Source of the DNA: a virus
Taxonomy: Duplodnaviria; Caudoviricetes
Virus record (IMG/VR): IMGVR_UViG_2885028616_000003
Span: 46,985 to 110,984 of that record
Reading direction: 5' to 3' (one strand)
Length of the DNA: 64,000 nt
Shown here: in pieces, positions 1-64,000 of the stretch
Layout of the letters: every line of letters starts with the position of its first letter
How positions within the stretch are numbered: the stretch's first letter is position 1
Program-made: the position numbers and the translations under genes
The notes under the pieces: model-generated
Seen by the model: the letters and a program-made list of their open reading frames with translations, nothing else
Databases searched by the model: none
What the model was told of the DNA's origin: nothing

Positions 1-173
1 CCGTGCCCAGCGACATTGGTGACCTGCACCGGCCCGGCCAGGTCCGACCAGTCCCACTGCTCACCATCAGGGTCGATGTACAGGACCCGCAGCGGCCGGG
101 CCCGTACGGCCCCCGGCCCGCCACCGCCCGGCGCCCCGGGCCCGGCGGCTCCTGCTCTTGCGGGAAGCGGCAT
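1..173 (-). CDS. Probable distal tail / minor tail protein, N-terminus only (runs off window)
   Basis: ATG at 173 just after tape measure stop; reads MPLPARAG...LRVLYIDPDGEQWDWSDL; position after tape measure. Confidence 0.6.
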   Translation of the reverse strand, partial: MPLPARAGAAGPGAPGGGGPGAVRARPLRVLYIDPDGEQWDWSDLAGPVQVTNVAGH

Positions 174-183
174 CCAGGGCCCC

Positions 184-3100
184 CTATCCCCGCCGGCCGA
201 TGCGCAGGCTCTGCGCCTGCGCCATCTGCATCGACTTGAAAGCGGTCCGGACCTCGCGGGACAGGGCGGCGGCGGTGATCCCGTCGAAGTGCGCGTGGTA
301 CTCGTCGCCGCCGCCCGCGGTCGAGGCGGAGTCGGACAGCTCCAGCGGCGCCGCGGCCGCCGAGAGCGCCATGCGCAGGGAGTCCTCGTGCGGGTACACC
401 GCTTCCCCGCCGCGGAAGTCGACCAGTTCGGGGCCGCGCTCACCGACCCAGGCGAGGCCTCGGCGGGCGTGGTCGGTCCCTTGCGCGTACCAGCCGGTGC
501 GCTGGGAGTGCGCCCACGCCCCCGCCGGGCTGCCGTAGCGGTGCTTGATGTAGTCCAGGCCCCACCGGATCTGGGTGGCCCAATTCGTTCGCCAGTCGGA
601 CCCGAAGCTGGCCATCTTGCCTGGCGGGAGGGCCTGCGGGATGCCGTACGCGCCCGACGAGGGGTTGCGGGCGTTCCACCGCCAGCCCGACTCCCGCTCC
701 CACAGCCGGTTCAAAGGGGCGAACTGCGCCGCGGACCAGCCGAGGTCACCGAGCTGCGCCTGCGCGAACGCCTTCGGGGTGCCGCCCCCGTACCACGACC
801 CGCCCTTGCCTGCGATGTGCCGGTAGGTTCCGCCGGACCGCCACCCGGCGTAGCGGACAACGTCGCCGGTGTGGGGGGCGTGGATGAGGGCGTGGTCACC
901 GCCCATCCCGGTCACCATCATCACGTGGCCGCGGTGCGGGAAATAGAGGTCGCCCGGCATCGCCGCGGACCTGGTCGTCGCGGAGCCGTAGGCGATCTGG
1001 TCGTAGGTGACGCGGGGGATGTTCACCCCGGCCGCCTGCCACGCCCGCATGGTCAGGCCTGAGCAGTCCCAGGAGTCTGGGCCCGTGGCGCCCCACACGT
1101 ATGGCTCACCGAGCTGGGCTTTGGCGAAAGCGACGGCCTTGGCGCCGCTGCCGTACGCCCCCGACAGCAGCGTGGTGAGGATGCCCGCACCGATCGCGGC
1201 GTGCCCGGAGGCATACCCCAGCATCGACGCCAGCCCGACCGCGTTGCCCTCCCGGGCCTTGTTGATGGTGGCGGGCGGGTCACCCCGGTAGTGGTAGTCC
1301 TTCTTGAAGGTCGATCCGATCAGCCCGCCGCCGGCGAACGCAGGCAGCGTGTCCCGCCGGGGTCCGGGGAGGCCGCCGCCGGCGAACGCACCGCCAGCGC
1401 CCGGTACCGGGCCGCCGCCGGTGGTGTAGCCCTGCCCCTTGTAGATCGTGCCCTTGTTGCCCTCGTCGTTGATCGCGGTCAGCAGCGGCAGATACCTGCT
1501 GGTGGCGGGGGCGTTGATGACCATCTCGCCCGCGCTGATGCGGGTGACCTTGTCGTCGGCGCGGGGCCCGCCACCACCTGCGATGACGCCGCCGCCGGCG
1601 TTGCGCAGGCTCGGCGCGAGGAGGTCGGCAAGGCCTGGGATCTTCGCCAGGTTCCCCAGGCCTTTCATGGAGAACTTGCCCTTGGCGTTCACGCTGACGT
1701 CGGTGCTGGTCTTCTTGGGGATCTTCACCAGCTGGTCGACGTACTTCTCCGCAGCCTTCCGGGACCCCAGGAACCGGGTGGCGAGGTCGATGAGCTGCTC
1801 GCGTTGCCCCTTCAGCTTCTTGACGTTCGCGTCGGTGACGCGGTTGTTGGTCACCAGGTCGTCGGAGTAGCTGTTCAGGACGCGGGCGCCCTGGAGGATG
1901 GTCTGCCGGTTGTTCAGCGCCGCTTGGGAGTTGCCCCAGAACGCGCGGCCGTTGGTGTCCAGCGCGGTCCGCCCGGCGGCGAGCGCGCTGTTGAAGTCGA
2001 TGACTTCTTGCTGGTCGGCGATGAACCGGTTGGCGTTGGTGAGCAGCGCCTGGTTCTGCTGGCGGATCTTCTCGGTGAAGATCTGCGTCTGGAACGCGCC
2101 GGACCCAACCAACGCGCTGTACTGCGGGAACAGCGACTTGATCTTCTCGATGGACAGGTTGCTGAGGTCCAGTTGCGCCGCCATCCGGGAGAACGAGGTC
2201 GCGGCCGCGTCGGCCTGCCCGTTCTGCGCCATCTGCGTCAGCGTCGTGTCGAGCTGCTTGAACTTGTTGACCGCCTCCGAAAGCGGCGTGTTGTAGGCGC
2301 CGAAGGAGATGACGTGGAAGAACTCCGCGGCGGGGTGGTCGATCCACCTCTGATTCCACGACGGATTCGCGATGGACTCCGCGGCGGCGCGGAACTCCTC
2401 CAGGTTCGTCTTCCCCGAAAGCGCCCCGGCCTTGAACTGGTCGAAGAACGCGCCACCGAACTTCCCGGTCGTGGCGAGGGTCTGCATGGACCGGGTCAGC
2501 GACTCGGTGGACTGCACGGTGCCGTTCTGGGCGTGCTGGAGCGCGTTCATCGCGTAGCCCATGCCGACCACGACACCGACCACGGCACCCAGGCGCGCCA
2601 GGCCCATGAGCGCGATGCGGGTGGTCACGGCCGACCCGGACACGCCCATCATGTAGCCGCCGGTCGCCCGCAGGATCACCCCGAGCCGCAGCAGCCCCCC
2701 GGACGCGACCCCGGCAGCCGCGCCCGTGCCGGTCAACCCGGCGATCAACGAGGTGAATCCCAGGACCCGGACGGCCTTGGACACCAGGAACGCGGCCGCA
2801 GCAAGCTGGATCAGGCCGGGCGCGGTCCGCGCCATCGCCGCGAGCCCGTCGGCGAGGATCCGGATCACGGCAAGCTGCACGGCCGCGAGGGGGGCCAAGG
2901 CTTGCCCGACGTCGATCAGACCCGAGGCCAGCGACCCGATCGTGTGGATCACGTCGGGGCCGGTCTGCTGCACGTACCCCATAAACCGGATGAACCCGGA
3001 GGACCCGGCGAGGCTGGTGCCCCACCGCTCGAACCGCACCGTCAGGGCGTCGACCGCGCCGAGCAGCAGGTTCGTGTACGGCAGGAACGCCTCGAAGATC

Positions 3101-4932
3101 CCGCCGACGCCGGTGAGGGTGTGCCCGGTGATCGACCCGAACTTCTCGATCGCGCGGGGCGCCTCAATGCTGGTCCGGGCGATGAACCGTGACCAGAACG
3201 GCCCGTCCAGCGCGAGCGCGGCCCGCGTCTCCAGGATCCGCATCGCCGCCGCCGACGACCGGGTCAGCGGGGAGAACTTGTCGAGCTGCATCGTGATGAG
3301 GCCGAGCCCGCCGGACAGCACCGGCAGGACGTCGGGCTCCAGGTCGTTGACCCACCCCCGGTACTCCTTCCGGAACCGCTGCCAACTGTCCAGCAGCCGG
3401 TTCTCGGCGGGGGTGAGCTTGTCCATGGCGCGCCCCAGCCGCACGGTCGCGGCGGACGCGCCGTCCGCGGCGTGCGCGGACTGGCGCTGCGCGTCGGCCT
3501 GCTGCAACGCGGCGATACGGTCCTGGATCTGCTGGGTCCGCACCGCGCGCTGCGCGTCGGCGACCTGCTGCAGCGCGTCCTTCAGCCGCTCCTTCGCGGC
3601 GACGACCTCCTGGGTGCCCTCGACGCCGGCCTTGCGGGCCTTGGCCTCATCGGCGCGGAGCCGGTTGACCAGGATCCGCTGCTCTTTGAGCTGCTGGACC
3701 GCCTGGTCGTAGGCGAGTTTGGCTTCCTTTCGGTCGAGGTCGCGGTCTTTGCGCTGCTGCTGCGCGGCGGCGACCGCCTGCTTGGCCAGGTCGACCGCGA
3801 GCTGCGCCTGGTCCTTGTCGAGCTGGGTGGAGCGGGAGTCGCCGAGGACCTTGGCCTGCTTGGCCTGCGCGGCCGCGAGGCCGACCTGGGCCTTCTGGAC
3901 GGCGAGGTCGTCCTGCCGTGTCGACCCGAGCTTCTCCAGTTCCCGCCGTGCCCGCTCGACTGCGAGTTCGTCACCGCGCAGGGACAGACCGGCGTCGATG
4001 AGCGAGTTCTGCATGTCCTGCAGCGACCGCGCGCCGTCCTGCCGGGCGCGGTTGAGATCGGTCTGGGCCTGGCGGGCGGCGGCCTGGGCCTGGGTGACCT
4101 GCCGTTCGGCCTGCGCCATCTGCATGGCCCGCAGCCGCGCCTGCTCGGTGGCGATCGCCGCGGTGTTCAGCGCGACCGCCCGGCCCCGCGTCGAGGTGGC
4201 GACCTGGTTGTCGGCGGTCTTCTGCGCCTGCAGCGCCTCGGAGATCCGGTGGACACCGGGAACCGCGACGGCGAGCATCCCGCCGATCCCGAGCCCGGCG
4301 GAGGTCGCGGCCGCGGCGATCCCGCCGATGCCCGCGGCCAGGGTCGCGCCGAGCGGGATGGACGCCAGCGCGGCCATCTGGATCCCAAGCATCATCAGCG
4401 CCGACGACGCCCCAGCAGTGTTCGCGCCGACCTGCACGTTCACCGACCGGCCGAACAGCCTGTCCGCCTCAGCCCGCAGCGCCAGCAGCCGCGCCATCGC
4501 GGCCGCGGTGTCGGCGTCCACGTTGATCGTGGCGTGGAACGGGCCGAGGTTCTCCAGCCGGCGGCGGACCCGTTCCAGCGACGCCTCGTCCAGCTTCACG
4601 CGGACATTGACGTTGGCGCGCGGCAGGTTCTTCAGCTTCGCTTCAAGCTCGGCCTTGGCGGCGCGCGCGATCTCAGCGCCGATCTTGCGGCCGAGACGCC
4701 CCCCGGCGAGCTCCAGCCGCGGTGTGGCGTCCCGCATCGCCTCCTCGAGGCGCCGCGGCGAGAACCCCGCCTTGGCGCCCTCGGCGATCGCGCGGCCCAG
4801 CACCCGGCCCGACGACCGGCCGACCCTGTCGAGGGTCGGGTCGAGCCGCCGTTTGATCTCCTGCCCCCACGCCGCAGGATCGATCCGGGGCAGGACATCG
4901 ATCTTGACTGATCCGCCGTCGTGCTCCGCCAC
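184..4932 (-). CDS. Tape measure protein with C-terminal NlpC/P60 peptidase and lytic transglycosylase-like domains
   Basis: 1582 aa Ala-rich coiled coil after tail chaperones; GEPYVWGATGPDSWDCSGL...GHV (NlpC/P60); WERESGW...SSGAYGIPQALP (transglycosylase-like). Confidence 0.95.
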   Translation of the reverse strand: MAEHDGGSVKIDVLPRIDPAAWGQEIKRRLDPTLDRVGRSSGRVLGRAIAEGAKAGFSPRRLEEAMRDATPRLELAGGRLGRKIGAEIARAAKAELEAKLKNLPRANVNVRVKLDEASLERVRRRLENLGPFHATINVDADTAAAMARLLALRAEADRLFGRSVNVQVGANTAGASSALMMLGIQMAALASIPLGATLAAGIGGIAAAATSAGLGIGGMLAVAVPGVHRISEALQAQKTADNQVATSTRGRAVALNTAAIATEQARLRAMQMAQAERQVTQAQAAARQAQTDLNRARQDGARSLQDMQNSLIDAGLSLRGDELAVERARRELEKLGSTRQDDLAVQKAQVGLAAAQAKQAKVLGDSRSTQLDKDQAQLAVDLAKQAVAAAQQQRKDRDLDRKEAKLAYDQAVQQLKEQRILVNRLRADEAKARKAGVEGTQEVVAAKERLKDALQQVADAQRAVRTQQIQDRIAALQQADAQRQSAHAADGASAATVRLGRAMDKLTPAENRLLDSWQRFRKEYRGWVNDLEPDVLPVLSGGLGLITMQLDKFSPLTRSSAAAMRILETRAALALDGPFWSRFIARTSIEAPRAIEKFGSITGHTLTGVGGIFEAFLPYTNLLLGAVDALTVRFERWGTSLAGSSGFIRFMGYVQQTGPDVIHTIGSLASGLIDVGQALAPLAAVQLAVIRILADGLAAMARTAPGLIQLAAAAFLVSKAVRVLGFTSLIAGLTGTGAAAGVASGGLLRLGVILRATGGYMMGVSGSAVTTRIALMGLARLGAVVGVVVGMGYAMNALQHAQNGTVQSTESLTRSMQTLATTGKFGGAFFDQFKAGALSGKTNLEEFRAAAESIANPSWNQRWIDHPAAEFFHVISFGAYNTPLSEAVNKFKQLDTTLTQMAQNGQADAAATSFSRMAAQLDLSNLSIEKIKSLFPQYSALVGSGAFQTQIFTEKIRQQNQALLTNANRFIADQQEVIDFNSALAAGRTALDTNGRAFWGNSQAALNNRQTILQGARVLNSYSDDLVTNNRVTDANVKKLKGQREQLIDLATRFLGSRKAAEKYVDQLVKIPKKTSTDVSVNAKGKFSMKGLGNLAKIPGLADLLAPSLRNAGGGVIAGGGGPRADDKVTRISAGEMVINAPATSRYLPLLTAINDEGNKGTIYKGQGYTTGGGPVPGAGGAFAGGGLPGPRRDTLPAFAGGGLIGSTFKKDYHYRGDPPATINKAREGNAVGLASMLGYASGHAAIGAGILTTLLSGAYGSGAKAVAFAKAQLGEPYVWGATGPDSWDCSGLTMRAWQAAGVNIPRVTYDQIAYGSATTRSAAMPGDLYFPHRGHVMMVTGMGGDHALIHAPHTGDVVRYAGWRSGGTYRHIAGKGGSWYGGGTPKAFAQAQLGDLGWSAAQFAPLNRLWERESGWRWNARNPSSGAYGIPQALPPGKMASFGSDWRTNWATQIRWGLDYIKHRYGSPAGAWAHSQRTGWYAQGTDHARRGLAWVGERGPELVDFRGGEAVYPHEDSLRMALSAAAAPLELSDSASTAGGGDEYHAHFDGITAAALSREVRTAFKSMQMAQAQSLRIGRRG

Positions 4933-4949
4933 CGCACCTCCCCCGGGTT

Positions 4950-5398
4950 TCAGTCGGGCGGGGTGTCCGCCGGAGGCTGGTAGGAGGGGCTGAACTTGCG
5001 GAGCGCCGCAACACGGGCGGCGTGCACGGCCTGCTTGTGCTTCTCCTCCGCGGTCGGCTCAGGGCGGGCGTAGACGGGCACCTGCACCGGCGCCGCCTTG
5101 GGCGGCCGGCCCTTGAGCCGGAGCCCGACCCACAGGATCGAGATCACCGTCTGCAGGTAGGTGATCTGCGCCGCCGCCATCCATTCCCGCTCGGACCAGC
5201 GGCGGCCCTTCTCATCGCCGGCCTGCGCGGACTTGGTCGCCGACTCCTCGGGCAGCCAGTCGTACAGGGCGGCCAGCTCGATCAGCGGCGCGTCCCCGGC
5301 CCGCCACTCCATCAGCGGGTCCCGGCCGGGGAAGTAGTGCGCGAAGTCGGCCCAGAGTTTGGAAGGGTGCTCCTCTACCGCGTGGAGGAGCCCTGCGA
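4950..5398 (-). CDS. Tail assembly chaperone, post-frameshift (G-T) segment
   Basis: The -1 frame is open from about 5400 (GIAGLLHAVEEHPSKLWADFAHYFPGRDPL) straight into ORF 4950..5312; lies between chaperone and tape measure. Confidence 0.8.
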
Positions 5399-5710
5399 TT
5401 CCGGGCGCTTGATGTCCCTCATGACCTCTTCGAGGAGGTCACGCATGTCACCGAGCTCCAGGTTCAGGTCCTTGAGCTTGGCGAACTCCTCGGCGGGCAT
5501 GATCCGCTCCAGGGTCGCCATGTCTCCGGTGACCTCACCGGACAGCACGACGTCCTCGTACGTCGCGGCGTCCCAGAACGCCTGCCGCGGGATCTGCACC
5601 AGGACGTTGCCGTCGTCGTCCTCGATCTCGACGTGGCGGCCACCGAGGGCCTTGGCGCGCTGCTCGCGCATCTCCGACAGCTTGAACCGGGTCTTGTTGG
5701 GCTTGGGCAT
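5375..5710 (-). CDS. Tail assembly chaperone (gpG-like)
   Basis: 111 aa acidic protein between major tail and tape measure genes. Confidence 0.85.
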   Translation of the reverse strand: MPKPNKTRFKLSEMREQRAKALGGRHVEIEDDDGNVLVQIPRQAFWDAATYEDVVLSGEVTGDMATLERIMPAEEFAKLKDLNLELGDMRDLLEEVMRDIKRPESQGSSTR

Positions 5711-5804
5711 GGGTCACCTCGCGGGTCTTGCGTCGCGGGTCTTGCGGGGTTGATGGGCGGCCGGGGCGAAGACCCGCGAAGGAAGACCCCGGCCGCCCGG
5801 CTCA

Positions 5805-6383
5805 TCAGGTGGGAAGCGGAACCTTCGACACGAACCGCTTCACGGGGGTGCCGCCCACGGTCGGGACCATCGCGGTCATCGTGAGGCCGTACTGGTGCAG
5901 GCTGTCGGCCTTGTCCTCGATGTTGTCCCGTTCGGAGACCTTCGCGCGGGGGACGACGTAGCGGAACTGGCGGCCGGTCTGCTCGTCGATGACGTCGAGG
6001 CCGAGCGCGACGTAGATCGCGAGGGCGGTCTCGGGGTCGTCGAACTGGACACCGATGTCGTCGCCGGACCCGACGGTGGTCATGTCGGCGATCGGCACCG
6101 AGTAGTAGAGGCTCAGGGCCCGCGCGGTCGTCTGCGTCAGGGTGAGCTTGAAGGTGATCGTCCGCGACTTGGGCTGGATGCGGATCGGGCCGTTGTAGCC
6201 CCAGCCGCCGAAGCTCGTCTCGTCCTCGGCGAGGGCCTCGGTGAGGCCGTCGTCCAGGATGATCCCGGCGTCCTCCCAGCCGGTGCCCCAGGCCGTCGCG
6301 ATGTCGGTGGGCGGGGTCACCCCGACCTCACCGAAGTAGGCGTAGCCCTTACCGCCGACTGTGATCTCGTCCGTGTTGGCCAC
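5805..6383 (-). CDS. Major tail protein
   Basis: 192 aa; YAYFGEVG..P.....WG.GW...G...DDG and R..VPRAKV..R motifs typical of actinophage tail tube proteins. Confidence 0.85.
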   Translation of the reverse strand: MANTDEITVGGKGYAYFGEVGVTPPTDIATAWGTGWEDAGIILDDGLTEALAEDETSFGGWGYNGPIRIQPKSRTITFKLTLTQTTARALSLYYSVPIADMTTVGSGDDIGVQFDDPETALAIYVALGLDVIDEQTGRQFRYVVPRAKVSERDNIEDKADSLHQYGLTMTAMVPTVGGTPVKRFVSKVPLPT

Positions 6384-6466
6384 GGTGAATCCCCCTTCAT
6401 GCGGGCATGCGGAAACGCCCGCCGACCTGGCGGGACATGGGATTCGCGGGTCTTACGAGGTGGCCG

Positions 6467-6883
6467 TCAGGGGCCGACGAACCGGACCGTCAGCGAGACG
6501 GTGAACCCGATCCGGGTGATGTTCTGCGAGGCGTCCGGCCGTCGCCCAGGGCCCGCGGTCTCTTCGGGGTCGCTGAACGCGACACCGCCCGTGACGGTCC
6601 CGGCGATGCCCAGCAGCGCCGCGCGCAGCGCCTTCACGGCGAGGTTGGCCTGCTCGCGGGACCCGCCGTACACGTCCACGTCGATGCGGGGACGGTCCAT
6701 CAGGTACCCGTTGCCCCAGGTGCGGCGGATCGCCGCCCCGCCGATGCGGGTGTACTGCGCGACGGGCAGGCGGGCGTTGAACTCGTCGACCGGTGGGAGC
6801 TCCAGGCACGAGTGCACGGACGGCACCGTCTCGAGCTGGTAGGCGACGATCACGGGTTCGACGTCGGGGAACTCGTCCTGCAC
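6467..6883 (-). CDS. Tail terminator
   Basis: LPVAQYTRIGG...DRPRIDVDVYG motif; directly upstream of major tail gene. Confidence 0.8.
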   Translation of the reverse strand: MQDEFPDVEPVIVAYQLETVPSVHSCLELPPVDEFNARLPVAQYTRIGGAAIRRTWGNGYLMDRPRIDVDVYGGSREQANLAVKALRAALLGIAGTVTGGVAFSDPEETAGPGRRPDASQNITRIGFTVSLTVRFVGP

Positions 6884-6908
6884 GGTGGCTCCCCTCGCCG
6901 CGCCTGAG

Positions 6909-7313
6909 TCAGGACCCGGCGTAGTGCGCGGCGAGCTGGCCGCGGGTCATGGCCTTGGCGTCCTCGTGGTCCATGCCCTGGCCAATCGCGTAGGCGATCC
7001 AGTCGTCGTGGGAGGCGCCGCGGCCCGGCTTGGGGCGCGTGCCGTCCCCGGCTGTCTTGCCGGCGGCCGTCCCGTCGCCCTCGCCGTCGGGCTGGGCGCC
7101 TTCGGTGGGCTCGCCGGCGAGCCCCGCATCGACCTGCGCGGCCCTCTCGGATGCGGCGGGCCCCCCGGCGAGCGGCTCCGGGGTTCCGACCGGGCGGGCC
7201 TGCCCCTCGCGGATCAGCATCCTCGCGAGCGCGGCGTCGTCGACGTCGACCACATCGCCCGGGTTGCGCTTCTCACCATGGATCCGGGGCCAGGCAGTGA
7301 CCTTGAGTTGCAC
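6909..7313 (-). CDS. Hypothetical virion-module protein
   Basis: 134 aa, co-oriented; PGDVVDVDD..ARMLIREGQA N-terminus and WIAYA C-terminal motif. Confidence 0.65.
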   Translation of the reverse strand: MQLKVTAWPRIHGEKRNPGDVVDVDDAALARMLIREGQARPVGTPEPLAGGPAASERAAQVDAGLAGEPTEGAQPDGEGDGTAAGKTAGDGTRPKPGRGASHDDWIAYAIGQGMDHEDAKAMTRGQLAAHYAGS

Positions 7314-7329
7314 GGGGTCTTCTCCTTCG

Positions 7330-7746
7330 TCAGGCGGTGCGGGCGGCTTCGAGCGCGGCCCCGGACATGACCCGGTAAGGGCGCGTCCCGGGGTGGTCGA
7401 CCTTCCGCGCGAAGATCACGCGGCCGGTCGCCGGGTCGACCCACCGCAGGTATTTGCCTTTGCGCGGATAGATCATGTGGCGGCGGGAACCCCACTCGAT
7501 GATCACGGCGTAGGAGGCGGTGGTGTCGTTGCCGTACAGCACCCGACGAGCGAAACCGCGGCGCTCGACGCGGATGGTCGAGGCGAGATGCCCTGCGTCC
7601 TGACCGTTGCGGCCGTCCTCGCTGCGCGGGCACACCGCGTCGGCTGCGGCGCGGGCGGCCTCAGCGCGGCGGTCCAGGTCGGCTTGGACGTTCTGGCTCT
7701 CGGGGAGGCGCTCGAAGGTCCGGTAGTTCAGGTTCCAGTCGGCCAC
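7330..7746 (-). CDS. Neck / tail-completion protein (HK97 gp10-like)
   Basis: GHLASTI...YAVIIEWG...VDHPGTRP motif; position. Confidence 0.75.
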   Translation of the reverse strand: MADWNLNYRTFERLPESQNVQADLDRRAEAARAAADAVCPRSEDGRNGQDAGHLASTIRVERRGFARRVLYGNDTTASYAVIIEWGSRRHMIYPRKGKYLRWVDPATGRVIFARKVDHPGTRPYRVMSGAALEAARTA

Positions 7747-7750
7747 CGCG

Positions 7751-8092
7751 CTAGGGGTGCTGGAGCAGCGCGACCGTGACCGACGAGACGGCCGAGAAGT
7801 CCACGTACATGACCGCGGTCGAGGCGAGCTGCCGGTAAACCCCCTCGTCGAACGGGCCCAGGTACTTCGTGGCGCCCGCGGCGACGGTCCGGGCCGGAGA
7901 CGTCGGGGTCACCCCCTCGATCGTCTTGGCGATCTTCGGGGTGACGGTGATGTCGTTGCCGCTGCCGTTGGTCACCTTCAGGATCATGCGGCCGTTGTTG
8001 CGGAACGACACGCCGGAGGCGTCCGGGGTGACCGTGGTCGGGACGAGCCCGGCGGTCGTGAACGGCTGCGGCGTCAGGCTGGTCCTGGCCAA
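7751..8092 (-). CDS. Small structural protein
   Basis: 113 aa beta-rich, in head-tail region. Confidence 0.65.
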   Translation of the reverse strand: MARTSLTPQPFTTAGLVPTTVTPDASGVSFRNNGRMILKVTNGSGNDITVTPKIAKTIEGVTPTSPARTVAAGATKYLGPFDEGVYRQLASTAVMYVDFSAVSSVTVALLQHP

Positions 8093-8135
8093 TGTGGATC
8101 ACCAATCTACGAGAACGGACAGAATGTGCGGGCGG

Positions 8136-8837
8136 TCAGCCGCCCTCGTCGATGCGGATCCGGAACTGGATGTGGTGGCCGCCGCCGGTCTCGGGCTGCG
8201 GCCACGCGCGCGGCTCACCGTCGACCTCCCAGACGCGGCCGTCCCACTCCACCCGGTCCGTCACGCGCACGTCGGTGCCGGCGGCGACGAAGCACAGGTA
8301 GAAGCTGGTGACCTTGTCGCGGCCGCCGGTCTCCTCAATGGTGGAGCCCGGCTCGAGCCCGGCCGGCACGGTGGTGCGGGTCGCGTTCGCCCAGTCGAAG
8401 ACGAGGCTGTTGCCGTATCCGGTGACCAGCGGCGCCCGGACGATGGTGATCTCGTCGGACAGGACCGGCAGGCCGGCCATCTGGTCGTCGGCGTACAGGT
8501 CCCGCTCCCATTCCTGGGTGCCGTAGCGGACTTGCTTGACGATCAGGGTGCGGCCGACCAGGCCCCCGTCGACCGCTGCGGTGACGGTGACGACGTCACC
8601 GACCTCCACGGTGTCGGTGTCGTACCGGACCGTCACCAGGTACCGGACCACCAGGAGTTTCTGGTCGCCGATCATCGCGACCTCGTTGGAGCCGTCCGCG
8701 ATGATCCGGCACGGGCCCGCGTAAACCTGGGTGGCGCCGCGGGTGATGGTGCACTCCCCCGTCATGGTCCCGGTCGCGACCGGACGGTGGTGCTGGCTCC
8801 AGTCAGGGTGGAACACCCGCGTCGTGGGGAGCGGCAT
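8136..8837 (-). CDS. Head-closure/stopper protein, apparently two fused stopper-like domains
   Basis: N-half CTITR..VYAGPCRI..VGDVVTVT; C-half TIVRAP..YGN...DRVEWDGRVWEVDGEP..W. Confidence 0.7.
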   Translation of the reverse strand: MPLPTTRVFHPDWSQHHRPVATGTMTGECTITRGATQVYAGPCRIIADGSNEVAMIGDQKLLVVRYLVTVRYDTDTVEVGDVVTVTAAVDGGLVGRTLIVKQVRYGTQEWERDLYADDQMAGLPVLSDEITIVRAPLVTGYGNSLVFDWANATRTTVPAGLEPGSTIEETGGRDKVTSFYLCFVAAGTDVRVTDRVEWDGRVWEVDGEPRAWPQPETGGGHHIQFRIRIDEGG

Positions 8838-9478
8838 CAGAACGACTCCAGCTCGGTGCCCTCAGGCCCGAGCACGCGGCTGAACGGGTCCACGAAGTCA
8901 ACGACGTCGAAGAACCCGCCGATTTCGGGGTCTTCCTCGTTGGCCTGGCGGCGCAGCTCGGCGGCACGGGCCCGCAACTCCGCGGCGAGCTTCGCGCCGT
9001 CGGTGGTGAGGTCCTTGGTGCGGATGACCTTGGAGATCAGCGCCTCGGACGTCGCGATGACCCCGAGGGCGCTCGCCGCAGCGAGCTTGACGCTTCCGCC
9101 CTCCATCGCGAGGAAGTCAGCGAGCTCGTCCACGCGGAACGTGCGCGCTGTCGGGTCGGTGTCGGCGATGAGCAGCCGCACCCTGCGCAGATCGCTGGTG
9201 AGGGGCGGGGGTGCGGCGACGATGACGGTGTAGTGCTGCACACCGGCGCCGGTCCCGGTTGTGGTGAACACGGCGGTGTATTCGCCGGGGGTGGTGAGGG
9301 TGGGGCCGATGCCGGTCCAGGTCGCGCCGTCGTCGCCGGTCGTCATGGCGAACGACGTCGGCGTGCCGACCGCGCTGGTGATGGTCGCGCTCATCGCGGT
9401 CGTGCCGTCGGCCGGGTCAACAGCGACGGTGAACGCGGGGGCGTCGCCCGCGTCGATCTCGATCAGCCCCACGGTCAT
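8837..9478 (-). CDS. Head-tail adaptor with N-terminal Ig-like extension
   Basis: C-half VRLLIADTDP...AAASAL.IA...DGAKLAAELRARA connector-like motif; Thr/Gly-rich beta N-half. Confidence 0.75.
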   Translation of the reverse strand: MTVGLIEIDAGDAPAFTVAVDPADGTTAMSATITSAVGTPTSFAMTTGDDGATWTGIGPTLTTPGEYTAVFTTTGTGAGVQHYTVIVAAPPPLTSDLRRVRLLIADTDPTARTFRVDELADFLAMEGGSVKLAAASALGVIATSEALISKVIRTKDLTTDGAKLAAELRARAAELRRQANEEDPEIGGFFDVVDFVDPFSRVLGPEGTELESF

Positions 9479-11055
9479 CGGGCGGACACCTCCAGTCGGG
9501 ATCGGGGGGTCGCGGTGGCCGCCAGGCTGGTGCGCGCGGTCACCGTCAGCGCGGCAGAGGAGGCCGTGACGGCGATGGCCCCGGGTACGTCTGGTGGAGG
9601 GGCGCCGGTGGTGCTGCCGACGGCTGCGTCGGCCAGGGCGAGCATGTCGACCGCGGCGGCGTACAGGGTGACGGTGGCGGTCGCGGTGTCGTCCAGCACC
9701 ACGCCGTCGTCGGCGGTCCGGGTGCGGCTGCCCACGGCGGTAGCGCTGCCGGTGAGGGTGAGCGTGTCGGCCACCGGCGCCCGCGCGGCGAGGATCCGCG
9801 CGGCGGTGTCGGTGACGGTGAGCGTGTCGTCCGCAGTCACGGTGTGCCCGGTGAAGGCGTCGGCCACGTCGCCCAACTCGAGGCCGTCGTCGGCGGTCCG
9901 CGCGGTCGCGGTCGCGCGGCTGGTGGCGTCGGCGAGGGCGAGGCCTTCGGCGCAGGTGCGGTTGGTGGCCGTGGCCGCGGCGGCGGCGTCGGCCGCCGTG
10001 AGGGAGTCGGTGGCTGTCGCGGTGTGGCCGGTGAAGGCCTCGGCGGCGTCGGCCAGGCCGAGGCCCTCGGTGACGGGGCGGGAGGCTGCCCAGACGCGGG
10101 CTGGGCTGTCGTCGAGGGTGAGCTGGTCACTGCCAGCGCGGACGGCGGTGGTCGCCGCGGTGGCCGCGTCGGTGGCAGTGAGGGCGTCGCTCGCCGAGCG
10201 GGCCCCCGCACTTGCTCGGTTGGCCGCGTCGCCGAGCGTGAGGGCGTCAGTGCCAGCGCGCGCTCGGGTGCCCGATGCGCTGGCCGCATCCCCGACGGTG
10301 AGGGTGTCGGTGCCGGTCCGGGCGGTCGCAGCCGAGCGGCCCACGGAGTCGGTGAGGGTGAGGGTGTCGGTCGCGGTGCCGGTCGACGCGACGGCGGCGG
10401 TGGGGACCGCGAGCGTCCACGTCGTCACCCCGATCACCGCAGCCGACCCGATGAGGTTGTCGGGGGTGGCCGCGATGTTCGCAGCGTGGCTGGTGGTGAG
10501 GTCGTCGGCGATCCCGGAGAACGTGCCGCCCGACCCGCTGCCTGCGGAGCCTGAGTGGACGCGCACGGTGTAGGTGCTGCCGCCCGGGACCGACAGTGAC
10601 GTCGACCCGGACGAGGACCGCTCCCCCATCATCGTGACGATCACACAGGTCGCGATGGTGGGCGTCACCGCAGGGCACGGATGCGAGGTGACCGATGACG
10701 TCTCGTCCAGGAACGCGATCTTGTGGATGGGGGTGGCGGTGTCGACACCTCGCAGCACCCGCACCGAGAGGGTCTGCCGGTTCGTGCCCGCCGCCGTCAC
10801 GCTGATGCTTCCGGACTCCGAGCCCGTACAGACCCGGCTGTAGATCCGGCTCCGCATCGACCCGCTCGCGGAGTCGCGGGTTCCCTCGAGGGTCCACCCA
10901 GACGGATCACCGGTGACCGTCTGCGCGGACCCGAGCGTCCAGATCAGATACGCGCAGTCGCCCGCCGCAGGGGTCGCGGTGAGGGCGGACCAGGCGAGGG
11001 TGAGGGTCTGGACGTTTCCGCCGGCAGTGCCGGTCGCGACGCCCGAGACCGCCAC
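9475..11055 (-). CDS. Long Ala/Thr-rich fibre-like protein with DxLxLxD repeats
   Basis: 526 aa; more than 10 copies of a roughly 21 aa repeat (TDTLTLTD, TDALTLGD, TEGLGLAD, ADTLTLTG). Confidence 0.7.
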   Translation of the reverse strand: MAVSGVATGTAGGNVQTLTLAWSALTATPAAGDCAYLIWTLGSAQTVTGDPSGWTLEGTRDSASGSMRSRIYSRVCTGSESGSISVTAAGTNRQTLSVRVLRGVDTATPIHKIAFLDETSSVTSHPCPAVTPTIATCVIVTMMGERSSSGSTSLSVPGGSTYTVRVHSGSAGSGSGGTFSGIADDLTTSHAANIAATPDNLIGSAAVIGVTTWTLAVPTAAVASTGTATDTLTLTDSVGRSAATARTGTDTLTVGDAASASGTRARAGTDALTLGDAANRASAGARSASDALTATDAATAATTAVRAGSDQLTLDDSPARVWAASRPVTEGLGLADAAEAFTGHTATATDSLTAADAAAAATATNRTCAEGLALADATSRATATARTADDGLELGDVADAFTGHTVTADDTLTVTDTAARILAARAPVADTLTLTGSATAVGSRTRTADDGVVLDDTATATVTLYAAAVDMLALADAAVGSTTGAPPPDVPGAIAVTASSAALTVTARTSLAATATPRSRLEVSAR

Positions 11056-11068
11056 CCCGCCACCCAGG

Positions 11069-11461
11069 TCAGGAAGCGGTGACGGTGTCGGTGATGGTGA
11101 TGCTGTCGCCGCTGGCCGACAGCGTAGCCGTCGCGCTGAGCAGGGTCTCGTTCGTCATCGTCCCGCTCGACGCCGCATTGAAGATCCCGATCTTGGCGAT
11201 GACCACTGGCAGTGAGTCGGACCCGTTCGCCGTGAATGTCTTGCTGAGGGTGGCTGTGGCCTGCCCGTTGGTGTGCGCGTACGTCGCCTGCGCCCGCACC
11301 AGCCCACCACCCGAAGTGGTGATCTCCCCCGACAGCGACGTGTTCGACGCCGACGGCGACGTGCTGTTCGCGGTCAGGGCGATGTAGTTCGCCGCGGCGG
11401 GCTGCGCGCTGGTGCCGTACACGCACGCCAGCGCGTGATCCCGGCCGCCGTTGGTCAGCAT
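11069..11461 (-). CDS. Structural protein, collar/fibre-anchor-like
   Basis: LTNGGRD...YIAL...LSGE...KIGIFNAASSGTM..ET motif. Confidence 0.6.
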   Translation of the reverse strand: MLTNGGRDHALACVYGTSAQPAAANYIALTANSTSPSASNTSLSGEITTSGGGLVRAQATYAHTNGQATATLSKTFTANGSDSLPVVIAKIGIFNAASSGTMTNETLLSATATLSASGDSITITDTVTAS

Positions 11462-11464
11462 CCC

Positions 11465-11773
11465 TCAGCCCTCCTCGTCCGGCTCGGGGTCGCGGACCTC
11501 GCAGCGGTAGTGCGCCGCGAGGAACTGAGCGACCGCCGGGTTCGTGGACGCCACCCACGCCGGCGCGCCATCGGAGTGGTACGCCCACGCCCCACCCGGC
11601 GCCGTGATCGTCGTGAAGATCTCACCGAGCGATGTCCCGGCCGGGGGCCGCACGGTGGTGCACCGCCGCCCTTCCGGCAGTGGCGTCCGCGTCACGGTGC
11701 CGTCGTCGCCGCGGCGGATGTCGACCGCGGCCCGGTTCCCCAGGTACACCACGACCTGCTCGTCGTCGCCCAT
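11465..11773 (-). CDS. Hypothetical protein
   Basis: 102 aa, tightly packed in operon. Confidence 0.65.
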   Translation of the reverse strand: MGDDEQVVVYLGNRAAVDIRRGDDGTVTRTPLPEGRRCTTVRPPAGTSLGEIFTTITAPGGAWAYHSDGAPAWVASTNPAVAQFLAAHYRCEVRDPEPDEEG

Positions 11774-11778
11774 GCTCG

Positions 11779-12021
11779 TCAGGTCTCGATGATCCCGGCG
11801 GCCCGCAGCGACGCGAGCAGCGAGTTCAGCTTGGTCTTCAGTTCGTTGATCAGGTCGGCTTCGGGCTGGCCGTACGTCGCGTCCGCGTTGGCGGTGGCGA
11901 CGTCGGCGACGGCGTCGCCCTGGCTGAGGCCGCCCGCGTCGCCGAGCTGGGCGGCGGGGACGTGGCCGTCGGAATCGAGAGTGGCGAGCCCGTTCGGCTG
12001 GCCCTTGGCAGTGGAGCCCAC
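11779..12021 (-). CDS. Head fibre-like protein
   Basis: GTG at 12021 after AGGAAGGGG; KGQPNGLATLD...ELKTKLNSLLASLRAAGII. Confidence 0.7.
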   Translation of the reverse strand: MGSTAKGQPNGLATLDSDGHVPAAQLGDAGGLSQGDAVADVATANADATYGQPEADLINELKTKLNSLLASLRAAGIIET

Positions 12022-12022
12022 G

Positions 12023-12277
12023 TCAGGCCCCCTTCCTGGATCGGGTGCGCGGCGCGCCCGCCTGTGCGGGTGCCTTGCGCGCGGAGGGCTTGCGGGCCGG
12101 CTCGGTGAGCGGCCGGGCCGGGGTGGCCGGTGGCGCAGGTTCCCGCAGTTCCACCGGCTCACCCTCGGCCGGGTCCGGCGCGGGTGCGGGGAGCCGGTCA
12201 CGGATCTCGCCCAGCCGGTCGTGGATCGCGGCGAGGTACACGTCGGTGACCGTGACCGGCGGCGGCAGCGTGCTCAC
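12023..12277 (-). CDS. Hypothetical protein after capsid
   Basis: 84 aa, LPPPVTVTDVYLAAIHDRL; co-oriented. Confidence 0.6.
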   Translation of the reverse strand: MSTLPPPVTVTDVYLAAIHDRLGEIRDRLPAPAPDPAEGEPVELREPAPPATPARPLTEPARKPSARKAPAQAGAPRTRSRKGA

Positions 12278-12308
12278 TGCCGCCTGCCTGCCCGTATCGC
12301 GAGGGTTG

Positions 12309-13469
12309 TCACGAACCGGAACCGTTCGAGGCCACCGAGGACTTCGGGTCCATCAGCGTCCCGCCGAACACATACCGGACCTTGTAGTCGATGCTGTCGG
12401 TGCGGAAGTCGCCGTCCATCGGGTCGACCGCACCGCCACCGACGCGGACGGCGTTCGGGGACTGCATGAACAGTTCCGGGGTCTCGTGCCCGGTGAGGAA
12501 CCCGATCTCCATCGCCGGGCGGCCCACGCTCGGGTTGGCGAACAGGTACCAGGCGGTGTTCCCCGAGGTGGAGTCGATGATCGGGAGCCACGGGTCCACG
12601 ACCAGCTTGACCCTGTTCCGCATCCAGTTGGTGACGCGGAGCTGGTTGTTGCCGGTGCCGTCGCCGCCGCCAGCCGCGGCGATGATCTCGGTGGCGTTGA
12701 TGATGTTCAGCGCCGTGATCTCCAGCGCCGGCGGCACGACCAGGGTGACGGCGTCGATGTAGATCGGGTTGCCGTCCGAGTCCTTCTGCGCGGCGAGGAC
12801 CCGGAACGCGGTGTTCAGGCCCTCGATGCCCAGGGCGGGGTTGCCGGTGACCTGGTTGGCGTTGCCGGAGGAGTAGAACGTCGCGTTCGGGCCGCTGCTG
12901 GAGGCGAACAGGGTGGTGAAGAACTTCTCCTCGGAGAACTTCGCGGAGTTGGCGAGCCGGTCGGGCATGTCGCGCAGCGCGTCGAGGTCGTCGTTGATGA
13001 AGTCCTCCCACGTGAAGGGGAGGCGCTTGCCGAACTTCTTGACCGAGTACTCGTACTTGCCGTCGGTGACGGCGGCCGCCGGGTACTCGGTGTTCTGCGG
13101 CACCTCGTCCAGGACGGCCTCGCCGCCGTCGAGGGTGAACCGCTTGACCTTCCTGAAGTCCCGGACGCGGCCGCGGCGGGCGATCTGGTCCCACATCACG
13201 TTCCGGTGCTGGTACTTGGCCAGGAGCTGCCGGTCGAGGATGTCGGCGAACAGGTACTGGAAGTCGCTGGTGGTCATCGCCTCCTGGAGGCGGTCGACCT
13301 TCTGGCGGCCGTTGAGGACGTCGGCGTACAGGCGGCCGGCCTCCAGGAGCGCCCGCTTGTAGTTGGGGTCGTTGCGGCCGCCGCGGACCCGGCGGCCCTC
13401 CCGGGCGTACAGGGCGCGCTCGGAGGCGTCCCTGTGGTTGTAGCTCTCGATCAGGTCGAGGATTTCCAT
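12309..13469 (-). CDS. Major capsid protein (Mu gpT-like)
   Basis: EAMTTSDF...VRDFR...KFGK...TWE.FINDDL...LVVPPALE...WYLFA...YKVR motifs. Confidence 0.92.
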   Translation of the reverse strand: MEILDLIESYNHRDASERALYAREGRRVRGGRNDPNYKRALLEAGRLYADVLNGRQKVDRLQEAMTTSDFQYLFADILDRQLLAKYQHRNVMWDQIARRGRVRDFRKVKRFTLDGGEAVLDEVPQNTEYPAAAVTDGKYEYSVKKFGKRLPFTWEDFINDDLDALRDMPDRLANSAKFSEEKFFTTLFASSSGPNATFYSSGNANQVTGNPALGIEGLNTAFRVLAAQKDSDGNPIYIDAVTLVVPPALEITALNIINATEIIAAAGGGDGTGNNQLRVTNWMRNRVKLVVDPWLPIIDSTSGNTAWYLFANPSVGRPAMEIGFLTGHETPELFMQSPNAVRVGGGAVDPMDGDFRTDSIDYKVRYVFGGTLMDPKSSVASNGSGS

Positions 13470-13578
13470 GGGTGATCCTTCTGCTGCGGGCGCTCCGCGC
13501 CGAGGGCATGCGAAAGCCCCCGGACCCGTGGGGGCGGAGGCGAGGAGAAGAGAGGAGACCGCCGGGGCGGTCAGACGG

Positions 13579-13953
13579 TCAGTTGGACAGGCGGACCCGG
13601 ATCGTGCCGGTCGCGCCGGCCGCGATGAGGTTCCCCGAGGTGTAGCCGGCGGGCTCGACCGCGTGGCCGACGAACCGGCCGCTGGAGGTCTTGGAGATCG
13701 GCGGGTCGTTGGCGTCGACGTAGTACAGCTTGTCGCCGGGCGCGACCGCGGAGTCGGATCCGGTGGTGCCCTTCACGCTCAGCAGGTGCACGCCCTGGAA
13801 GGTCACGGACGTCTTGCCGTTGGCGTCCTCGGTCGTGGTGGCGACGCCGACGAGCTCGCCGTAGCGGACCGGGTCGCCCGACACCGGGGACGTGGGGTGG
13901 GAGCAGGTGACCGACAGGTCGGCGCCCTGCTTGAAGACCTCGTTCTTCGCCAT
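13579..13953 (-). CDS. Capsid cement/decoration protein (DUF2190-like)
   Basis: MAKN....G..L....P.SGDPV..G.LVGVA...GDKLYY...G.A motif. Confidence 0.8.
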   Translation of the reverse strand: MAKNEVFKQGADLSVTCSHPTSPVSGDPVRYGELVGVATTTEDANGKTSVTFQGVHLLSVKGTTGSDSAVAPGDKLYYVDANDPPISKTSSGRFVGHAVEPAGYTSGNLIAAGATGTIRVRLSN

Positions 13954-13966
13954 GCTGCTGTCTCCT

Positions 13967-15748
13967 TCAGCGGCCCGTGGCCGCGATCTTCGCTTCGTCG
14001 GCGGTCATGCCGATGTCCTGGAGCGACTCGGCCAGCGCCTTGTCCAGGTCGCCGTCGCTGTCGCCCGCCGGGGTCGGGTCGGAGGTAAGGCCGCGGGGCA
14101 GGCCGTAGCCGCGGGCCTCGTCCAGCTCGGCCAGGTAGGACTTGTGGTCCTGGATCGCGGTCTTGACGGCCTCGCCGAAGGCGGTCTCGTCGAGGGCGCC
14201 GTCGTCGCCGGTCGGGAGCGTGACGGTGGCCTCGCGCAGGACGCGGGGGTGCGCCTGCGTCGGCAGCCCGGACGTGGCGAGCGACGCCTCGCACAGGGTG
14301 CGGGCGCGCACGAGGTTGTCGCGGGCCTGGTCGCGCTTGCCGGCCTCGGCGAGCGCGGTCTCCAGCGTCTCGATCTTCTGGCCCTGCGACTCGATGAGCT
14401 GCGCCGCCTGGTCCAGGCGGCCGATCGCCTCGTCGAGGCGGGTCTTGGTCGCGGCAGCCTCGTTGAGCGTGCTGAGCTGCTCGTCGCTGATCTCGGGCAT
14501 CGCGCCCTCCTTCATCGTCTTGGGCGCGGGCTTGCTGCCCGGCGCGTCCTTGGCCTTGGCCTTCTTGGCCTTCGGGTCGTCCTCGCCCTCACCGTCGGCG
14601 GGGGCGTCCTTGCCGGCATCGCCGGTGTCCTCGTCGTCCTTCTTGGCGAACAGGAAGGGCGGCTTCTTCCCCGCCTCCGACATCGGCTCCTGCCCGCCGT
14701 CCTCGTCGGGCGGGAAGGACCAGGGGCCGCGCTGATACAGCTGCGGCGCGTCCTTCTCCAGCCGGGCGACGAGTGTGCCGAGCGCGTCCCCAAGCGCCGA
14801 GGAGAGAGTGATGCGCTCGTCGCGGGTGAGGCGCCCGTCGCAGTACATGTCGTCGGCGAGGATCGTGAAGGCCGTGTGGGTGCGCGCTTCGATCCGGGCC
14901 CCGATCGTGGCGCCGGCCTCCCGCAGCTCCTCGCGGCTGGGCGGGACGGCCGACTCCTTCGCCGACGACTTCGTCCAGTCGGCGGGGATCAGGTCGCTCT
15001 TCCCGAGCGCCTTGGCGCGCTTGATGATGTGCGCGCGGATCTTGTCGTGGTCGGCGCCGCCGCGACCGACCGCGCGGATCGCGTTGCGGAGGTCCTGCTC
15101 GTCGGCGATCGGGTACGCGGGGTCACCGTCGGGGTTCTTCATCGCGTGGCCCTTGCCGAGCATGGCCTTCATCTGGGCGGCGTCGTACTTCGCCTCCCAC
15201 AGCCGCACGGCCTGAGCATTGGCGTCGGTCTGCTCGCGGGCGGACTCGATCAGCTCCAGCACCCGACCACCCGCTCCAGCGCGGGTGACCCAGTCGACGG
15301 AGATGCCCTCGTTCAGGGACTTCACGATCGGGCCCTCACGCCCTTCGGCCTCACCGTGCTCTGCGACACCCGTGGCCCTGATCGACAGGCCAACGTGTTC
15401 GGCGAACGTCGGGTTCAGCAGTTCCTGCCACTGCGGGAAGACCTGCACGTCCGCGACCAGACCGTTCTCGGCCTCGTCCCAGACGGGGTCGGAGACGAAC
15501 ACGCCTGCCCAGTCCTTCACTGACCGTTCCGGCCGCTCGGCGGACTCGGTCAGGGTCGGGTGGTCCAGGTATTGCTGGGTGCCTGCAGGCCAGACCTTGG
15601 GGCCGTCGCGCTCCAGTACCTCGGGGCCGTAATAGCCCGATGAGCCCCATCCCGCCCGGATCAGGAGCACTCGGTACCGGCCGGACCCGTCGCCCTTCGG
15701 AGTGAGGGTGGCAGTGGGGAACGCTTCGTTGAGCGTAAGCCGGTCCAT
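13967..15748 (-). CDS. Prohead protease-scaffold fusion with inserted helical domain
   Basis: IRAGWGSSGYY...YLDHPT...GLSI...SVDWVTRAGAGG protease motifs; coiled-coil C-terminus. Confidence 0.85.
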   Translation of the reverse strand: MDRLTLNEAFPTATLTPKGDGSGRYRVLLIRAGWGSSGYYGPEVLERDGPKVWPAGTQQYLDHPTLTESAERPERSVKDWAGVFVSDPVWDEAENGLVADVQVFPQWQELLNPTFAEHVGLSIRATGVAEHGEAEGREGPIVKSLNEGISVDWVTRAGAGGRVLELIESAREQTDANAQAVRLWEAKYDAAQMKAMLGKGHAMKNPDGDPAYPIADEQDLRNAIRAVGRGGADHDKIRAHIIKRAKALGKSDLIPADWTKSSAKESAVPPSREELREAGATIGARIEARTHTAFTILADDMYCDGRLTRDERITLSSALGDALGTLVARLEKDAPQLYQRGPWSFPPDEDGGQEPMSEAGKKPPFLFAKKDDEDTGDAGKDAPADGEGEDDPKAKKAKAKDAPGSKPAPKTMKEGAMPEISDEQLSTLNEAAATKTRLDEAIGRLDQAAQLIESQGQKIETLETALAEAGKRDQARDNLVRARTLCEASLATSGLPTQAHPRVLREATVTLPTGDDGALDETAFGEAVKTAIQDHKSYLAELDEARGYGLPRGLTSDPTPAGDSDGDLDKALAESLQDIGMTADEAKIAATGR

Positions 15749-16007
15749 GGTCAGACCTCCGTATGGGGCGTGAGCTGCGTGGTCGAGGACGCGACGCTAG
15801 GTGGGACGGCCCCGTACGGTCGCCGCATGGATGAAGAGCAGTGCCCCGAGGGGCTGTGGGAATGCCGGAGCATCCGGTGGTGAACGGGGTTGTGCTCTAT
15901 GACCGCGTCACCGAGCGGACTTGCCCGAACGAGGCGGAGCACCAGCGGGCTGTCCAGCGTCGAAAGCCGGTCTACTTCTTCAAACCGCGCGAGGACGGCG
16001 ACGGCTC

Positions 16008-16154
16008 CTAGCGGATCCAGTCGCCGCTGGCGGGAAGGCCAGCCAGCGCCAGCAGGACGACGGCGGCGGCCAGCAGCGCGAGCTGCCAGCCGCGGTCGAC
16101 GGCGGCCCAGACCAGCGCGATGACGGCGATGATGAGCGCTGCGAGCGTCATCAT
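16008..16154 (-). CDS. Small membrane protein (48 aa, two hydrophobic segments)
   Basis: ATG overlaps the upstream stop; MMTLAALIIAVIALVWAAVDRGWQLALLAAAVVLLALAGLP. Confidence 0.6.
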   Translation of the reverse strand: MMTLAALIIAVIALVWAAVDRGWQLALLAAAVVLLALAGLPASGDWIR

Positions 16155-16504
16155 CGGACCGTCCTGCTGGCGAGCTCGGCCGCGGCCTGGGCGAGGCCCT
16201 GCAGCGCGGCCGCGGCGTCGCTGCACGCCATGGGCAGCCGGCGCACGGCGTCGGCGGCGGCGTGGTCGTCGCCGGGGTCGGTCTGGTTGAGGTCGTTGCA
16301 GCGGTCGACCAGGTCGTCGAGGGCGGCGCGGGTGTCCTCGCTGAACGCGCGGGCGTCGACCGCGATCTTGTTGGCCTGGTCGGCGTAGCTCTCGGACGCC
16401 TTCTGGTCCTCGGTCGGCGCCTTGTCCTCGGAGGCCTTGCTCTCGTTGGCCTTGTTCTTGGCCGGGGTCCGGTTCTGGCTGGTGTCGGTCTTGCGCGTGG
16501 CCAT
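16151..16504 (-). CDS. Hypothetical protein
   Basis: 117 aa, strong GAGGAGGAG RBS. Confidence 0.7.
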   Translation of the reverse strand: MATRKTDTSQNRTPAKNKANESKASEDKAPTEDQKASESYADQANKIAVDARAFSEDTRAALDDLVDRCNDLNQTDPGDDHAAADAVRRLPMACSDAAAALQGLAQAAAELASRTVR

Positions 16505-16515
16505 GCTGCTCCTCC

Positions 16516-17550
16516 TCAGGTGAGGTCTTTGAGCGGGACGACGGTGTACGAAGGGCGCCAGCCGGGGTTGTCGCGGCGCCGCGCGAGGTCTGTCCAGGCG
16601 ACCTGGCCGGTGTCGAGCAGGTGCAGCCGGCCGGGGCCCATGATGCGGAGCTGGTCGGCGCGGGGCAGCGCACGGAACACGGCCTCGGCGTCCGGGGTCG
16701 CGTCGGTGGGCTCAGTGCCGGGGAGGCCGAGGTCGGCCCAGGATTTGAGGACGGGGACGCGGCGGCAGCGGCCGGCGGGGTGGTCGAGCGGCCCCGGTTC
16801 GGACAGCGGGTAGGTCGTGCCGTGCAGCGCCCAGCAGCTCGGGCATACATCGGTGTCCAGGCGGGAGATCCAAGCCCAGCCGGACAGCAGGTCCGCGGCC
16901 GTGTCCTGGGTAGCTTGGGCGGCGGCGCGGTGCGCGTCCATGATCTCGGTGCGGGCGACCAGGAGCGTCCGGGCGAGCGCGGCGCTGGAGTGCTGCTGCG
17001 CGCCGTTGAGGACCTGCTCGATCGCGCGCCGCGGGTCAGTGGAGCGGTGCCCGCGGATGACCTCGCCGCGGATCGCATCGCCGATCTGGCCAGGCATCGA
17101 CTGCAGCGTCTCGGCCGCGGCCTTGCGCGCACGGCGGGCGAGGTCGGTGATGTCGTCGTCGGCGAGGGCGGCGACGCCGTCGGTGAGGCCCACCCCGGGC
17201 GGTAGCTGCGAGACGATCATGGCGGCTTGTGCGGCGGCCGCGGATCTGGCGGCTTCCTGCGCGGCGGTCTCGATCAGCGCGGCGGCGAGGTCGGCGAGCC
17301 GGACGAACGTGAACTGGAGGCCGGCGAACGCGATCTGGAGCCGGAACGAGGCGTTGAGCTGGCGGCGGGTCGGCCACGCTGCGGCGGCCGCGGCGACCAG
17401 CCCGGCGAGGATCGCCGTGAGCTGCGCGTCCTGCGCTGCCCACGAGGTCGCCCAGGCGGCGGTGAGGTCGCGGGTGACCTGGTCGAGGCGGGTGTCGGTC
17501 GCGGCGCGGTCGGCCGCGACGGCCTGAAGCGTCGCCGGTGTCGGCGGCAT
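16516..17550 (-). CDS. MuF-like minor head protein
   Basis: ARTE...W.W.S.LD...CPSC.ALHG...HP..RC motif; follows portal. Confidence 0.88.
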   Translation of the reverse strand: MPPTPATLQAVAADRAATDTRLDQVTRDLTAAWATSWAAQDAQLTAILAGLVAAAAAAWPTRRQLNASFRLQIAFAGLQFTFVRLADLAAALIETAAQEAARSAAAAQAAMIVSQLPPGVGLTDGVAALADDDITDLARRARKAAAETLQSMPGQIGDAIRGEVIRGHRSTDPRRAIEQVLNGAQQHSSAALARTLLVARTEIMDAHRAAAQATQDTAADLLSGWAWISRLDTDVCPSCWALHGTTYPLSEPGPLDHPAGRCRRVPVLKSWADLGLPGTEPTDATPDAEAVFRALPRADQLRIMGPGRLHLLDTGQVAWTDLARRRDNPGWRPSYTVVPLKDLT

Positions 17551-19238
17551 CAGGCGTTCGCGGGCTCGGGGACCTCGGCGTCCTTGGCCGTGGGGTCGTT
17601 GTCTCGCCGGAGCCCTGCCCGCTTCTGGCCGAGCGCTCCGGCAGGGTCTTCGCCGCGGTTGAACGCATCGATCGCGGCCTGCCCCGCCGCGCCGAGCGAA
17701 CCCTGCGGTGAGAGGAACTCTCCGTCGTCGCCGGTGAGCTGGTCGATGATCTCGTCGATGTTCTTCACGCCGAGGGCGTCCAGCAGCAGACGCGCCACCA
17801 CGAGAGGCGGCAGGTAGGTGGTCTGGTCGGCGAGGGTGATGGCCTCGATGACCTGGGCGGGGTTGACGTCATCGAGGTCGGGCCAGGTGATGTCGACCGT
17901 GCGGTCGGTGTCGCCGTCGAGTTCGATGCGTTCGAGGCCGTCCTCGTCGAGGGTGACCGTGCCGGACAGGGCGCCCATCGGGGCTTTCACGGCCTGGTCG
18001 ATGACGTAGTCGAGGATGGTGCGGCGGACGTCGGTCCATAGTTCGCGGCGCATCTGCATGGCCAGCTCGGTGGGCTGGTCGAGGGTTTGTGCGGTGGCGC
18101 GGGAGCCGGTGACGCCGGGGTCGCCAAGCAGCATCGTGACCGGGAGGTCGAGCGCGGCGGCGATCATCGCGGCGAGCGGCCTCCCGGACTCGGAGTCGAT
18201 CGTCGCGCCGCTCTTGGGGATGCTTTCCAGGGCCATGTCGGGCGGCAGCATCGCGGTCGCGCCGGCGGAGTTCGGCTCCCCCGTGAGGCGGTCGTGGCTC
18301 GGCGCGGCGGCGATGCGTGCGCGGGCCTGCGCCTGCTTGCGGCCCGGCGTGGTGAGCCGCCACGCGAACCGGCTCAACGACTTGATGAGGCGGGCCCAGT
18401 CCGTCAGGAACTCGGTGTAAGCGCGAGCCCAGTCGACGGCGGCGTAGGAGTCGGGGATGCCCCACTTCCAGTGGAGCGGCGAGTTCACGGCGACGTGCAG
18501 GACCGGGGCGTCCCAGAACACCTCGACGAGACCGCCGTCGCCCTGCCCGGCGAACGACATGCGGCGGGGGCGGAGGCGTGGCCGGTAGCCGAGCGCCGGG
18601 TAGTAGGCGATGCGGCGCCGGTCCACGACACCGGAACCCGTCTGCTCTTCCTCGTACCACTCACGCCGGTAGAACCACGGCTCGCTGCGGTCCTGCGGGT
18701 TGGTGATCACATCAGTGATCTCGTCCCACGGAATCGTCCGCACCTGCACCCGGCCGGTCTTCGGTCGGGTGAACAGCGCGAAGAACAGGTTCCCGTCGCT
18801 CCCGAGGGCCCGCTCCAGGTCCTCGCACGCACCCAGGGAGGAGAACGTTCGCCGGTTCGACGGGTCGGCCAGGAACCGCTGGACGACGTCGTTGACGTCC
18901 TGCTCCCCCGGCCGCTTGCCCTGCGCGCGGGCGGAGGTCTGGACGCCCTGCCCGAACACGTAGCTCGCGCGGAGCGACAGCCCTCTTTTGATCAGTGGGT
19001 TCTTCAGGGCCATGATCCGGCACACGGCCGTGATCTGCCGCAGCCCGTCCCGGCTGAACTCCTGGTCCGCCATGGCGGTGAGCCGCTGCCAGCCCGGCTC
19101 GTTCATCCGGCTTTCGAGATCGGACAGCGTCTCGGTGAGGTGGGACACCATCGCCCGCTCAGCGCGCACAGCCTCAGCCAGCTCGGTGCGGCCGGTCACC
19201 CGGTAGAAGGTCTCCTGAAGACGGTCGAGGACGGGCAC
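17550..19238 (-). CDS. Portal protein
   Basis: Follows TerL; NPLIKRGL..R..YVFGQGV, DGNLF, GIPD.YA..DWA; probable GTG start at 19238 after GAGGGGG. Confidence 0.88.
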   Translation of the reverse strand: MPVLDRLQETFYRVTGRTELAEAVRAERAMVSHLTETLSDLESRMNEPGWQRLTAMADQEFSRDGLRQITAVCRIMALKNPLIKRGLSLRASYVFGQGVQTSARAQGKRPGEQDVNDVVQRFLADPSNRRTFSSLGACEDLERALGSDGNLFFALFTRPKTGRVQVRTIPWDEITDVITNPQDRSEPWFYRREWYEEEQTGSGVVDRRRIAYYPALGYRPRLRPRRMSFAGQGDGGLVEVFWDAPVLHVAVNSPLHWKWGIPDSYAAVDWARAYTEFLTDWARLIKSLSRFAWRLTTPGRKQAQARARIAAAPSHDRLTGEPNSAGATAMLPPDMALESIPKSGATIDSESGRPLAAMIAAALDLPVTMLLGDPGVTGSRATAQTLDQPTELAMQMRRELWTDVRRTILDYVIDQAVKAPMGALSGTVTLDEDGLERIELDGDTDRTVDITWPDLDDVNPAQVIEAITLADQTTYLPPLVVARLLLDALGVKNIDEIIDQLTGDDGEFLSPQGSLGAAGQAAIDAFNRGEDPAGALGQKRAGLRRDNDPTAKDAEVPEPANA

Positions 19239-19257
19239 GGCCACCCCCTCGGGCTGC

Positions 19258-20700
19258 TCAGTACGGGCTAATCTCGAAGTCGAGCTCTTCGTCGAGGTCC
19301 TCGTCCTCGACCAGCTCATCCGGTGGCGGGACGTGTGCCTTGGCGAGCATCACCGCGTCCGCCCGGTCCGGGGACGGGACGCCGCGCTTCTTCATGTCGT
19401 CCTTGGACTCGATCAGGACCTGGCCGCGGGCGGTGAACTTGTACTTCACCGTGCCGAGCTGCGCGGCGAGCTCGTCGTCATCGGGGTCGATGTCGATGTC
19501 GCCGTCCTCGAACCGCTGCCGCAGCCCCCACCACCACTCGGCGCGCGCGTTGGCGTAGTGCTCGGAGTCGAGCGCGGCGGCACCGGACTGCATGTCGACG
19601 ACGTCGTGGCCGGCCTCGAGGAGCTGGTCGACGACGCCGGAGCCGACGCCGACACCGTCCACGCGGATCTCGTCGACGCCGTGTTCGCGTTTGGCGACGA
19701 TGACGTGGCCGGTGGTCTCGGTGGTGCGCTGCTTGGCATGCTCGCCCACGACCCGGACGACGGGCCCCCGGGCGAGGGCGAGGATGGTCTCGTCCGCCCC
19801 GAACCGGGCGACGTCCACACCGAGAACCGAGTGGGGGCCGGGCTCCAGCGCGCGGGCCTGCGCGGCTTCGATCCACCGCGGGGAGATGAGGGTGTCGTCG
19901 CCGATCTCGGGGAACTCGCCGAGGCACTTGGCGACGAATCGTGGTGAGTTCTCGCCCCACCGCTTGCGCTTGTCCTCGACCCATTCCGGGGACAGCATCA
20001 GGTCCCGGACGTTGTCGGGGACGTCCTCGCCGGTGAAGTTCGGGGTGTCGTATCCGCTGATGCGGATGACCTTCCACCCGGAGCCGGGCTTGCAGACGTT
20101 CCCGAACTCGGTGTTGGGGTCGTCGGGGTTCCCGATCGCGAGGATCCGGCACGTGTCGGTGGTGGTGATCGCTTCGATGGCGGTCCACAGCTGTTCCGGC
20201 ACGCCGCAGGCTTCGTCGATGACCACCAGGACGTACTTGCGGTGGATGCCCTGGAAGCCGTGCTGGTCTTGGTCGGCGGGCTTGCGGCCCCACCCGACGA
20301 GGGTGCCGTCGTCGAGTTTCCACTCGTCCGATTGAAGGACCCGGCCGGGCAGCGGCTCGCCCTTGGCGTTCTTGGCGGCCTTGCGGATCTCTTCCCAGAG
20401 GATCGCGTGGACCTGCGCGTAGGTCGGTGCAGTCGAGACCACAAAGGCTTCGCCCGGCGGGTGGACGTCGATCCACCAGCATGCGATCTGGGCCGCGATG
20501 TGGGACTTCCCGGCGTTGTGGCAGGACTTGACGGCCGTCCGTTTGTGGTCGACGACCGCTTCGGCGATCTCCCGCTGTTTCGACCACAGGTAGCCGCCGA
20601 GCCGGTTCTGGACCCATCCCACGGGATTGCGGAGGTAGGGGCTGACCGGCGGCGGGTCGAACTGCCGCGCGGCGTACTCCCATGCGAGGTCAACGGCCAC
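19258..20700 (-). CDS. terL: Terminase large subunit
   Basis: Walker A SCHNAGKS, Walker B VVIDEACG, IGNP, nuclease GVDVARFG.D and SPDRADA. Confidence 0.95.
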   Translation of the reverse strand: MAVDLAWEYAARQFDPPPVSPYLRNPVGWVQNRLGGYLWSKQREIAEAVVDHKRTAVKSCHNAGKSHIAAQIACWWIDVHPPGEAFVVSTAPTYAQVHAILWEEIRKAAKNAKGEPLPGRVLQSDEWKLDDGTLVGWGRKPADQDQHGFQGIHRKYVLVVIDEACGVPEQLWTAIEAITTTDTCRILAIGNPDDPNTEFGNVCKPGSGWKVIRISGYDTPNFTGEDVPDNVRDLMLSPEWVEDKRKRWGENSPRFVAKCLGEFPEIGDDTLISPRWIEAAQARALEPGPHSVLGVDVARFGADETILALARGPVVRVVGEHAKQRTTETTGHVIVAKREHGVDEIRVDGVGVGSGVVDQLLEAGHDVVDMQSGAAALDSEHYANARAEWWWGLRQRFEDGDIDIDPDDDELAAQLGTVKYKFTARGQVLIESKDDMKKRGVPSPDRADAVMLAKAHVPPPDELVEDEDLDEELDFEISPY

Positions 20701-20903
20701 GGTGCACCTCCCCCGGGCGTGCCGGCGAAGGGATGGTCAGAGCGGGCGGCCGGGGCGGCACTGGGCGGGGTCGCGGGTCATGGCTTCGCGGGCCTTTCGG
20801 TGTCTTGCTGGCGGCCCGGGCGGGCACGCGGCTCTAGCGCCCGCCCGGGTTGTCGCGGGTGGGGCTGGTCCGGCCTGGGGCTGCGGGGCGGCCCGGGCAT
20901 GCG

Positions 20904-20929
20904 AAAGCCCGGCTCGAGGGCCGGGCTTT
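20904..20929 (-). terminator. Intrinsic terminator/attenuator hairpin upstream of terL
   Basis: AAAGCCCGGC-6nt-GCCGGGCTTT perfect stem. Confidence 0.65.
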
Positions 20930-20951
20930 GGAGACACGGGTGGTACTGCGA

Positions 20952-21179
20952 TCAGGGTGCTATAAGGACATCCGTTTCCGCAAGTTTCCGGCGCCGCTTC
21001 GGTGTGGCGAGTGTCATTTCGCGTACTTCATGCGACCAGTACAGGGTCCTGCGGGTGGCGACGTCGCATGCTGCGGGCCGGCACCGGGCGCGGATGGTGG
21101 CCTGGGAGCGGCTGTGTTCCACCGAGAGGGCTTCGCGGTCGGCGAGGATCCCGTGGCCGGGGATGAGTCGGACGATCAC
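20952..21179 (-). CDS. Small putative DNA-binding protein
   Basis: 75 aa basic; ADREAL...RSQATIRARC...LY pattern resembling a winged HTH. Confidence 0.5.
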   Translation of the reverse strand: MIVRLIPGHGILADREALSVEHSRSQATIRARCRPAACDVATRRTLYWSHEVREMTLATPKRRRKLAETDVLIAP

Positions 21180-21316
21180 ACCCCCATGATGCGTCAGTGA
21201 TTGCTCTCTGGCACCTCTCCCGGACTTCGGCCTTTGGCGTTGCGGCCTCCTGCGGAGGGCTCAGCGTACGACTTAAATGACGAGCTTTCTCAAATACGGG
21301 CGCATATGCTCGAACC

Positions 21317-22264
21317 ATGTCAACTCCTCCACGGTCCGCATTCGATGTCATGGCCGACGGCCTTGACCTCCTGGCGGAGGCCGTGATTGCTATGACAGAG
21401 GCGAACGGCGCTCCTCGACTCTTGTCCCCTGCCCATACAGACGAAGCCGCAGGGATAAAGCTGAAGGGAGACTGGAGCAGCAACCCAGGCCTTGATTCGA
21501 CTCTCGCGGCCAGGTTGCTCGTCACCTCCGCGACGGACCATTTGCAGTCCTTGGCAGCCGTGCTGCGCATGCCGGGTGGCGGGGGCATTTTTGGGACGTA
21601 CACGGTTGCACGCGGTGCGCTGGAAACGTCTGCCCGAGCATGGGACCTGCTCGGCCCTGGGCTGCCCATACGCGAGCGCGTCCGACGACACATGAACGAA
21701 CGCCTCCACAGCCTGAACGAGGCTCGCGCGCTTCTTAGCGGCATCGACGGCACCCATGCCCAGCAAGATGACCAAGAGGAGAAGATCCTTCGCTCTGCGA
21801 AGCAACACTCCTTTGAGGTCCACCGTGCACGGAAGTACAAAGCCGCGTATCTCGATACGCCAAGACCAAGAGTCGGCTCCCTCGCCGACGTATGCCTCCA
21901 GGCGTACACCGGCGAAAAGCAGTTCGGCCACATGGTCTACCGACTACTTTCAGCCCACGCACACGGAGTGAGCTATGGCCTGCTGCAACTACTGGGGCCA
22001 CCCGAGGACCTTCAGCAGGCAACACGGCCCGGAGTCGTGGCCCAGCAGGTGCGACACTCTTCCATCGAGGTCGCCACACGGCTTCTAGTCCCATTGGTTG
22101 TATACACCGCGATGATGCAGCGGTTCCTGGTCCACTACGGCTGGAGGGACGCGCGGTACGAGGTCGCGTTGCAGCGAGCATTGCGTGTCTGGCTCGACGT
22201 CGCGCTGGCGTCCGAAACAGATGGGCGTGATGCTGCCGGAGGCGCTGACCGACCCGACCAGTGA
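21317..22264 (+). CDS. Moron: putative HEPN-like (DUF5677-like) protein
   Basis: 315 aa, opposite strand, visibly lower GC; ARGALE and YRLLSAHAH (Rx4H) motifs. Confidence 0.6.
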   Translation: MSTPPRSAFDVMADGLDLLAEAVIAMTEANGAPRLLSPAHTDEAAGIKLKGDWSSNPGLDSTLAARLLVTSATDHLQSLAAVLRMPGGGGIFGTYTVARGALETSARAWDLLGPGLPIRERVRRHMNERLHSLNEARALLSGIDGTHAQQDDQEEKILRSAKQHSFEVHRARKYKAAYLDTPRPRVGSLADVCLQAYTGEKQFGHMVYRLLSAHAHGVSYGLLQLLGPPEDLQQATRPGVVAQQVRHSSIEVATRLLVPLVVYTAMMQRFLVHYGWRDARYEVALQRALRVWLDVALASETDGRDAAGGADRPDQ

Positions 22265-22352
22265 CAGACGTCCGCCGCTGGATCGAGTTGCCTTCCTGAC
22301 CGCTACCGGCAACAACGCCCACTGCCTGCCGGCCGTAAGGCACGCTTCGTCC

Positions 22353-22946
22353 GTGGTTACTCCAAGTCGCCGCTGGGTCGCCCCAGGCATCGCAGCGTTG
22401 GCCGGCGCGCTCTGCCTCACCCTCGGAGCGTGTGGGTCCTCCAGTGGCAAGTCGGCTGCGCCGGCGGCGCCGAGCTCGCCGAAGCCTGCCGCGCCGCCGG
22501 CCCCGTCCCCCAGTGAGACGCCGCGGCTGGGGAAGCCTGTGCATCTCCAGACTGGCGAGTACAGGTCCAGCGCGGCAGTGTTCGCGTTCCGGCAGCCGCT
22601 CAGCAGCCGGTTCCCGCCGGACCGTGAGGGATACGTCTTCGCGGGCCTGGACGTCCGCGTCTGCCTGGACAAGGGGCCGGGACCCTCGACGGTGTCGTGG
22701 GAGCCGTGGTCGTTGACCTACCCGGACGACACGACGATCGACCCGGTCAACTCCTGGTCGGACGACTGGTTCACGGTCCCGCTGTTCCCGGGCGCCGGGT
22801 TCGAGAAGACGCTCCGCCCGGGCAGGTGCATGCGGGGCTGGGTGCTGTTCGAGGTACCGAAGGGGAAGCGGCCGTCCCTGGCCGAGTACGCGCCGACGGA
22901 TCTCGACGGGGAGCGGATCACCGACGGGCCGTCGTGGAAGCTGTGA
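22353..22946 (+). CDS. Moron lipoprotein (DUF4352-like)
   Basis: Signal peptide with lipobox LGAC, Pro/Ser linker, LRPGRCMRGWVLFEVP. Confidence 0.75.
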   Translation: MVTPSRRWVAPGIAALAGALCLTLGACGSSSGKSAAPAAPSSPKPAAPPAPSPSETPRLGKPVHLQTGEYRSSAAVFAFRQPLSSRFPPDREGYVFAGLDVRVCLDKGPGPSTVSWEPWSLTYPDDTTIDPVNSWSDDWFTVPLFPGAGFEKTLRPGRCMRGWVLFEVPKGKRPSLAEYAPTDLDGERITDGPSWKL

Positions 22947-23142
22947 GATCTGGCGTGGGGCTGTCGGATCGGCGGGGGCGGCCGTATTCTGGGCGGTGAC
23001 TCTGTTGAGGGGTCAATCTGCGATGGGGCCGGCGGTGTCTCACCAGGCGTTCGCGCCTGTACCGCCGGCCCCGTTTCGCGTTCCGCAGCTGGGCTCGTGT
23101 GGAGGAGGTGCCGCCCCGGCCGGGGCCGGGGCGGCGGGTCAC

Positions 23143-23520
23143 TCAGTCCTGGTGGCCTCGTAGGTCCAGGATCACGTCCCAGCGAATGATGATCCGCGTG
23201 AGTTGAGTGACGACGAACTCGACTTTCCACCACTCGAAGTCCTGCTCGACTTGGAAGAGGTAATCGGCTGCGGTCATCCAGTCGATCACCAGTCCCCGGA
23301 CGTGTTCGCGGTGCTTGGTGTCCATGGGGATGTCGTTGAGGAGTGCGAGTGCCCTGGTGAGGGTTCCTTCGAGATCGGCGCTGAGGTAGGGGTCCACCGT
23401 CGCGGGGATCTCGATGGGGATCGGGAGGCCTTGCAGGGCCTTGATCACGAACCCGAAGGCTGTGACCAGTTTGAGGGTGACCTCTGCGAGCAGGTCGTCC
23501 CGGTCGTCGCGGTAGTCCAT
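23143..23520 (-). CDS. Hypothetical acidic helical protein
   Basis: 125 aa with GGAGGA RBS inside left arm of inverted repeat. Confidence 0.75.
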   Translation of the reverse strand: MDYRDDRDDLLAEVTLKLVTAFGFVIKALQGLPIPIEIPATVDPYLSADLEGTLTRALALLNDIPMDTKHREHVRGLVIDWMTAADYLFQVEQDFEWWKVEFVVTQLTRIIIRWDVILDLRGHQD

Positions 23521-23777
23521 CGGACTTCCTCCACTGTTGAGTTTTCAATCTGCGGGTGCCGGTCCGGGGGTCTCACTCCCCGTCCCGACACCACTAACTA
23601 TACCATGTTTCTGTACCTAGCGGGAATGGTCCGGCAGCGAAATCGCGGCCGCTTTGGTGGCCCTATCCGTTTCCGCGAGTACAGATTCATGGTATAGTTA
23701 GTGATGTCAGGGCGAGGGAGTGAGACCCCGAACCCCGGCGAACGCAGATTGACAACTCAACAGTGGAGGAATCCATG
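23518..23777. repeat. About 108 bp imperfect inverted repeat forming twin divergent promoter-leaders
   Basis: Arms 23518-23626 and 23671-23777, each CATGGTATAGTTAGTG...GCAGATTGAMAACTCAACAGTGGAGGA then ATG. Confidence 0.92.
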
Positions 23778-24299
23778 GGGAAGCGAACGTCCACCCACGA
23801 GGTATCCCTCGCGGTCCGGCTCGTCGGCTGGCACGAGGCGACCACCGAACGCACCGACTCGGCGGTACAGGTCCTGATCCCCGGAGCGGCCATCACCCTC
23901 TCCGACCGGCGCGCCGTCAGCGCCGTGTTCAGGGCGTGGATCGAAGCCCGGCTCGTCGGCCGGAAGGTGTTCAACGACCAAGGCGCCCGGTCCTACCTCG
24001 CGGTCCGGCCGCAGATCACCGCGGCGGTCCACTTCCAGGACTGGCCGTACGAGTTCCAACCGGTGATCACCGGCAAGGGGCCGCTTTACAGCCCGAGCGG
24101 GTGCGGCCAGGTCATCGTCCAGATGCGCCAGTTCACGGTCGTCTGCGACGACCGGGCCGCCTGGGAGGTCCAGTACCAGGTGTGGCGACACGCCTACGAA
24201 CTGGCCGCCGACCTCTGGGAGCTCTACCCGGTCCACATCTACGAACCGATGATCGCCGAACGGATCGCCGACCGGCTGTTCGGGGACGGCCCGGGATGA
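23775..24299 (+). CDS. Hypothetical protein
   Basis: 174 aa, ATG after GGAGGA in right arm of inverted repeat. Confidence 0.75.
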   Translation: MGKRTSTHEVSLAVRLVGWHEATTERTDSAVQVLIPGAAITLSDRRAVSAVFRAWIEARLVGRKVFNDQGARSYLAVRPQITAAVHFQDWPYEFQPVITGKGPLYSPSGCGQVIVQMRQFTVVCDDRAAWEVQYQVWRHAYELAADLWELYPVHIYEPMIAERIADRLFGDGPG

Positions 24300-24426
24300 C
24301 AGCAAAGGGGGCGGGCACCCGCCCGCCCCCGCCTCTCCCCAACGGTTATCCACAAACACGGAACCCCGGGCCCCCGAAGCCCGCAGGCCCGCACAGTGAC
24401 ATACGCACCCACACGCAGGAGGAGAG

Positions 24427-24684
24427 ATGTTCGAGATCTGGGAGACCGGCGCGCCCGGGCGCCGGCTCGGCGAGGCCGACGACTGGGATGCCGCCGTCGG
24501 TGAGCTGGACGCTGAGTGCGAGCGGCGGTACCGCCAGGCCGCCGCAGCCGGCGGGGCCGGCCGGTGCCGGTTCGAGATCCGCGAGGACGGCCAGACCGCA
24601 GCGGTCCTGTCGTGGGCACCGGACCTCACCCGGCCGTACGAGTCCGCCGTCGCGGCGCTACGCGAGTACGGGGAGATGCCGTGA
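24427..24684 (+). CDS. Hypothetical protein
   Basis: 85 aa, AGGAGGAG RBS. Confidence 0.7.
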   Translation: MFEIWETGAPGRRLGEADDWDAAVGELDAECERRYRQAAAAGGAGRCRFEIREDGQTAAVLSWAPDLTRPYESAVAALREYGEMP

Positions 24685-25097
24685 TCCCGCAGGGCCGGGC
24701 CGTGGTGGACGCCGCAGGTGCGGCGCAACTGCTCGGGATGGCTTATCAGACGTTCCGGAACCAGGGGGTGACGGGCGAGCCGGGGTTCCCCGCGCCGGTG
24801 AACCGCGGCCGCCGCAAGCTGCTGTACGACCGCGCCCAGGTCGAGGCGTACAGCGACGGTCGGCCGCTGCCGCCGCTGCCCGAGCCCGGCCACCCGGATG
24901 ATCTGCTGGACGAGCGGGACATCGCCGACGCGCGCGGGGTCGCGCACCCGACGGTGACCAAGGAGCGCCACACGGGCCGGCTGGTCGATTTCGTCGAGGT
25001 GTGCGGCGTGCCGCACCTGCGGCGCGGCGCGTTGGAAGAGCAGTTGCGCGAGCGTCCGGGACGCGGCGTCGGCGGCGGCCGGCCGCGGAAGAGATAG
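24681..25097 (+). CDS. Tandem AlpA/excisionase-like HTH protein
   Basis: GTGA overlap; VDAAGAAQLLGMAYQTF..GFPAP..LLYDRAQV; second HTH LLDERDIA; GGGRPRK tail. Confidence 0.72.
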   Translation: MIPQGRAVVDAAGAAQLLGMAYQTFRNQGVTGEPGFPAPVNRGRRKLLYDRAQVEAYSDGRPLPPLPEPGHPDDLLDERDIADARGVAHPTVTKERHTGRLVDFVEVCGVPHLRRGALEEQLRERPGRGVGGGRPRKR

Positions 25098-25176
25098 CAG
25101 AGAGTGGTGTTCGGCTGCCTGGGGGGCGGCCGCCCCACCTGAGTCCACCTGTTGAGGCATCTGCCTTGCTCGACAT

Positions 25177-25222
25177 GAAGGGGCCGATGCCCGGGGCCGC
25201 AGCCTCGGGCATCGGCCCCTTC
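25177..25222. terminator. Long hairpin between convergent genes
   Basis: GAAGGGGCCGATGCCCGGGGC-CGCA-GCCTCGGGCATCGGCCCCTTC. Confidence 0.8.
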
Positions 25223-25256
25223 GCTGTTGCCGCGCGCCTCGCCGCTCGTGGGGCGC

Positions 25257-25724
25257 TCAGAGGCGCGGATCGTTGAGGAGCCGGAAGTCCCGGTATCCCT
25301 CGCCGGCCCGCACCGCAGTGAAGAACCTGCCGGGCAGCTCGTTGGCCGGCAGGCCAGCGTCGGAGGCGATGACGTCCGCGGGGATCCGCAGGGGGGCGCG
25401 GTGGTCGTGGTCGGGTGTGATGAGTTCGGCGGTGTCGCCGAAGGTGAGGAGCACCCGAACCGTCACCCGGCCCGGCTCCGCGGCCTCGGCCGAGTGGTCC
25501 TGCAGGTCGGTGCGGGCTCCCTGGCCTGGGCGTTTGTGGTTGAGGATCGTGAGGGGTCTCCACACCGGCGACTGGCCGAAGCGGTCGTCTTCCTTGGGAA
25601 GCTCGCCGCGCCGGCGGGAGCGGTAGACCCGGACGGTGTCCGCGCTGACGCCCAGGAAGGCGGCGACGTCGGCCACGGTCCAGAACTCCTTGTCCGGGTC
25701 GCCCAGCGGGCGGTCTTCGCCCAT
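25257..25724 (-). CDS. AlpA/MerR-like HTH regulator
   Basis: WTVADVAAFLGVSADTVRVYRSR..LP..D..FG.SPVW...RPGQGARTDL. Confidence 0.78.
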   Translation of the reverse strand: MGEDRPLGDPDKEFWTVADVAAFLGVSADTVRVYRSRRRGELPKEDDRFGQSPVWRPLTILNHKRPGQGARTDLQDHSAEAAEPGRVTVRVLLTFGDTAELITPDHDHRAPLRIPADVIASDAGLPANELPGRFFTAVRAGEGYRDFRLLNDPRL

Positions 25725-25927
25725 GGCGCCGCCTCTCTTTGTTAGTGCAGGAGAAGCAAAGTGTAGGGCGGCCGCGGCCGGGTGAGGCGGTAGGGGGCGG
25801 GCGGGTGTCGCGGTGGGCATGACGGTTCCTCTCCATGTCGGACGCAGGGCTGGCGCTCGAGCGGGGCGGCGCGCGGGCCGGGCGCCGACGGTTCGGCCGA
25901 CGCCCGGCGGACGAGGTGCCGCGCGGG

Positions 25928-26155
25928 TCAGCCGGCGCGGCCCGCGCTCGGCGGGTTGCTTGCCCAGGCGGCGAGGACCTCGCCGCCGAGCGGCCCGGCC
26001 ATGTGCTTGCGGTGGGCGGCGTCGGCCAGGTGCGCGAGGGCCTCGGCAGCCTCGCCGGCCGTGACCGGCGGGCGGCCCGGCCCGCGCAGCTCCGGGAGCA
26101 GGAAGCCGGTCAGCTTGTTGATGGCGTAGACGTCGTCGTTCGTGGTGACGGCCAT
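25928..26155 (-). CDS. Hypothetical protein
   Basis: 75 aa in DUF932 operon, GAGG RBS. Confidence 0.6.
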   Translation of the reverse strand: MAVTTNDDVYAINKLTGFLLPELRGPGRPPVTAGEAAEALAHLADAAHRKHMAGPLGGEVLAAWASNPPSAGRAG

Positions 26156-26249
26156 GTGGTGTTTCCTCGGGGTTTTTGTGCTGTGTCGCGCGGGGTGCCC
26201 GGGGGGGGGCGACGTGCAGTCGGCCCCCCGGGGCCTGGTCGGCGTCGTG

Positions 26250-26618
26250 TCACCTGGGCGGCTTGGTGGCGGCCGTGGCCGTCAGTTCCACCCAGATGGT
26301 TTCGGCGAGGTCGGCGTGCTCGACGCGGACGCCGGTGCCGGTGACCGCGCCGGTGATGGCGTGGTCGAGGTCGGTCGCGTCGAGGGGCCAGTGCGAGGTG
26401 CATTCGACCTCGACGAGGCGCCGGTACCGGTGGGGCGGGTCGTCGGCGGGCGGGAGGTCCTCGGCCGGGGTTTCCGGGGCGACGCCGTGGTCGGTGAGCC
26501 ACCTGTTGACGGTGTTGACCGTGTCGGAGCCGGGCCAGGACCCGTCGCTGTGCTCGATGTCCTTCAGGCGGCGCAGCAGGCCGATTACGGGGCCCGGGAC
26601 GCGGTTCCAGTTCGTCAT
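26250..26618 (-). CDS. Hypothetical protein
   Basis: 122 aa from MTNWNR, AAAGGA RBS. Confidence 0.6.
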   Translation of the reverse strand: MTNWNRVPGPVIGLLRRLKDIEHSDGSWPGSDTVNTVNRWLTDHGVAPETPAEDLPPADDPPHRYRRLVEVECTSHWPLDATDLDHAITGAVTGTGVRVEHADLAETIWVELTATAATKPPR

Positions 26619-26695
26619 GTGTCGCTGTCCTTTCGGGGCATGGGGTGGAGGCCGGTGGCCGTCCCGGGCGGGGGGCGGGGGCGGCCACCGGCGGG

Positions 26696-26935
26696 TCAGG
26701 CGACCAGTTCCAGCCCTTCGGGCTTGATCTCGGTGATGGAGCGGTCGAGCGTGTAGTCGTAGGTGTCGTCGCCCTCGATCTCCGCGCACAGCGACGCCAG
26801 TTCGTCCGGGTCGAGGCAACCGTTCTCGTCGAGGGCGTTTTCGAGGTCCTCGCGGGTGAAGCGGTGGCTGTGCTCCTCGGTCAGCGTCCAGGTGAGGGTG
26901 ACAGCCTCGGCCTCGCAGACCACGCGGATACTCAC
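26696..26935 (-). CDS. Small acidic protein
   Basis: 79 aa, very Asp/Glu-rich; GTGA overlap. Confidence 0.65.
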   Translation of the reverse strand: MSIRVVCEAEAVTLTWTLTEEHSHRFTREDLENALDENGCLDPDELASLCAEIEGDDTYDYTLDRSITEIKPEGLELVA

Positions 26936-27243
26936 CGCTGGCTCTCTGCGGCCAGGCGCGCGATGGCGTCGGAGGCGGCGGCCAGGGCGGTCATGTCGGC
27001 CGGGGTGAGCGCGGCGAGGAGGCCGCCCAGCCCGGCGCGCTGAAGCGCGAGGAAGGCGCGGACCTTCTCCACGTGCTTGTCGTCGATGTGCGGGTCACTC
27101 GGGCGGCGGAATCGGTAGTGCGGGCAGGTGCAGGTCATCTCGCCGCTGGGGGTGCGGGTGACGGTGTAGACGATGCCGAGGTGCTCTTCGGAGGGCACCT
27201 GCCAGGCGGTCGCCTGGATCTCGTCGGTCAGGTTCGGGGGCAT
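26932..27243 (-). CDS. SWIM zinc-finger-like protein
   Basis: YTV...CTCP.YRFR...DKH (last Cys replaced by Asp). Confidence 0.65.
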   Translation of the reverse strand: MPPNLTDEIQATAWQVPSEEHLGIVYTVTRTPSGEMTCTCPHYRFRRPSDPHIDDKHVEKVRAFLALQRAGLGGLLAALTPADMTALAAASDAIARLAAESQR

Positions 27244-27327
27244 CGGGCGTGTTCCTTCCTGGTGGGGTGTGCGGCTCGGGGTGGGACCGTCCCCGGGGCC
27301 AGCCGCACCCGGCCCCGGGGACGGTGG

Positions 27328-28566
27328 TCAGCGGCGGACGAGGGTCATCAGGCGGCGGTGCGCGCGGGTCTTGAGGGCGTCGTCGCTGCCCTCGACCAGC
27401 GCGGTCGCGCGGGCGATCTCCTCGCTCATCGACTTGCCGGGCCGCTTGGGGGCGACGTGGTCGAGGTAGTCGGTGATGGCGCGCTCGGCGGCGTAGGCGG
27501 TGCGGCCCGCCCGCTGCTCCTCGGCGCGGAACATCGCGACGAGCTGCTCGGTGCGGCGGGCCTCGTTGTTGCGGGCCCGCTGGCTGTCGTCGTCGCCGGT
27601 GGGCTCCCACACGTCCGCGATCACCTTGTGGAACTCGGCCAGCGCCAGGTCGGTGCGGGCCAGCGCGGTCTCCTCGGCCGCGAACGCGTCGGCGTACCTG
27701 ACGGTGAGGCCGAGGGTGCGGCGGGCCTCGTCGATGCGGTCCAGCGCGCCGGAGGTGTGGCGGATCGTCCAGCGGTACTTGGCGTCGCGGACCGCGAACC
27801 GCTCGGTGTTGCCGCAGACGGGCCGCCACGGGGTCACGACCGCCTGGGCGGACGAGGACCCGTCGTGGGAGTTGATCGCGACGATGAACAGGGCGATCTC
27901 GTCGGCGATGCCGCCGGGGTCGACGGTGACGTTGCTCGGGACGCGCATGGACACGAACACGCGGCGGCCGCCCCGGACCGCTCCGGCGGACTGCCAGATC
28001 ACGCCGTGGCGGGCGACGAGGTCTTCCAGGAAGGTGAACAGGCGCCGGTTCTGGATCTCGGTGTATTTGCGGCCGACGACGCCGAGGGGGGCGCCGGTGT
28101 CGTCGCGGAGGGTGACGTACTGGTCGCCCATGACGTGAAGGTCGCCGCCGAAGGAGTAGCGGACGGGGCGCTTCTCGACCTGCCAGTTGATGCCGCCGAG
28201 GCGGAGCACTTCGGTGATGTCGGAGGTGCCGCCGGGGATGTGGTTGCCGAGGCTGTGCCAGGCGGGGACGGCGGTGTAGAGGGCGACGTCGCCGGTGGCG
28301 GTGGTGTCCAGGCCGTGGTCGGCGACGATCGCGGCGATGTGGCCTGCGGCGTTGCGGTTGACGGTGAAGGTCTCGCCCGCGTCCCAACCTTGGGTGACGC
28401 GGTAGCGGTTGGGGGCGATCTGGGTCATGCGGCCTTCGGCGACCTCGGACTCCAGCCAGGCGATCCGATCCGTGTGGGCCTTGATCTGCTGTTCGCGTGC
28501 GGTGCGTCTGGCGTTGAGCTGGTCGGTCTTCTCGGTGGCGAACGCGGCGTTCACGTCGATGGCCAT
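27328..28566 (-). CDS. DUF932 family phage/plasmid protein
   Basis: PAWH.LG...LGVVG..Y..IQN...GG.RVF...NSHDGS...RPVCGNT...IRHT. Confidence 0.9.
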   Translation of the reverse strand: MAIDVNAAFATEKTDQLNARRTAREQQIKAHTDRIAWLESEVAEGRMTQIAPNRYRVTQGWDAGETFTVNRNAAGHIAAIVADHGLDTTATGDVALYTAVPAWHSLGNHIPGGTSDITEVLRLGGINWQVEKRPVRYSFGGDLHVMGDQYVTLRDDTGAPLGVVGRKYTEIQNRRLFTFLEDLVARHGVIWQSAGAVRGGRRVFVSMRVPSNVTVDPGGIADEIALFIVAINSHDGSSSAQAVVTPWRPVCGNTERFAVRDAKYRWTIRHTSGALDRIDEARRTLGLTVRYADAFAAEETALARTDLALAEFHKVIADVWEPTGDDDSQRARNNEARRTEQLVAMFRAEEQRAGRTAYAAERAITDYLDHVAPKRPGKSMSEEIARATALVEGSDDALKTRAHRRLMTLVRR

Positions 28567-28585
28567 GGGGTGCCTCCCGTCCAGA

Positions 28586-28636
28586 ACTTTGCTTCTTCCG
28601 TATTAACAAAGTAACTCTATGTAGCAACCTTGTCAA
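28586..28636 (-). promoter_or_regulatory. Sigma70-type promoter TTGACA-17-TACTTT with overlapping operator
   Basis: Minus strand TTGACA aggttgctacatagagt TACTTT gttaatacggaagaagcaaagt upstream of DUF932. Confidence 0.8.
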
Positions 28637-28861
28637 CACGATTGAGGCGAAGGCGAGCAGACGGCGAGCGCAAGGGAAGACGCCGAGCAGCAGCTAAGCC
28701 GTCAATCAGCACACCGGACGCGCAGCGCCACCTGGCAACGCCAGGGACACTGCCCAGCACGAAGGGTGACCATCACACGGATGGCGAGCCGCCGACCTGA
28801 AGGAGCGCCAGCCGCCGGGGCGCCCGAACCGCTCCGACCGCGAAGCCTTTATTCGCTATGT

Positions 28862-29887
28862 ATGGCTAAAGAATCCGGAGCATCATGGTTTGCTATGGAA
28901 TCTGACGCCCCAGAGGGCGACTCGGAAGAGTCAGAGGAGACTGCGACTCAGGAGAGCGCCGTTCCCCCCGAAGAAGCTGCGCCACGCACGGAGCGCCCAG
29001 CGCGTCCTCTCGCCGACGCCTTCCAAGGGGCCGGCTTCAAGATCAGACCTATCGGTTTCAGGTTTCCCGTGCCGAAGTATCCGCTGGTCGACACCAGCCT
29101 CATCCTCCGCACCCACAATGAGCTGCTGATCGATTTCGGGAAGATCACCGAATCCTGGCTGCAGGACTTTCGGCTGCGGATCCCCCTCGACCTCGGTATC
29201 CCCGACGACTGGGAACCGCCGAACTGGGGCGACCGGTGCTTCTACGAGAACGGAATCTTCAACCTCGACCTGTTCGACGCTGCAGAAACGATCATGAAGG
29301 AGGAAGGGCTGCCCCTCGCTTACGTCCCCCACAGCGAGTTGGTCAACGCGCTGCTCCTCGCCGAGAACAAGGACGCAAGGCGAGCGCTCCTCGTCTCCCA
29401 CCGAGGCGACGTGATCGAGGACTGCACCGAGACCCTCAAGGAGATCACGCACCCCGATCTCCAAGGGCACCGGGCAGCGATTCAGGATGCCCTGGCTGCG
29501 CTGGCTCAAGGGATCGATGGACCGGCCCAGTCGCACGCTGCCAACGTCTTCGACCAACTGCTACGTCACATCATGCGCAACGGGGTTCTCTTCCCGGAGA
29601 GCCTCGGCGAGTTCTTCTACCACGACAAGACCGCGAAGCGCCTGAAGCGCCGGTGGGTCCATGACGACATCGACATCGCCGAGTTCCGGGCTGGGTGTGT
29701 CCTCACCCCTGCTGTTCCTGCGCTCCGCAAGTACACCTCTGGCAGGGACCCCATTCCGGACACCTTCAATCGCCACGCAACCAGCCACGCGGTTCATTCC
29801 GCAGTCCAGTTCACCGAAGCAAACGCCATCATCGGCTGTATGCTCGCGACTTCCCTGCTCCGCGAGATCCACGACTCCGGCTGGTGA
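28862..29887 (+). CDS. Moron: putative HEPN-domain protein
   Basis: Opposite strand, lower GC; C-terminal PDTFNRHATSH (Rx4H); start codon uncertain. Confidence 0.62.
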   Translation: MAKESGASWFAMESDAPEGDSEESEETATQESAVPPEEAAPRTERPARPLADAFQGAGFKIRPIGFRFPVPKYPLVDTSLILRTHNELLIDFGKITESWLQDFRLRIPLDLGIPDDWEPPNWGDRCFYENGIFNLDLFDAAETIMKEEGLPLAYVPHSELVNALLLAENKDARRALLVSHRGDVIEDCTETLKEITHPDLQGHRAAIQDALAALAQGIDGPAQSHAANVFDQLLRHIMRNGVLFPESLGEFFYHDKTAKRLKRRWVHDDIDIAEFRAGCVLTPAVPALRKYTSGRDPIPDTFNRHATSHAVHSAVQFTEANAIIGCMLATSLLREIHDSGW

Positions 29888-30153
29888 CCGGTCTCCTTGG
29901 CCCGTGACGGCCGCGTCGGAGACCGGTCCCCCGGGCCACGCCGTTTCCACTCAGCTTCGGGTCACGGCAGTCACGTGCCCTGAGCGCGGGACGGCTCGCA
30001 CCAACCCGGACCGTGTCTCTGACCCGTCTCGAACGGGTCGTGCTCCCCCGCCGGCTACCCGGGTGCCACGGTTGCCCGTGGCAGCAGCAGAGACGACCAC
30101 CACCATCATCATGTCGCGCAACGACTTCCCCAGCGGCACTCTTCAGGGGCATG

Positions 30154-31080
30154 TCACCCCAACGACGCTGCCAACTCCAGGGCGCCGGCGGCAATGAGGT
30201 TGCCGAGTGCTCCGGCAGCAGCCGTGTTCAGGTGCGCGCCGACGAACTGAAGGCCGCGCCGGATCCGCCCGACGTCCGGGGTGCCGCTGTTGACCTCCCG
30301 TTCCAGCTCCTCCAGGACTTCCACGACTTCAGCCTCGGCCTCGGCGGGGAGGTTGATGGTCGGCTTGGCCTGCCGGTACTGCTCGACCACACTCATGACC
30401 TGGGCGACTTTTTCGCCCTCGAAGACGGTCACGTGCTGCTCGAAGTGCTGGCTATCGACAGCGAAGGCGCCTTTGTTGTCCCCGCCGAACGTGATGTTCG
30501 TGCCGGCCTTGTGCTTCGCCTGCTCGTACGCCATGACGTCTCCCGAGTACTGCTCGATGCAACGGTCGCCTTCGTTGGTCGGTTCTGCCCGTACCGGGCC
30601 ACGGCGCTGAGCGACCTCGACGCCGTGGATCAGGCCGCTATCCCTCAGCGATGCCGCCGCTCGGTCAATCTCGTTCTCCGAGAGGATGTCGCCCTCAAAC
30701 TTGGCCTTTGGGCTCTTACGGAAGCTGTCGACGAGCGGATAACCTCTCCCCGCCTCCTTCTGCTCCCACAGCCAGACCAGGAGACCGTTGCGCGCGGCGA
30801 TCTTCCGCTGGATCTTGTCGCCACGGCGGCTCTTACGCGCTTCGGCCCATTCGCGGCCGTAGTTCGTGATGTTGGCCACCGGGGTCCCGAGGGTGCTGTG
30901 CTTGTCGTCCACGAAGCCGCGCTCTTTGCAGTGCCTCAGCAGCGTCCAGCACGCCTCGCTGGTGAGGTTGTGCATGCTGCCGAACCCTGCCACTTCCACT
31001 TCCCCGAGCGGGTTGTCATTCGAGTGGTCGAACACCCACTCGACGAACAGCTCGTAGAGGTCGGAGAGGTTTTCGGTCAT
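30154..31080 (-). CDS. Moron: hypothetical protein, possible tandem winged-helix plus helical C-terminus
   Basis: 308 aa; two L...G.I.....TxxG wHTH-like segments. Confidence 0.65.
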   Translation of the reverse strand: MTENLSDLYELFVEWVFDHSNDNPLGEVEVAGFGSMHNLTSEACWTLLRHCKERGFVDDKHSTLGTPVANITNYGREWAEARKSRRGDKIQRKIAARNGLLVWLWEQKEAGRGYPLVDSFRKSPKAKFEGDILSENEIDRAAASLRDSGLIHGVEVAQRRGPVRAEPTNEGDRCIEQYSGDVMAYEQAKHKAGTNITFGGDNKGAFAVDSQHFEQHVTVFEGEKVAQVMSVVEQYRQAKPTINLPAEAEAEVVEVLEELEREVNSGTPDVGRIRRGLQFVGAHLNTAAAGALGNLIAAGALELAASLG

Positions 31081-31220
31081 CCGTGCTCCGTTTCGTTCAC
31101 GGCGGGGGGCTCGGACTCGAAACAGTCTGCATGCCCGAAACGAGCGATCCGTCCAGAAAGGATCTGTGGATCTTGATAACTGCCTGAATTGACTAGGAGG
31201 CCGTCACCCTCGCGGACTAC

Positions 31221-31310
31221 TCAAAGGCCGAACGGCATTCTCGTATTGATGCGCTCGCAGCGCTCGTCGGCGTCGAGCTGCACGCCGAGCCACTGAACAA
31301 GATCGTTCAT
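31221..31310 (-). pseudogene. Truncated DUF6221-like gene remnant
   Basis: MNDLVQWLGVQLDADER matches the N-terminus of intact 32305..32904 (LVKFLRAQLDRDER), then stops at 29 aa. Confidence 0.65.
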
Positions 31311-31311
31311 G

Positions 31312-32265
31312 TCAGCCTGCCTTCGCTGCTTGTTCGAGGAGCCTGATCCACGACCCGCGCGGGTACCGTTCGCCGCAGCCGGGCTCGGCCGGGTACTCGA
31401 CCGGCCCCCACTCGGTCCAGGGACCGCCCGGCCCGTGCACCGTGGCGGCCGGGAAGCCAGCGCACCAGACGGCGGTGGAGGCGTCGGCGCGGACGTGAAG
31501 GTCTCCCCCGCAGGCGCCGCACACCAGGTCCTTGAGGCGGACGATGGGGGCGTCGTAGCCGAGGAAGATCCGGCACGTCGACACCCACCCCCGCACCTGT
31601 CGGATGGCGTCGCGGGCGGTGTCGTCGTCGACGTCCAGGAGCAGCCCGACGCACTCGTGGAGCGCCGCCGAAGGGGCCTTGCGGCCGCCCCAGGTTCGTT
31701 CGGCAGCGTGGCGGAGATCGCGGCGGAGACGGTCGATACCGCGGCGGATGTCGTCGTACAACTCGACCGCGGACGTGGCGGGGGTCGCGGACTCGAAACC
31801 GAGGGAGCGCAGCGGGTTGAGGGCGCCGTCGCGGTCCCATCCGGGTGACCCGCCGGGGACGGCGGCGCCTCCGGCGACGACACCGAGGCGTGCGGCGGGG
31901 CGCTGCTCGGTACGGGCGTGGACCCACTTCCCGTGCGAGCACCGCAGGCCTTGGCGCGCCGCCCCGCACCGGTCGTCCCAGCCGACGCCGTCGGGGCCGC
32001 GGTGAGCACTGGCCCACTGGTACACCTTCACCGGCACGGTCGCCTTCGCGGACTTGATGGCGTGGAGCTGGTCGAGGAGGCCGACGTCGCGGGTGCGGTG
32101 CCGCGCGTCGGGGTCGACGACCGTCACGGTGCGGCCGGCGCCTCGGTTGACGTCCTTGTAGCGGGTGACGGCTTCGTCGGTGGTGACTTCGTCGACGAGC
32201 TCGCGGACGAGCTGGGCGAGTTCCTCGGCCGGGCTGGTCGGGATGGTGGCGGCGGGTTCTGTCAA
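31312..32265 (-). CDS. Zn-ribbon phage protein, candidate late-gene regulator
   Basis: LLDQL...YDAP...CGACGG.L......VWC...CGERYP; last gene of early operon. Confidence 0.65.
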   Translation of the reverse strand: MTEPAATIPTSPAEELAQLVRELVDEVTTDEAVTRYKDVNRGAGRTVTVVDPDARHRTRDVGLLDQLHAIKSAKATVPVKVYQWASAHRGPDGVGWDDRCGAARQGLRCSHGKWVHARTEQRPAARLGVVAGGAAVPGGSPGWDRDGALNPLRSLGFESATPATSAVELYDDIRRGIDRLRRDLRHAAERTWGGRKAPSAALHECVGLLLDVDDDTARDAIRQVRGWVSTCRIFLGYDAPIVRLKDLVCGACGGDLHVRADASTAVWCAGFPAATVHGPGGPWTEWGPVEYPAEPGCGERYPRGSWIRLLEQAAKAG

Positions 32266-32304
32266 TGCGGGCTCCCCTCGGCGGCGGGCGGTGGTCGAGC
32301 GGGG

Positions 32305-32904
32305 TTAGGGACGCCATTCGGGCCGGTAGCCGGGCTGGTCTGCGTAGATCGCGGCCAGCTCCAGCAGTTCGCGGGGCGGTCGCTCCATCCGGCGGTGCCT
32401 CTCGGCGGCCTTCTCTGGTGGGAGGCGGCGACGCCAGTAGGACTCTTCGATGTAGTCGAACCGCTCCCAGCCGTCCCGGCCCTCTTCGACGTTCCGTTCC
32501 CATGAGGGGTCCGGCTTGCCGTCAGGACCGTCCGGCGGCTCGTCGGCTTCGTCCCACGCTTTCCGCGGGCCCTCGGTGGTCTCGTACTCGTAGTCCGGGT
32601 GCGCACAGCGGGCGTGTAGCTCGGCGTCGGTTTCGGTGGGGCGGTTGATCCACCAGTCGTGGCGGTCGAGGACGGCTCGCTTGTGGGCGACCTCGGCCAG
32701 CACCCGGCGGGGAACTGCGGTGGCGCGGATCAGGTTGGCGGCGTCGGTGGCGATGCGGGCGCACAGCGGGTGGGTTCGGTCGTCCAGCCAGGCTGCGTCT
32801 TCGAACCCGCCGTCCTGGCCACCGTCGTCAGCGATCGCCGCTCGGGCGATGCGCTCGTCCCGGTCCAGTTGGGCCCGCAGGAACTTCACCAGGGGCTCGT
32901 TCAT
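32305..32904 (-). CDS. DUF6221-like protein
   Basis: FLRAQLDRDERIA...PRRVLAEVAHKR...LAAIYADQPGYRPEWRP. Confidence 0.85.
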   Translation of the reverse strand: MNEPLVKFLRAQLDRDERIARAAIADDGGQDGGFEDAAWLDDRTHPLCARIATDAANLIRATAVPRRVLAEVAHKRAVLDRHDWWINRPTETDAELHARCAHPDYEYETTEGPRKAWDEADEPPDGPDGKPDPSWERNVEEGRDGWERFDYIEESYWRRRLPPEKAAERHRRMERPPRELLELAAIYADQPGYRPEWRP

Positions 32905-33182
32905 TGGTGCTGGTCCTTCAGGTAGCCGGGGTGGGCGAGGGTGAGGTGCGCTCGTAGGACGGTCTCGACGCGCCGGGCCTGGGCTGTGGCCAGCTTGCAG
33001 GCCATGGCGGTGAGCGCCTGGTCGAGGTTCTCGGGTGTGAAGTTGATGGGGAGCGGGATCGGGCCGGACGGTTCGAGGCCGGGCCGCTCGTCCCAATGCC
33101 AGCGGCACCTGGTGACCGGGCAGTGGTAGCGGACGGTGCCGCTTCCGAGCGGGCGGGTGAGTTCAGCGACCGGAACCTTCAT
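32901..33182 (-). CDS. Hypothetical protein
   Basis: 93 aa, CPxxxCxW...HxxxxH; ATGA overlap. Confidence 0.65.
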   Translation of the reverse strand: MKVPVAELTRPLGSGTVRYHCPVTRCRWHWDERPGLEPSGPIPLPINFTPENLDQALTAMACKLATAQARRVETVLRAHLTLAHPGYLKDQHQ

Positions 33183-33249
33183 GATCCTTCTCTCCCGGAG
33201 GTGAAGGAACCTGACCCGACGCAGGTCAGGACGGTGCGCGCTCTCGGGG

Positions 33250-33630
33250 TCACGGCTTGATCCCCATGTCGTTGCGGGTGGCCCACTGCGCGCGCTGTTC
33301 GCTGAACACCTTCATGACCCGCTCGCGGTCCCAGCCCTCCACGCGGAGGAACGGCACGTGGCGGCCGGTTTTGCCCCACTCGTGGCGGGCGTAGTTCGGG
33401 TGCCCGTCGAAGGTCCGGCGGTCGGAGGTCACGACCGGGTCGGGGCCGTGCTGCCCCTGCGGGTGCCACCACAGGGTCCACCAGTCCCGCACCTCCAGCG
33501 GCCCGTCGTGGACCTCGTACTCCTCGAAGTCCTCGCCGAGCTCGAAGTCGCGGGCGTCCTCCGGGCGGGTGAACACGGCTTCGATCCGGTAGTCGGAGTA
33601 GCTGCCGGAGGTGGCGATCCAGACCTTCAC
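33250..33630 (-). CDS. Hypothetical phage protein
   Basis: KVWIATSGSYSDYRIEAVF..E.A motif; GTGA overlap. Confidence 0.7.
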   Translation of the reverse strand: MKVWIATSGSYSDYRIEAVFTRPEDARDFELGEDFEEYEVHDGPLEVRDWWTLWWHPQGQHGPDPVVTSDRRTFDGHPNYARHEWGKTGRHVPFLRVEGWDRERVMKVFSEQRAQWATRNDMGIKP

Positions 33631-34292
33631 GGTGCCTCCAGCTCGACTATCTCTGGGCCGTGCTCGCTCTGCCACTCGTACGGCTGGCCGACGAGCTGTC
33701 GCGCGGCTTCCGTGGCCGCCGGGCTGGACGCGAACTCGGGAGGCATGTCCGTCCGCTTGAGCTTCGCGTGGCGCCCGTCTGGGTGCCACCAGACGATCCC
33801 CTCGTACGGGCGGGCGAGGAGCCAAAGGGCGAGGCCGTCGAAGTCGAGCGGGACGTCTCCGAGGTCGTGCGCGCCGTGCGGGATCAGGACGTGCGCCTCG
33901 AACCCCTCAGGGTTCCGGTTGATCTTCGGGCCGCACAGCTCGTAGGTGCCGGGCTCGAACCGGTGCCCGTCCTCATACAGGGCCGGGTTAAGCGCCTCGG
34001 CGTGGATCTTGGCGTACGAGGTGTCCTCGATCGGGAGCCACCCCGTCCGCTTCCCCGTCCGGTCATCGACCTGCACGAGAGAAAAGTTCGGCGGCGGGGT
34101 CTTGCCCGGCTTGACCTCGCGGCGGCCGTGCCACCGACCGCCTGCGTCCAGCAGCGTGCACGTCCCGTCGAGCTTGCGCGTCGCGCGGCCTTCGCCGGCG
34201 AACACCCAGGCGCAGTCGGGGTTGGGTTCGCGGGTGACGCGGGAGCGGTCGTTCTCCCAGTCCCGGATGAAGATCGTCGGCATCTTACGCAT
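33627..34292 (-). CDS. RNA ligase-like nucleotidyltransferase (DUF5565-like)
   Basis: K.PT.F; motif I TRKLDGT; GTYELCGPKIN.NP; EGIVW...AKLKR. Confidence 0.8.
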   Translation of the reverse strand: MRKMPTIFIRDWENDRSRVTREPNPDCAWVFAGEGRATRKLDGTCTLLDAGGRWHGRREVKPGKTPPPNFSLVQVDDRTGKRTGWLPIEDTSYAKIHAEALNPALYEDGHRFEPGTYELCGPKINRNPEGFEAHVLIPHGAHDLGDVPLDFDGLALWLLARPYEGIVWWHPDGRHAKLKRTDMPPEFASSPAATEAARQLVGQPYEWQSEHGPEIVELEAP

Positions 34293-34885
34293 GTCGTGCT
34301 CCGTTCTCGGTGGGTGTCCCGGCCGGGATCGTCTCGACGCGGTACGTGGGGTCGCCGGTGCCGGTGTACGTGGGCGTGAGGTTGCTCATCAGCGTGTGGG
34401 TGTGCTCCTCGCAGTACGGTCCGCAGCGCTTCCGGTCGGTCCCGTCCGGGCCGACCAGTACGACCTGCCGCGGGCCGTGCGGCTGGCCGCAGCCGGACCG
34501 GCGGCAGTCGGCGGAGTCCTCGGTGAGCGTCATCGGGTCGAGTCCTTTCGCGCCGCGGCGAGGATGCGGAGGACCTCGGCGGCCGCCTGGTCGCGGTCGA
34601 TGACGGGCTCTGCGCTGATGAGCCATCCGGGCGGGTGGATCGGGTCGCAGCCACCGGCGGCGGCCGCTCCGGCGGGCACGGGTTGCCGGTCGAGGGCGTG
34701 GACGCGGTCGGGCGCGAGCGGCGGCGTGCGGTCGTCATGGTCGAGCCCGACCTCCGAGGCGGCGGGCTGCCACACGGGTCTGGCGGGCAGGCAGTTGGTG
34801 CAGCCGCGGCCCCTGCACTCGGCGCAGTAGTCGTCGAGCGCCTGGAGGAGGCCGGGGTCCTCGTCGAAGATGTAGAGGGTCGGCT

Positions 34886-35653
34886 TCATCCGTTCGCCTC
34901 CTGGATGATGCACGCGGCCATCTGGACCATCGCGCCGACGTGCGCCGGGATCGCCTCGTCCGGGACGGCCTTCACCAGCGCGGTGAACGCGTCGCGGTCG
35001 CCATTGGCCCGCGCGGCGATGAGTCGGCACGCCCACTGCTCTGTGATCGGGACACCGGCGTCGGTGGTCTGGACCCGGCCGGTTTCGGTGTCCAGCCATG
35101 ACAGTCCGACCGGGCCGTCTCGGACGGGCATGACCTCCAGGGCGGCGTCGCACCAGTGCATGAGGGCGGTGGTGATGCCTGCCATGCCGTGGTCGTTCTG
35201 GAGCTGGTTGAGGGCGCGGTTGGTTGCGCTGCGGTCGCCGGCGCGCATGGCATCCAGCGCGGCCGAGGCGGCGTGTTGAATCCCCAGGTCGGCGCTCGCT
35301 GCGTCGGTCCCTTCGGTCAGCTCGTACCGCTCACCGCGCACCACTGCGACGCCGGGCTCGATCTCGGCGTCCCGGAGTTCGAAGAGGTGCCAGACGAGGC
35401 CCTCGCGGGTGCGGGGCGCGGTTCCCCGCCACAGTGCGCAGGGCGGGATGGGCTGCCCGGTGCCGAACACCTGGAAGGTGAACGGGAGCGGCCGGTGGGC
35501 GTACTCGTCGGAGTGCAGCGCCCAGAACTCGACCTCGCTGGCGGTGGCGGACAGGTGGAGCGGTCCCAATTCGGCGGCGCGGCCGGGCGCCAGTTCGATC
35601 GTGTGGGGCTTGTCGTCGACGGGGACGACGTACCGGTACATCCGCTCAGCCAT
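34886..35653 (-). CDS. Hypothetical two-domain phage protein
   Basis: YRY.VPVDD...VFGTG.P...LVWHLFE N-terminal domain. Confidence 0.7.
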   Translation of the reverse strand: MAERMYRYVVPVDDKPHTIELAPGRAAELGPLHLSATASEVEFWALHSDEYAHRPLPFTFQVFGTGQPIPPCALWRGTAPRTREGLVWHLFELRDAEIEPGVAVVRGERYELTEGTDAASADLGIQHAASAALDAMRAGDRSATNRALNQLQNDHGMAGITTALMHWCDAALEVMPVRDGPVGLSWLDTETGRVQTTDAGVPITEQWACRLIAARANGDRDAFTALVKAVPDEAIPAHVGAMVQMAACIIQEANG

Positions 35654-35950
35654 GGTCGTCCTTCTTCGGGGTGGTGCAGCCGCAGCAGCACCAGGTGCGG
35701 TCGACGCCGCGGCGCTCGCCGTGTTCGTTCAATGGCCGGGCTGGGTGTGCGGCGAGCCGAGCCAGCAGCCCCTCGAGGGCGTCGGTTGGGAGGTCGAGCA
35801 GGACGGTGTCGATGGGGCCGGGCTGGGTGATGCAGGCGTGGGCGATGCCGTGGTCGGCGCACGCCTTGCAGAGCGGGCAGAACCCGCCGCCGACGCTGGC
35901 GCGGTCGTCGAGCGCGGCCGCGGTGGCGGGGATGGTGTGGTCGGGCATGG

Positions 35951-36427
35951 TCAGCCCCAGTAGGAGACGAGGAGCCACGCGGGCTCGGGCTGCTTGGGTG
36001 TGAGGCCGAGGGCGCGGAGCGCGGCGGTGAGCTTGTCGTCCAAGCCGTTCTCGCTGGGCAGTCGGGCGAGTTCGTCGAGGTTGAGGAGCTTGCAGTCGCC
36101 TCGGTGCACGGTGATCACGTGCGCGGCGATCGTGTAGATCGGGTAGTCACCCGAGCAGTAAGTCTCGAACTCGACGCCGAGCGCCTTCTTGGCCGCGCGC
36201 TCGCGGCCGAAGTAGCCGTCACGGCCGTCTTCGTAGGTCTCGGTGAACCCGGCCGCCTTGAGGAGGTGCTTCTCGGCGGCGTCGATGAAGTCGTCGTCGC
36301 CTTCTTCGTCGAACCAGTCGAGTTGGAGTTCGCCGTACTTGCCATTGGCTTCCTCGACGAGCCAGTCGATCTCGCCGCCGCCGAGGTTGTAGCCGTAGAC
36401 GAGCACGGCGTTGGTGGACTGTCCCAT
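35951..36427 (-). CDS. Hypothetical acidic phage protein
   Basis: MGQST.AVLVYG...P.WLLVSYWG. Confidence 0.75.
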   Translation of the reverse strand: MGQSTNAVLVYGYNLGGGEIDWLVEEANGKYGELQLDWFDEEGDDDFIDAAEKHLLKAAGFTETYEDGRDGYFGRERAAKKALGVEFETYCSGDYPIYTIAAHVITVHRGDCKLLNLDELARLPSENGLDDKLTAALRALGLTPKQPEPAWLLVSYWG

Positions 36428-36445
36428 AGTCAGGGTTCCTTTCGG

Positions 36446-37156
36446 TCAGGCGGCGGGGTTGCCGGGGGCGAGGGCGCGGAGGACGGGCGGGACGAGCTGC
36501 GGGACGACCTGCCGCTGCTCGGGTGAGAGGTTGAGGCCGTCGAGGATCTGCCGGATGGCGCCCGCGAGCTGCTCGCCCTGCTGCTCGGCGACGCGGACGT
36601 GGCGTTCGGCGATGCCCATGTCGTGCGCGGCCTTCGCGTACTTCACGACCCGGTCGCGTTCCTGTCCCTCGAGGAGCACGAGTCCGCGGATGGCTTCCCC
36701 GGATGCGAAGATCCCGTGTTCCTTGTCGGCGCTGTAGGTGTGGCCGATGAGGCCGGCGCCTTCTCCCACTGGGGGCGCGCCCTTGCCGTAGGGGTCGCCT
36801 GTCTCTTCGCGGTCTTCCTGCGCTTGGAGGACCTGCTCCTCGAGGAGGCCGGCGTAGAAGTTCGCGCGGAAAACTGCCAGGTTCAGCATGCCGATGACGG
36901 CTTGGGCGGGGTCGACGGCGGGCTGTCCGTAGGTGGCGGACCAGGCGTCCATGGCTGCGCCTTGGACTTCGGCGAGTTCGAGGGTGACGCCGGCGTGGTT
37001 GCGGCAGCGGTCGAGGCCGGTGACTGCTGGGCTGTGGCAGCGGCCTCCGCCGCGTGATTGCTTGCGGTTCTTGATGCACTCCCAGCGTTGGTGTTCGTCG
37101 CACCAGTGGGCGCCGCCGTTCCGGACGCGAGGCGGGGGCGTGTCCTGGTCGCTCAC
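36446..37156 (-). CDS. Terminase small subunit-like protein (HGGxSTG-related Zn motif)
   Basis: C...G.RC..PAV.G..RC..HAG...ERDR..K.AK.A.DMGIAER.V..AE..G..LA..I..IL..L.L. Confidence 0.6.
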   Translation of the reverse strand: MSDQDTPPPRVRNGGAHWCDEHQRWECIKNRKQSRGGGRCHSPAVTGLDRCRNHAGVTLELAEVQGAAMDAWSATYGQPAVDPAQAVIGMLNLAVFRANFYAGLLEEQVLQAQEDREETGDPYGKGAPPVGEGAGLIGHTYSADKEHGIFASGEAIRGLVLLEGQERDRVVKYAKAAHDMGIAERHVRVAEQQGEQLAGAIRQILDGLNLSPEQRQVVPQLVPPVLRALAPGNPAA

Positions 37157-37974
37157 CGAATCCCCCCTTCGCTTTCCGGAGTCATCCTGTCGCTATGCGT
37201 GACTTCCTTGGACATGCGAACGTCAGCGGCGCCGTTCTCGTTCCCCTCCACCGGGTCGAGGCGGCGGCCGCACCTTTGGCAGCGCGGCCCGGCCACGAAG
37301 GGTTCGGTGAAGCCCCAGGCGACCACTTCGATGAGGCCGTGGTCCGGCCCGGGGTCGTGACCGAGCGCATCGCATTCCGCAGCGGCGATGCGGTCGGCGA
37401 AGGCCTGCGCATCGTCGTGGCGGTGCTGTTCGCTGGCGGCTTCGAGCGCGGCCAGGGCCGGGCCCACATCTGGCGCCAGGGTGGGCGGCCGATCGGGGCG
37501 TCGAGCCCGCGACCCTACCCAGAGGCCCAGTGGCACGGCAGGTGCTCCGAGCAGGACACCGGCGACGCTTCCTACGATTACGCCGAGGAAGACGGCGGTG
37601 AGCGTGGCCGTGATGCTGGCGGTGATGGTGACCGCTGCGGCGGTCAGCGCACCGTAGACAAACCGCCTGGGTGTGGCGGTCACTTGGCCTCCTGGGTACG
37701 GAGTTTGTCGATCAGGTCGCGCGGTGGGCGCGGTGCGGGTGCTCCTCCGCGGGCGAGGCGCCGGAGCACGCGGTCGTATCGGCGGACGGCCCGGTCGGGG
37801 CCGGTCGCGGTGATCAGGTGGAGGCGGAGGAGCCATCCGCCGTCGTGCTCGGTGTCGACGGTGAGACCGCACGCTCGGGCGGTGAGGGCGAGACGTCGGG
37901 GCGCGTACCGGGTCCAGGGCCAGGACCAGACGGCGTGGGTCAGGGACGGCATCGCCATCGGGAGATCGGGGTTG

Positions 37975-38478
37975 CTAGGCATCGGCGGCTCCCTCGATCG
38001 CCTTGTTGAGCATGTTCATCTGGGTGGCGTAGAAGGCGAGCGCCATGTTCTCGGCGGCGTCTTCGGACCAGCCGTCGGCGATGAGCTGGGTTCGGTAGCC
38101 GCGCGCGGCTTCGTCGAGCGGGGCGAGGTTCTCTCTGAATTCAGCCAGGTTCTGCGCGAACATGTGCGGCAGGTCCTTATCGGGCTCGGCCTCGTCCGGC
38201 TCCTCGGGTCGGCCAGTGGGCCCCTGGTCTCGTCGCGCCAGCCAGATCATGAGGACGACCACGGTGAGGCCGATGACGATCGCGGCCAGCATGAGGATGT
38301 CCAGCACATCCAGGACTGGCCCCGGTGAAATGGTTCCGGTTTCGAGCAGCATCACGGCCGCGAGGACGAACAGGAACCATATGAGGCTGACGATCCGGCG
38401 AGGGGGCGGCCCGGTCGGTGTAGGGCGGTCGAGGAGCCATTGCCAAGCCCGTCGTGCTCGCGGAGCTGTGGTGTCCAT
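37975..38478 (-). CDS. Membrane protein
   Basis: Two hydrophobic segments; TGATG coupling. Confidence 0.65.
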   Translation of the reverse strand: MDTTAPRARRAWQWLLDRPTPTGPPPRRIVSLIWFLFVLAAVMLLETGTISPGPVLDVLDILMLAAIVIGLTVVVLMIWLARRDQGPTGRPEEPDEAEPDKDLPHMFAQNLAEFRENLAPLDEAARGYRTQLIADGWSEDAAENMALAFYATQMNMLNKAIEGAADA

Positions 38479-39221
38479 CAGGACTCCTTCGGCGGGGTGT
38501 GGTCGAGTGCGGGGCGGAGGTCGGCGACGGTGATGCCGCGGTCGGCGTCGCGGTTGATGCGGTCGCGGAGCGCGACGAGCTGGGTGTCGTCGACGGTGAG
38601 GGCCAGGCGTGCGGCGTCTTCGGTGGCGTAGGTGCCGGTGAGCCAGCCGCCGTGGTCGGCGATGACGTAGCGGCCGGTGTCGGTGAGGTAGGCGACGCCG
38701 TGCTCGGCCATGCGCGGCGGGCCTGCGGCGGTGGCCTGCGGTTCGAGTGTGGCGCGGGGCACGCCGAGCGCGGAGGCGAGGGCGTCCAGGCTCTCGGGCA
38801 GCGGCGCCGTGTCGCCGGTCTCGATGTTGCGGACGGTCTCGCGGGTCAGCCCGGCGGCCCTGCCGAGTTCGGCGAGCGTCCATCCCCGGGCGGTGCGGAG
38901 TTCGTGCACGCGGAGGCCGGGGCGGGGCGCGGTTCCGGTGAGGGCCGTGTCGAGGCGGTCGGCCCATGCGCGGGTTCCGGGGGTCTTGCGCATGGCGTCG
39001 AGCACCTCGCGCACGCGCTCGACGGCGGCCTCGGCCTGGTCGGCGTACTTGCCGAGCTGCTCGACGGCGTACAGAAGGAGCGGCACGTCCTCCACGTTGA
39101 TCTGGATCAGGAGGCGCAGGTCGGGCTCGAACGCTGCCCGCGCGTTGCGGCGCCGCATCTCGGCGATGCGCTCGGCGTCGGGCAGCAGAGGATCTGTGCG
39201 GGCCGTTGTCGGCTCGGTCAT
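38478..39221 (-). CDS. XRE-family HTH-containing protein
   Basis: LRTARGWTLAELGRAAGLTRETVRNIETG...LASALGV. Confidence 0.8.
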   Translation of the reverse strand: MTEPTTARTDPLLPDAERIAEMRRRNARAAFEPDLRLLIQINVEDVPLLLYAVEQLGKYADQAEAAVERVREVLDAMRKTPGTRAWADRLDTALTGTAPRPGLRVHELRTARGWTLAELGRAAGLTRETVRNIETGDTAPLPESLDALASALGVPRATLEPQATAAGPPRMAEHGVAYLTDTGRYVIADHGGWLTGTYATEDAARLALTVDDTQLVALRDRINRDADRGITVADLRPALDHTPPKES

Positions 39222-39814
39222 GCCATCACCCACCACGCGATGCCTACGACTCCCCAGATCACGAAGCCGATGAGCGTGGCAGCGAGGGCGCGCTTCAGCC
39301 ACCGGTCGACGCGGCTGCGGGCGTCCCGCTCGGCCTCGGTGAGCACCTCCTCTACGACGGGAAGCACGGCGTCGGCGAACCGTGCGCGGTCCTCCGGTAG
39401 CAGTTGCGCCCAGGCGTCGGCCTGTTGGAGCGCTTCGGTGAGCCGCTCGCGCAGGCCACCAGCGGGCGGGCACAGCGCGGCCAGGTCGCCCGCCTTGGCC
39501 GGGCGCGGGTCGGTCCACTGCGTCCCGTTGGCGTCCTCGTGGACGGGCCCGTCGTGGTCGCGGCGCAGGACGCAGGGGCCGATGTAGGGCACGAGGTAGT
39601 GGAACCCGATGCGGCTGGACGCGCCGCACCGCTCGTGGGGTGCATCGGGGCGGGGCTCGGTCGGCTCGGTCTCGTGGTCCTTGCGGTCGAGCAGGTTCCG
39701 CTCCCAGTCGGCGAGGGGTTCGTCGAGGCATGCGGCGCCGTCCGGGTGGCGGCCGAGGCAGTCGGGGCACACGTTCCAGCGGACCGGCGGTCGGGGCGTG
39801 GTCGGCTCAGCCAT
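39218..39814 (-). CDS. Hypothetical protein with C-terminal TM helix
   Basis: 198 aa; C.LRRDH.G..H motif. Confidence 0.65.
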   Translation of the reverse strand: MAEPTTPRPPVRWNVCPDCLGRHPDGAACLDEPLADWERNLLDRKDHETEPTEPRPDAPHERCGASSRIGFHYLVPYIGPCVLRRDHDGPVHEDANGTQWTDPRPAKAGDLAALCPPAGGLRERLTEALQQADAWAQLLPEDRARFADAVLPVVEEVLTEAERDARSRVDRWLKRALAATLIGFVIWGVVGIAWWVMA

Positions 39815-40105
39815 GGTCGGGCTCCTCGTCTGGGAACTCGCGGTCGCGCTCTGCCTCTACGGACTTGGCGGCGTCACGGAGGAGTGCGGCGAGGTCGGTC
39901 ATCGCCTGGCGTTCGTCGCTGAGGCTGATCTGTCCGGTGGCGATGGGGTTGAGGTAGACGCCGTCGTCGATCGCGATCGTGATCTCTTTGCGTGCCGTCG
40001 TGCGGGCCGCTGTGGGCCCCGCGCCCGCCCCGCCTTCTCCATGCCCGCCCGTGGGGCCGTTCGCGGCTGTGGGGGCGTCTGAGGCGCGCGTGGCGGGTGT
40101 GTCGC

Positions 40106-40402
40106 TCACCGGGCCTCCTCGTACGTCTCGGTGAACACGTCATCCGCGCACGGGTAGAACTCTCCCTTGATGCCCCGGATCACCCACTGGCCGGTCTCGA
40201 CGCCGACCCAGGTGTGGTGCAGCTTGTCGTACACCTGCGCCGTGTTCGGGGGCGGCGGGAGGTGCTCCAGATGCGGCGGGTAGGGCGTGGGCGGCAGCAC
40301 CGTGAAACCGCCCTCGGTGAAGGCGATCAGCTCCATCTCGTTGTGGCCGTCCCAGCGGACGGCCTCGATCTCGACGGGCTTCTTACGGAAACGCTCAGGC
40401 AC
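40106..40402 (-). CDS. Conserved phage protein (RKKPVEIEA family)
   Basis: RFRKKPVEIEAVRWDG...GQWVIRG..GEFYPC..DVF..TYE. Confidence 0.82.
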   Translation of the reverse strand: MPERFRKKPVEIEAVRWDGHNEMELIAFTEGGFTVLPPTPYPPHLEHLPPPPNTAQVYDKLHHTWVGVETGQWVIRGIKGEFYPCADDVFTETYEEAR

Positions 40403-41951
40403 GGGGCTCTCCTTCGGGTGGGCGGCGGAGGCGCCGCGGGAACTGGATGACGTCGCGCCGACCATCCGACCGGCGCACGAGGACGTTCCGCGGCCCCGCC
40501 TTCACCCGACCGTGCCAGTGCAGCCAGGACGGGCACGGCGCCGGCGGATGCGCGCGGGAGGTGCCACGCCACTGCGCGAGGACGGTCACGGGCTCGGGCG
40601 GGCGCCGGTAGCCGGAGAGGCGGTCGCCCGGGTCGAGGTAGGTCCGGCCAAGGATGCTCACGACCCGGCCCCTGACGTTCCGGGCCCGGAGACCAGCCGG
40701 TACCCGGTCCGCCGCTCCAGCCCGGCCGCCGTCACCCCGGACGCGTAGAGCTGACGCGTGGCCAGCGACCGCTCACGGACCCCGCGGCCGTCCTCGAGGA
40801 GGGTGACGACCTGGACTTTGCTGTAGCCGGGGAGCCACCGGTCGCCCGGGTCACCGACGACCCGGATCCGGGTGCGGACGGGTTCGCCGTCCACGAGGTA
40901 GGTGGGCTGGCAGGACTCGTACACCTGCCCCGGCGCGATGGCGTGCGCGGACTCGGCGTTCCGAGCCTCGCGCGGCGCTGAGATCGCCTGTGACGGCTCC
41001 GGAGCGTCCCGGCCCTGTCGCGATACGTGATCGGCGGTGCTCGCGGCGCCGTGATCGGATCCGGGGCTGCCAGCCCCATCCCCGCCCCGCCAGGTCCCTT
41101 CTCCGGTCACAGGTCGCCGCCCATCGCCGCCACCAGGCCGGCCACGGCGTCGGCGTCGGAGCGGGACCGGACCACCACGCGTGGCGTCATGCCGGGGCGC
41201 GGGACGGTCAGCACGATCTGCTGGTCGCCCTTCCCGATCTGTTCGGCGCGGGTCACGAGGTCGTGGACTTGGGGCAGGGGGAGGGTGGCGGTTGCGGTGG
41301 TCATTTCTCCGGTTGTGGTGATCACGGTGAGGGTGATCTGTCGGGTGTCGGTGGTGGGTTGGGGTGTGGCGTCGTTCATGCGTTGTGTCCCTTTTTGACG
41401 GTGGTGGGTTCTCATGGGGCGTACGGCTTTTATAGGCGTTTGTGTCCGTTTAAGTTCGTTCGTTCCTTCTGGCAGTCGGTTATGGCGCGGCCCCGTGGTC
41501 GTCCTCGTACGAGACCGGCTGCTCGTTGCTCATCAGCGCGTTCATTGCCGTTTCGTCGACGCCGCGTCGTTCGGCCCGGATGTGGTCGCGTGCGGCTTCG
41601 CGGGCGACGAGGGCTGTGATCCATTCGGTGAGGGCGAGCGCCCAGGAGCTTCGCGCCCGTTCGGTTTGGATGCCCTTGGGGTTGCGGCGACGGCGTGCGT
41701 CGTATGCGCGGCTGGCGGAGCGTTCGCTGGCGCGTGCTGCGGCGAGACGTCGGTCGGCGTCGTCGGCGGCGGCCTGGGCGGCGCGCAGCTCCGCGCTGAG
41801 GTCTCTGCTCACGGCGATCAGATCTCGCTTTTCCACATCGGCTTCGGCCCGCTTCGCCGCCTTCCAGTTCAGCCACCGGAGACAGAAGCGGGGTCTGGTG
41901 CAGTTGTTTGAAGAGGTGCAGTTGATCTCTTAGGTGCTTGTAAACGTCTGG

Positions 41952-42125
41952 GGGGGTACGGGGCCCACCCCCTTTAGGACCTAAGGGGGTACACAGCCCA
42001 CCCCCTTTGAAGCGGTTAGGGGGTACAGGGCCCACCCCCTTAGTCCAAAGGGGGTATGGAGCCCACCCCCTTTGGACTGGCGGGCGCCCGGTTGTCCACA
42101 GGCCCGAGACGCCGGGTTGTCCACA
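41952..42125. repeat. Putative replication origin: four iterons and two DnaA boxes
   Basis: GGGGGTA-N4-GCCCACCCCCTT at 41952, 41985, 42019, 42050; TTGTCCACA at 42092 and 42117. Confidence 0.85.
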
Positions 42126-42129
42126 GGGA

Positions 42130-42504
42130 TCACGCGACCTCCTCGGCTGCCACGATCCGCGCGAACGCGGGCAGTTCGGGCAGCCGGAAGTCCATCGCGT
42201 GCCCCTTGGCCGCGTACACCGGATCGCCGTTCTTGTCCCGCTTCCACACCACGCGGACATCCAGCCCGCGCTCGGCGAGCCGCTGGAGGATCTTCTTGAG
42301 CCCCTGCGGGGACACCTTCGCTACCTGGCACAGCCGGTCGTACAAGTCGCAGTCGTCGTTCTTGAAACGGCGCATGTCCCGGGCCCGCTCGTCCAGGACA
42401 CGGTCCGCGATCGTCAGGAGCACGGCGAACTCCTTGTCCGACAGCTCCGCGCCCGCAGGCGTACGACGCCACTCGATGACGTCGCCCACGAGCTTCCCGC
42501 TCAA
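42130..42504 (-). CDS. Replication initiator-like winged-helix protein (short)
   Basis: LSDKEFAVLLTIAD...LQRLAERGL..R....K.G.PVYA.KG...FRLP; abuts the iterons. Confidence 0.65.
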   Translation of the reverse strand: MSGKLVGDVIEWRRTPAGAELSDKEFAVLLTIADRVLDERARDMRRFKNDDCDLYDRLCQVAKVSPQGLKKILQRLAERGLDVRVVWKRDKNGDPVYAAKGHAMDFRLPELPAFARIVAAEEVA

Positions 42505-42759
42505 TCCGCAGCCCTCCCACCTCTCTCAGCGCCTGGCTAGCCGTCATATGAGGGCTGGACCTCCTGTCGCTACGACCTGCTGAGAGTCACGTTGCGTAGA
42601 TTGAACATGACCAACTGTAGCGATCTCGGAGCATGATGTCAGGTCATGGCGTATGGTCATTCGGTGATGCTGTGATCGACGCCCCCGAAGCGAGGACATG
42701 CCGTGACTGCACTCCCTCTCCGTGCGAGCATGGCCACCGTGAGTGAGGGAGAGGACTCC

Positions 42760-42972
42760 GTGGAGACCAGGCTGAAGAAGGCCGTGCGCGGGTACCGGCG
42801 CGCCACCCAGGCGCGGATCGAGCTGCACGAAGCCATCAAGGCCGCCGCCGCCGGCGGCAAGACGCCGAAGCAGATCACGTTCCTGATCGACCACGAGTAC
42901 GACGTCGCGCACGTCTCGCGGATCATCCACGGCAAGGTCGGCGGCAAGCGGAAGCCCCCCGCCAAGGACTGA
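42760..42972 (+). CDS. Small HTH-like regulator
   Basis: ELHEAIKAAAAGG..PKQI......Y...HVSRI; GGAGAGGA RBS; divergent from rep. Confidence 0.65.
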   Translation: METRLKKAVRGYRRATQARIELHEAIKAAAAGGKTPKQITFLIDHEYDVAHVSRIIHGKVGGKRKPPAKD

Positions 42973-43047
42973 CCTGCTCGCGCGCCCTCCAGCGCGGCTC
43001 GTGCTGTCCGTCTCCCCCATCGATCCCCCGATCGTCGTTTTTCCTCA

Positions 43048-44066
43048 TGTGGTCTGGTCTGTCGGCTAGGCCGGGGACGGTCAGCGGCGACCAGGCCTGG
43101 CTAGTCGTTCCGGCGCGGTCCGGCTTGCTGCGGTCCGGCTTGTCGTTCTGGCGAGGCCCGTGCAGGGCGCGGCTAGTCGGTTCAGGGGCGGGCACGAGAC
43201 GGGATGGGTAGTCGGGATGGCAGGGCGAGGCTGGTTCTGGCAAGGCAAGTCGTTGCGGCATGGCGAGGACGGGCAGGGCCAGACAAGGCATGTCGGTGTG
43301 GCGAGGTGCGGCTGGGGTCGACGTGAGCTGTCGATCTGGTATGGCATGGCGAGGGCAGGCGAGGATCGGCAAGGCATGGCCTGGGTTGGCGAGTCGGCAT
43401 GGGATGGCGAGGCCGGATTAGGTACGTCGACGCGGTCTGGCGAGGCCGGGCTAGGCCTGTCGGCAGCGGGCAGACGGGGAAAGCAGGAGAAGGGACATGT
43501 CGGACTGAAAGGACCAGGCATGGCGAGTCGGCAAGGGCAGGCTTGGTCGAGACTTGGCGAGAAATGGCGAGTCGTGGCTATGTGGCGAGGACGGGCGGGG
43601 CCAGGCAAGGCAAGTCGGCGCGGCGAGCAGGGGCGGGGCCTGACTTGTCGAACGGGCACGGCGAGGTAAGGCGTGAGTTGGCAAGTCGAAGCGGCCTGGC
43701 ATAGCTCGACATGTCGCTGAGGCCGGGCGGGTGCGAGGCATGGCACGTCGGATGGGCACGGCATGGCACGGTCTGGCATGGCCCGTTCGGGGCCGGGCGA
43801 GAAGGGGCATGTCGGTGTGGCACGGCCCGGGTCGGCGGGGACAGGCGCCGGCGGGACGCGGCAAGGCTTGTCGCCGGAGGCGAGGGCGGGACGCGATGGG
43901 GGCGGGTGCACGTCATGACAAGTCGGCATGGCGAGGCGAGGGTTAGGCACGGACCGGCGAGGCGCGTCGGGCACGGTGCGGCGGGGTCCAAGCGTGGCGC
44001 GATTGGGGCTGTCGGCACGGCCGGGTCTGACCAGGGCGGGCGGGACTGGGCCTGTCGTGTTGGCTA
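43048..44066 (+). repeat. Pentamer-periodic array, 24 units of GTC + (GGY-NN)n; candidate guide-RNA array, not a CRISPR
   Basis: 25 GTCG delimiters between 43061 and 44054; 14 of 24 spacings are 5n+3 and 6 are 5n+4. Confidence 0.85.
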
Positions 44067-44096
44067 GCCGCATCGTGGTTCGCGGCGTCGCGGGTA

Positions 44097-44122
44097 GGCC
44101 GCCCGGACTGTGCCGGGCGGCC
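44097..44122. terminator. Perfect 10 bp hairpin between Cas7-like gene and array
   Basis: GGCCGCCCGG-ACTGTG-CCGGGCGGCC. Confidence 0.6.
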
Positions 44123-44130
44123 CGGTCACG

Positions 44131-44847
44131 CTACTGCTTGTCGAACGCGAGGAGCTCGAACTTGCCGTCCGAGCGGCCCCGGTCCGCGCCGATCCCGATG
44201 TCCTCGCCGCGCTCCCAAATCCGGCCCCAGGCCTCCATCGGCAGGAAGTCGTCGTGGACCCGGACCGTGAACTCCAGAAGCGGCTGCTCCACGTACTCGA
44301 CCCGGTTGATCGAGGAACGCGGCCCCTGCGGGGTCTTCACGTGCTTGATGCGCTCCTCGACCCCGTGCGGCTCCGTCACCCCGAGGTCGATGTACACCTC
44401 GGGGACGAACACCCTTTCGGCGAGGGTGGACATCAGCCCCTTCCGGAACCCCTTGGTGATCTTCGACTTGCCGGGGAAGTCCGTGCCCGGGTAGGCGGAG
44501 TTGGCCCACTCCTTCAGCGCGGCCTTCATGCACCGCCCCTCGTACCCCAGCGCCCCCGTGCCGGGGATGCGCTTGAAGCCGTTGACCGACACTTCCGCGT
44601 CCCCCGACTCCATCACCGCCTGCGCCAGCTCGTCCGCCGACGGCTGCCGGTCGGGGAACCGCTCCTTCAGCGTCGCGTCCGCCAGCTCCTGCAGGTCCCG
44701 GTCCCCCAGCTCCAGGCGGGTCTTCAGCCAGCCCTTGATCACGCTCGGGGACGAGGGGACCCCACCGACCAGCTTGTCGAGAACCTGCAGCCGCACCACG
44801 TACACCGCGACGTCCGACTTGGTCCCGAACACGTCCGTAGCACTCAT
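44131..44847 (-). CDS. Stand-alone Cas7/RAMP-like protein
   Basis: 238 aa; VRLQVLDKLVGGVP, GRCMKAALKE helix, GPRSSINRVE thumb-like segment, C-terminal G-rich loop GIGADRGRSDGKF. Confidence 0.75.
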   Translation of the reverse strand: MSATDVFGTKSDVAVYVVRLQVLDKLVGGVPSSPSVIKGWLKTRLELGDRDLQELADATLKERFPDRQPSADELAQAVMESGDAEVSVNGFKRIPGTGALGYEGRCMKAALKEWANSAYPGTDFPGKSKITKGFRKGLMSTLAERVFVPEVYIDLGVTEPHGVEERIKHVKTPQGPRSSINRVEYVEQPLLEFTVRVHDDFLPMEAWGRIWERGEDIGIGADRGRSDGKFELLAFDKQ

Positions 44848-45260
44848 CGTCCCGTCCCCTCCGAATGGACCGCCATCGCCGGCGCGGCGATCGCGTTCTG
44901 CGTCTTCACGCGCTCGGCTTCGAGTGCGCGCTTCAGAGACCCGTTCACGGTCTCCAAGTCCTTGATCTCGTTGCGGGCCGCCTCCAGGTCCGCCTCCACC
45001 GCAGAGCGGCCCTCGACCTCGCGGCGGACCTCGTCGAGCACGACGCCGGCGCGGCCGTAGGCGGCGAACGTGGCCTTCACCTCGGTCGCCTTCTGCACCG
45101 TCAGGTACAGGTCGAACACCTCGCGCGGGGTCTTGCCGCGCAGGCTCTTGCCGGTGATCGCCTCGATGTTCCGGCGCGCTTTCTCGTCGGTCTTCAGCAG
45201 CTCCACCACGGCGTCGAACTCCTCCGCCGAGTACTCCTGCGCCCTGCGTCGTCTCGCCAT
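44844..45260 (-). CDS. Coiled-coil protein coupled to the Cas7-like gene
   Basis: 138 aa, AGGAG RBS, ATGA overlap with downstream gene. Confidence 0.75.
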   Translation of the reverse strand: MARRRRAQEYSAEEFDAVVELLKTDEKARRNIEAITGKSLRGKTPREVFDLYLTVQKATEVKATFAAYGRAGVVLDEVRREVEGRSAVEADLEAARNEIKDLETVNGSLKRALEAERVKTQNAIAAPAMAVHSEGTGR

Positions 45261-45664
45261 CCCGTCTCCTAACTCGTTGTCTCGCCTGGTGAGGTTCGTG
45301 TGCCGGGCTCACCCCGGCGCGGCCTGGTCCAGGTGCGCCCACTGAGGGCCGGTCGGGCACTCGATGTGCCGCGCGGCGCACCAGTGCAGCCCGGCGACGG
45401 TGACGCCGCCCTCCACGTACGCCAGCGCCGCCAACCCGCGGACCAGAGCGGCGAACGCCGCAGCCGGGCGGCCGTCCTTCGCCCCGTACAGCAGCACGTC
45501 ACCGGCCGCCCCGGCGCGCATCAGCTCCACCACCCACGCGGCGTCGTTCGCGCGCTGCTCGGGGGTCCAGCCGCGGATCTCCTGCATGCGCTGCGGCACC
45601 GCCACCAGCAGGCCAGCGGCGAGGTTCTCGTCCAGGCCCTCGTGCCGGGCGCGCTCGTCCTGCA

Positions 45665-46417
45665 TCACAGCCCCCGTTCCGCGCGGTACTGCGCCGCGAG
45701 CCGCTGCACCGTCCGGTAGCTGAGCCCCATACGCGCGGCAATCTCCTTCTGCACCAAGCCCTGCTCGTGCAGCTCGGTGAACCGGTCGAGCCGCCTCTTG
45801 GCCACATGCGCGGGCGTCTTCTGCGTACCGGCGTTGGCACGGAGTTCGATCCGCCACAACCAGGACGGCTCCTCGCCCTCGTGCCACAGAGCCAGGAAAC
45901 GACGGCGGGCGGCGGTGAGCCGCTGCGCGAATGCGCTGTAGCTGATGCCAAGGGCATCGGCGGCGGCCTGGTGGGTGCCACGCGCAGCGAGAGCGTGCAC
46001 GGCGGACCGCTCGACCGGGGTGAGCTGGGGCCAGATCTGCCACAGGGCCGCCTGGTCGACGATGCGGGCCTCGGGGCTGGGGGTGTGACGGATGACCGTT
46101 TCCCAGTAGATGGCGTACTTGGGCATCGGCCGGTAGTCCTTGGCGGTGCCGTGGTGGTGGAGCTCCTTCTGCAGGTTCCGGGCGATGGCGTTCTGCGCGG
46201 TGATGATCAGTTCGTTGGGGGTGGGGCGCTCGTCGGCGCTGTAGAGGTGTTCGGCGATCGCTGACCAGGCGATGGCGTAGCGGTCGCGGGGATCGGTGGT
46301 GATGCCGTAGAGACGCCGGGTGGAGAACGATGCGAGGCGTTCGAGGTCGGCGAGGTTGTAGCCGTGCCGCAACTCGTGGACGTCGCTGGAGGGTGGAGAG
46401 CAGGCGAGCTGGGTCAT
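45665..46417 (-). CDS. Sigma-factor-like / HTH transcription regulator
   Basis: SPE...VD..AL.QIW..L...ER......A....HQAAADALGIS; second HTH QKEIAARMGLSYRTV. Confidence 0.75.
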   Translation of the reverse strand: MTQLACSPPSSDVHELRHGYNLADLERLASFSTRRLYGITTDPRDRYAIAWSAIAEHLYSADERPTPNELIITAQNAIARNLQKELHHHGTAKDYRPMPKYAIYWETVIRHTPSPEARIVDQAALWQIWPQLTPVERSAVHALAARGTHQAAADALGISYSAFAQRLTAARRRFLALWHEGEEPSWLWRIELRANAGTQKTPAHVAKRRLDRFTELHEQGLVQKEIAARMGLSYRTVQRLAAQYRAERGL

Positions 46418-46820
46418 CCGGGCGTTCCTTCCGGGTGGGGCTGGCTGGTGCGGCGGTGTGCGGCGTCGCGGTCCTTCTGCTCCTGCACCGCCCGCTTCGC
46501 CGCCTCCTGCTCGCCGGGTGAGGCGCGGCGCTTACCGGACGCGACCGCGCGGGCGTCCACCGCCTGCCACGCCAGGCCGCCCTGCGCGGCGTAGGAGTCA
46601 CGCCCGTAGGTCTCGAACGCCGGGCACGACGGGCGCCCGCAGTAGCACCGCGCCGGCGCGCACCGCCCCTCCGGTGGCTCGGGCAGGCCTCGCTCGGCCG
46701 ACGGAGTGTGGTCCAAGCAACGGGGGCCCTGGATGAACAGGCGAGTCGGCGTTGCCCCGCAGGTGCGCTGCTCGGCGTCGGAGTAGTGGACGCATGGTTT
46801 GTCCCACCTGCCGATACCGC

Positions 46821-47324
46821 TCATCGGCGCCTCGCAGCGCTGGGGGTGCCGCCAGCCTCGACGAGCACGGTCACCGACGCCGAGATCTCCTCGACCGTGA
46901 GCAGCAGCCCGAGAGCGTCCGCATAGCCGTGGGCCTGGTCGAGCTGGATGCGGCGCTCCCCGTTCTCCCACATCGTCACGGCCGGGCGCGTCACCCCCAC
47001 CGCTGCCGCGACCTGCGCGACCGGGAGCTCGCGGACGAGGCGGGTCGCGCGGAGCTGCCGCAGCACCGGCAGCCGCCTGTCGTCCTGGGCGCAGGCGGCG
47101 AGCGGCACCGGCACCCCGCTAGCGCCCGGCAGCAGCGCCAGCTCCAGCCCGAGCACCCCGGCGTAGCCGCAGGCACGTTCCAGCGACGGGCACCGGTCTC
47201 CTCGCTCCCAAGACGCCGGCACGCAAGCGGACAACCCGGCGCGTGCGGCGGCGGCGCGCACGCTCAGCCCGAGTGCGCGGCGACGTGCTCGCAGCGCCCG
47301 CACGATCGGCAGCGGCTCACCCAC
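46821..47324 (-). CDS. Tandem XRE HTH protein
   Basis: Two XRE motifs (LRARRRALGLS...WERG; LRATR...VGV...WENG). Confidence 0.78.
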   Translation of the reverse strand: MGEPLPIVRALRARRRALGLSVRAAAARAGLSACVPASWERGDRCPSLERACGYAGVLGLELALLPGASGVPVPLAACAQDDRRLPVLRQLRATRLVRELPVAQVAAAVGVTRPAVTMWENGERRIQLDQAHGYADALGLLLTVEEISASVTVLVEAGGTPSAARRR

Positions 47325-47461
47325 CGGTGCCTCCGCAGCCGGTGCAAGTGCCCTGGCCGTTCAACGCCACCACCCGACCAGCAGCTCGACAGCCAGTTCG
47401 GTGAGGTCGGCGAGCCACTCCCAGCGACGGCTCTTGTCCTTCTTCTTCCGCATTGCGTCTC

Positions 47462-47710
47462 CTAGAACAGGGCGTGCTGGACGACGGGGAGGCCCAGCTC
47501 GAAGGTGTCGATGGCCCAGCCGTCCGCGCGGGCCCGCAAGACCCACTCCTCGGCCATGGCCTGCGCGTTCCTGACCGCCTGCTCGAACCCGACGCCGTGG
47601 TTCTCACCTGCACAGACACAGCGGCAGGTCTTGTACTCGGCGTCATAGCAGGACTTCCCGCACGACCCCGCCACGGAGCCGCCGGCGCGGACGGTCAGGA
47701 CCGCCGTCAT
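47462..47710 (-). CDS. Small Cys-rich protein
   Basis: CGKSCYDA...CRCVCAGENHG. Confidence 0.7.
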   Translation of the reverse strand: MTAVLTVRAGGSVAGSCGKSCYDAEYKTCRCVCAGENHGVGFEQAVRNAQAMAEEWVLRARADGWAIDTFELGLPVVQHALF

Positions 47711-47759
47711 CGGGCCCGGCCTCCGCGCTCCGTGCAGGAACGGCCCTTCGTGCGTGCCC

Positions 47760-48431
47760 TCACGAACGTCCTCCCGCCTGCTGGTCCGGGGGTTCGAAGC
47801 CGGGCTTGGAGGTGATGGCGTCGAGGAACTCGGTGACGGTGATGACTCCGTCGGGAGTGTCGACCTCGATCAGGTCAAGGGCGCGCCACAGCTCGACGTC
47901 GTGCTCGTCGGGGACGATTCCCTGCCGCAGGGTCTCGGCGCGGTGCTCGGAGATCACCCAGGCGAGGCGGAACACCGACGTCACCTGCCGGACCTTGCGC
48001 GCCGGGTTCGGCGGGGCCGGAACGGGCAGGGCTGGTTTCGGGCGGGCGGGCGCCGCCGCGTTGCCGGCGGCGTGTTTGGCCTCGGCGAGACGGCGGCTGA
48101 GGATGCGGCGGTACCCGATCGCGCGGCGCCGCCACTCCTGGTGCTCGCCCTGCGCAGCGAACCACTTGCCCTTGCCCGCAGCCCCCTCCACGTGGCATTC
48201 CTGCCGGTAGCTCTCCATGTCGGCGCGGCGCTCGGCGAGCTGGTCCTCCACGTCCCGGAACGCCGCCCCGAGCACGCCGTGAGTGCGGCGCGCCAACTGC
48301 GGCGACAGCAGCAGATCCCACATGGCGGGCTGCTCGGTGCGGTCGAGGTTGCTCACGATGAGCGTGCGGAACGCGTCGTCGGGCAGGCCGAGCAGGTTCT
48401 GCAGCTGCGCCCCCTCGTCTGTCACGGTCAC
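47760..48431 (-). CDS. Hypothetical protein
   Basis: 223 aa, AGGAGG RBS. Confidence 0.7.
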   Translation of the reverse strand: MTVTDEGAQLQNLLGLPDDAFRTLIVSNLDRTEQPAMWDLLLSPQLARRTHGVLGAAFRDVEDQLAERRADMESYRQECHVEGAAGKGKWFAAQGEHQEWRRRAIGYRRILSRRLAEAKHAAGNAAAPARPKPALPVPAPPNPARKVRQVTSVFRLAWVISEHRAETLRQGIVPDEHDVELWRALDLIEVDTPDGVITVTEFLDAITSKPGFEPPDQQAGGRS

Positions 48432-57332: not shown

Positions 57333-57710
57333 TCACGCACCGTCCAGCGGCGCGTGGGGGTCGGCGGGCTCGAACCCGTACCAGGCCTCGGCGAGCAGCG
57401 CGGCGGCTTTCTCCAGCCCGGAGCGGTCGGCGCCGTGGCCGTTGGAGGCTTCCTCGACCAGCCGGGCGTGGACGTCCCGGATCCGGGCGGCGCGCTCACC
57501 CTCGACGGCCTTGAAGCGGTCGCGCCAGTTCAGGAGCTCCGCGACGGGCGAGGAGACCGACCCGGTGCTGTAGGGGGCCTCGTACTCGACGCGGGCGGGG
57601 TCGACCTCCTCGGTGAGGAAGCCGGCGAACCTCCGGCCCTCGGGCTCGTTCTTCATCGGCCCGTACGCGGCGACGTCCTCGGCGCCGTCGCTGACCCTCA
57701 CGACCCACAT
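57333..57710 (-). CDS. Hypothetical protein
   Basis: 125 aa; FAGFLTEEVDPA..SPVAELLNWR. Confidence 0.65.
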   Translation of the reverse strand: MWVVRVSDGAEDVAAYGPMKNEPEGRRFAGFLTEEVDPARVEYEAPYSTGSVSSPVAELLNWRDRFKAVEGERAARIRDVHARLVEEASNGHGADRSGLEKAAALLAEAWYGFEPADPHAPLDGA

Positions 57711-58149
57711 CAGGCGTCACCGCCCTCGAGGGCCACGGTCCAGAGCAGGCGGGCGCCGATCGGGGCCTTGTGCTCCATCTGGATCTGGCCGCGCGTGATC
57801 TTCAGGTACGTCAGCGAGAACTCGGGCTGACGTCCCATCCCGGCGGCCTGGTCGGCGATGTCAGTGTGGATCGACCAGACGCCGTAGGTGTCCACCACGA
57901 TGATCGAGCCGTGCTCGTCGTCACGGCGGTCCACGCGGATCTTCGCGGCCACCTGCGAGGTCCGGACCTCGGGCCGGTAGTCGCCAAGTCCCTCGTTGCA
58001 GGCGACCCAGGTGTATCGCTGCCCATCGCCGATCATGCTGCGGATCCGGTCGGCGACCGCGTTGAGGTTCTCCAGGGTGAGGAATCCGAACCAGTCCCGG
58101 CCGGACGCGATCCGGCGGACCTCGGCCGGCGTCTGCGTGTTCGTTGCCA

Positions 58150-58422
58150 TCAGGCGGCCTTCTCTCTGCTGGTGTCCGCCTTGGAGGCAGCGGACCGGTA
58201 ACCGGTCACGGTCTGGACGGCCGCCGCGTGGGCGCACTCGTCCGCGCCGCACGCGCAGGACCACACGCCGTCCGTCAGGACGACCTGGTAGGTGCCGCGG
58301 TAGCCGCGGACCAGCGCCCGCACCTCGTCCGGCCTCGTGCCGCCGGGCGGGGTGTCCGCGTGCATGATCCGGACGTTCTCGTCGCGGAGGTAGCTGAGCG
58401 CCTTGCTTCGGACGTCACTCAT
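58150..58422 (-). CDS. SWIM zinc-finger protein
   Basis: VRG..G.Y.V.....WSCAC....CAH. Confidence 0.78.
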   Translation of the reverse strand: MSDVRSKALSYLRDENVRIMHADTPPGGTRPDEVRALVRGYRGTYQVVLTDGVWSCACGADECAHAAAVQTVTGYRSAASKADTSREKAA

Positions 58423-59398
58423 CGGTCCCGCCGCCCGTCTTCTCGGCGGCGGCCTGAGCGGCGGCCTCCGCGTCGGCGGCGGACGGGTCTCCCGTGGCCG
58501 GGTCGTCGCCGGGCTCGTCGGCGGTGTCGGAGACGACCTCCCCGTCGAACACGTTGTCCGGGACGATCTGGTCGGCGGCGTCCCGCATCTCGCCGGCCTC
58601 GTTCTCGCGCATCAGCAGCTCGCGGAGTTCCGGGGAGGACGGCACCCAGTCGGCGAGCCGCCGCACGCACGACTTGCGCCACATGGCGTCGAAGTGGGTG
58701 TGCCAGGTCGAGTTGAACTTGCCCCAGTCGGGGTGCTCGGCGTACTGCTGCGGGTTGCCGCGGCGGTTCTTCTCGGCGCGCTGGTAGTTCTTGGAGAACT
58801 CGTCGCGGATCTCCTCGGCCTCGGGCCTGGAGAGGAACACGACGCGGGACCGGCCCCCGCCCTTGATCGTCGCGAACGCGTAGGCGAGGAGGATGCGGCC
58901 ACGGTCGGCGGCCAGGAGGTTGGGGCGGTGGTAGAACCGGCCGTCGTCGCCGACGGTGTACTCCCACTCGTCGGCCTCGTAGATGAACTCCGCGGTCACG
59001 GACGTGACCTGACCGGACCGGTACATCAGCTCGACCAGGCCCTGCCACTGCGCGATGAACGTGGCGGTGCGGCCGAAGGGGACGATCGCGGCCTGCTTGG
59101 TGCCGGGCTCCAGCCCGAGCCGCGCGGCCTCCAGCAGCGCGCCGAGGACGCTCGCGGGGTCGCAGTCGAGCAGGGCCGGGTTCTTGCGCATGCAGGTGAG
59201 GGCCATGCGCATGAACCGGTCGATGCCGACGTGCTTGGGCAGCGCGGCCGCGAACTCGCCCTGCATCTTGGTGAACATCTGCCGGGCGTCGGCCATCTTC
59301 CGGTCGACGGGGCTGACCTGCGTGCCCGGCTGCCCCTGGTCCTGTCCGCCGTTGCTCTGCTCGCGGCGCTGCCGGACACGGCTCTGAAGATCACTCAT
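58415..59398 (-). CDS. recT: RecT-family single-strand annealing protein
   Basis: ALPKH...DRF.R.AL...KNP.L..C...S..GAL..AA.LGLEP...GL.EL.YRSG...W..HFDAMWRKS. Confidence 0.93.
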   Translation of the reverse strand: MSDLQSRVRQRREQSNGGQDQGQPGTQVSPVDRKMADARQMFTKMQGEFAAALPKHVGIDRFMRMALTCMRKNPALLDCDPASVLGALLEAARLGLEPGTKQAAIVPFGRTATFIAQWQGLVELMYRSGQVTSVTAEFIYEADEWEYTVGDDGRFYHRPNLLAADRGRILLAYAFATIKGGGRSRVVFLSRPEAEEIRDEFSKNYQRAEKNRRGNPQQYAEHPDWGKFNSTWHTHFDAMWRKSCVRRLADWVPSSPELRELLMRENEAGEMRDAADQIVPDNVFDGEVVSDTADEPGDDPATGDPSAADAEAAAQAAAEKTGGGTDE

Positions 59399-60429
59399 GT
59401 GGAGGGTCCCTTCGGGATGCGCAGGACGCGGGCGCGGTAGCGCCTGTATGTCTCGGGGTGGTCCTTGGCGAGCGCCCTGACGTCCAGGCCGGGCATCGGG
59501 CGCGTGTACTTTTCGGCCAGCTCAGGCTCGGCCTCACGGAACCGCTTGGCCGCGAAGTTGCCGTTCTGCTTCCAGGTCACCAGCGGCTGCTTCAGCTCGT
59601 TGGTGCCGATCTCTTTCTCGCCGAGCAGGTCCTTGAGCTGGTTCTCGACCTCGGCGAGATTGATCTCCAGCGCGCCGATCTGGTCCTTGAGGTGCTGCCG
59701 CCGCGCGGCGAGCGGCATCACGACGGCCTCGTCGACGACCTTCATGGAGTCCGCGGTGGTCTCCCACAGGTGTGCGAGCAGTTCGGTCGCGGCGTCGGAC
59801 CCGTCGATCGGCGGGGCGAGCGCGTCGGGGTCGACCACCGTCTCCCAGAACTCGCCGGCGAGCGCGACGAGGTCGTCGAGGAAGGCCTCGTCGCGGTCGA
59901 TGCGGAAGTGCCGGAACTTGTTCCCGCCGATGAGGACGGCGACGTGCGCGTGGTCCAGGCCGGTGACGGCCATCCCCCAGTGGGCCTGCAGCGCGGGCCC
60001 GTCGGGGACTTCCTCGGCCCATTCCTTGGCCTGGTACTCGGAGCGGTTCTTGCACTCCAGCAGGCACGGGGCGGCGCAGCCGGTGACGGCGCGGTCGAGG
60101 TTGACGGTCATCCAGTCGCGGTCGACGTGCGCGAGTGTCCCGATCGTCGCCACCGAGGTGCCGGTGACGCGGGCGAACTTGCCGGCGATCCAGTCCTCGA
60201 GCTCCGACCCGATCTCGGCGTACTCCTCCAGTTCGGGTGAGCGGGGCAGGTCGGGCAGCTCGCCGCGCTTGTCGAGCCACACCTGGCGGGGAGTGCGGTA
60301 CTTGTCCATGCCGAGCATCGCGGCGACGTCGGAGCCGCCCATCTTGCGGACCGCGAGCCAGTCGTCTCGGTCGATCCCGTAGGGGGCAACGAGCACGGCG
60401 GTCGGCATCGCGAGCGTGGGGACCGTCAT
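59395..60429 (-). CDS. YqaJ-family exonuclease (RecE partner)
   Basis: WL..RK.GGSD.AA.LG...G.ELE...NLD...LLECKN...Q.HW.M.VTG......VLIGG. Confidence 0.93.
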   Translation of the reverse strand: MTVPTLAMPTAVLVAPYGIDRDDWLAVRKMGGSDVAAMLGMDKYRTPRQVWLDKRGELPDLPRSPELEEYAEIGSELEDWIAGKFARVTGTSVATIGTLAHVDRDWMTVNLDRAVTGCAAPCLLECKNRSEYQAKEWAEEVPDGPALQAHWGMAVTGLDHAHVAVLIGGNKFRHFRIDRDEAFLDDLVALAGEFWETVVDPDALAPPIDGSDAATELLAHLWETTADSMKVVDEAVVMPLAARRQHLKDQIGALEINLAEVENQLKDLLGEKEIGTNELKQPLVTWKQNGNFAAKRFREAEPELAEKYTRPMPGLDVRALAKDHPETYRRYRARVLRIPKGPST

Positions 60430-61100
60430 GCCGCCACCGCCAGACCGGCCGCCTCGTCAGTGGCGGCCTCGGGCTCGCTGTGGGGGGCGGGCTTGCGGGG
60501 GCGGGCGTGGCTGCCGTGCTGGAGCAGCCGGGCCGGGCGCGGCGTCGACCAGACACGGCCGTGCTTGCCGGTGTGCCCGACCCTCCAGGCCAGCGCGAGG
60601 ACGTACAGGTAGGCGGCCACGATCGCGCCGAGCGTGAGGATCATGACAGCGCTCCGGCGGGCGAAGGGATCGGGGAAGGAGTCATCCGGTCCACGAGCGC
60701 CTGCACCCGGGCCCGGGACTTCGCGCCCAGCTCGCGGAGCGCCTTACGGCCCCGGCCGTTGCGGCGGTTCTTCCACCACCGCCACGTGTAGTACGCGGCG
60801 GCCAGCCCGTAGATGGCGGACCAGACCGGCGATACGTCGATCACGTTGGCGATGAACGCGAGCCAGAGGCCGAGGGCGTAGAACCCGTCCGCGATGTGCT
60901 CTCGCTCGGGAACCGAGCTGAAGAGAGTCGTGACCGTGAAGTAGCCGCCGCTAACGGCGAACCCGGTTCCGGTCCACCCGATCACGTCTGCGAGGGTCAT
61001 CGCGCCCACCACCCGCAGTTCGCGCAGGCGCGGCCGACCTGCCGGGAGCGGCAGATCGAGCAGGTCCACTTCGGCCCGAAGAGGGCCACCACCAGGTACC

Positions 61101-61748
61101 TCACGACGCACCCCCGTACAGGGCGTCGGCGGCCTCGTTCACGCGCCGCTCGGCGTCGTCCAGGAGGCTCCGCCTGTCCTGGCCGAGGTCGGGCGCGACC
61201 TTGTCGTCCTCCACGGCCTCCTGGTGGGTCAGCTCCCCCATCAGCTCGACGAGCTTGAGCAGGCGGGCGGCCTCGCCGAGGCAGGAGTGCTCGGCGGTCT
61301 CGGCGAGCGGCTTGGCGAGCATGTCCCGCAGCGCGGCCCGCGTCTGGGTCTCGATCTCCCGGATGGCGTCGGCGTCGGTCAGCCCCTTGCGCACCACTCC
61401 CTGGCGCGCCAGGTGGATGCGGCGCAACTGCTCCTCGATCAGCTCGTCGACTTCGTCGCCGTGCTGCTCCCACGCGTTCTGGGCGATGGACAGCAGGTGG
61501 TCGCGGGCCCGGTCGCGGCGGACCTTCTCGGCGGCGGGCTCGTCCACGGCCCAGGCGGTCACGGTCCGGTACACCGGCTCGGCGTCCTGCCCCTGGTCGA
61601 GGAACTCGGAGACGGTCTGCCGCATCAGGGCCTCGTCGCCGACCGGGACGATCGTGTCGTGCAGGCCGTCGCTGGTGCGGACGGCGTACTCGGTCCGCAG
61701 CGCGAGCAGCTCGTACACGGCGCGGGGGTCGGTGCTCTGAAGCGTCAT
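61101..61748 (-). CDS. Hypothetical protein
   Basis: 215 aa co-oriented, ATGA overlap. Confidence 0.65.
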   Translation of the reverse strand: MTLQSTDPRAVYELLALRTEYAVRTSDGLHDTIVPVGDEALMRQTVSEFLDQGQDAEPVYRTVTAWAVDEPAAEKVRRDRARDHLLSIAQNAWEQHGDEVDELIEEQLRRIHLARQGVVRKGLTDADAIREIETQTRAALRDMLAKPLAETAEHSCLGEAARLLKLVELMGELTHQEAVEDDKVAPDLGQDRRSLLDDAERRVNEAADALYGGAS

Positions 61749-62895
61749 CGCTTCTCACCCGCCTGGGCGCAGTCGAGCAAGTGGCGGTCGCTGACCAGGA
61801 CGCTGACCGGGCAGTCGCAGGCCGGCCACTGCGGGCACGACCGGGTGTGCACGATCTCGCCGAACGTGGTCGACGCCTTGCACTCGCACACCGGCACGCG
61901 GTGCAAGCACGCGACGAGGCCGAACTGCTGGTGGACCTCCTCGGGGCGGTACCCGTAGTCGCCGCCGTCGAGCGGGATCATCCGGACGCGCCAGCCCTCG
62001 TCGTTGATGCCGGCGGCGTCCTTGTCGTCGTCGTAGTCGGGCCAGTACTTCTGCGCGAGCCACAGGCCTCCGTCGGCCGTGGACCAGATCTCGCCGGGCC
62101 GGGGGTCCTGCGCGGGCATGACGCGCGCCACGGTCACGCCCGGGGCGGACAGCGGCAGCAGCGGAACGTCACGGTCGCCGGTCTCGACGGCCGGGCCGCG
62201 GGCGCCGTCGAGAACGACCTTGGAGGTGATGGTGGCCCGGACGGTCTCGCCCTGGTGGTAGGTGCTCATGAGGCGCTCCCTGAGGGAAGAGCGGGCATGG
62301 GGGTGGTCGACACGGACAGCGCGAGGGACTCCGGGTCGGGGGTGCACGGCGGCTCGTTGCACACGAACCCGTGCACCCCGCTCACGTAGACCGGGACGGT
62401 CGGCAGCGGCCAGCGCTTCCCGCACTTGAGGCACTCGCCGCCGACGGCGGCGTGGTCCTTCATGCGGGTCAGGTTCTGGAGGGCCTGCGCGGTCGCGGTG
62501 GGGGCCGCGCCGGCGAGGTAGGCCAGGAGCCACTCGCGGTCGTCGGCGGAGGCCAGGGTGAGCGCCTGCCGCAGCTCCCGTGTGCTGAGGTGCTCACCGC
62601 CTCGGCGCGGCTTGGTCCTGAAGGGCCACATTTCAGGCCGCCTCGCGGGTCTTGATCGCGGTCGGCGTGGCAGGGGCGATCGGCCACATGATCGGCTGGT
62701 TGCCGTGGAAAGGGATCCGGACGCCCGGGCCCCACATGGCGCAGGCGAACGACTGCGGCGGCGGGGTGATGAAGTGGGTGATCTCGGCGGTGAATCCGTT
62801 GCCGGTCCACAGCCGGTCGCCCTGGATGACGTCCGCGCCCTGGACGGGCGTGATGTCGGTGACGGTCTGGACGGTCATGCGTGCCTCCTGGAGGG

Positions 62896-63156
62896 CTAGG
62901 AGTGACGGCGCGAGTCGCGACGCAGCGGGGCTGGGCGGCCCGACGCTCCGTCGCGGATGATCTGGGCGATGTCGGCGTCGCTGAAGGCGATGCGGTTGGT
63001 CCCGGCGATGCGGGTGTGGGCGATCTCGCCGCGGCCGGCCTTGTCGCGCAGCGTCCGCGGGGAGGTGCGTCCGCCGAGCAAGGCCGAGGCCTCTTCGGGG
63101 GTGTGGAGGTGCGGGCAGCTCTCCTCGCACGCGGCGACGGGCGGGGCGGGTGTCAT
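62896..63156 (-). CDS. Excisionase-like HTH protein
   Basis: HTPEEASALLG...SPRTLRD.A..G.I.H.RI......F...DI; follows cro. Confidence 0.75.
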   Translation of the reverse strand: MTPAPPVAACEESCPHLHTPEEASALLGGRTSPRTLRDKAGRGEIAHTRIAGTNRIAFSDADIAQIIRDGASGRPAPLRRDSRRHS

Positions 63157-63407
63157 GCCGAGTCCCGGAGGGTGTCGCCGAGGCTGATCTCGTCGATGTC
63201 GACGCCGAGTTCTTCGGCGAGGCGTCTGGCGAGCTGGTCGGAGGGGCGTTTGCGGCCGTGCTCGATGTTGTCGATGTGGCTGTAGGAGCTGCCGCAGCGG
63301 GTGGCGAGTTCGCTCTTGCGGAGGCCTCGCTGCTGCCGCAGCTTGCGGATCTTGGCGCCGCGAAGCTTTCGGGTTGCTTCGGCTTCGTCGCCGCTGTGTT
63401 GCGCCAT
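63153..63407 (-). CDS. Cro-like XRE regulator
   Basis: GAKIRKLRQQRGL...ELA...G.S.SHI.NIE.G.K.PS......LA..LGV. Confidence 0.88.
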   Translation of the reverse strand: MAQHSGDEAEATRKLRGAKIRKLRQQRGLRKSELATRCGSSYSHIDNIEHGRKRPSDQLARRLAEELGVDIDEISLGDTLRDSA

Positions 63408-63410
63408 GTC

Positions 63411-63572
63411 CGTCACTGTAGGAAGAGAACGGAAGGTGCGTCAAGCGTTTTCGGAAGAGAAACGAAGCATCGTCGCGAGAACGTTCGAAGGAATCGGAAG
63501 AGAAGGATCATCGGGGCCGTAGAGGTAGCGAAACCTCACCTAGACTCTTCCGATCTCTTCCGTCATAGTGGG
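63411..63572. promoter_or_regulatory. Divergent cro/cI promoters with five GGAAGAG operator-like motifs
   Basis: Minus strand TTGACG-18-TACAGT 7 nt before ATG; plus strand TAGACT-17-CATAGT 8 nt before ATG; GGAAGAG at 63421, 63453, 63496 and inverted at 63545, 63555. Confidence 0.75.
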
Positions 63573-63577
63573 CAACC

Positions 63578-64000
63578 ATGGAAGACGACTGGCTACGGCT
63601 GGCCGATTACTTGGTCACCGAGCGTGTGCACCGCCACCTGGATCTCCGGGACCTCGCCGCGATTACCAAGGTCAGCGAACGTACCCTGGGCAAGATCGAG
63701 AACGGTCAGCGCGTCAGCCGAGACACGCTCGCCGCCATCGAGCTCGCCTTCGGCTGGCCGCCCGGGACCTGCCGCAGCATCCTGCTCGGCGGGCAGCCCC
63801 CCGCCGCTCCCGACAAGTCACCGGACGCTGTCGCCGACGGCGTGCGATACCCGCCCTGGGCCGCCGGCGACCCGTTCTACGAGCACATCTACCGAGGACC
63901 GGCGTCCGATGAGGACAAGCTGGTCGCGATCCGCGCTGTTGTGACGCATCGGGAGGTGACCAGCGGAGCGCACAATGTTCCCGGCAGGAGACGCGCGTGA
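63578..64000 (+). CDS. Immunity repressor-like XRE protein
   Basis: W.RLA......R...L...DLA....VS.RTL.KIE.G......TL..IE..FGWPPG; divergent from cro. Confidence 0.82.
   Translation: MEDDWLRLADYLVTERVHRHLDLRDLAAITKVSERTLGKIENGQRVSRDTLAAIELAFGWPPGTCRSILLGGQPPAAPDKSPDAVADGVRYPPWAAGDPFYEHIYRGPASDEDKLVAIRAVVTHREVTSGAHNVPGRRRA

What the first reader, a model, noticed from the sequence alone, without database searches (positions are those of the whole stretch)
43048..45260. Lone Cas7/RAMP-like gene beside a pentamer-coded repeat array: candidate phage RNA-guided system that is not CRISPR
Seen: ORF 44131-44847 has RAMP-like hallmarks (N-terminal strand ending LVGGVP, MKAALKE helix, C-terminal G-rich loop GIGADRGRSDGKF). 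No other cas gene or CRISPR repeat is in the window. Directly downstream, past a 10 bp hairpin, is a 1 kb array with 5-nt periodicity. Established: Cas7-family proteins polymerise along guide RNA with a fixed nucleotide step. Inference: each protomer binds one pentamer, the constant GGY acts as scaffold and the variable NN carries a discontinuous targeting code, giving a nuclease-free programmable binder or silencer, perhaps against rival phages. From memory this resembles the recently reported phage VIPR-type architecture; I could not verify that here.
Basis: partly seen in the sequence, partly recalled or inferred. Interest (0 to 1): 0.96.

Follow-up and report, generated by a model that had tools for sequence, protein, structure and literature searches.

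The report
Prophage VIPR system with unusual array
A prophage in a 9.5 Mb actinomycete genome carries a VIPR system, the CRISPR-related RNA-guided DNA-silencing kind published in 2026 (a small Cas7-like protein, a partner gene and about 27 five-base-repeat guide units), so it is a further example of a known kind whose array layout and strand are unusual.

Summary
ORF 44131-44847(-) folds as a Cas7-type RAMP: pLDDT 84, best PDB matches type VII Cas7 (Z 11.1) and Csm3 (Z 10.8). The 1 kb beside it has strong 5-nt periodicity (lag-5 identity 0.45, z 10.5 against shuffles).

This scan has noted VIPR loci in at least 124 other genomes.

What this work adds:
- All 13 close homologue loci carry the same array.
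- A 138-aa gene sits just upstream of vipr in at least 10 of 13 loci and is a vap candidate.
- The array is 27 tail-less units, each GTC plus 5-8 (up to 12) GGYNN pentamers. It ends in one conserved hairpin.
- The canonical GGY strand is antisense to vipr in all 21 loci examined. In the reference phage SUSP1 it is the sense strand.

So either the guides are made antisense to the operon, or this clade reads an RCC scaffold. Strand-specific RNA-seq would settle this.

No target was found in the host genome, 301 related genomes, IMG/VR, the metagenome contigs or the sibling loci.

Verdict: a new member of a known kind, of moderate interest.

The parts
43061..44053 (+). vrRNA-like array. It has 27 abutting units, each GTC followed by GGYNN pentamers. 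There are usually 5-8 pentamers (unit lengths 28/33/38/43 nt) and two units have 12. The strand shown is the canonical GGY strand, which is antisense to vipr; the true RNA strand is unresolved.
   Evidence: Lag-5 identity is 0.45 (z 10.5). GTCG spacing is 3 mod 5 in 15 of 28 intervals. The boundary logo reads GGCNN-GTC-GGYNN. The same architecture occurs in 13/13 homologue loci.
44054..44093 (+). Conserved array-terminal element, TTGGCTAGCC overlapping a 5-bp hairpin (GCCGC...GCGGC) and followed by GTCGCGGG. It lies at the vipr-proximal end, which is the 3' end on the GGY strand and the 5' end on the vipr-sense strand.
   Evidence: Alignment A3 of 13 loci. The innermost stem pair is T-A in most loci, C-G in the window and L003, and G-C in L012.
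44097..44122 (.). 10-bp GC-rich hairpin between the vipr stop codon and the array. It is terminator-like but has no T run on either strand.
   Evidence: Sequence. Comparable hairpins are seen in L002, L004 and L035.
44131..44847 (-). vipr: a 238-aa stand-alone RAMP. It has an RRM core, a helical-bundle insert (about residues 34-80), a beta-hairpin thumb (about 162-187) and a G-loop G218-x-G-A-D-R-G-R-S-D-G-K-F230.
   Evidence: AF2 pLDDT 84. Foldseek against PDB returns only Cas7-family hits at the top. VIA gives Z 11.1 and 10.8. BFVD returns viral RAMP-like proteins at 1e-11. The family numbers 890 clusters. Atlas neighbours are viral.
44844..45260 (-). vap candidate: a 138-aa helical protein, with a short N-terminal helical domain and a roughly 80-residue coiled-coil helix. 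Its stop overlaps the vipr start by 4 nt.
   Evidence: It is conserved directly upstream of vipr in 10 of 13 loci by tblastn, and coiled-coil ORFs sit in the same place in L012 and L014. Alignment A2. AF2 pLDDT 77. No family or informative fold match.
43021..43044 (+). Small hairpin plus T run on the GGY strand, just before the first unit. It is a terminator-like end of the upstream + strand gene. Context only.
42703..42972 (+). 89-aa gene, the only confident + strand gene for about 19 kb on either side. It is co-directional with the GGY strand and lies directly upstream of the array. Any role in array transcription is unknown. Context only.
   Evidence: GC3 0.91. No family hit. Not detected in other loci by tblastn.

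Best explanation
This is a prophage-borne VIPR (Viral Interference Programmable Repeat) system.

The two-gene operon on the minus strand, 44844-45260 then 44131-44847, encodes an accessory protein candidate and Vipr. Vipr is a minimal stand-alone Cas7-like RAMP.

The adjacent 1 kb array encodes the guides. These are runs of GGYNN pentamers in which GG(Y) is the constant scaffold held by Vipr protomers, one protomer per pentamer. The NN dinucleotides carry the address.

By analogy with the characterised type II systems, the filament would bind double-stranded DNA by pairing each NN with the target while skipping every third base. That skipped base is the codon wobble position. Binding would silence transcription of a rival phage, satellite or other mobile element without cutting it.

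In this clade the guides are short: 5-8 pentamers, so 10-16 specified bases. They have no individual 3' tails and are separated only by a GTC trinucleotide. That suggests processing of a long precursor at or near GUC.

I take the guide strand to be the canonical G-rich + strand, transcribed antisense to vipr and ending at the conserved hairpin. I put this at about 2:1 over the sense strand.

Shown here: the fold, the array, the array-gene linkage and the prophage context. Inferred from the literature: RNA binding, the gapped code and silencing. Not shown: transcription, processing and targets.
For: - Fold. AF2 pLDDT is 84. The top Foldseek PDB hits are all Csm3, Cmr4, Cas7-11 or type VII Cas7 (E 5e-6). 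VIA-align gives Z 11.1 (8yhd_A), 10.8 (9g9a_D) and 9.9 (7wah_A), and 23 of the top 24 hits are CRISPR RAMPs. The best viral hits are RAMP-like phage and archaeal-virus proteins (1e-11 to 8.5e-4).
- Array. Lag-5 z is 10.5, with GG at pentamer positions 1-2 (83% and 74%) and near-uniform NN. NN dinucleotide usage is close to uniform (-4.00 bits per dinucleotide). It fits codon positions 1-2 (-4.03) and not phases that include the wobble base (-4.9 to -5.1), in a 72% GC genome.
- Linkage. All 13 close homologue loci, and 7 of 10 distant homologue contigs, have such an array next to the gene.
- Guide turnover. Guide content differs almost completely between loci while the scaffold is kept.
- Partner gene. 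It is conserved in at least 10 of 13 loci.
- Context. The window carries portal, terminase, capsid/protease and RecE/RecT genes. No CRISPR repeat family is found in the window, and the host's only cas1 hit lies 4.1 Mb away.
- Literature.
- G-loop. GIGADRGRSDGKF aligns co-linearly with the SUSP1 Vipr G-loop GVGDWRPRFGRF, though only weakly (hhalign E 0.005).
Against: - No significant sequence similarity to the reference Vipr of SUSP1. The hhalign probability is 7% and phmmer against PDB finds nothing.
- No per-unit 3' tail or pseudoknot, unlike type II vrRNAs.
- Units of 5-8 pentamers are shorter than the published 9-16.
- The GGY strand is antisense to vipr in all 21 loci examined. In several loci the array abuts the RBS of vipr or of the next co-directional gene, which implies that the other strand is transcribed.
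- No sigma-70-like promoter was found for either strand.
- 39% of third pentamer positions are purines, whereas the SUSP1 pocket excludes purines.
Confidence: 0.55

Rival explanations
1. It is the same VIPR-type system, but the functional guide is the vipr-sense, C-rich strand. The array would be co-transcribed with, or just after, vap-vipr. Each unit would read (NN-RCC)n followed by GAC, and this Vipr clade would hold an RCC scaffold instead of GGY. The conserved GCTAGCC/hairpin element would then be a 5' leader.
For: - The C-rich strand is co-directional with vipr in the window, in 13/13 close loci and in 7/7 distant loci that have an array. This holds whether the array lies downstream or upstream of vipr.
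- In L031 and L036 the array ends within about 50 nt of the vipr RBS. In L002, L006 and L007 it ends at the RBS of the next co-directional gene. L029 and L036 are fully unidirectional phage regions.
- In SUSP1 the guide strand is the vipr-sense strand.
- Non-GGY scaffolds such as GAC, CAC, WGT and TGH are in print.
- The Asp that reads G1 in SUSP1 (D177) has no conserved counterpart in the broad family alignment.
- The C-rich RNA is predicted to be far less structured: -116 kcal/mol (z +1.1) against -214 kcal/mol (z -3.6) for the G-rich RNA.
Against: - The scaffold would have to be the exact complement of the canonical GGY. By my estimate that coincidence has a chance of about 3-5%.
- Conserved orientation may only reflect descent in collinear phage genomes.
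- Read-through of the sense strand does not exclude an antisense promoter.
- The window has a + strand gene directly upstream of the array on the GGY strand, and a strong hairpin between vipr and the array.
Confidence: 0.33
2. The protein is a RAMP, but the array is not a set of guides. It could be a structured untranslated region or antisense regulator of the operon, a DNA-level element (G-quadruplex-prone GGN3GG tracts, or a protein-binding or silencing nucleation site), or a decayed relic.
For: - No target was found for any unit.
- Many units have register shifts. Only 68 of 166 GTCG spacings across loci are 3 mod 5.
- Units are short.
- The prophage also encodes an Lsr2-domain DNA binder.
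Against: - The array is conserved next to the gene across a family spanning 30-95% protein identity, with the scaffold kept and the NN content turning over.
- NN composition is held near uniform against a 72% GC mutational background.
- The published systems show exactly this anatomy working as guides. The paper itself notes frequent internal degeneracy of vrRNAs.
Confidence: 0.08
3. It is an orphan Cas7 fragment of a CRISPR-Cas system lying by chance next to a low-complexity G-rich tract.
For: The fold matches type III and type VII Cas7 proteins. The host has cas1 elsewhere in the genome.
Against: - No CRISPR repeat family reaches its score in the window, and the host's only cas1 hit lies 4.1 Mb away.
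- The gene is in a prophage.
- The gene-array pairing recurs in 13/13 close loci and 7/10 distant contigs.
- Periodicity z is 10.5.
- The nearest Atlas clusters are 92-100% viral.
Confidence: 0.02

Closest known systems
Type II VIPR of Escherichia phage SUSP1 and the Pseudomonas fulva prophage (bioRxiv 10.64898/2026.04.26.720920, .720927 and 10.64898/2026.10.15.759431)
   Same: - A stand-alone minimal RAMP with RRM core, thumb, helical bundle and G-loop.
- A two-gene vipr/vap operon in a phage.
- An adjacent non-coding array of pentamers with constant GG(Y) and hypervariable NN.
- No nuclease gene and no CRISPR array nearby.
   Different: - No significant sequence similarity, for Vipr or for vap.
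- The protein is 238 aa against 195 aa.
- Gene order is vap then vipr, instead of vipr then vap1.
- Guides have 5-8 pentamers with no individual tail or pseudoknot and are separated only by GTC. SUSP1 has 9-16 pentamers plus a structured tail.
- About 27 units against 4.
- The GGY strand is antisense to vipr, whereas in SUSP1 it is the sense strand.
- The third pentamer position is only 61% pyrimidine.
'Staggered vrRNA arrays' noted for other VIPR types (fig. S18 legend of 10.64898/2026.04.26.720920), together with the NNNGG-type repeats in that paper's methods
   Same: [quoted passage not shown] The methods list NNNGG repeats as an accepted variant. Both descriptions fit this array.
   Different: Only the legend is available to me. 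I cannot see which type, taxon, delimiter or strand it refers to. The paper says that only the ribozyme-interspersed and single-vrRNA architectures were confirmed by sRNA-seq. Identity with this architecture is therefore likely but unverified.
Cas7-family backbone subunits of class 1 CRISPR effectors (Csm3, Cmr4, type VII Cas7, Cas7-11 domains)
   Same: The fold is shared: Z 9-11 over 130-180 residues, with 10-20% identity. These subunits also polymerise along guide RNA with a fixed step and use a thumb to flip bases.
   Different: - No CRISPR repeats and no other cas genes nearby.
- A 5-nt rather than 6-nt step.
- A helical bundle is built into the same chain.
- The gene is phage-borne.
Non-canonical VIPR-like arrays found by a genomic language model (bioRxiv 10.64898/2026.10.21.760802): 99 period-5 clusters, 21 of them with non-GGY scaffolds
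   Same: Period-5 arrays lie beside Vipr-like folds. A distant relative of this Vipr (L027) has an array mixing GGC/NN and GAC/NN pentamers on the antisense strand, and GAC/NN is one of the motifs that paper names.
   Different: That paper describes units of about 10 repeats. The parts I read do not mention GTC-delimited short units or an RCC reading.

Membership tests
VIPR system | Vipr protein: a minimal stand-alone RAMP with RRM core, glycine-rich loop and thumb | tested here: met
   AF2 pLDDT 84. The model shows a beta1-alpha-beta core, a beta-hairpin at 162-187, the G-loop G218..F230 and a helical insert at 34-80. Cas7-family matches reach Z 11.1 and 10.8 and Foldseek E 5e-6.
VIPR system | An adjacent non-coding array of tandem YNNGG (or NNNGG) pentamers, with at least 4 repeats per vrRNA | tested here: met
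   27 units of mostly 5-8 in-phase pentamers, with GG at 83% and 74% and Y at 61%. The same is seen in 13/13 homologue loci. The motif is on the strand antisense to vipr.
VIPR system | A minimal locus of vipr plus one accessory (vap) gene, with no CRISPR array or cas operon | tested here: met
   A 138-aa gene overlaps the vipr start and is conserved in at least 10 of 13 loci. No Rfam CRISPR repeat family is found in the window, and the only cas1 hit is 4.1 Mb away. The partner has no detectable similarity to SUSP1 vap1. Similarity to vap2-6 could not be tested.
VIPR system | Viral or proviral context | tested here: met
   Portal, large terminase, capsid/protease and RecE/RecT genes are in the window. 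It lies in a 9.5 Mb chromosome.
VIPR system | Sequence membership in the published Vipr set (PSI-BLAST from X1U2U4) and assignment to one of types I-VII | tested here: inconclusive
   hhalign of a 49-sequence family profile against SUSP1 Vipr gives E 0.0048 and probability 7%. The alignment is co-linear over the C-terminal 60 residues, including the G-loop. X1U2U4 and the type tables were not available to me.
VIPR system | Each vrRNA has a conserved structured 3' tail (type II) | tested here: not met
   Units abut and are separated only by GTC. There is one conserved hairpin for the whole array. The paper allows other architectures for other types.
VIPR system | vrRNAs are expressed and co-purify with Vipr, and targets obey the 1-nt-skip NN code | not testable with these tools
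   No transcriptome was available. Target searches found nothing significant. NN composition is compatible with codon positions 1-2.
Class 1 CRISPR-Cas effector (Cas7 subunit) | Encoded in a cas operon beside a CRISPR repeat-spacer array | tested here: not met
   No CRISPR repeat family is found in the window. The neighbours are phage regulatory genes. The host cas1 is 4.1 Mb away.

The most novel reading that the evidence does not exclude
In this large Vipr clade (890 clusters at 50% identity), the canonical GGY strand is always antisense to vipr, and the guides are tail-less mini-units of 5-8 pentamers cut at a GUC/GAC trinucleotide.

The most novel reading that the evidence does not exclude has two forms. 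In the first, the clade's real guide is the sense-strand (NN-RCC)n RNA, so a RAMP filament reads a complementary, cytosine-based scaffold. In the second, both strands are transcribed and guide maturation depends on the resulting double-stranded RNA.

Either form would be a mechanistically distinct branch of VIPR, not just another member.
Probability: 0.3. Interest if true: 0.7.

Novelty: new member of a known kind. Interest (0 to 1): 0.4.

Why it matters
VIPR is a newly described programmable DNA-binding system, proposed as the ancestor of CRISPR RAMP effectors. So far only types II, III and V have experimental support.

This locus places a well-conserved clade in prophages of high-GC filamentous actinomycetes (Actinomadura, Nonomuraea, Streptosporangium and relatives). 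It carries the densest array I saw among the loci examined here: 27 units in 1 kb.

Its architecture puts three questions to the published model:
- How are tail-less, abutting guides matured and capped?
- Can 10-16 specified bases give useful specificity in a 9.5 Mb genome?
- Which strand is the guide?

If the sense-strand reading holds, the scaffold-recognition code of Vipr proteins is more plastic than the solved structures suggest. That would matter for engineering orthogonal VIPR tools. If it does not hold, this is one more catalogued VIPR locus.

Tried and rejected
**Family libraries.** Pfam, PHROGs, NCBIfam and PADLOC give no hit for Vipr or for the partner gene.

**Sequence links to solved or reference proteins.**
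- phmmer against PDB gives only spurious TPR and cytochrome hits.
- A family profile against PDB gives only weak Csm4 G-loop matches, E 0.05.
- hhalign against SUSP1 Vipr gives nothing with the narrow profile and E 0.0048 at 7% probability with the broad one. That is too weak to claim homology.
- The partner gene against SUSP1 vap1 gives nothing.

**Partner gene fold.** The fold search and the Atlas return only generic coiled coils, so they give no functional lead.

**RNA families.** Rfam on the locus at E <= 1, and on the whole window at gathering score, finds nothing, hammerhead ribozymes and CRISPR repeats included.

**Promoters and terminators.** A sigma-70 promoter scan finds none for either strand of the array, here or in the 51% GC relative L029.

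**Target searches with the 1-nt-skip code.**
- Own genome: no exact match for any unit with 8 or more NN. The skip-3 pattern finds only the array itself. The excess of near-matches at skip 1 looks like codon periodicity, not targeting.
- The 11-NN core of unit 43330 gives 0 hits in IMG/VR, 0 in 301 genomes of the same family at up to 2 mismatches, and 0 in the metagenome contigs.
- Unit 43249 (8 NN) gives 10 IMG/VR hits. All are in unrelated, mostly coiled-coil ORFs of contigs with 30-67% GC, so they are chance matches.
- 57 guides from 14 loci, searched against 169 kb of the window plus the sibling loci, give 0 hits. Shuffled controls give 0-6.

**Other period-5 tracts in the genome.** Several were inspected. 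One is a coding low-complexity repeat, one is a 35-nt tandem repeat and one is a weak NGCGG tract. None is a convincing orphan array.

**RNAfold z-scores of the two strands.** These do not decide the strand.

**Not run.** Complex prediction was not used, because I make no claim that the two proteins bind.
Full report
**Observation**

The window is part of a single 9.5 Mb actinomycete chromosome. Most of it is a prophage. Portal, large terminase, capsid/protease and RecE/RecT genes all lie on the minus strand.

Its stop codon is followed by a 10-bp GC hairpin at 44097-44122. After that comes about 1 kb that no frame explains.

In that stretch the lag-5 identity is 0.45. The genome-wide mean is about 0.29 and shuffles give 0.317 +/- 0.012, so z is 10.5. 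Lag-3 identity is only 0.255. The ten highest lag-5 windows of the whole 64 kb all fall in this stretch.

**Anatomy of the array**

Read on the + strand, the stretch splits at every GTCG into 27 units plus a terminal element. Each unit is GTC followed by in-phase pentamers. The pentamer composition is G .83, G .74, C .48/G .30/T .13, then two variable bases. This is the GGY/NN (or NNNGG) pentamer.

Unit lengths cluster at 28, 33, 38 and 43 nt, which is 5n+3 and so 5-8 pentamers. Two units have 12 pentamers. The boundary logo over 14 loci is GGC-N-N / GTC / GG-Y-N-N, so GTC is a 3-nt insert between two phased runs. Single-base register slips are common.

The variable dinucleotides are used almost uniformly, although the genome is 72% GC. 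They fit codon positions 1-2 (-4.03 bits per dinucleotide) much better than any phase that includes the wobble base (-4.9 to -5.1). TA is the rarest dinucleotide, as it is at codon positions 1-2.

At the vipr-proximal end there is one conserved element, TTGGCTAGCC. It overlaps a 5-bp hairpin whose inner pair covaries across loci as T-A, C-G and G-C. No Rfam family matches.

**The protein**

No Pfam, PHROG, NCBIfam or PADLOC model matches. With a 34-sequence alignment, AlphaFold2 gives pLDDT 84.

Foldseek against the PDB returns only Cas7-family chains at the top: Csm3, Cmr4, type VII Cas7 and Cas7-11, with E from 5e-6. The Foldseek-independent search gives:
- type VII Cas7, Z 11.1
- Csm3, Z 10.8
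- Cas7-11, Z 9.9
- Cmr4, Z 9.0 (4w8w) and 9.8 (6s6b)

In that search 23 of the first 24 rows are CRISPR RAMPs.

Among predicted viral structures the best matches are RAMP-like proteins of phages and archaeal viruses, from 1e-11 to 8.5e-4. The nearest language-model clusters are 92-100% viral.

The model shows the RRM core, a helical-bundle insert, a beta-hairpin thumb and the glycine-rich loop. These are the parts that the VIPR papers describe.

**Relatives**

The word-indexed search finds 307 relatives, all labelled 'hypothetical'. The named ones come from Actinomadura, Nonomuraea, Streptosporangium, Microbispora and other Streptosporangiales genera. The exhaustive profile search finds 890 clusters at 50% identity.

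All 13 species-representative loci have the same GTC-delimited pentamer array directly after the gene. Seven of ten contigs of distant relatives (30-43% identity) also have a period-5 array next to the gene. The other three contigs are short.

Guide content is almost entirely different between loci. Only close relatives share a few units.

A 138-aa helical, coiled-coil gene overlaps the vipr start. It is found in the same place in at least 10 of 13 loci. This is the position of a vap gene, but it has no detectable similarity to SUSP1 vap1 and no informative fold match.

**What it is**

VIPR systems pair a stand-alone RAMP (Vipr) with vrRNAs made of YNNGG repeats. One protomer binds one repeat. 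The GGY bases are flipped into protein pockets. The NN bases pair with double-stranded DNA while every third target base, usually the codon wobble, is skipped. The outcome is transcriptional silencing of rival phages and satellites.

Seven types are defined. Their array architectures vary and include 'staggered' arrays, in which one vrRNA ends where the next begins.

The present locus meets every anatomical criterion I could test. The scan's own records show VIPR loci noted in at least 124 other genomes, and one other window holds a close relative of this very family. The finding is therefore a member of a known kind.

**How this locus differs from the characterised systems**

I fetched phage SUSP1 and located its Vipr. 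It is a 195-aa protein with the published H17 and D177-W178-R179 residues.

In SUSP1 the YNNGG strand is the vipr-sense strand. Each guide has 12 or more pentamers flanked by structured constant regions.

The differences here are:
- The guides are short.
- They have no individual tails and abut each other.
- There are many of them.
- The GGY strand is antisense to vipr.

The antisense orientation holds in all 21 loci with an array. It holds whether the array lies downstream of vipr (the window, 13 close loci, L027, L028, L032, L035) or upstream (L030, L031, L036).

In L031 and L036 the array runs to within about 50 nt of the vipr ribosome-binding site. In L002, L006 and L007 it runs up to the RBS of the next co-directional gene. 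The C-rich sense strand is therefore very probably transcribed.

**Which strand is the guide?**

Two readings remain.

- The G-rich strand. One strand of the array is the canonical VIPR scaffold, and an exact complement arising by chance is unlikely. By my estimate that chance is about 3-5%. The window also has its only nearby + strand gene right upstream of the array, and a strong hairpin separates the array from vipr.
- The C-rich sense strand. The evidence here is the operon logic above, the lack of a conserved counterpart of the guanine-reading Asp in the broad family alignment, published non-GGY scaffolds, and a much less structured predicted RNA.

Conserved orientation could also be simple descent in collinear phage genomes. 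I put the odds at roughly 2:1 for the G-rich strand and mark the question as open.

**Targets**

Applying the published 1-nt-skip code found nothing significant in the host genome, in 301 genomes of the same family, in IMG/VR, in the metagenome contigs, or in the sibling loci.

The absence of self-targets agrees with the published systems. The failure to find foreign targets may only reflect how few phages of these hosts are sequenced. I could also scan only single exact or near-exact patterns.

Units of 10-16 specified bases would have chance matches in a 9.5 Mb genome. Specificity therefore either relies on something more, or several units act together.

**Verdict**

- The kind is already known.

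This is a new member in actinomycete prophages, probably of the 'staggered array' architecture. It leaves one unexplained and testable feature, the antisense or complementary strand relation.

Noticed in passing
window 41952-42077: A 33-bp tandem repeat of 3.9 copies (consensus begins GGGGGTACAGAGCCCACCCCC), next to the minus-strand gene 42130-42504 in the prophage early region. It could be an operator or iteron set.
   Followed up: no
window 51398-52306 (-): A 302-aa prophage protein with a C-terminal Lsr2 DNA-binding domain (PF23359, E 1.5e-12). This is a phage-borne homologue of the actinobacterial xenogeneic silencer, about 7 kb from the VIPR locus.
   Followed up: no
window 43249-43291 and 43571-43613: Two units of the array are paralogues (81% identical). 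Their NN series are GC AT GA CG AG CA AA AT and GC GT GA CG GG CA AA AA. Read as codon positions 1-2, they spell similar peptides (A-I/M-D/E-R-S/R-Q/H-K/N versus A-V-D/E-R-G-Q/H-K/N). This is what guides against two alleles of one gene would look like.
   Followed up: partly
L027:850-1150: A distant Vipr relative has an array that mixes NN-GCC and NN-GTC pentamers on the vipr-sense strand. On the other strand these read GGC/NN and GAC/NN. GAC/NN is a non-canonical scaffold named in bioRxiv 10.64898/2026.10.21.760802.
   Followed up: partly
L030:331-2400: Another distant relative carries a roughly 2.1 kb array upstream of vipr. Its first 600 nt are punctuated by a repeated AAATGAC motif instead of CGAC, so it may be a second array type in one locus.
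   Followed up: no
L028/L029:3600-3680: In a 51% GC groundwater phage contig, the array beside the Vipr relative is followed directly by what looks like a tRNA gene on the same strand, and every called gene on the contig is co-directional. The tRNA was not checked with ARAGORN.
   Followed up: no
own genome C1:4847478-4848347: The host chromosome encodes a full-length Cas1 (299 bits). The lysogen therefore has a CRISPR-Cas locus as well as the prophage VIPR system.
   Followed up: no
own genome C1:1166150-1166750: An intergenic tract with lag-5 identity 0.44-0.50, made largely of NGCGG-like pentamers preceded by CCGCGCAG repeats. It is not clearly a guide array and no vipr lies nearby.
   Followed up: partly
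window about 52000-55000: An earlier first-reader note (e1-5865196) claims a second, Tas-like RNA-guided module about 8 kb from the VIPR locus. I saw only that 52911-54275(-) matches a PHROG 'transposase' family (E 3e-78) and did not examine the claim.
   Followed up: no

What the first reader, a model, noticed from the sequence alone, without database searches (positions are those of the whole stretch)
43061..44057. Array grammar: GTC plus n pentamers, 24 distinct units, GGY strand antisense to the gene
Seen: GTCG delimiters at 43061, 43104, 43142, 43176, 43211, 43249, 43292, 43330, 43393, 43426, 43459, 43499, 43527, 43571, 43614, 43647, 43685, 43713, 43747, 43811, 43870, 43922, 43966, 44011 and 44054. 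Spacings run 28-64 nt; 14 of 24 are 5n+3 and 6 are 5n+4. Example at 43330: GTC GATCT GGTAT GGCAT GGCGA GGGCA GGCGA GGATC GGCAA GGCAT GGCCT GGGTT GGCGA. Units differ from one another, unlike a slippage microsatellite. GGY reads on the plus strand while the gene is on the minus strand. Inference: GTCG/CGAC marks processing boundaries, and the RNA is either a convergent plus-strand transcript or an NN-RCC variant co-transcribed with the gene.
Basis: partly seen in the sequence, partly recalled or inferred. Interest (0 to 1): 0.85.

Follow-up and report, generated by a model that had tools for sequence, protein, structure and literature searches.

The report
VIPR guide-RNA array in a prophage
The 1-kb pentamer tract is the guide-RNA array of a VIPR system, a CRISPR-related phage RNA-guided DNA-silencing system first described in 2026 preprints, so it is a real new example of a known kind with an unusually dense array that lies antisense to its gene.

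Summary
Window 43061-44057 is non-coding and G-skewed, with a strong 5-nt period (z 9.4). GG occupies positions 1-2 of about 80% of pentamers. GTCG occurs 28 times against about 10 expected, and 14 of 24 spacings are 5n+3 (P 4e-5).

The gene just downstream on the minus strand (44131-44838) folds as a Cas7-family RAMP (Foldseek E 2e-6, Z 11.1 to Csm3). A small helical gene (44844-45260) is coupled to it.

The same module recurs in all 13 related loci examined, down to 29% protein identity. These are prophages of Streptosporangiaceae and relatives, metagenome contigs and one isolated phage. In every case the G-rich strand is antisense to the RAMP gene.

This matches VIPR systems (bioRxiv 10.64898/2026.04.26.720920): a Vipr protein, a vap gene and vrRNAs made of GGY-NN repeats.

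It differs from the tested type II exemplar, phage SUSP1. There are 24 short guides without tails, set off by a 3-nt GTC shift that probably corresponds to the preprint's 'staggered' arrays. The orientation is antisense. The interior of the array is hypervariable.

No RNA data could be obtained and no targets were found. This scan has already noted VIPR systems in at least 34 other genomes.

Verdict: new member of a known kind.

The parts
43061..44057 (+). vrRNA array: 24 units of GTC + 5-12 GGYNN pentamers (27 units if the three internal GTCG are counted). GG is conserved and the NN at positions 4-5 is variable.
   Evidence: period-5 z 9.4, GG at positions 1-2 in about 80% of pentamers, GTCG enrichment, 5n+3 spacing. 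No coding-like frame.
44054..44092 (+). Conserved terminal unit. It holds GGCTAGCC (44062-44069) and a 5-bp stem, 44067-44071 paired with 44082-44086, followed by GTCGC. It is the only array-proximal sequence shared by distant relatives.
   Evidence: present in 10 of the 11 loci checked (not in L012). The stem is GCCGC/GCGGC in the window, L014 and L015 and GCCGT/ACGGC in L005-L010 and L013, which is one compensatory change.
44097..44122 (.). GC-rich 10-bp hairpin between the array and the stop codon of the RAMP gene. It could act as a terminator for both convergent transcripts. There is no U-run on either strand.
   Evidence: Read from the sequence. Analogous hairpins are seen in L005, L006, L007, L014 and L015.
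44131..44838 (-). vipr: Cas7-family RAMP protein, 235 aa (homologues are 237 aa), with a C-terminal glycine-rich loop GxGxDR...G.F.
   Evidence: Model pLDDT 86.6. Foldseek PDB top hits are all Csm3/Cmr4/type VII Cas7/Cas7-11, E 2e-6. VIA Z 11.1, 10.4 and 10.2. BFVD viral RAMP proteins, E 7e-13 to 7e-8. 565 and 916 relatives. No Pfam family.
44844..45260 (-). vap-like accessory gene, 138 aa: three short helices followed by one long helix. Its stop adjoins the vipr start.
   Evidence: Conserved directly upstream of vipr in L006-L010, L014 and L015. Model pLDDT 77. No PDB match with E < 1.
42703..42972 (+). Small HTH-like gene on the G-rich strand, convergent to vipr and ending 89 nt before the array. 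It is a possible source of, or neighbour to, the array promoter. Its membership of the module is uncertain.
   Evidence: Coding-like GC3 of 0.90. Similar small convergent genes occur in L014, L006 and L009 but not in L005, L007, L008 or L010.
43021..43044 (+). Weak terminator-like site (5-bp stem plus a T-run) between the small gene and the array.

Best explanation
The tract is the guide-RNA (vrRNA) array of a prophage-borne VIPR system. The system consists of the Cas7-like Vipr protein (44131-44838, minus strand), a small accessory gene (44844-45260) and about 24 guides. Shown here: the fold of the protein, the pentamer grammar, the conserved linkage of gene and array, and the hypervariability of the array. 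Inferred from the published mechanism (type II system of phage SUSP1): the G-rich strand is transcribed, here convergently to vipr. One Vipr protomer binds each GGYNN repeat and grips GGY. The exposed NN dinucleotides pair with double-stranded DNA while skipping every third base, and binding silences genes of competing phages or other mobile elements. The GTC between units is a 3-nt shift of the pentamer lattice. It is equivalent to one guide ending in YNNG, with that G also starting the GUCGG of the next guide. This is probably the 'staggered array with 1-nt overlap' of the preprint, and it marks where the precursor is divided into guides of 5-12 repeats.
For: The protein has a Cas7/RAMP fold. 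Its G-loop aligns with that of SUSP1 Vipr: GlGAxR against GVGDWR, where D177, W178 and R179 contact G1, G2 and Y3 according to 10.64898/2026.04.26.720927; R220 is invariant in 86 relatives. The GGYNN lattice is real. Gene and array are linked in 13 of 13 loci, down to 29% identity and including an isolated phage. The context is a prophage. The accessory gene is conserved. The array interior cannot be aligned between two prophages whose vipr region is 91.7% identical, while the terminal unit and two distal units are shared; this fits variable guides on a constant scaffold. NN dinucleotide usage fits codon positions 1-2 of sense strands best (r 0.71, best log-likelihood of six frames, TA rare), as expected from a code that skips the wobble base. 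The published definition of VIPR was read. The conserved hairpin lies at the 3' end of the G-rich strand, where published vrRNAs carry their tail.
Against: There is no expression data, so transcription, strand and processing are unshown. In the tested exemplar SUSP1 the vrRNAs lie on the same strand as vipr and each has its own roughly 40-nt hairpin tail. Here the GGY strand is antisense and internal units have no tail. The simple consensus scan listed no sigma-70-type promoter on the + strand upstream of the array, and a weak terminator-like site precedes the array. Sequence similarity to SUSP1 Vipr is marginal (hhalign E 1e-3, probability 22%, G-loop region only). Position 3 is a pyrimidine in only about 60% of pentamers. 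No target was found by the 1-nt skip rule. Most guides specify only 10-16 bases, fewer than the published 9-16 repeats.
Confidence: 0.85

Rival explanations
1. It is the same VIPR-like module, but the functional RNA is the C-rich strand, co-transcribed with vap and vipr as a 3' extension of the operon. The guides would then be GCC-NN (NN-RCC) repeats delimited by CGAC, which would be a different constant triplet from the published GGY.
For: The C-rich strand is co-oriented with vipr in 13 of 13 loci. In SUSP1 the guides are co-oriented with vipr. No + strand promoter was detected. Non-canonical constant triplets exist in other VIPR-like clusters (10.64898/2026.10.21.760802).
Against: A strong GC-rich hairpin separates the vipr stop from the array in the window and in L005, L006, L007, L014 and L015. 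The G-loop residues that grip GGY in SUSP1 have counterparts here. The conserved structured element would then be a 5' leader, whereas published vrRNAs carry a 3' tail. The non-canonical triplets named in the passages I read do not include an RCC motif.
Confidence: 0.11
2. It is a cis-acting DNA or transcript element unrelated to guide RNAs. Candidates are an array of protein-binding sites (iterons or a centromere), a G-quadruplex or R-loop forming tract, or a C-rich, G-poor Rho-loading tract that ends the vap-vipr operon.
For: The G/C skew is strong. (GGNNN)n fits a two-tetrad G-quadruplex motif, and C-rich G-poor RNA is the classical Rho substrate (both from general knowledge). An origin-like region was noted about 1 kb away by a first-stage reader and was not checked.
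Against: None of these accounts for the strict linkage to a Cas7-fold gene across 29-95% identity, for GG conserved with NN free, for the 5n+3 quantisation or for the turnover of the interior. Binding-site arrays usually keep their sequence.
Confidence: 0.03
3. It is a neutral degenerate minisatellite, or a proline-rich protein encoded on the minus strand (ORF 43081-44073, 330 aa).
For: A 330-aa ORF spans the tract. The genome holds other degenerate repeat regions.
Against: The ORF fails the codon-position GC test, lag-3 autocorrelation is depleted and there is no family match. Other minus-strand frames are also open over long stretches (137-149 aa). The arrays of relatives cannot be aligned, so no protein is conserved. 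The grammar and position are conserved across families and one isolated phage, which is not neutral behaviour.
Confidence: 0.01

Closest known systems
VIPR systems (Vipr + vap + vrRNA), bioRxiv 10.64898/2026.04.26.720920; the class with 'staggered arrays with overlapping vrRNAs' (its fig. S18)
   Same: A lone single-RRM RAMP protein with a G-loop, a small accessory gene, a (pro)phage context, flanking intergenic GGY-NN pentamer repeats with hypervariable NN, and contiguous guides in which the end of one marks the start of the next. The 5n+3 spacing is what a 1-nt overlap of two pentamer lattices gives.
   Different: I could not see the figures or data tables, so I do not know the type (I-VII), or whether this actinomycete family is among the 667 published systems. 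As I read the text, staggered arrays were not among the architectures confirmed by small-RNA sequencing. Guides here have 5-12 repeats against the published 9-16.
Type II VIPR of Escherichia phage SUSP1 (NC_028808.2, genes agp039 and agp038, vrRNAs at 27.6-29.2 kb)
   Same: GGYNN repeats next to a roughly 20-25 kDa RAMP and a small second gene. The G-loop has Asp/Arg in register.
   Different: SUSP1 has four guides on the same strand as vipr. Each has 12-16 repeats, apparently its own upstream signals, and a roughly 40-nt hairpin plus U tail. Here there are 24 tail-less guides antisense to vipr, and protein similarity is marginal.
CRISPR-Cas type III backbone subunits Csm3/Cmr4 (Cas7) with crRNA
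   Same: These are the best structural matches. Their mode of action is a protein filament along a guide RNA with periodic base flipping.
   Different: There is no CRISPR repeat-spacer array and no Pfam or PHROG cas-family match among the eight ORFs next to the array that I scanned. The period is 5 nt with sequence-specific GG, not 6 nt without sequence preference.
TRAP-type ring proteins binding (G/U)AG-NN repeats (from memory, not tested)
   Same: A triplet plus 2-nt spacer periodicity in an RNA ligand.
   Different: The protein fold is unrelated, and the units here are variable in length and hypervariable in sequence. I considered this early and dropped it once the RAMP fold was found.

Membership tests
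VIPR system | Vipr protein: RAMP fold (RRM core, glycine-rich loop, thumb) encoded outside a CRISPR-cas locus | tested here: met
   Model pLDDT 86.6. Foldseek E 2e-6 to Csm3/Cmr4/type VII Cas7. VIA Z 11.1 over 156 residues. C-terminal GxGxDR..G.F loop. No CRISPR-type repeats nearby. Prophage neighbours.
VIPR system | Sequence homology to a published, tested Vipr (SUSP1 agp039) | tested here: inconclusive
   hhalign of an 86-sequence profile: only the C-terminal strand and G-loop region aligns, E 1e-3, probability 22%. A shallow profile found nothing. The preprint itself says Viprs share little sequence similarity.
VIPR system | At least 4 tandem YNNGG (GGY-NN) repeats in the intergenic DNA flanking vipr | tested here: met
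   24 units of 5-12 pentamers; GG in 82% and 78% at positions 1-2; position 3 is C/T in about 60%.
VIPR system | GGY conserved while NN is hypervariable among related systems | tested here: met
   Position-wise composition. The interior of the array cannot be aligned with a prophage whose vipr region is 91.7% identical.
VIPR system | Adjacent vap accessory gene | tested here: inconclusive
   A 138-aa helical gene is conserved directly upstream in 8 loci. It has no detectable fold or family match and no similarity to SUSP1 vap1 was tested.
VIPR system | Viral or proviral context | tested here: met
   Tape measure, portal, large terminase, RecT and RecE in the window. Relatives occur in IMG/VR contigs and in phage PP395641.1.
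VIPR system | vrRNAs are expressed and co-purify with Vipr | not testable with these tools
VIPR system | Guides match natural DNA targets by the 1-nt skip rule | tested here: inconclusive
   No match of 80% or more for long guides in the own genome. No excess over other skip rules or shuffles in 165 kb of related prophage DNA. No clustering of hits. No exact match for the 11-repeat guide in IMG/VR or in the metagenome contigs. One chance-level hit in 401 family genomes. NN usage does fit codon positions 1-2.
VIPR type II (SUSP1-like) | Each vrRNA carries an invariable structured 3' tail of about 40 nt and lies on the vipr strand | tested here: not met
   Internal units are separated only by GTC. 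The GGY strand is antisense in 13 of 13 loci, whereas it is the same strand in SUSP1. Only the last unit has a conserved hairpin.
CRISPR-Cas class 1 (type III-like) | Repeat-spacer array with a constant 24-40 nt repeat | tested here: not met
   Tandem Repeats Finder and direct reading show no constant repeat.

The most novel reading that the evidence does not exclude
This actinomycete family may be a distinct VIPR type. About two dozen very short, tail-less guides would be made from a single precursor transcribed antisense to vipr and cut at GUC by an unknown activity. The array would be renewed by an active or polarised process, either guide acquisition or cassette exchange, because between near-identical prophages only the terminal unit and the far end of the array are shared.
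Probability: 0.15. Interest if true: 0.75.

Novelty: new member of a known kind. Interest (0 to 1): 0.35.

Why it matters
VIPR is a newly described, minimal RNA-guided way of recognising DNA, and only type II and two other architectures have RNA-level evidence. This prophage, with more than 500 relatives of its protein in actinomycetes, offers a compact natural locus with 24 guides. The locus could be used to test how staggered, tail-less arrays are transcribed and divided. It could also show whether 5-8 repeats (10-16 programmable bases) suffice for targeting in a 9.5-Mb high-GC genome, and how arrays turn over. It does not change the known picture of the system.

Tried and rejected
1. Protein-coding reading of the minus-strand 330-aa ORF. 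Rejected: no codon periodicity, it fails the GC3 test and it has no family match.
2. Known RNA families. Rfam at E <= 1 on 40-47 kb gave nothing relevant, including no hammerhead.
3. DNA similarity of the module to isolated phages: none. Other copies of the array in the own genome: none.
4. TRAP-like, Rho-loading, G-quadruplex and iteron ideas were held early and dropped after the RAMP fold and the VIPR literature turned up.
5. The accessory protein as a Cas11-like small subunit. There is no structural support: no PDB match with E < 1.
6. Target prediction by the 1-nt skip rule in six ways: nothing above chance. Guides of 12-16 specified bases are too short for database-wide searches.
9. Supplementary tables of the preprint, wanted to look up the type: not held.
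10. A 'Tas-like' second module noted by a first-stage reader at about 51-55 kb. A Pfam scan of five ORFs there gave only an Lsr2 DNA-binding domain, and no 18-nt arrays were seen. Not pursued further.

Full report
**Observation.** Window 43061-44057 was read directly. Three more, at 43317, 43546 and 43831, lie inside units. The tract is 71% G+C with 467 G against 238 C.

Autocorrelation against 300 dinucleotide-preserving shuffles gives z = 9.4 at lag 5, 8.2 at lag 10 and 7.8 at lag 38. Lag 3 is depleted at z = -4.5. When each unit is written as GTC plus pentamers, position 1 is G in 82% and position 2 in 78%. Position 3 is C in 47%, and positions 4-5 are mixed.

GTCG occurs 28 times against 10.1 +/- 3.1 in Markov simulations, while CGAC occurs 4 times. 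14 of 24 spacings are 5n+3 (P = 4e-5). A logo around 116 GTCG sites from seven arrays shows GG at -15/-14, -10/-9 and -5/-4, and again at +8/+9 and +13/+14. GTC is therefore a 3-nt shift of the GG lattice.

No frame has coding-like codon-position G+C. Tandem Repeats Finder sees only small local repeats. The tract is the third strongest period-5 window in the 9.5-Mb genome.

**Context.** The window is a prophage with nearly all genes on the minus strand. It carries a tape measure protein, a portal, a large terminase, RecT and RecE. It lies in a single-contig 9.5-Mb actinomycete genome.

On the minus strand just upstream of the array lie a 235-aa gene (44131-44838) and a 138-aa gene (44844-45260). 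Neither has a Pfam family, and the only PHROG match is one weak, non-significant hit for the 138-aa gene (E 0.007).

A first-stage note on the same stretch called the 235-aa protein Cas7/RAMP-like, and I tested that. An AlphaFold model built on 35 homologues has pLDDT 86.6. The best-ranked Foldseek matches against the PDB are all Csm3, Cmr4, type VII Cas7 or Cas7-11 domains (E 2e-6, probability 1.0, TM 0.43-0.54). An independent all-against-representatives alignment gives Z 11.1 (Csm3 9g9a_D), 10.4 (type VII Cas7) and 10.2 (Csm3 6ae2_B). In BFVD the best matches are viral RAMP-like proteins, including archaeal virus proteins.

The family is large: 565 proteins in one search and 916 representatives of 50% clusters in the other.

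**Conservation of the module.** Relatives of the protein were found in Thermoactinospora, Nonomuraea and Actinomadura genomes, in two IMG/VR contigs, in metagenome contigs and in one isolated phage, PP395641.1. The record of that phage names Microcystis as its host.

In 12 of the 13 loci with enough flank, the RAMP gene is followed by 0.3-0.9 kb of period-5 DNA. The exception is L003, where the array lies upstream of the gene at a contig end. In all 13 the tract is C-rich on the gene's strand, so it is G-rich antisense to the gene. All carry GTCG punctuation. This holds down to 29% protein identity.

Spacings in relatives are again enriched for 3 mod 5 (47 of 113, P = 1.4e-7). The 138-aa gene is conserved directly upstream in eight loci. 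Other neighbours are not conserved.

**Hypervariability.** A prophage in Actinomadura bangladeshensis (locus L014) has a Vipr 95% identical to the window's. Its vap-vipr region is 91.7% identical in DNA to the window's, and the far end of its array is 76% identical. The interior of the array cannot be aligned. Only the terminal unit and two distal units find a counterpart.

The terminal unit, next to the gene, holds GGCTAGCC and a 5-bp stem with one compensatory change between clades. It is conserved in ten of the 11 loci checked.

**What it is.** A literature search for Cas7 plus pentanucleotide found bioRxiv 10.64898/2026.04.26.720920. [quoted passage not shown] These consist of a lone ancestral RAMP (Vipr), an accessory vap gene and vrRNAs of YNNGG repeats. 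GGY is constant and NN is hypervariable.

VIPR systems lie mostly in phages and prophages. The NN dinucleotides recognise double-stranded DNA while skipping every third base, and binding represses transcription of competing elements. Seven types are named. [quoted passage not shown]

A companion paper shows that one protomer binds each repeat, with the G-loop and thumb gripping GGY. Two later preprints extend the biology and report 99 period-5 clusters.

The window's module meets every defining feature that can be tested in sequence.

**Comparison with the tested exemplar.** I located the SUSP1 locus in NC_028808.2. Genes agp039 and agp038 lie on the minus strand. Four GGYNN tracts lie on the same strand, each followed by a hairpin plus U tail of about 40 nt.

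The present family differs in three ways. The GGY strand is antisense to vipr. Internal units have no tail. Guides are shorter, at 5-12 repeats.

A profile of 86 relatives aligns with SUSP1 Vipr only over the last strands and the G-loop (E 1e-3, probability 22%). This puts the family's invariant R220 opposite R179 of SUSP1. Sequence-level homology therefore remains marginal, as the preprint says is usual for RAMPs.

**The GTC.** If a guide ends in YNNG, and that G is also the first base of GUCGG of the next guide, the spacing is 5n+3, as observed. This is my inference for equating the grammar with the preprint's staggered arrays. I could not see the figure.

**Strand.** No RNA data could be obtained. 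Three points favour the G-rich, convergent transcript. The published protein grips GGY, and its contact residues have counterparts here. The conserved structured unit lies at the 3' end of the G-rich strand, where published tails lie. A strong hairpin separates the vipr stop from the array.

Three points count against it. The consensus scan listed no sigma-70-type promoter on the + strand upstream of the array. A small convergent HTH-like gene that might supply a promoter is present in only four of nine loci. In SUSP1 the guides are co-oriented with vipr. I put about 0.11 on the C-rich alternative.

**Targets.** Applying the 1-nt skip rule gave no match above chance:
- in the own genome;
- in 165 kb of related prophage DNA, against other skip rules and shuffled controls;
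- as clusters of hits in the own genome;
- for the cleanest long guide (43338-42392 excluded; 43338-43392, 22 specified bases), as exact matches in IMG/VR;
- for the same guide, as exact matches in the metagenome contigs;
- for the same guide, in 401 genomes of the family with up to 3 mismatches.

Indirectly, the 564 NN dinucleotides from 12 arrays resemble codon positions 1-2 of sense strands better than any other frame or strand. Pearson r is 0.71, the log-likelihood is the best of six, and TA is rare. That is what a wobble-skipping code aimed at genes predicts.

**Verdict.** The thing is a VIPR guide array, a kind described in 2026 preprints and already noted by this scan in at least 34 other genomes. 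It is a new member of a known kind. Its family-specific traits are antisense orientation, GUC-staggered tail-less short guides and a conserved terminal hairpin. These are worth an RNA-level test.

Noticed in passing
L013:1-2910: One metagenome contig carries two divergent vipr paralogues back to back (334-1041 minus, 1721-2629 plus; 29% and 33% identical to the window's protein). Each has its own array downstream. The first array uses a doubled delimiter, GTCGCGTCGG.
   Followed up: partly
L020:2453-3716 (PP395641.1, Microcystis phage Mae-JY09): An isolated phage record holds the same vipr plus antisense GTCGG-punctuated array at its right end (38% protein identity). The DNA looks G+C-rich for a Microcystis phage.
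   Followed up: partly
window 42703-42972: A small HTH-like gene sits on the opposite strand to nearly all prophage genes and ends just before the array. Similar small convergent genes occur in L014, L006 and L009 but not in four other relatives.
   Followed up: partly
G000:C1:1166200-1166800 and 2371700-2372400 (outside the window): These are other non-coding-looking stretches of degenerate 5-nt-periodic repeats (GGCAC/GCGGY-like, CAGCAG-like), ranked first and fourth for period 5 in the genome. No RAMP gene was looked for nearby.
   Followed up: no
G000:C1:488800-489500 (outside the window): A near-perfect tandem repeat of a unit of about 37 bp in many copies. It gives the second strongest period-5 signal in the genome.
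   Followed up: no
window 51398-52306: A prophage gene with a C-terminal Lsr2 DNA-binding domain (E 1.5e-12). The prophage in L014 also carries an Lsr2-domain gene. A first-stage note proposes a Tas-like RNA-guided module in this region; my quick Pfam and repeat scan found no support for it.
   Followed up: partly
window 41897-42504: First-stage notes describe an origin-like region with dyad iterons and DnaA boxes behind a 124-aa gene, about 0.6 kb from the array. I did not check it.
   Followed up: no
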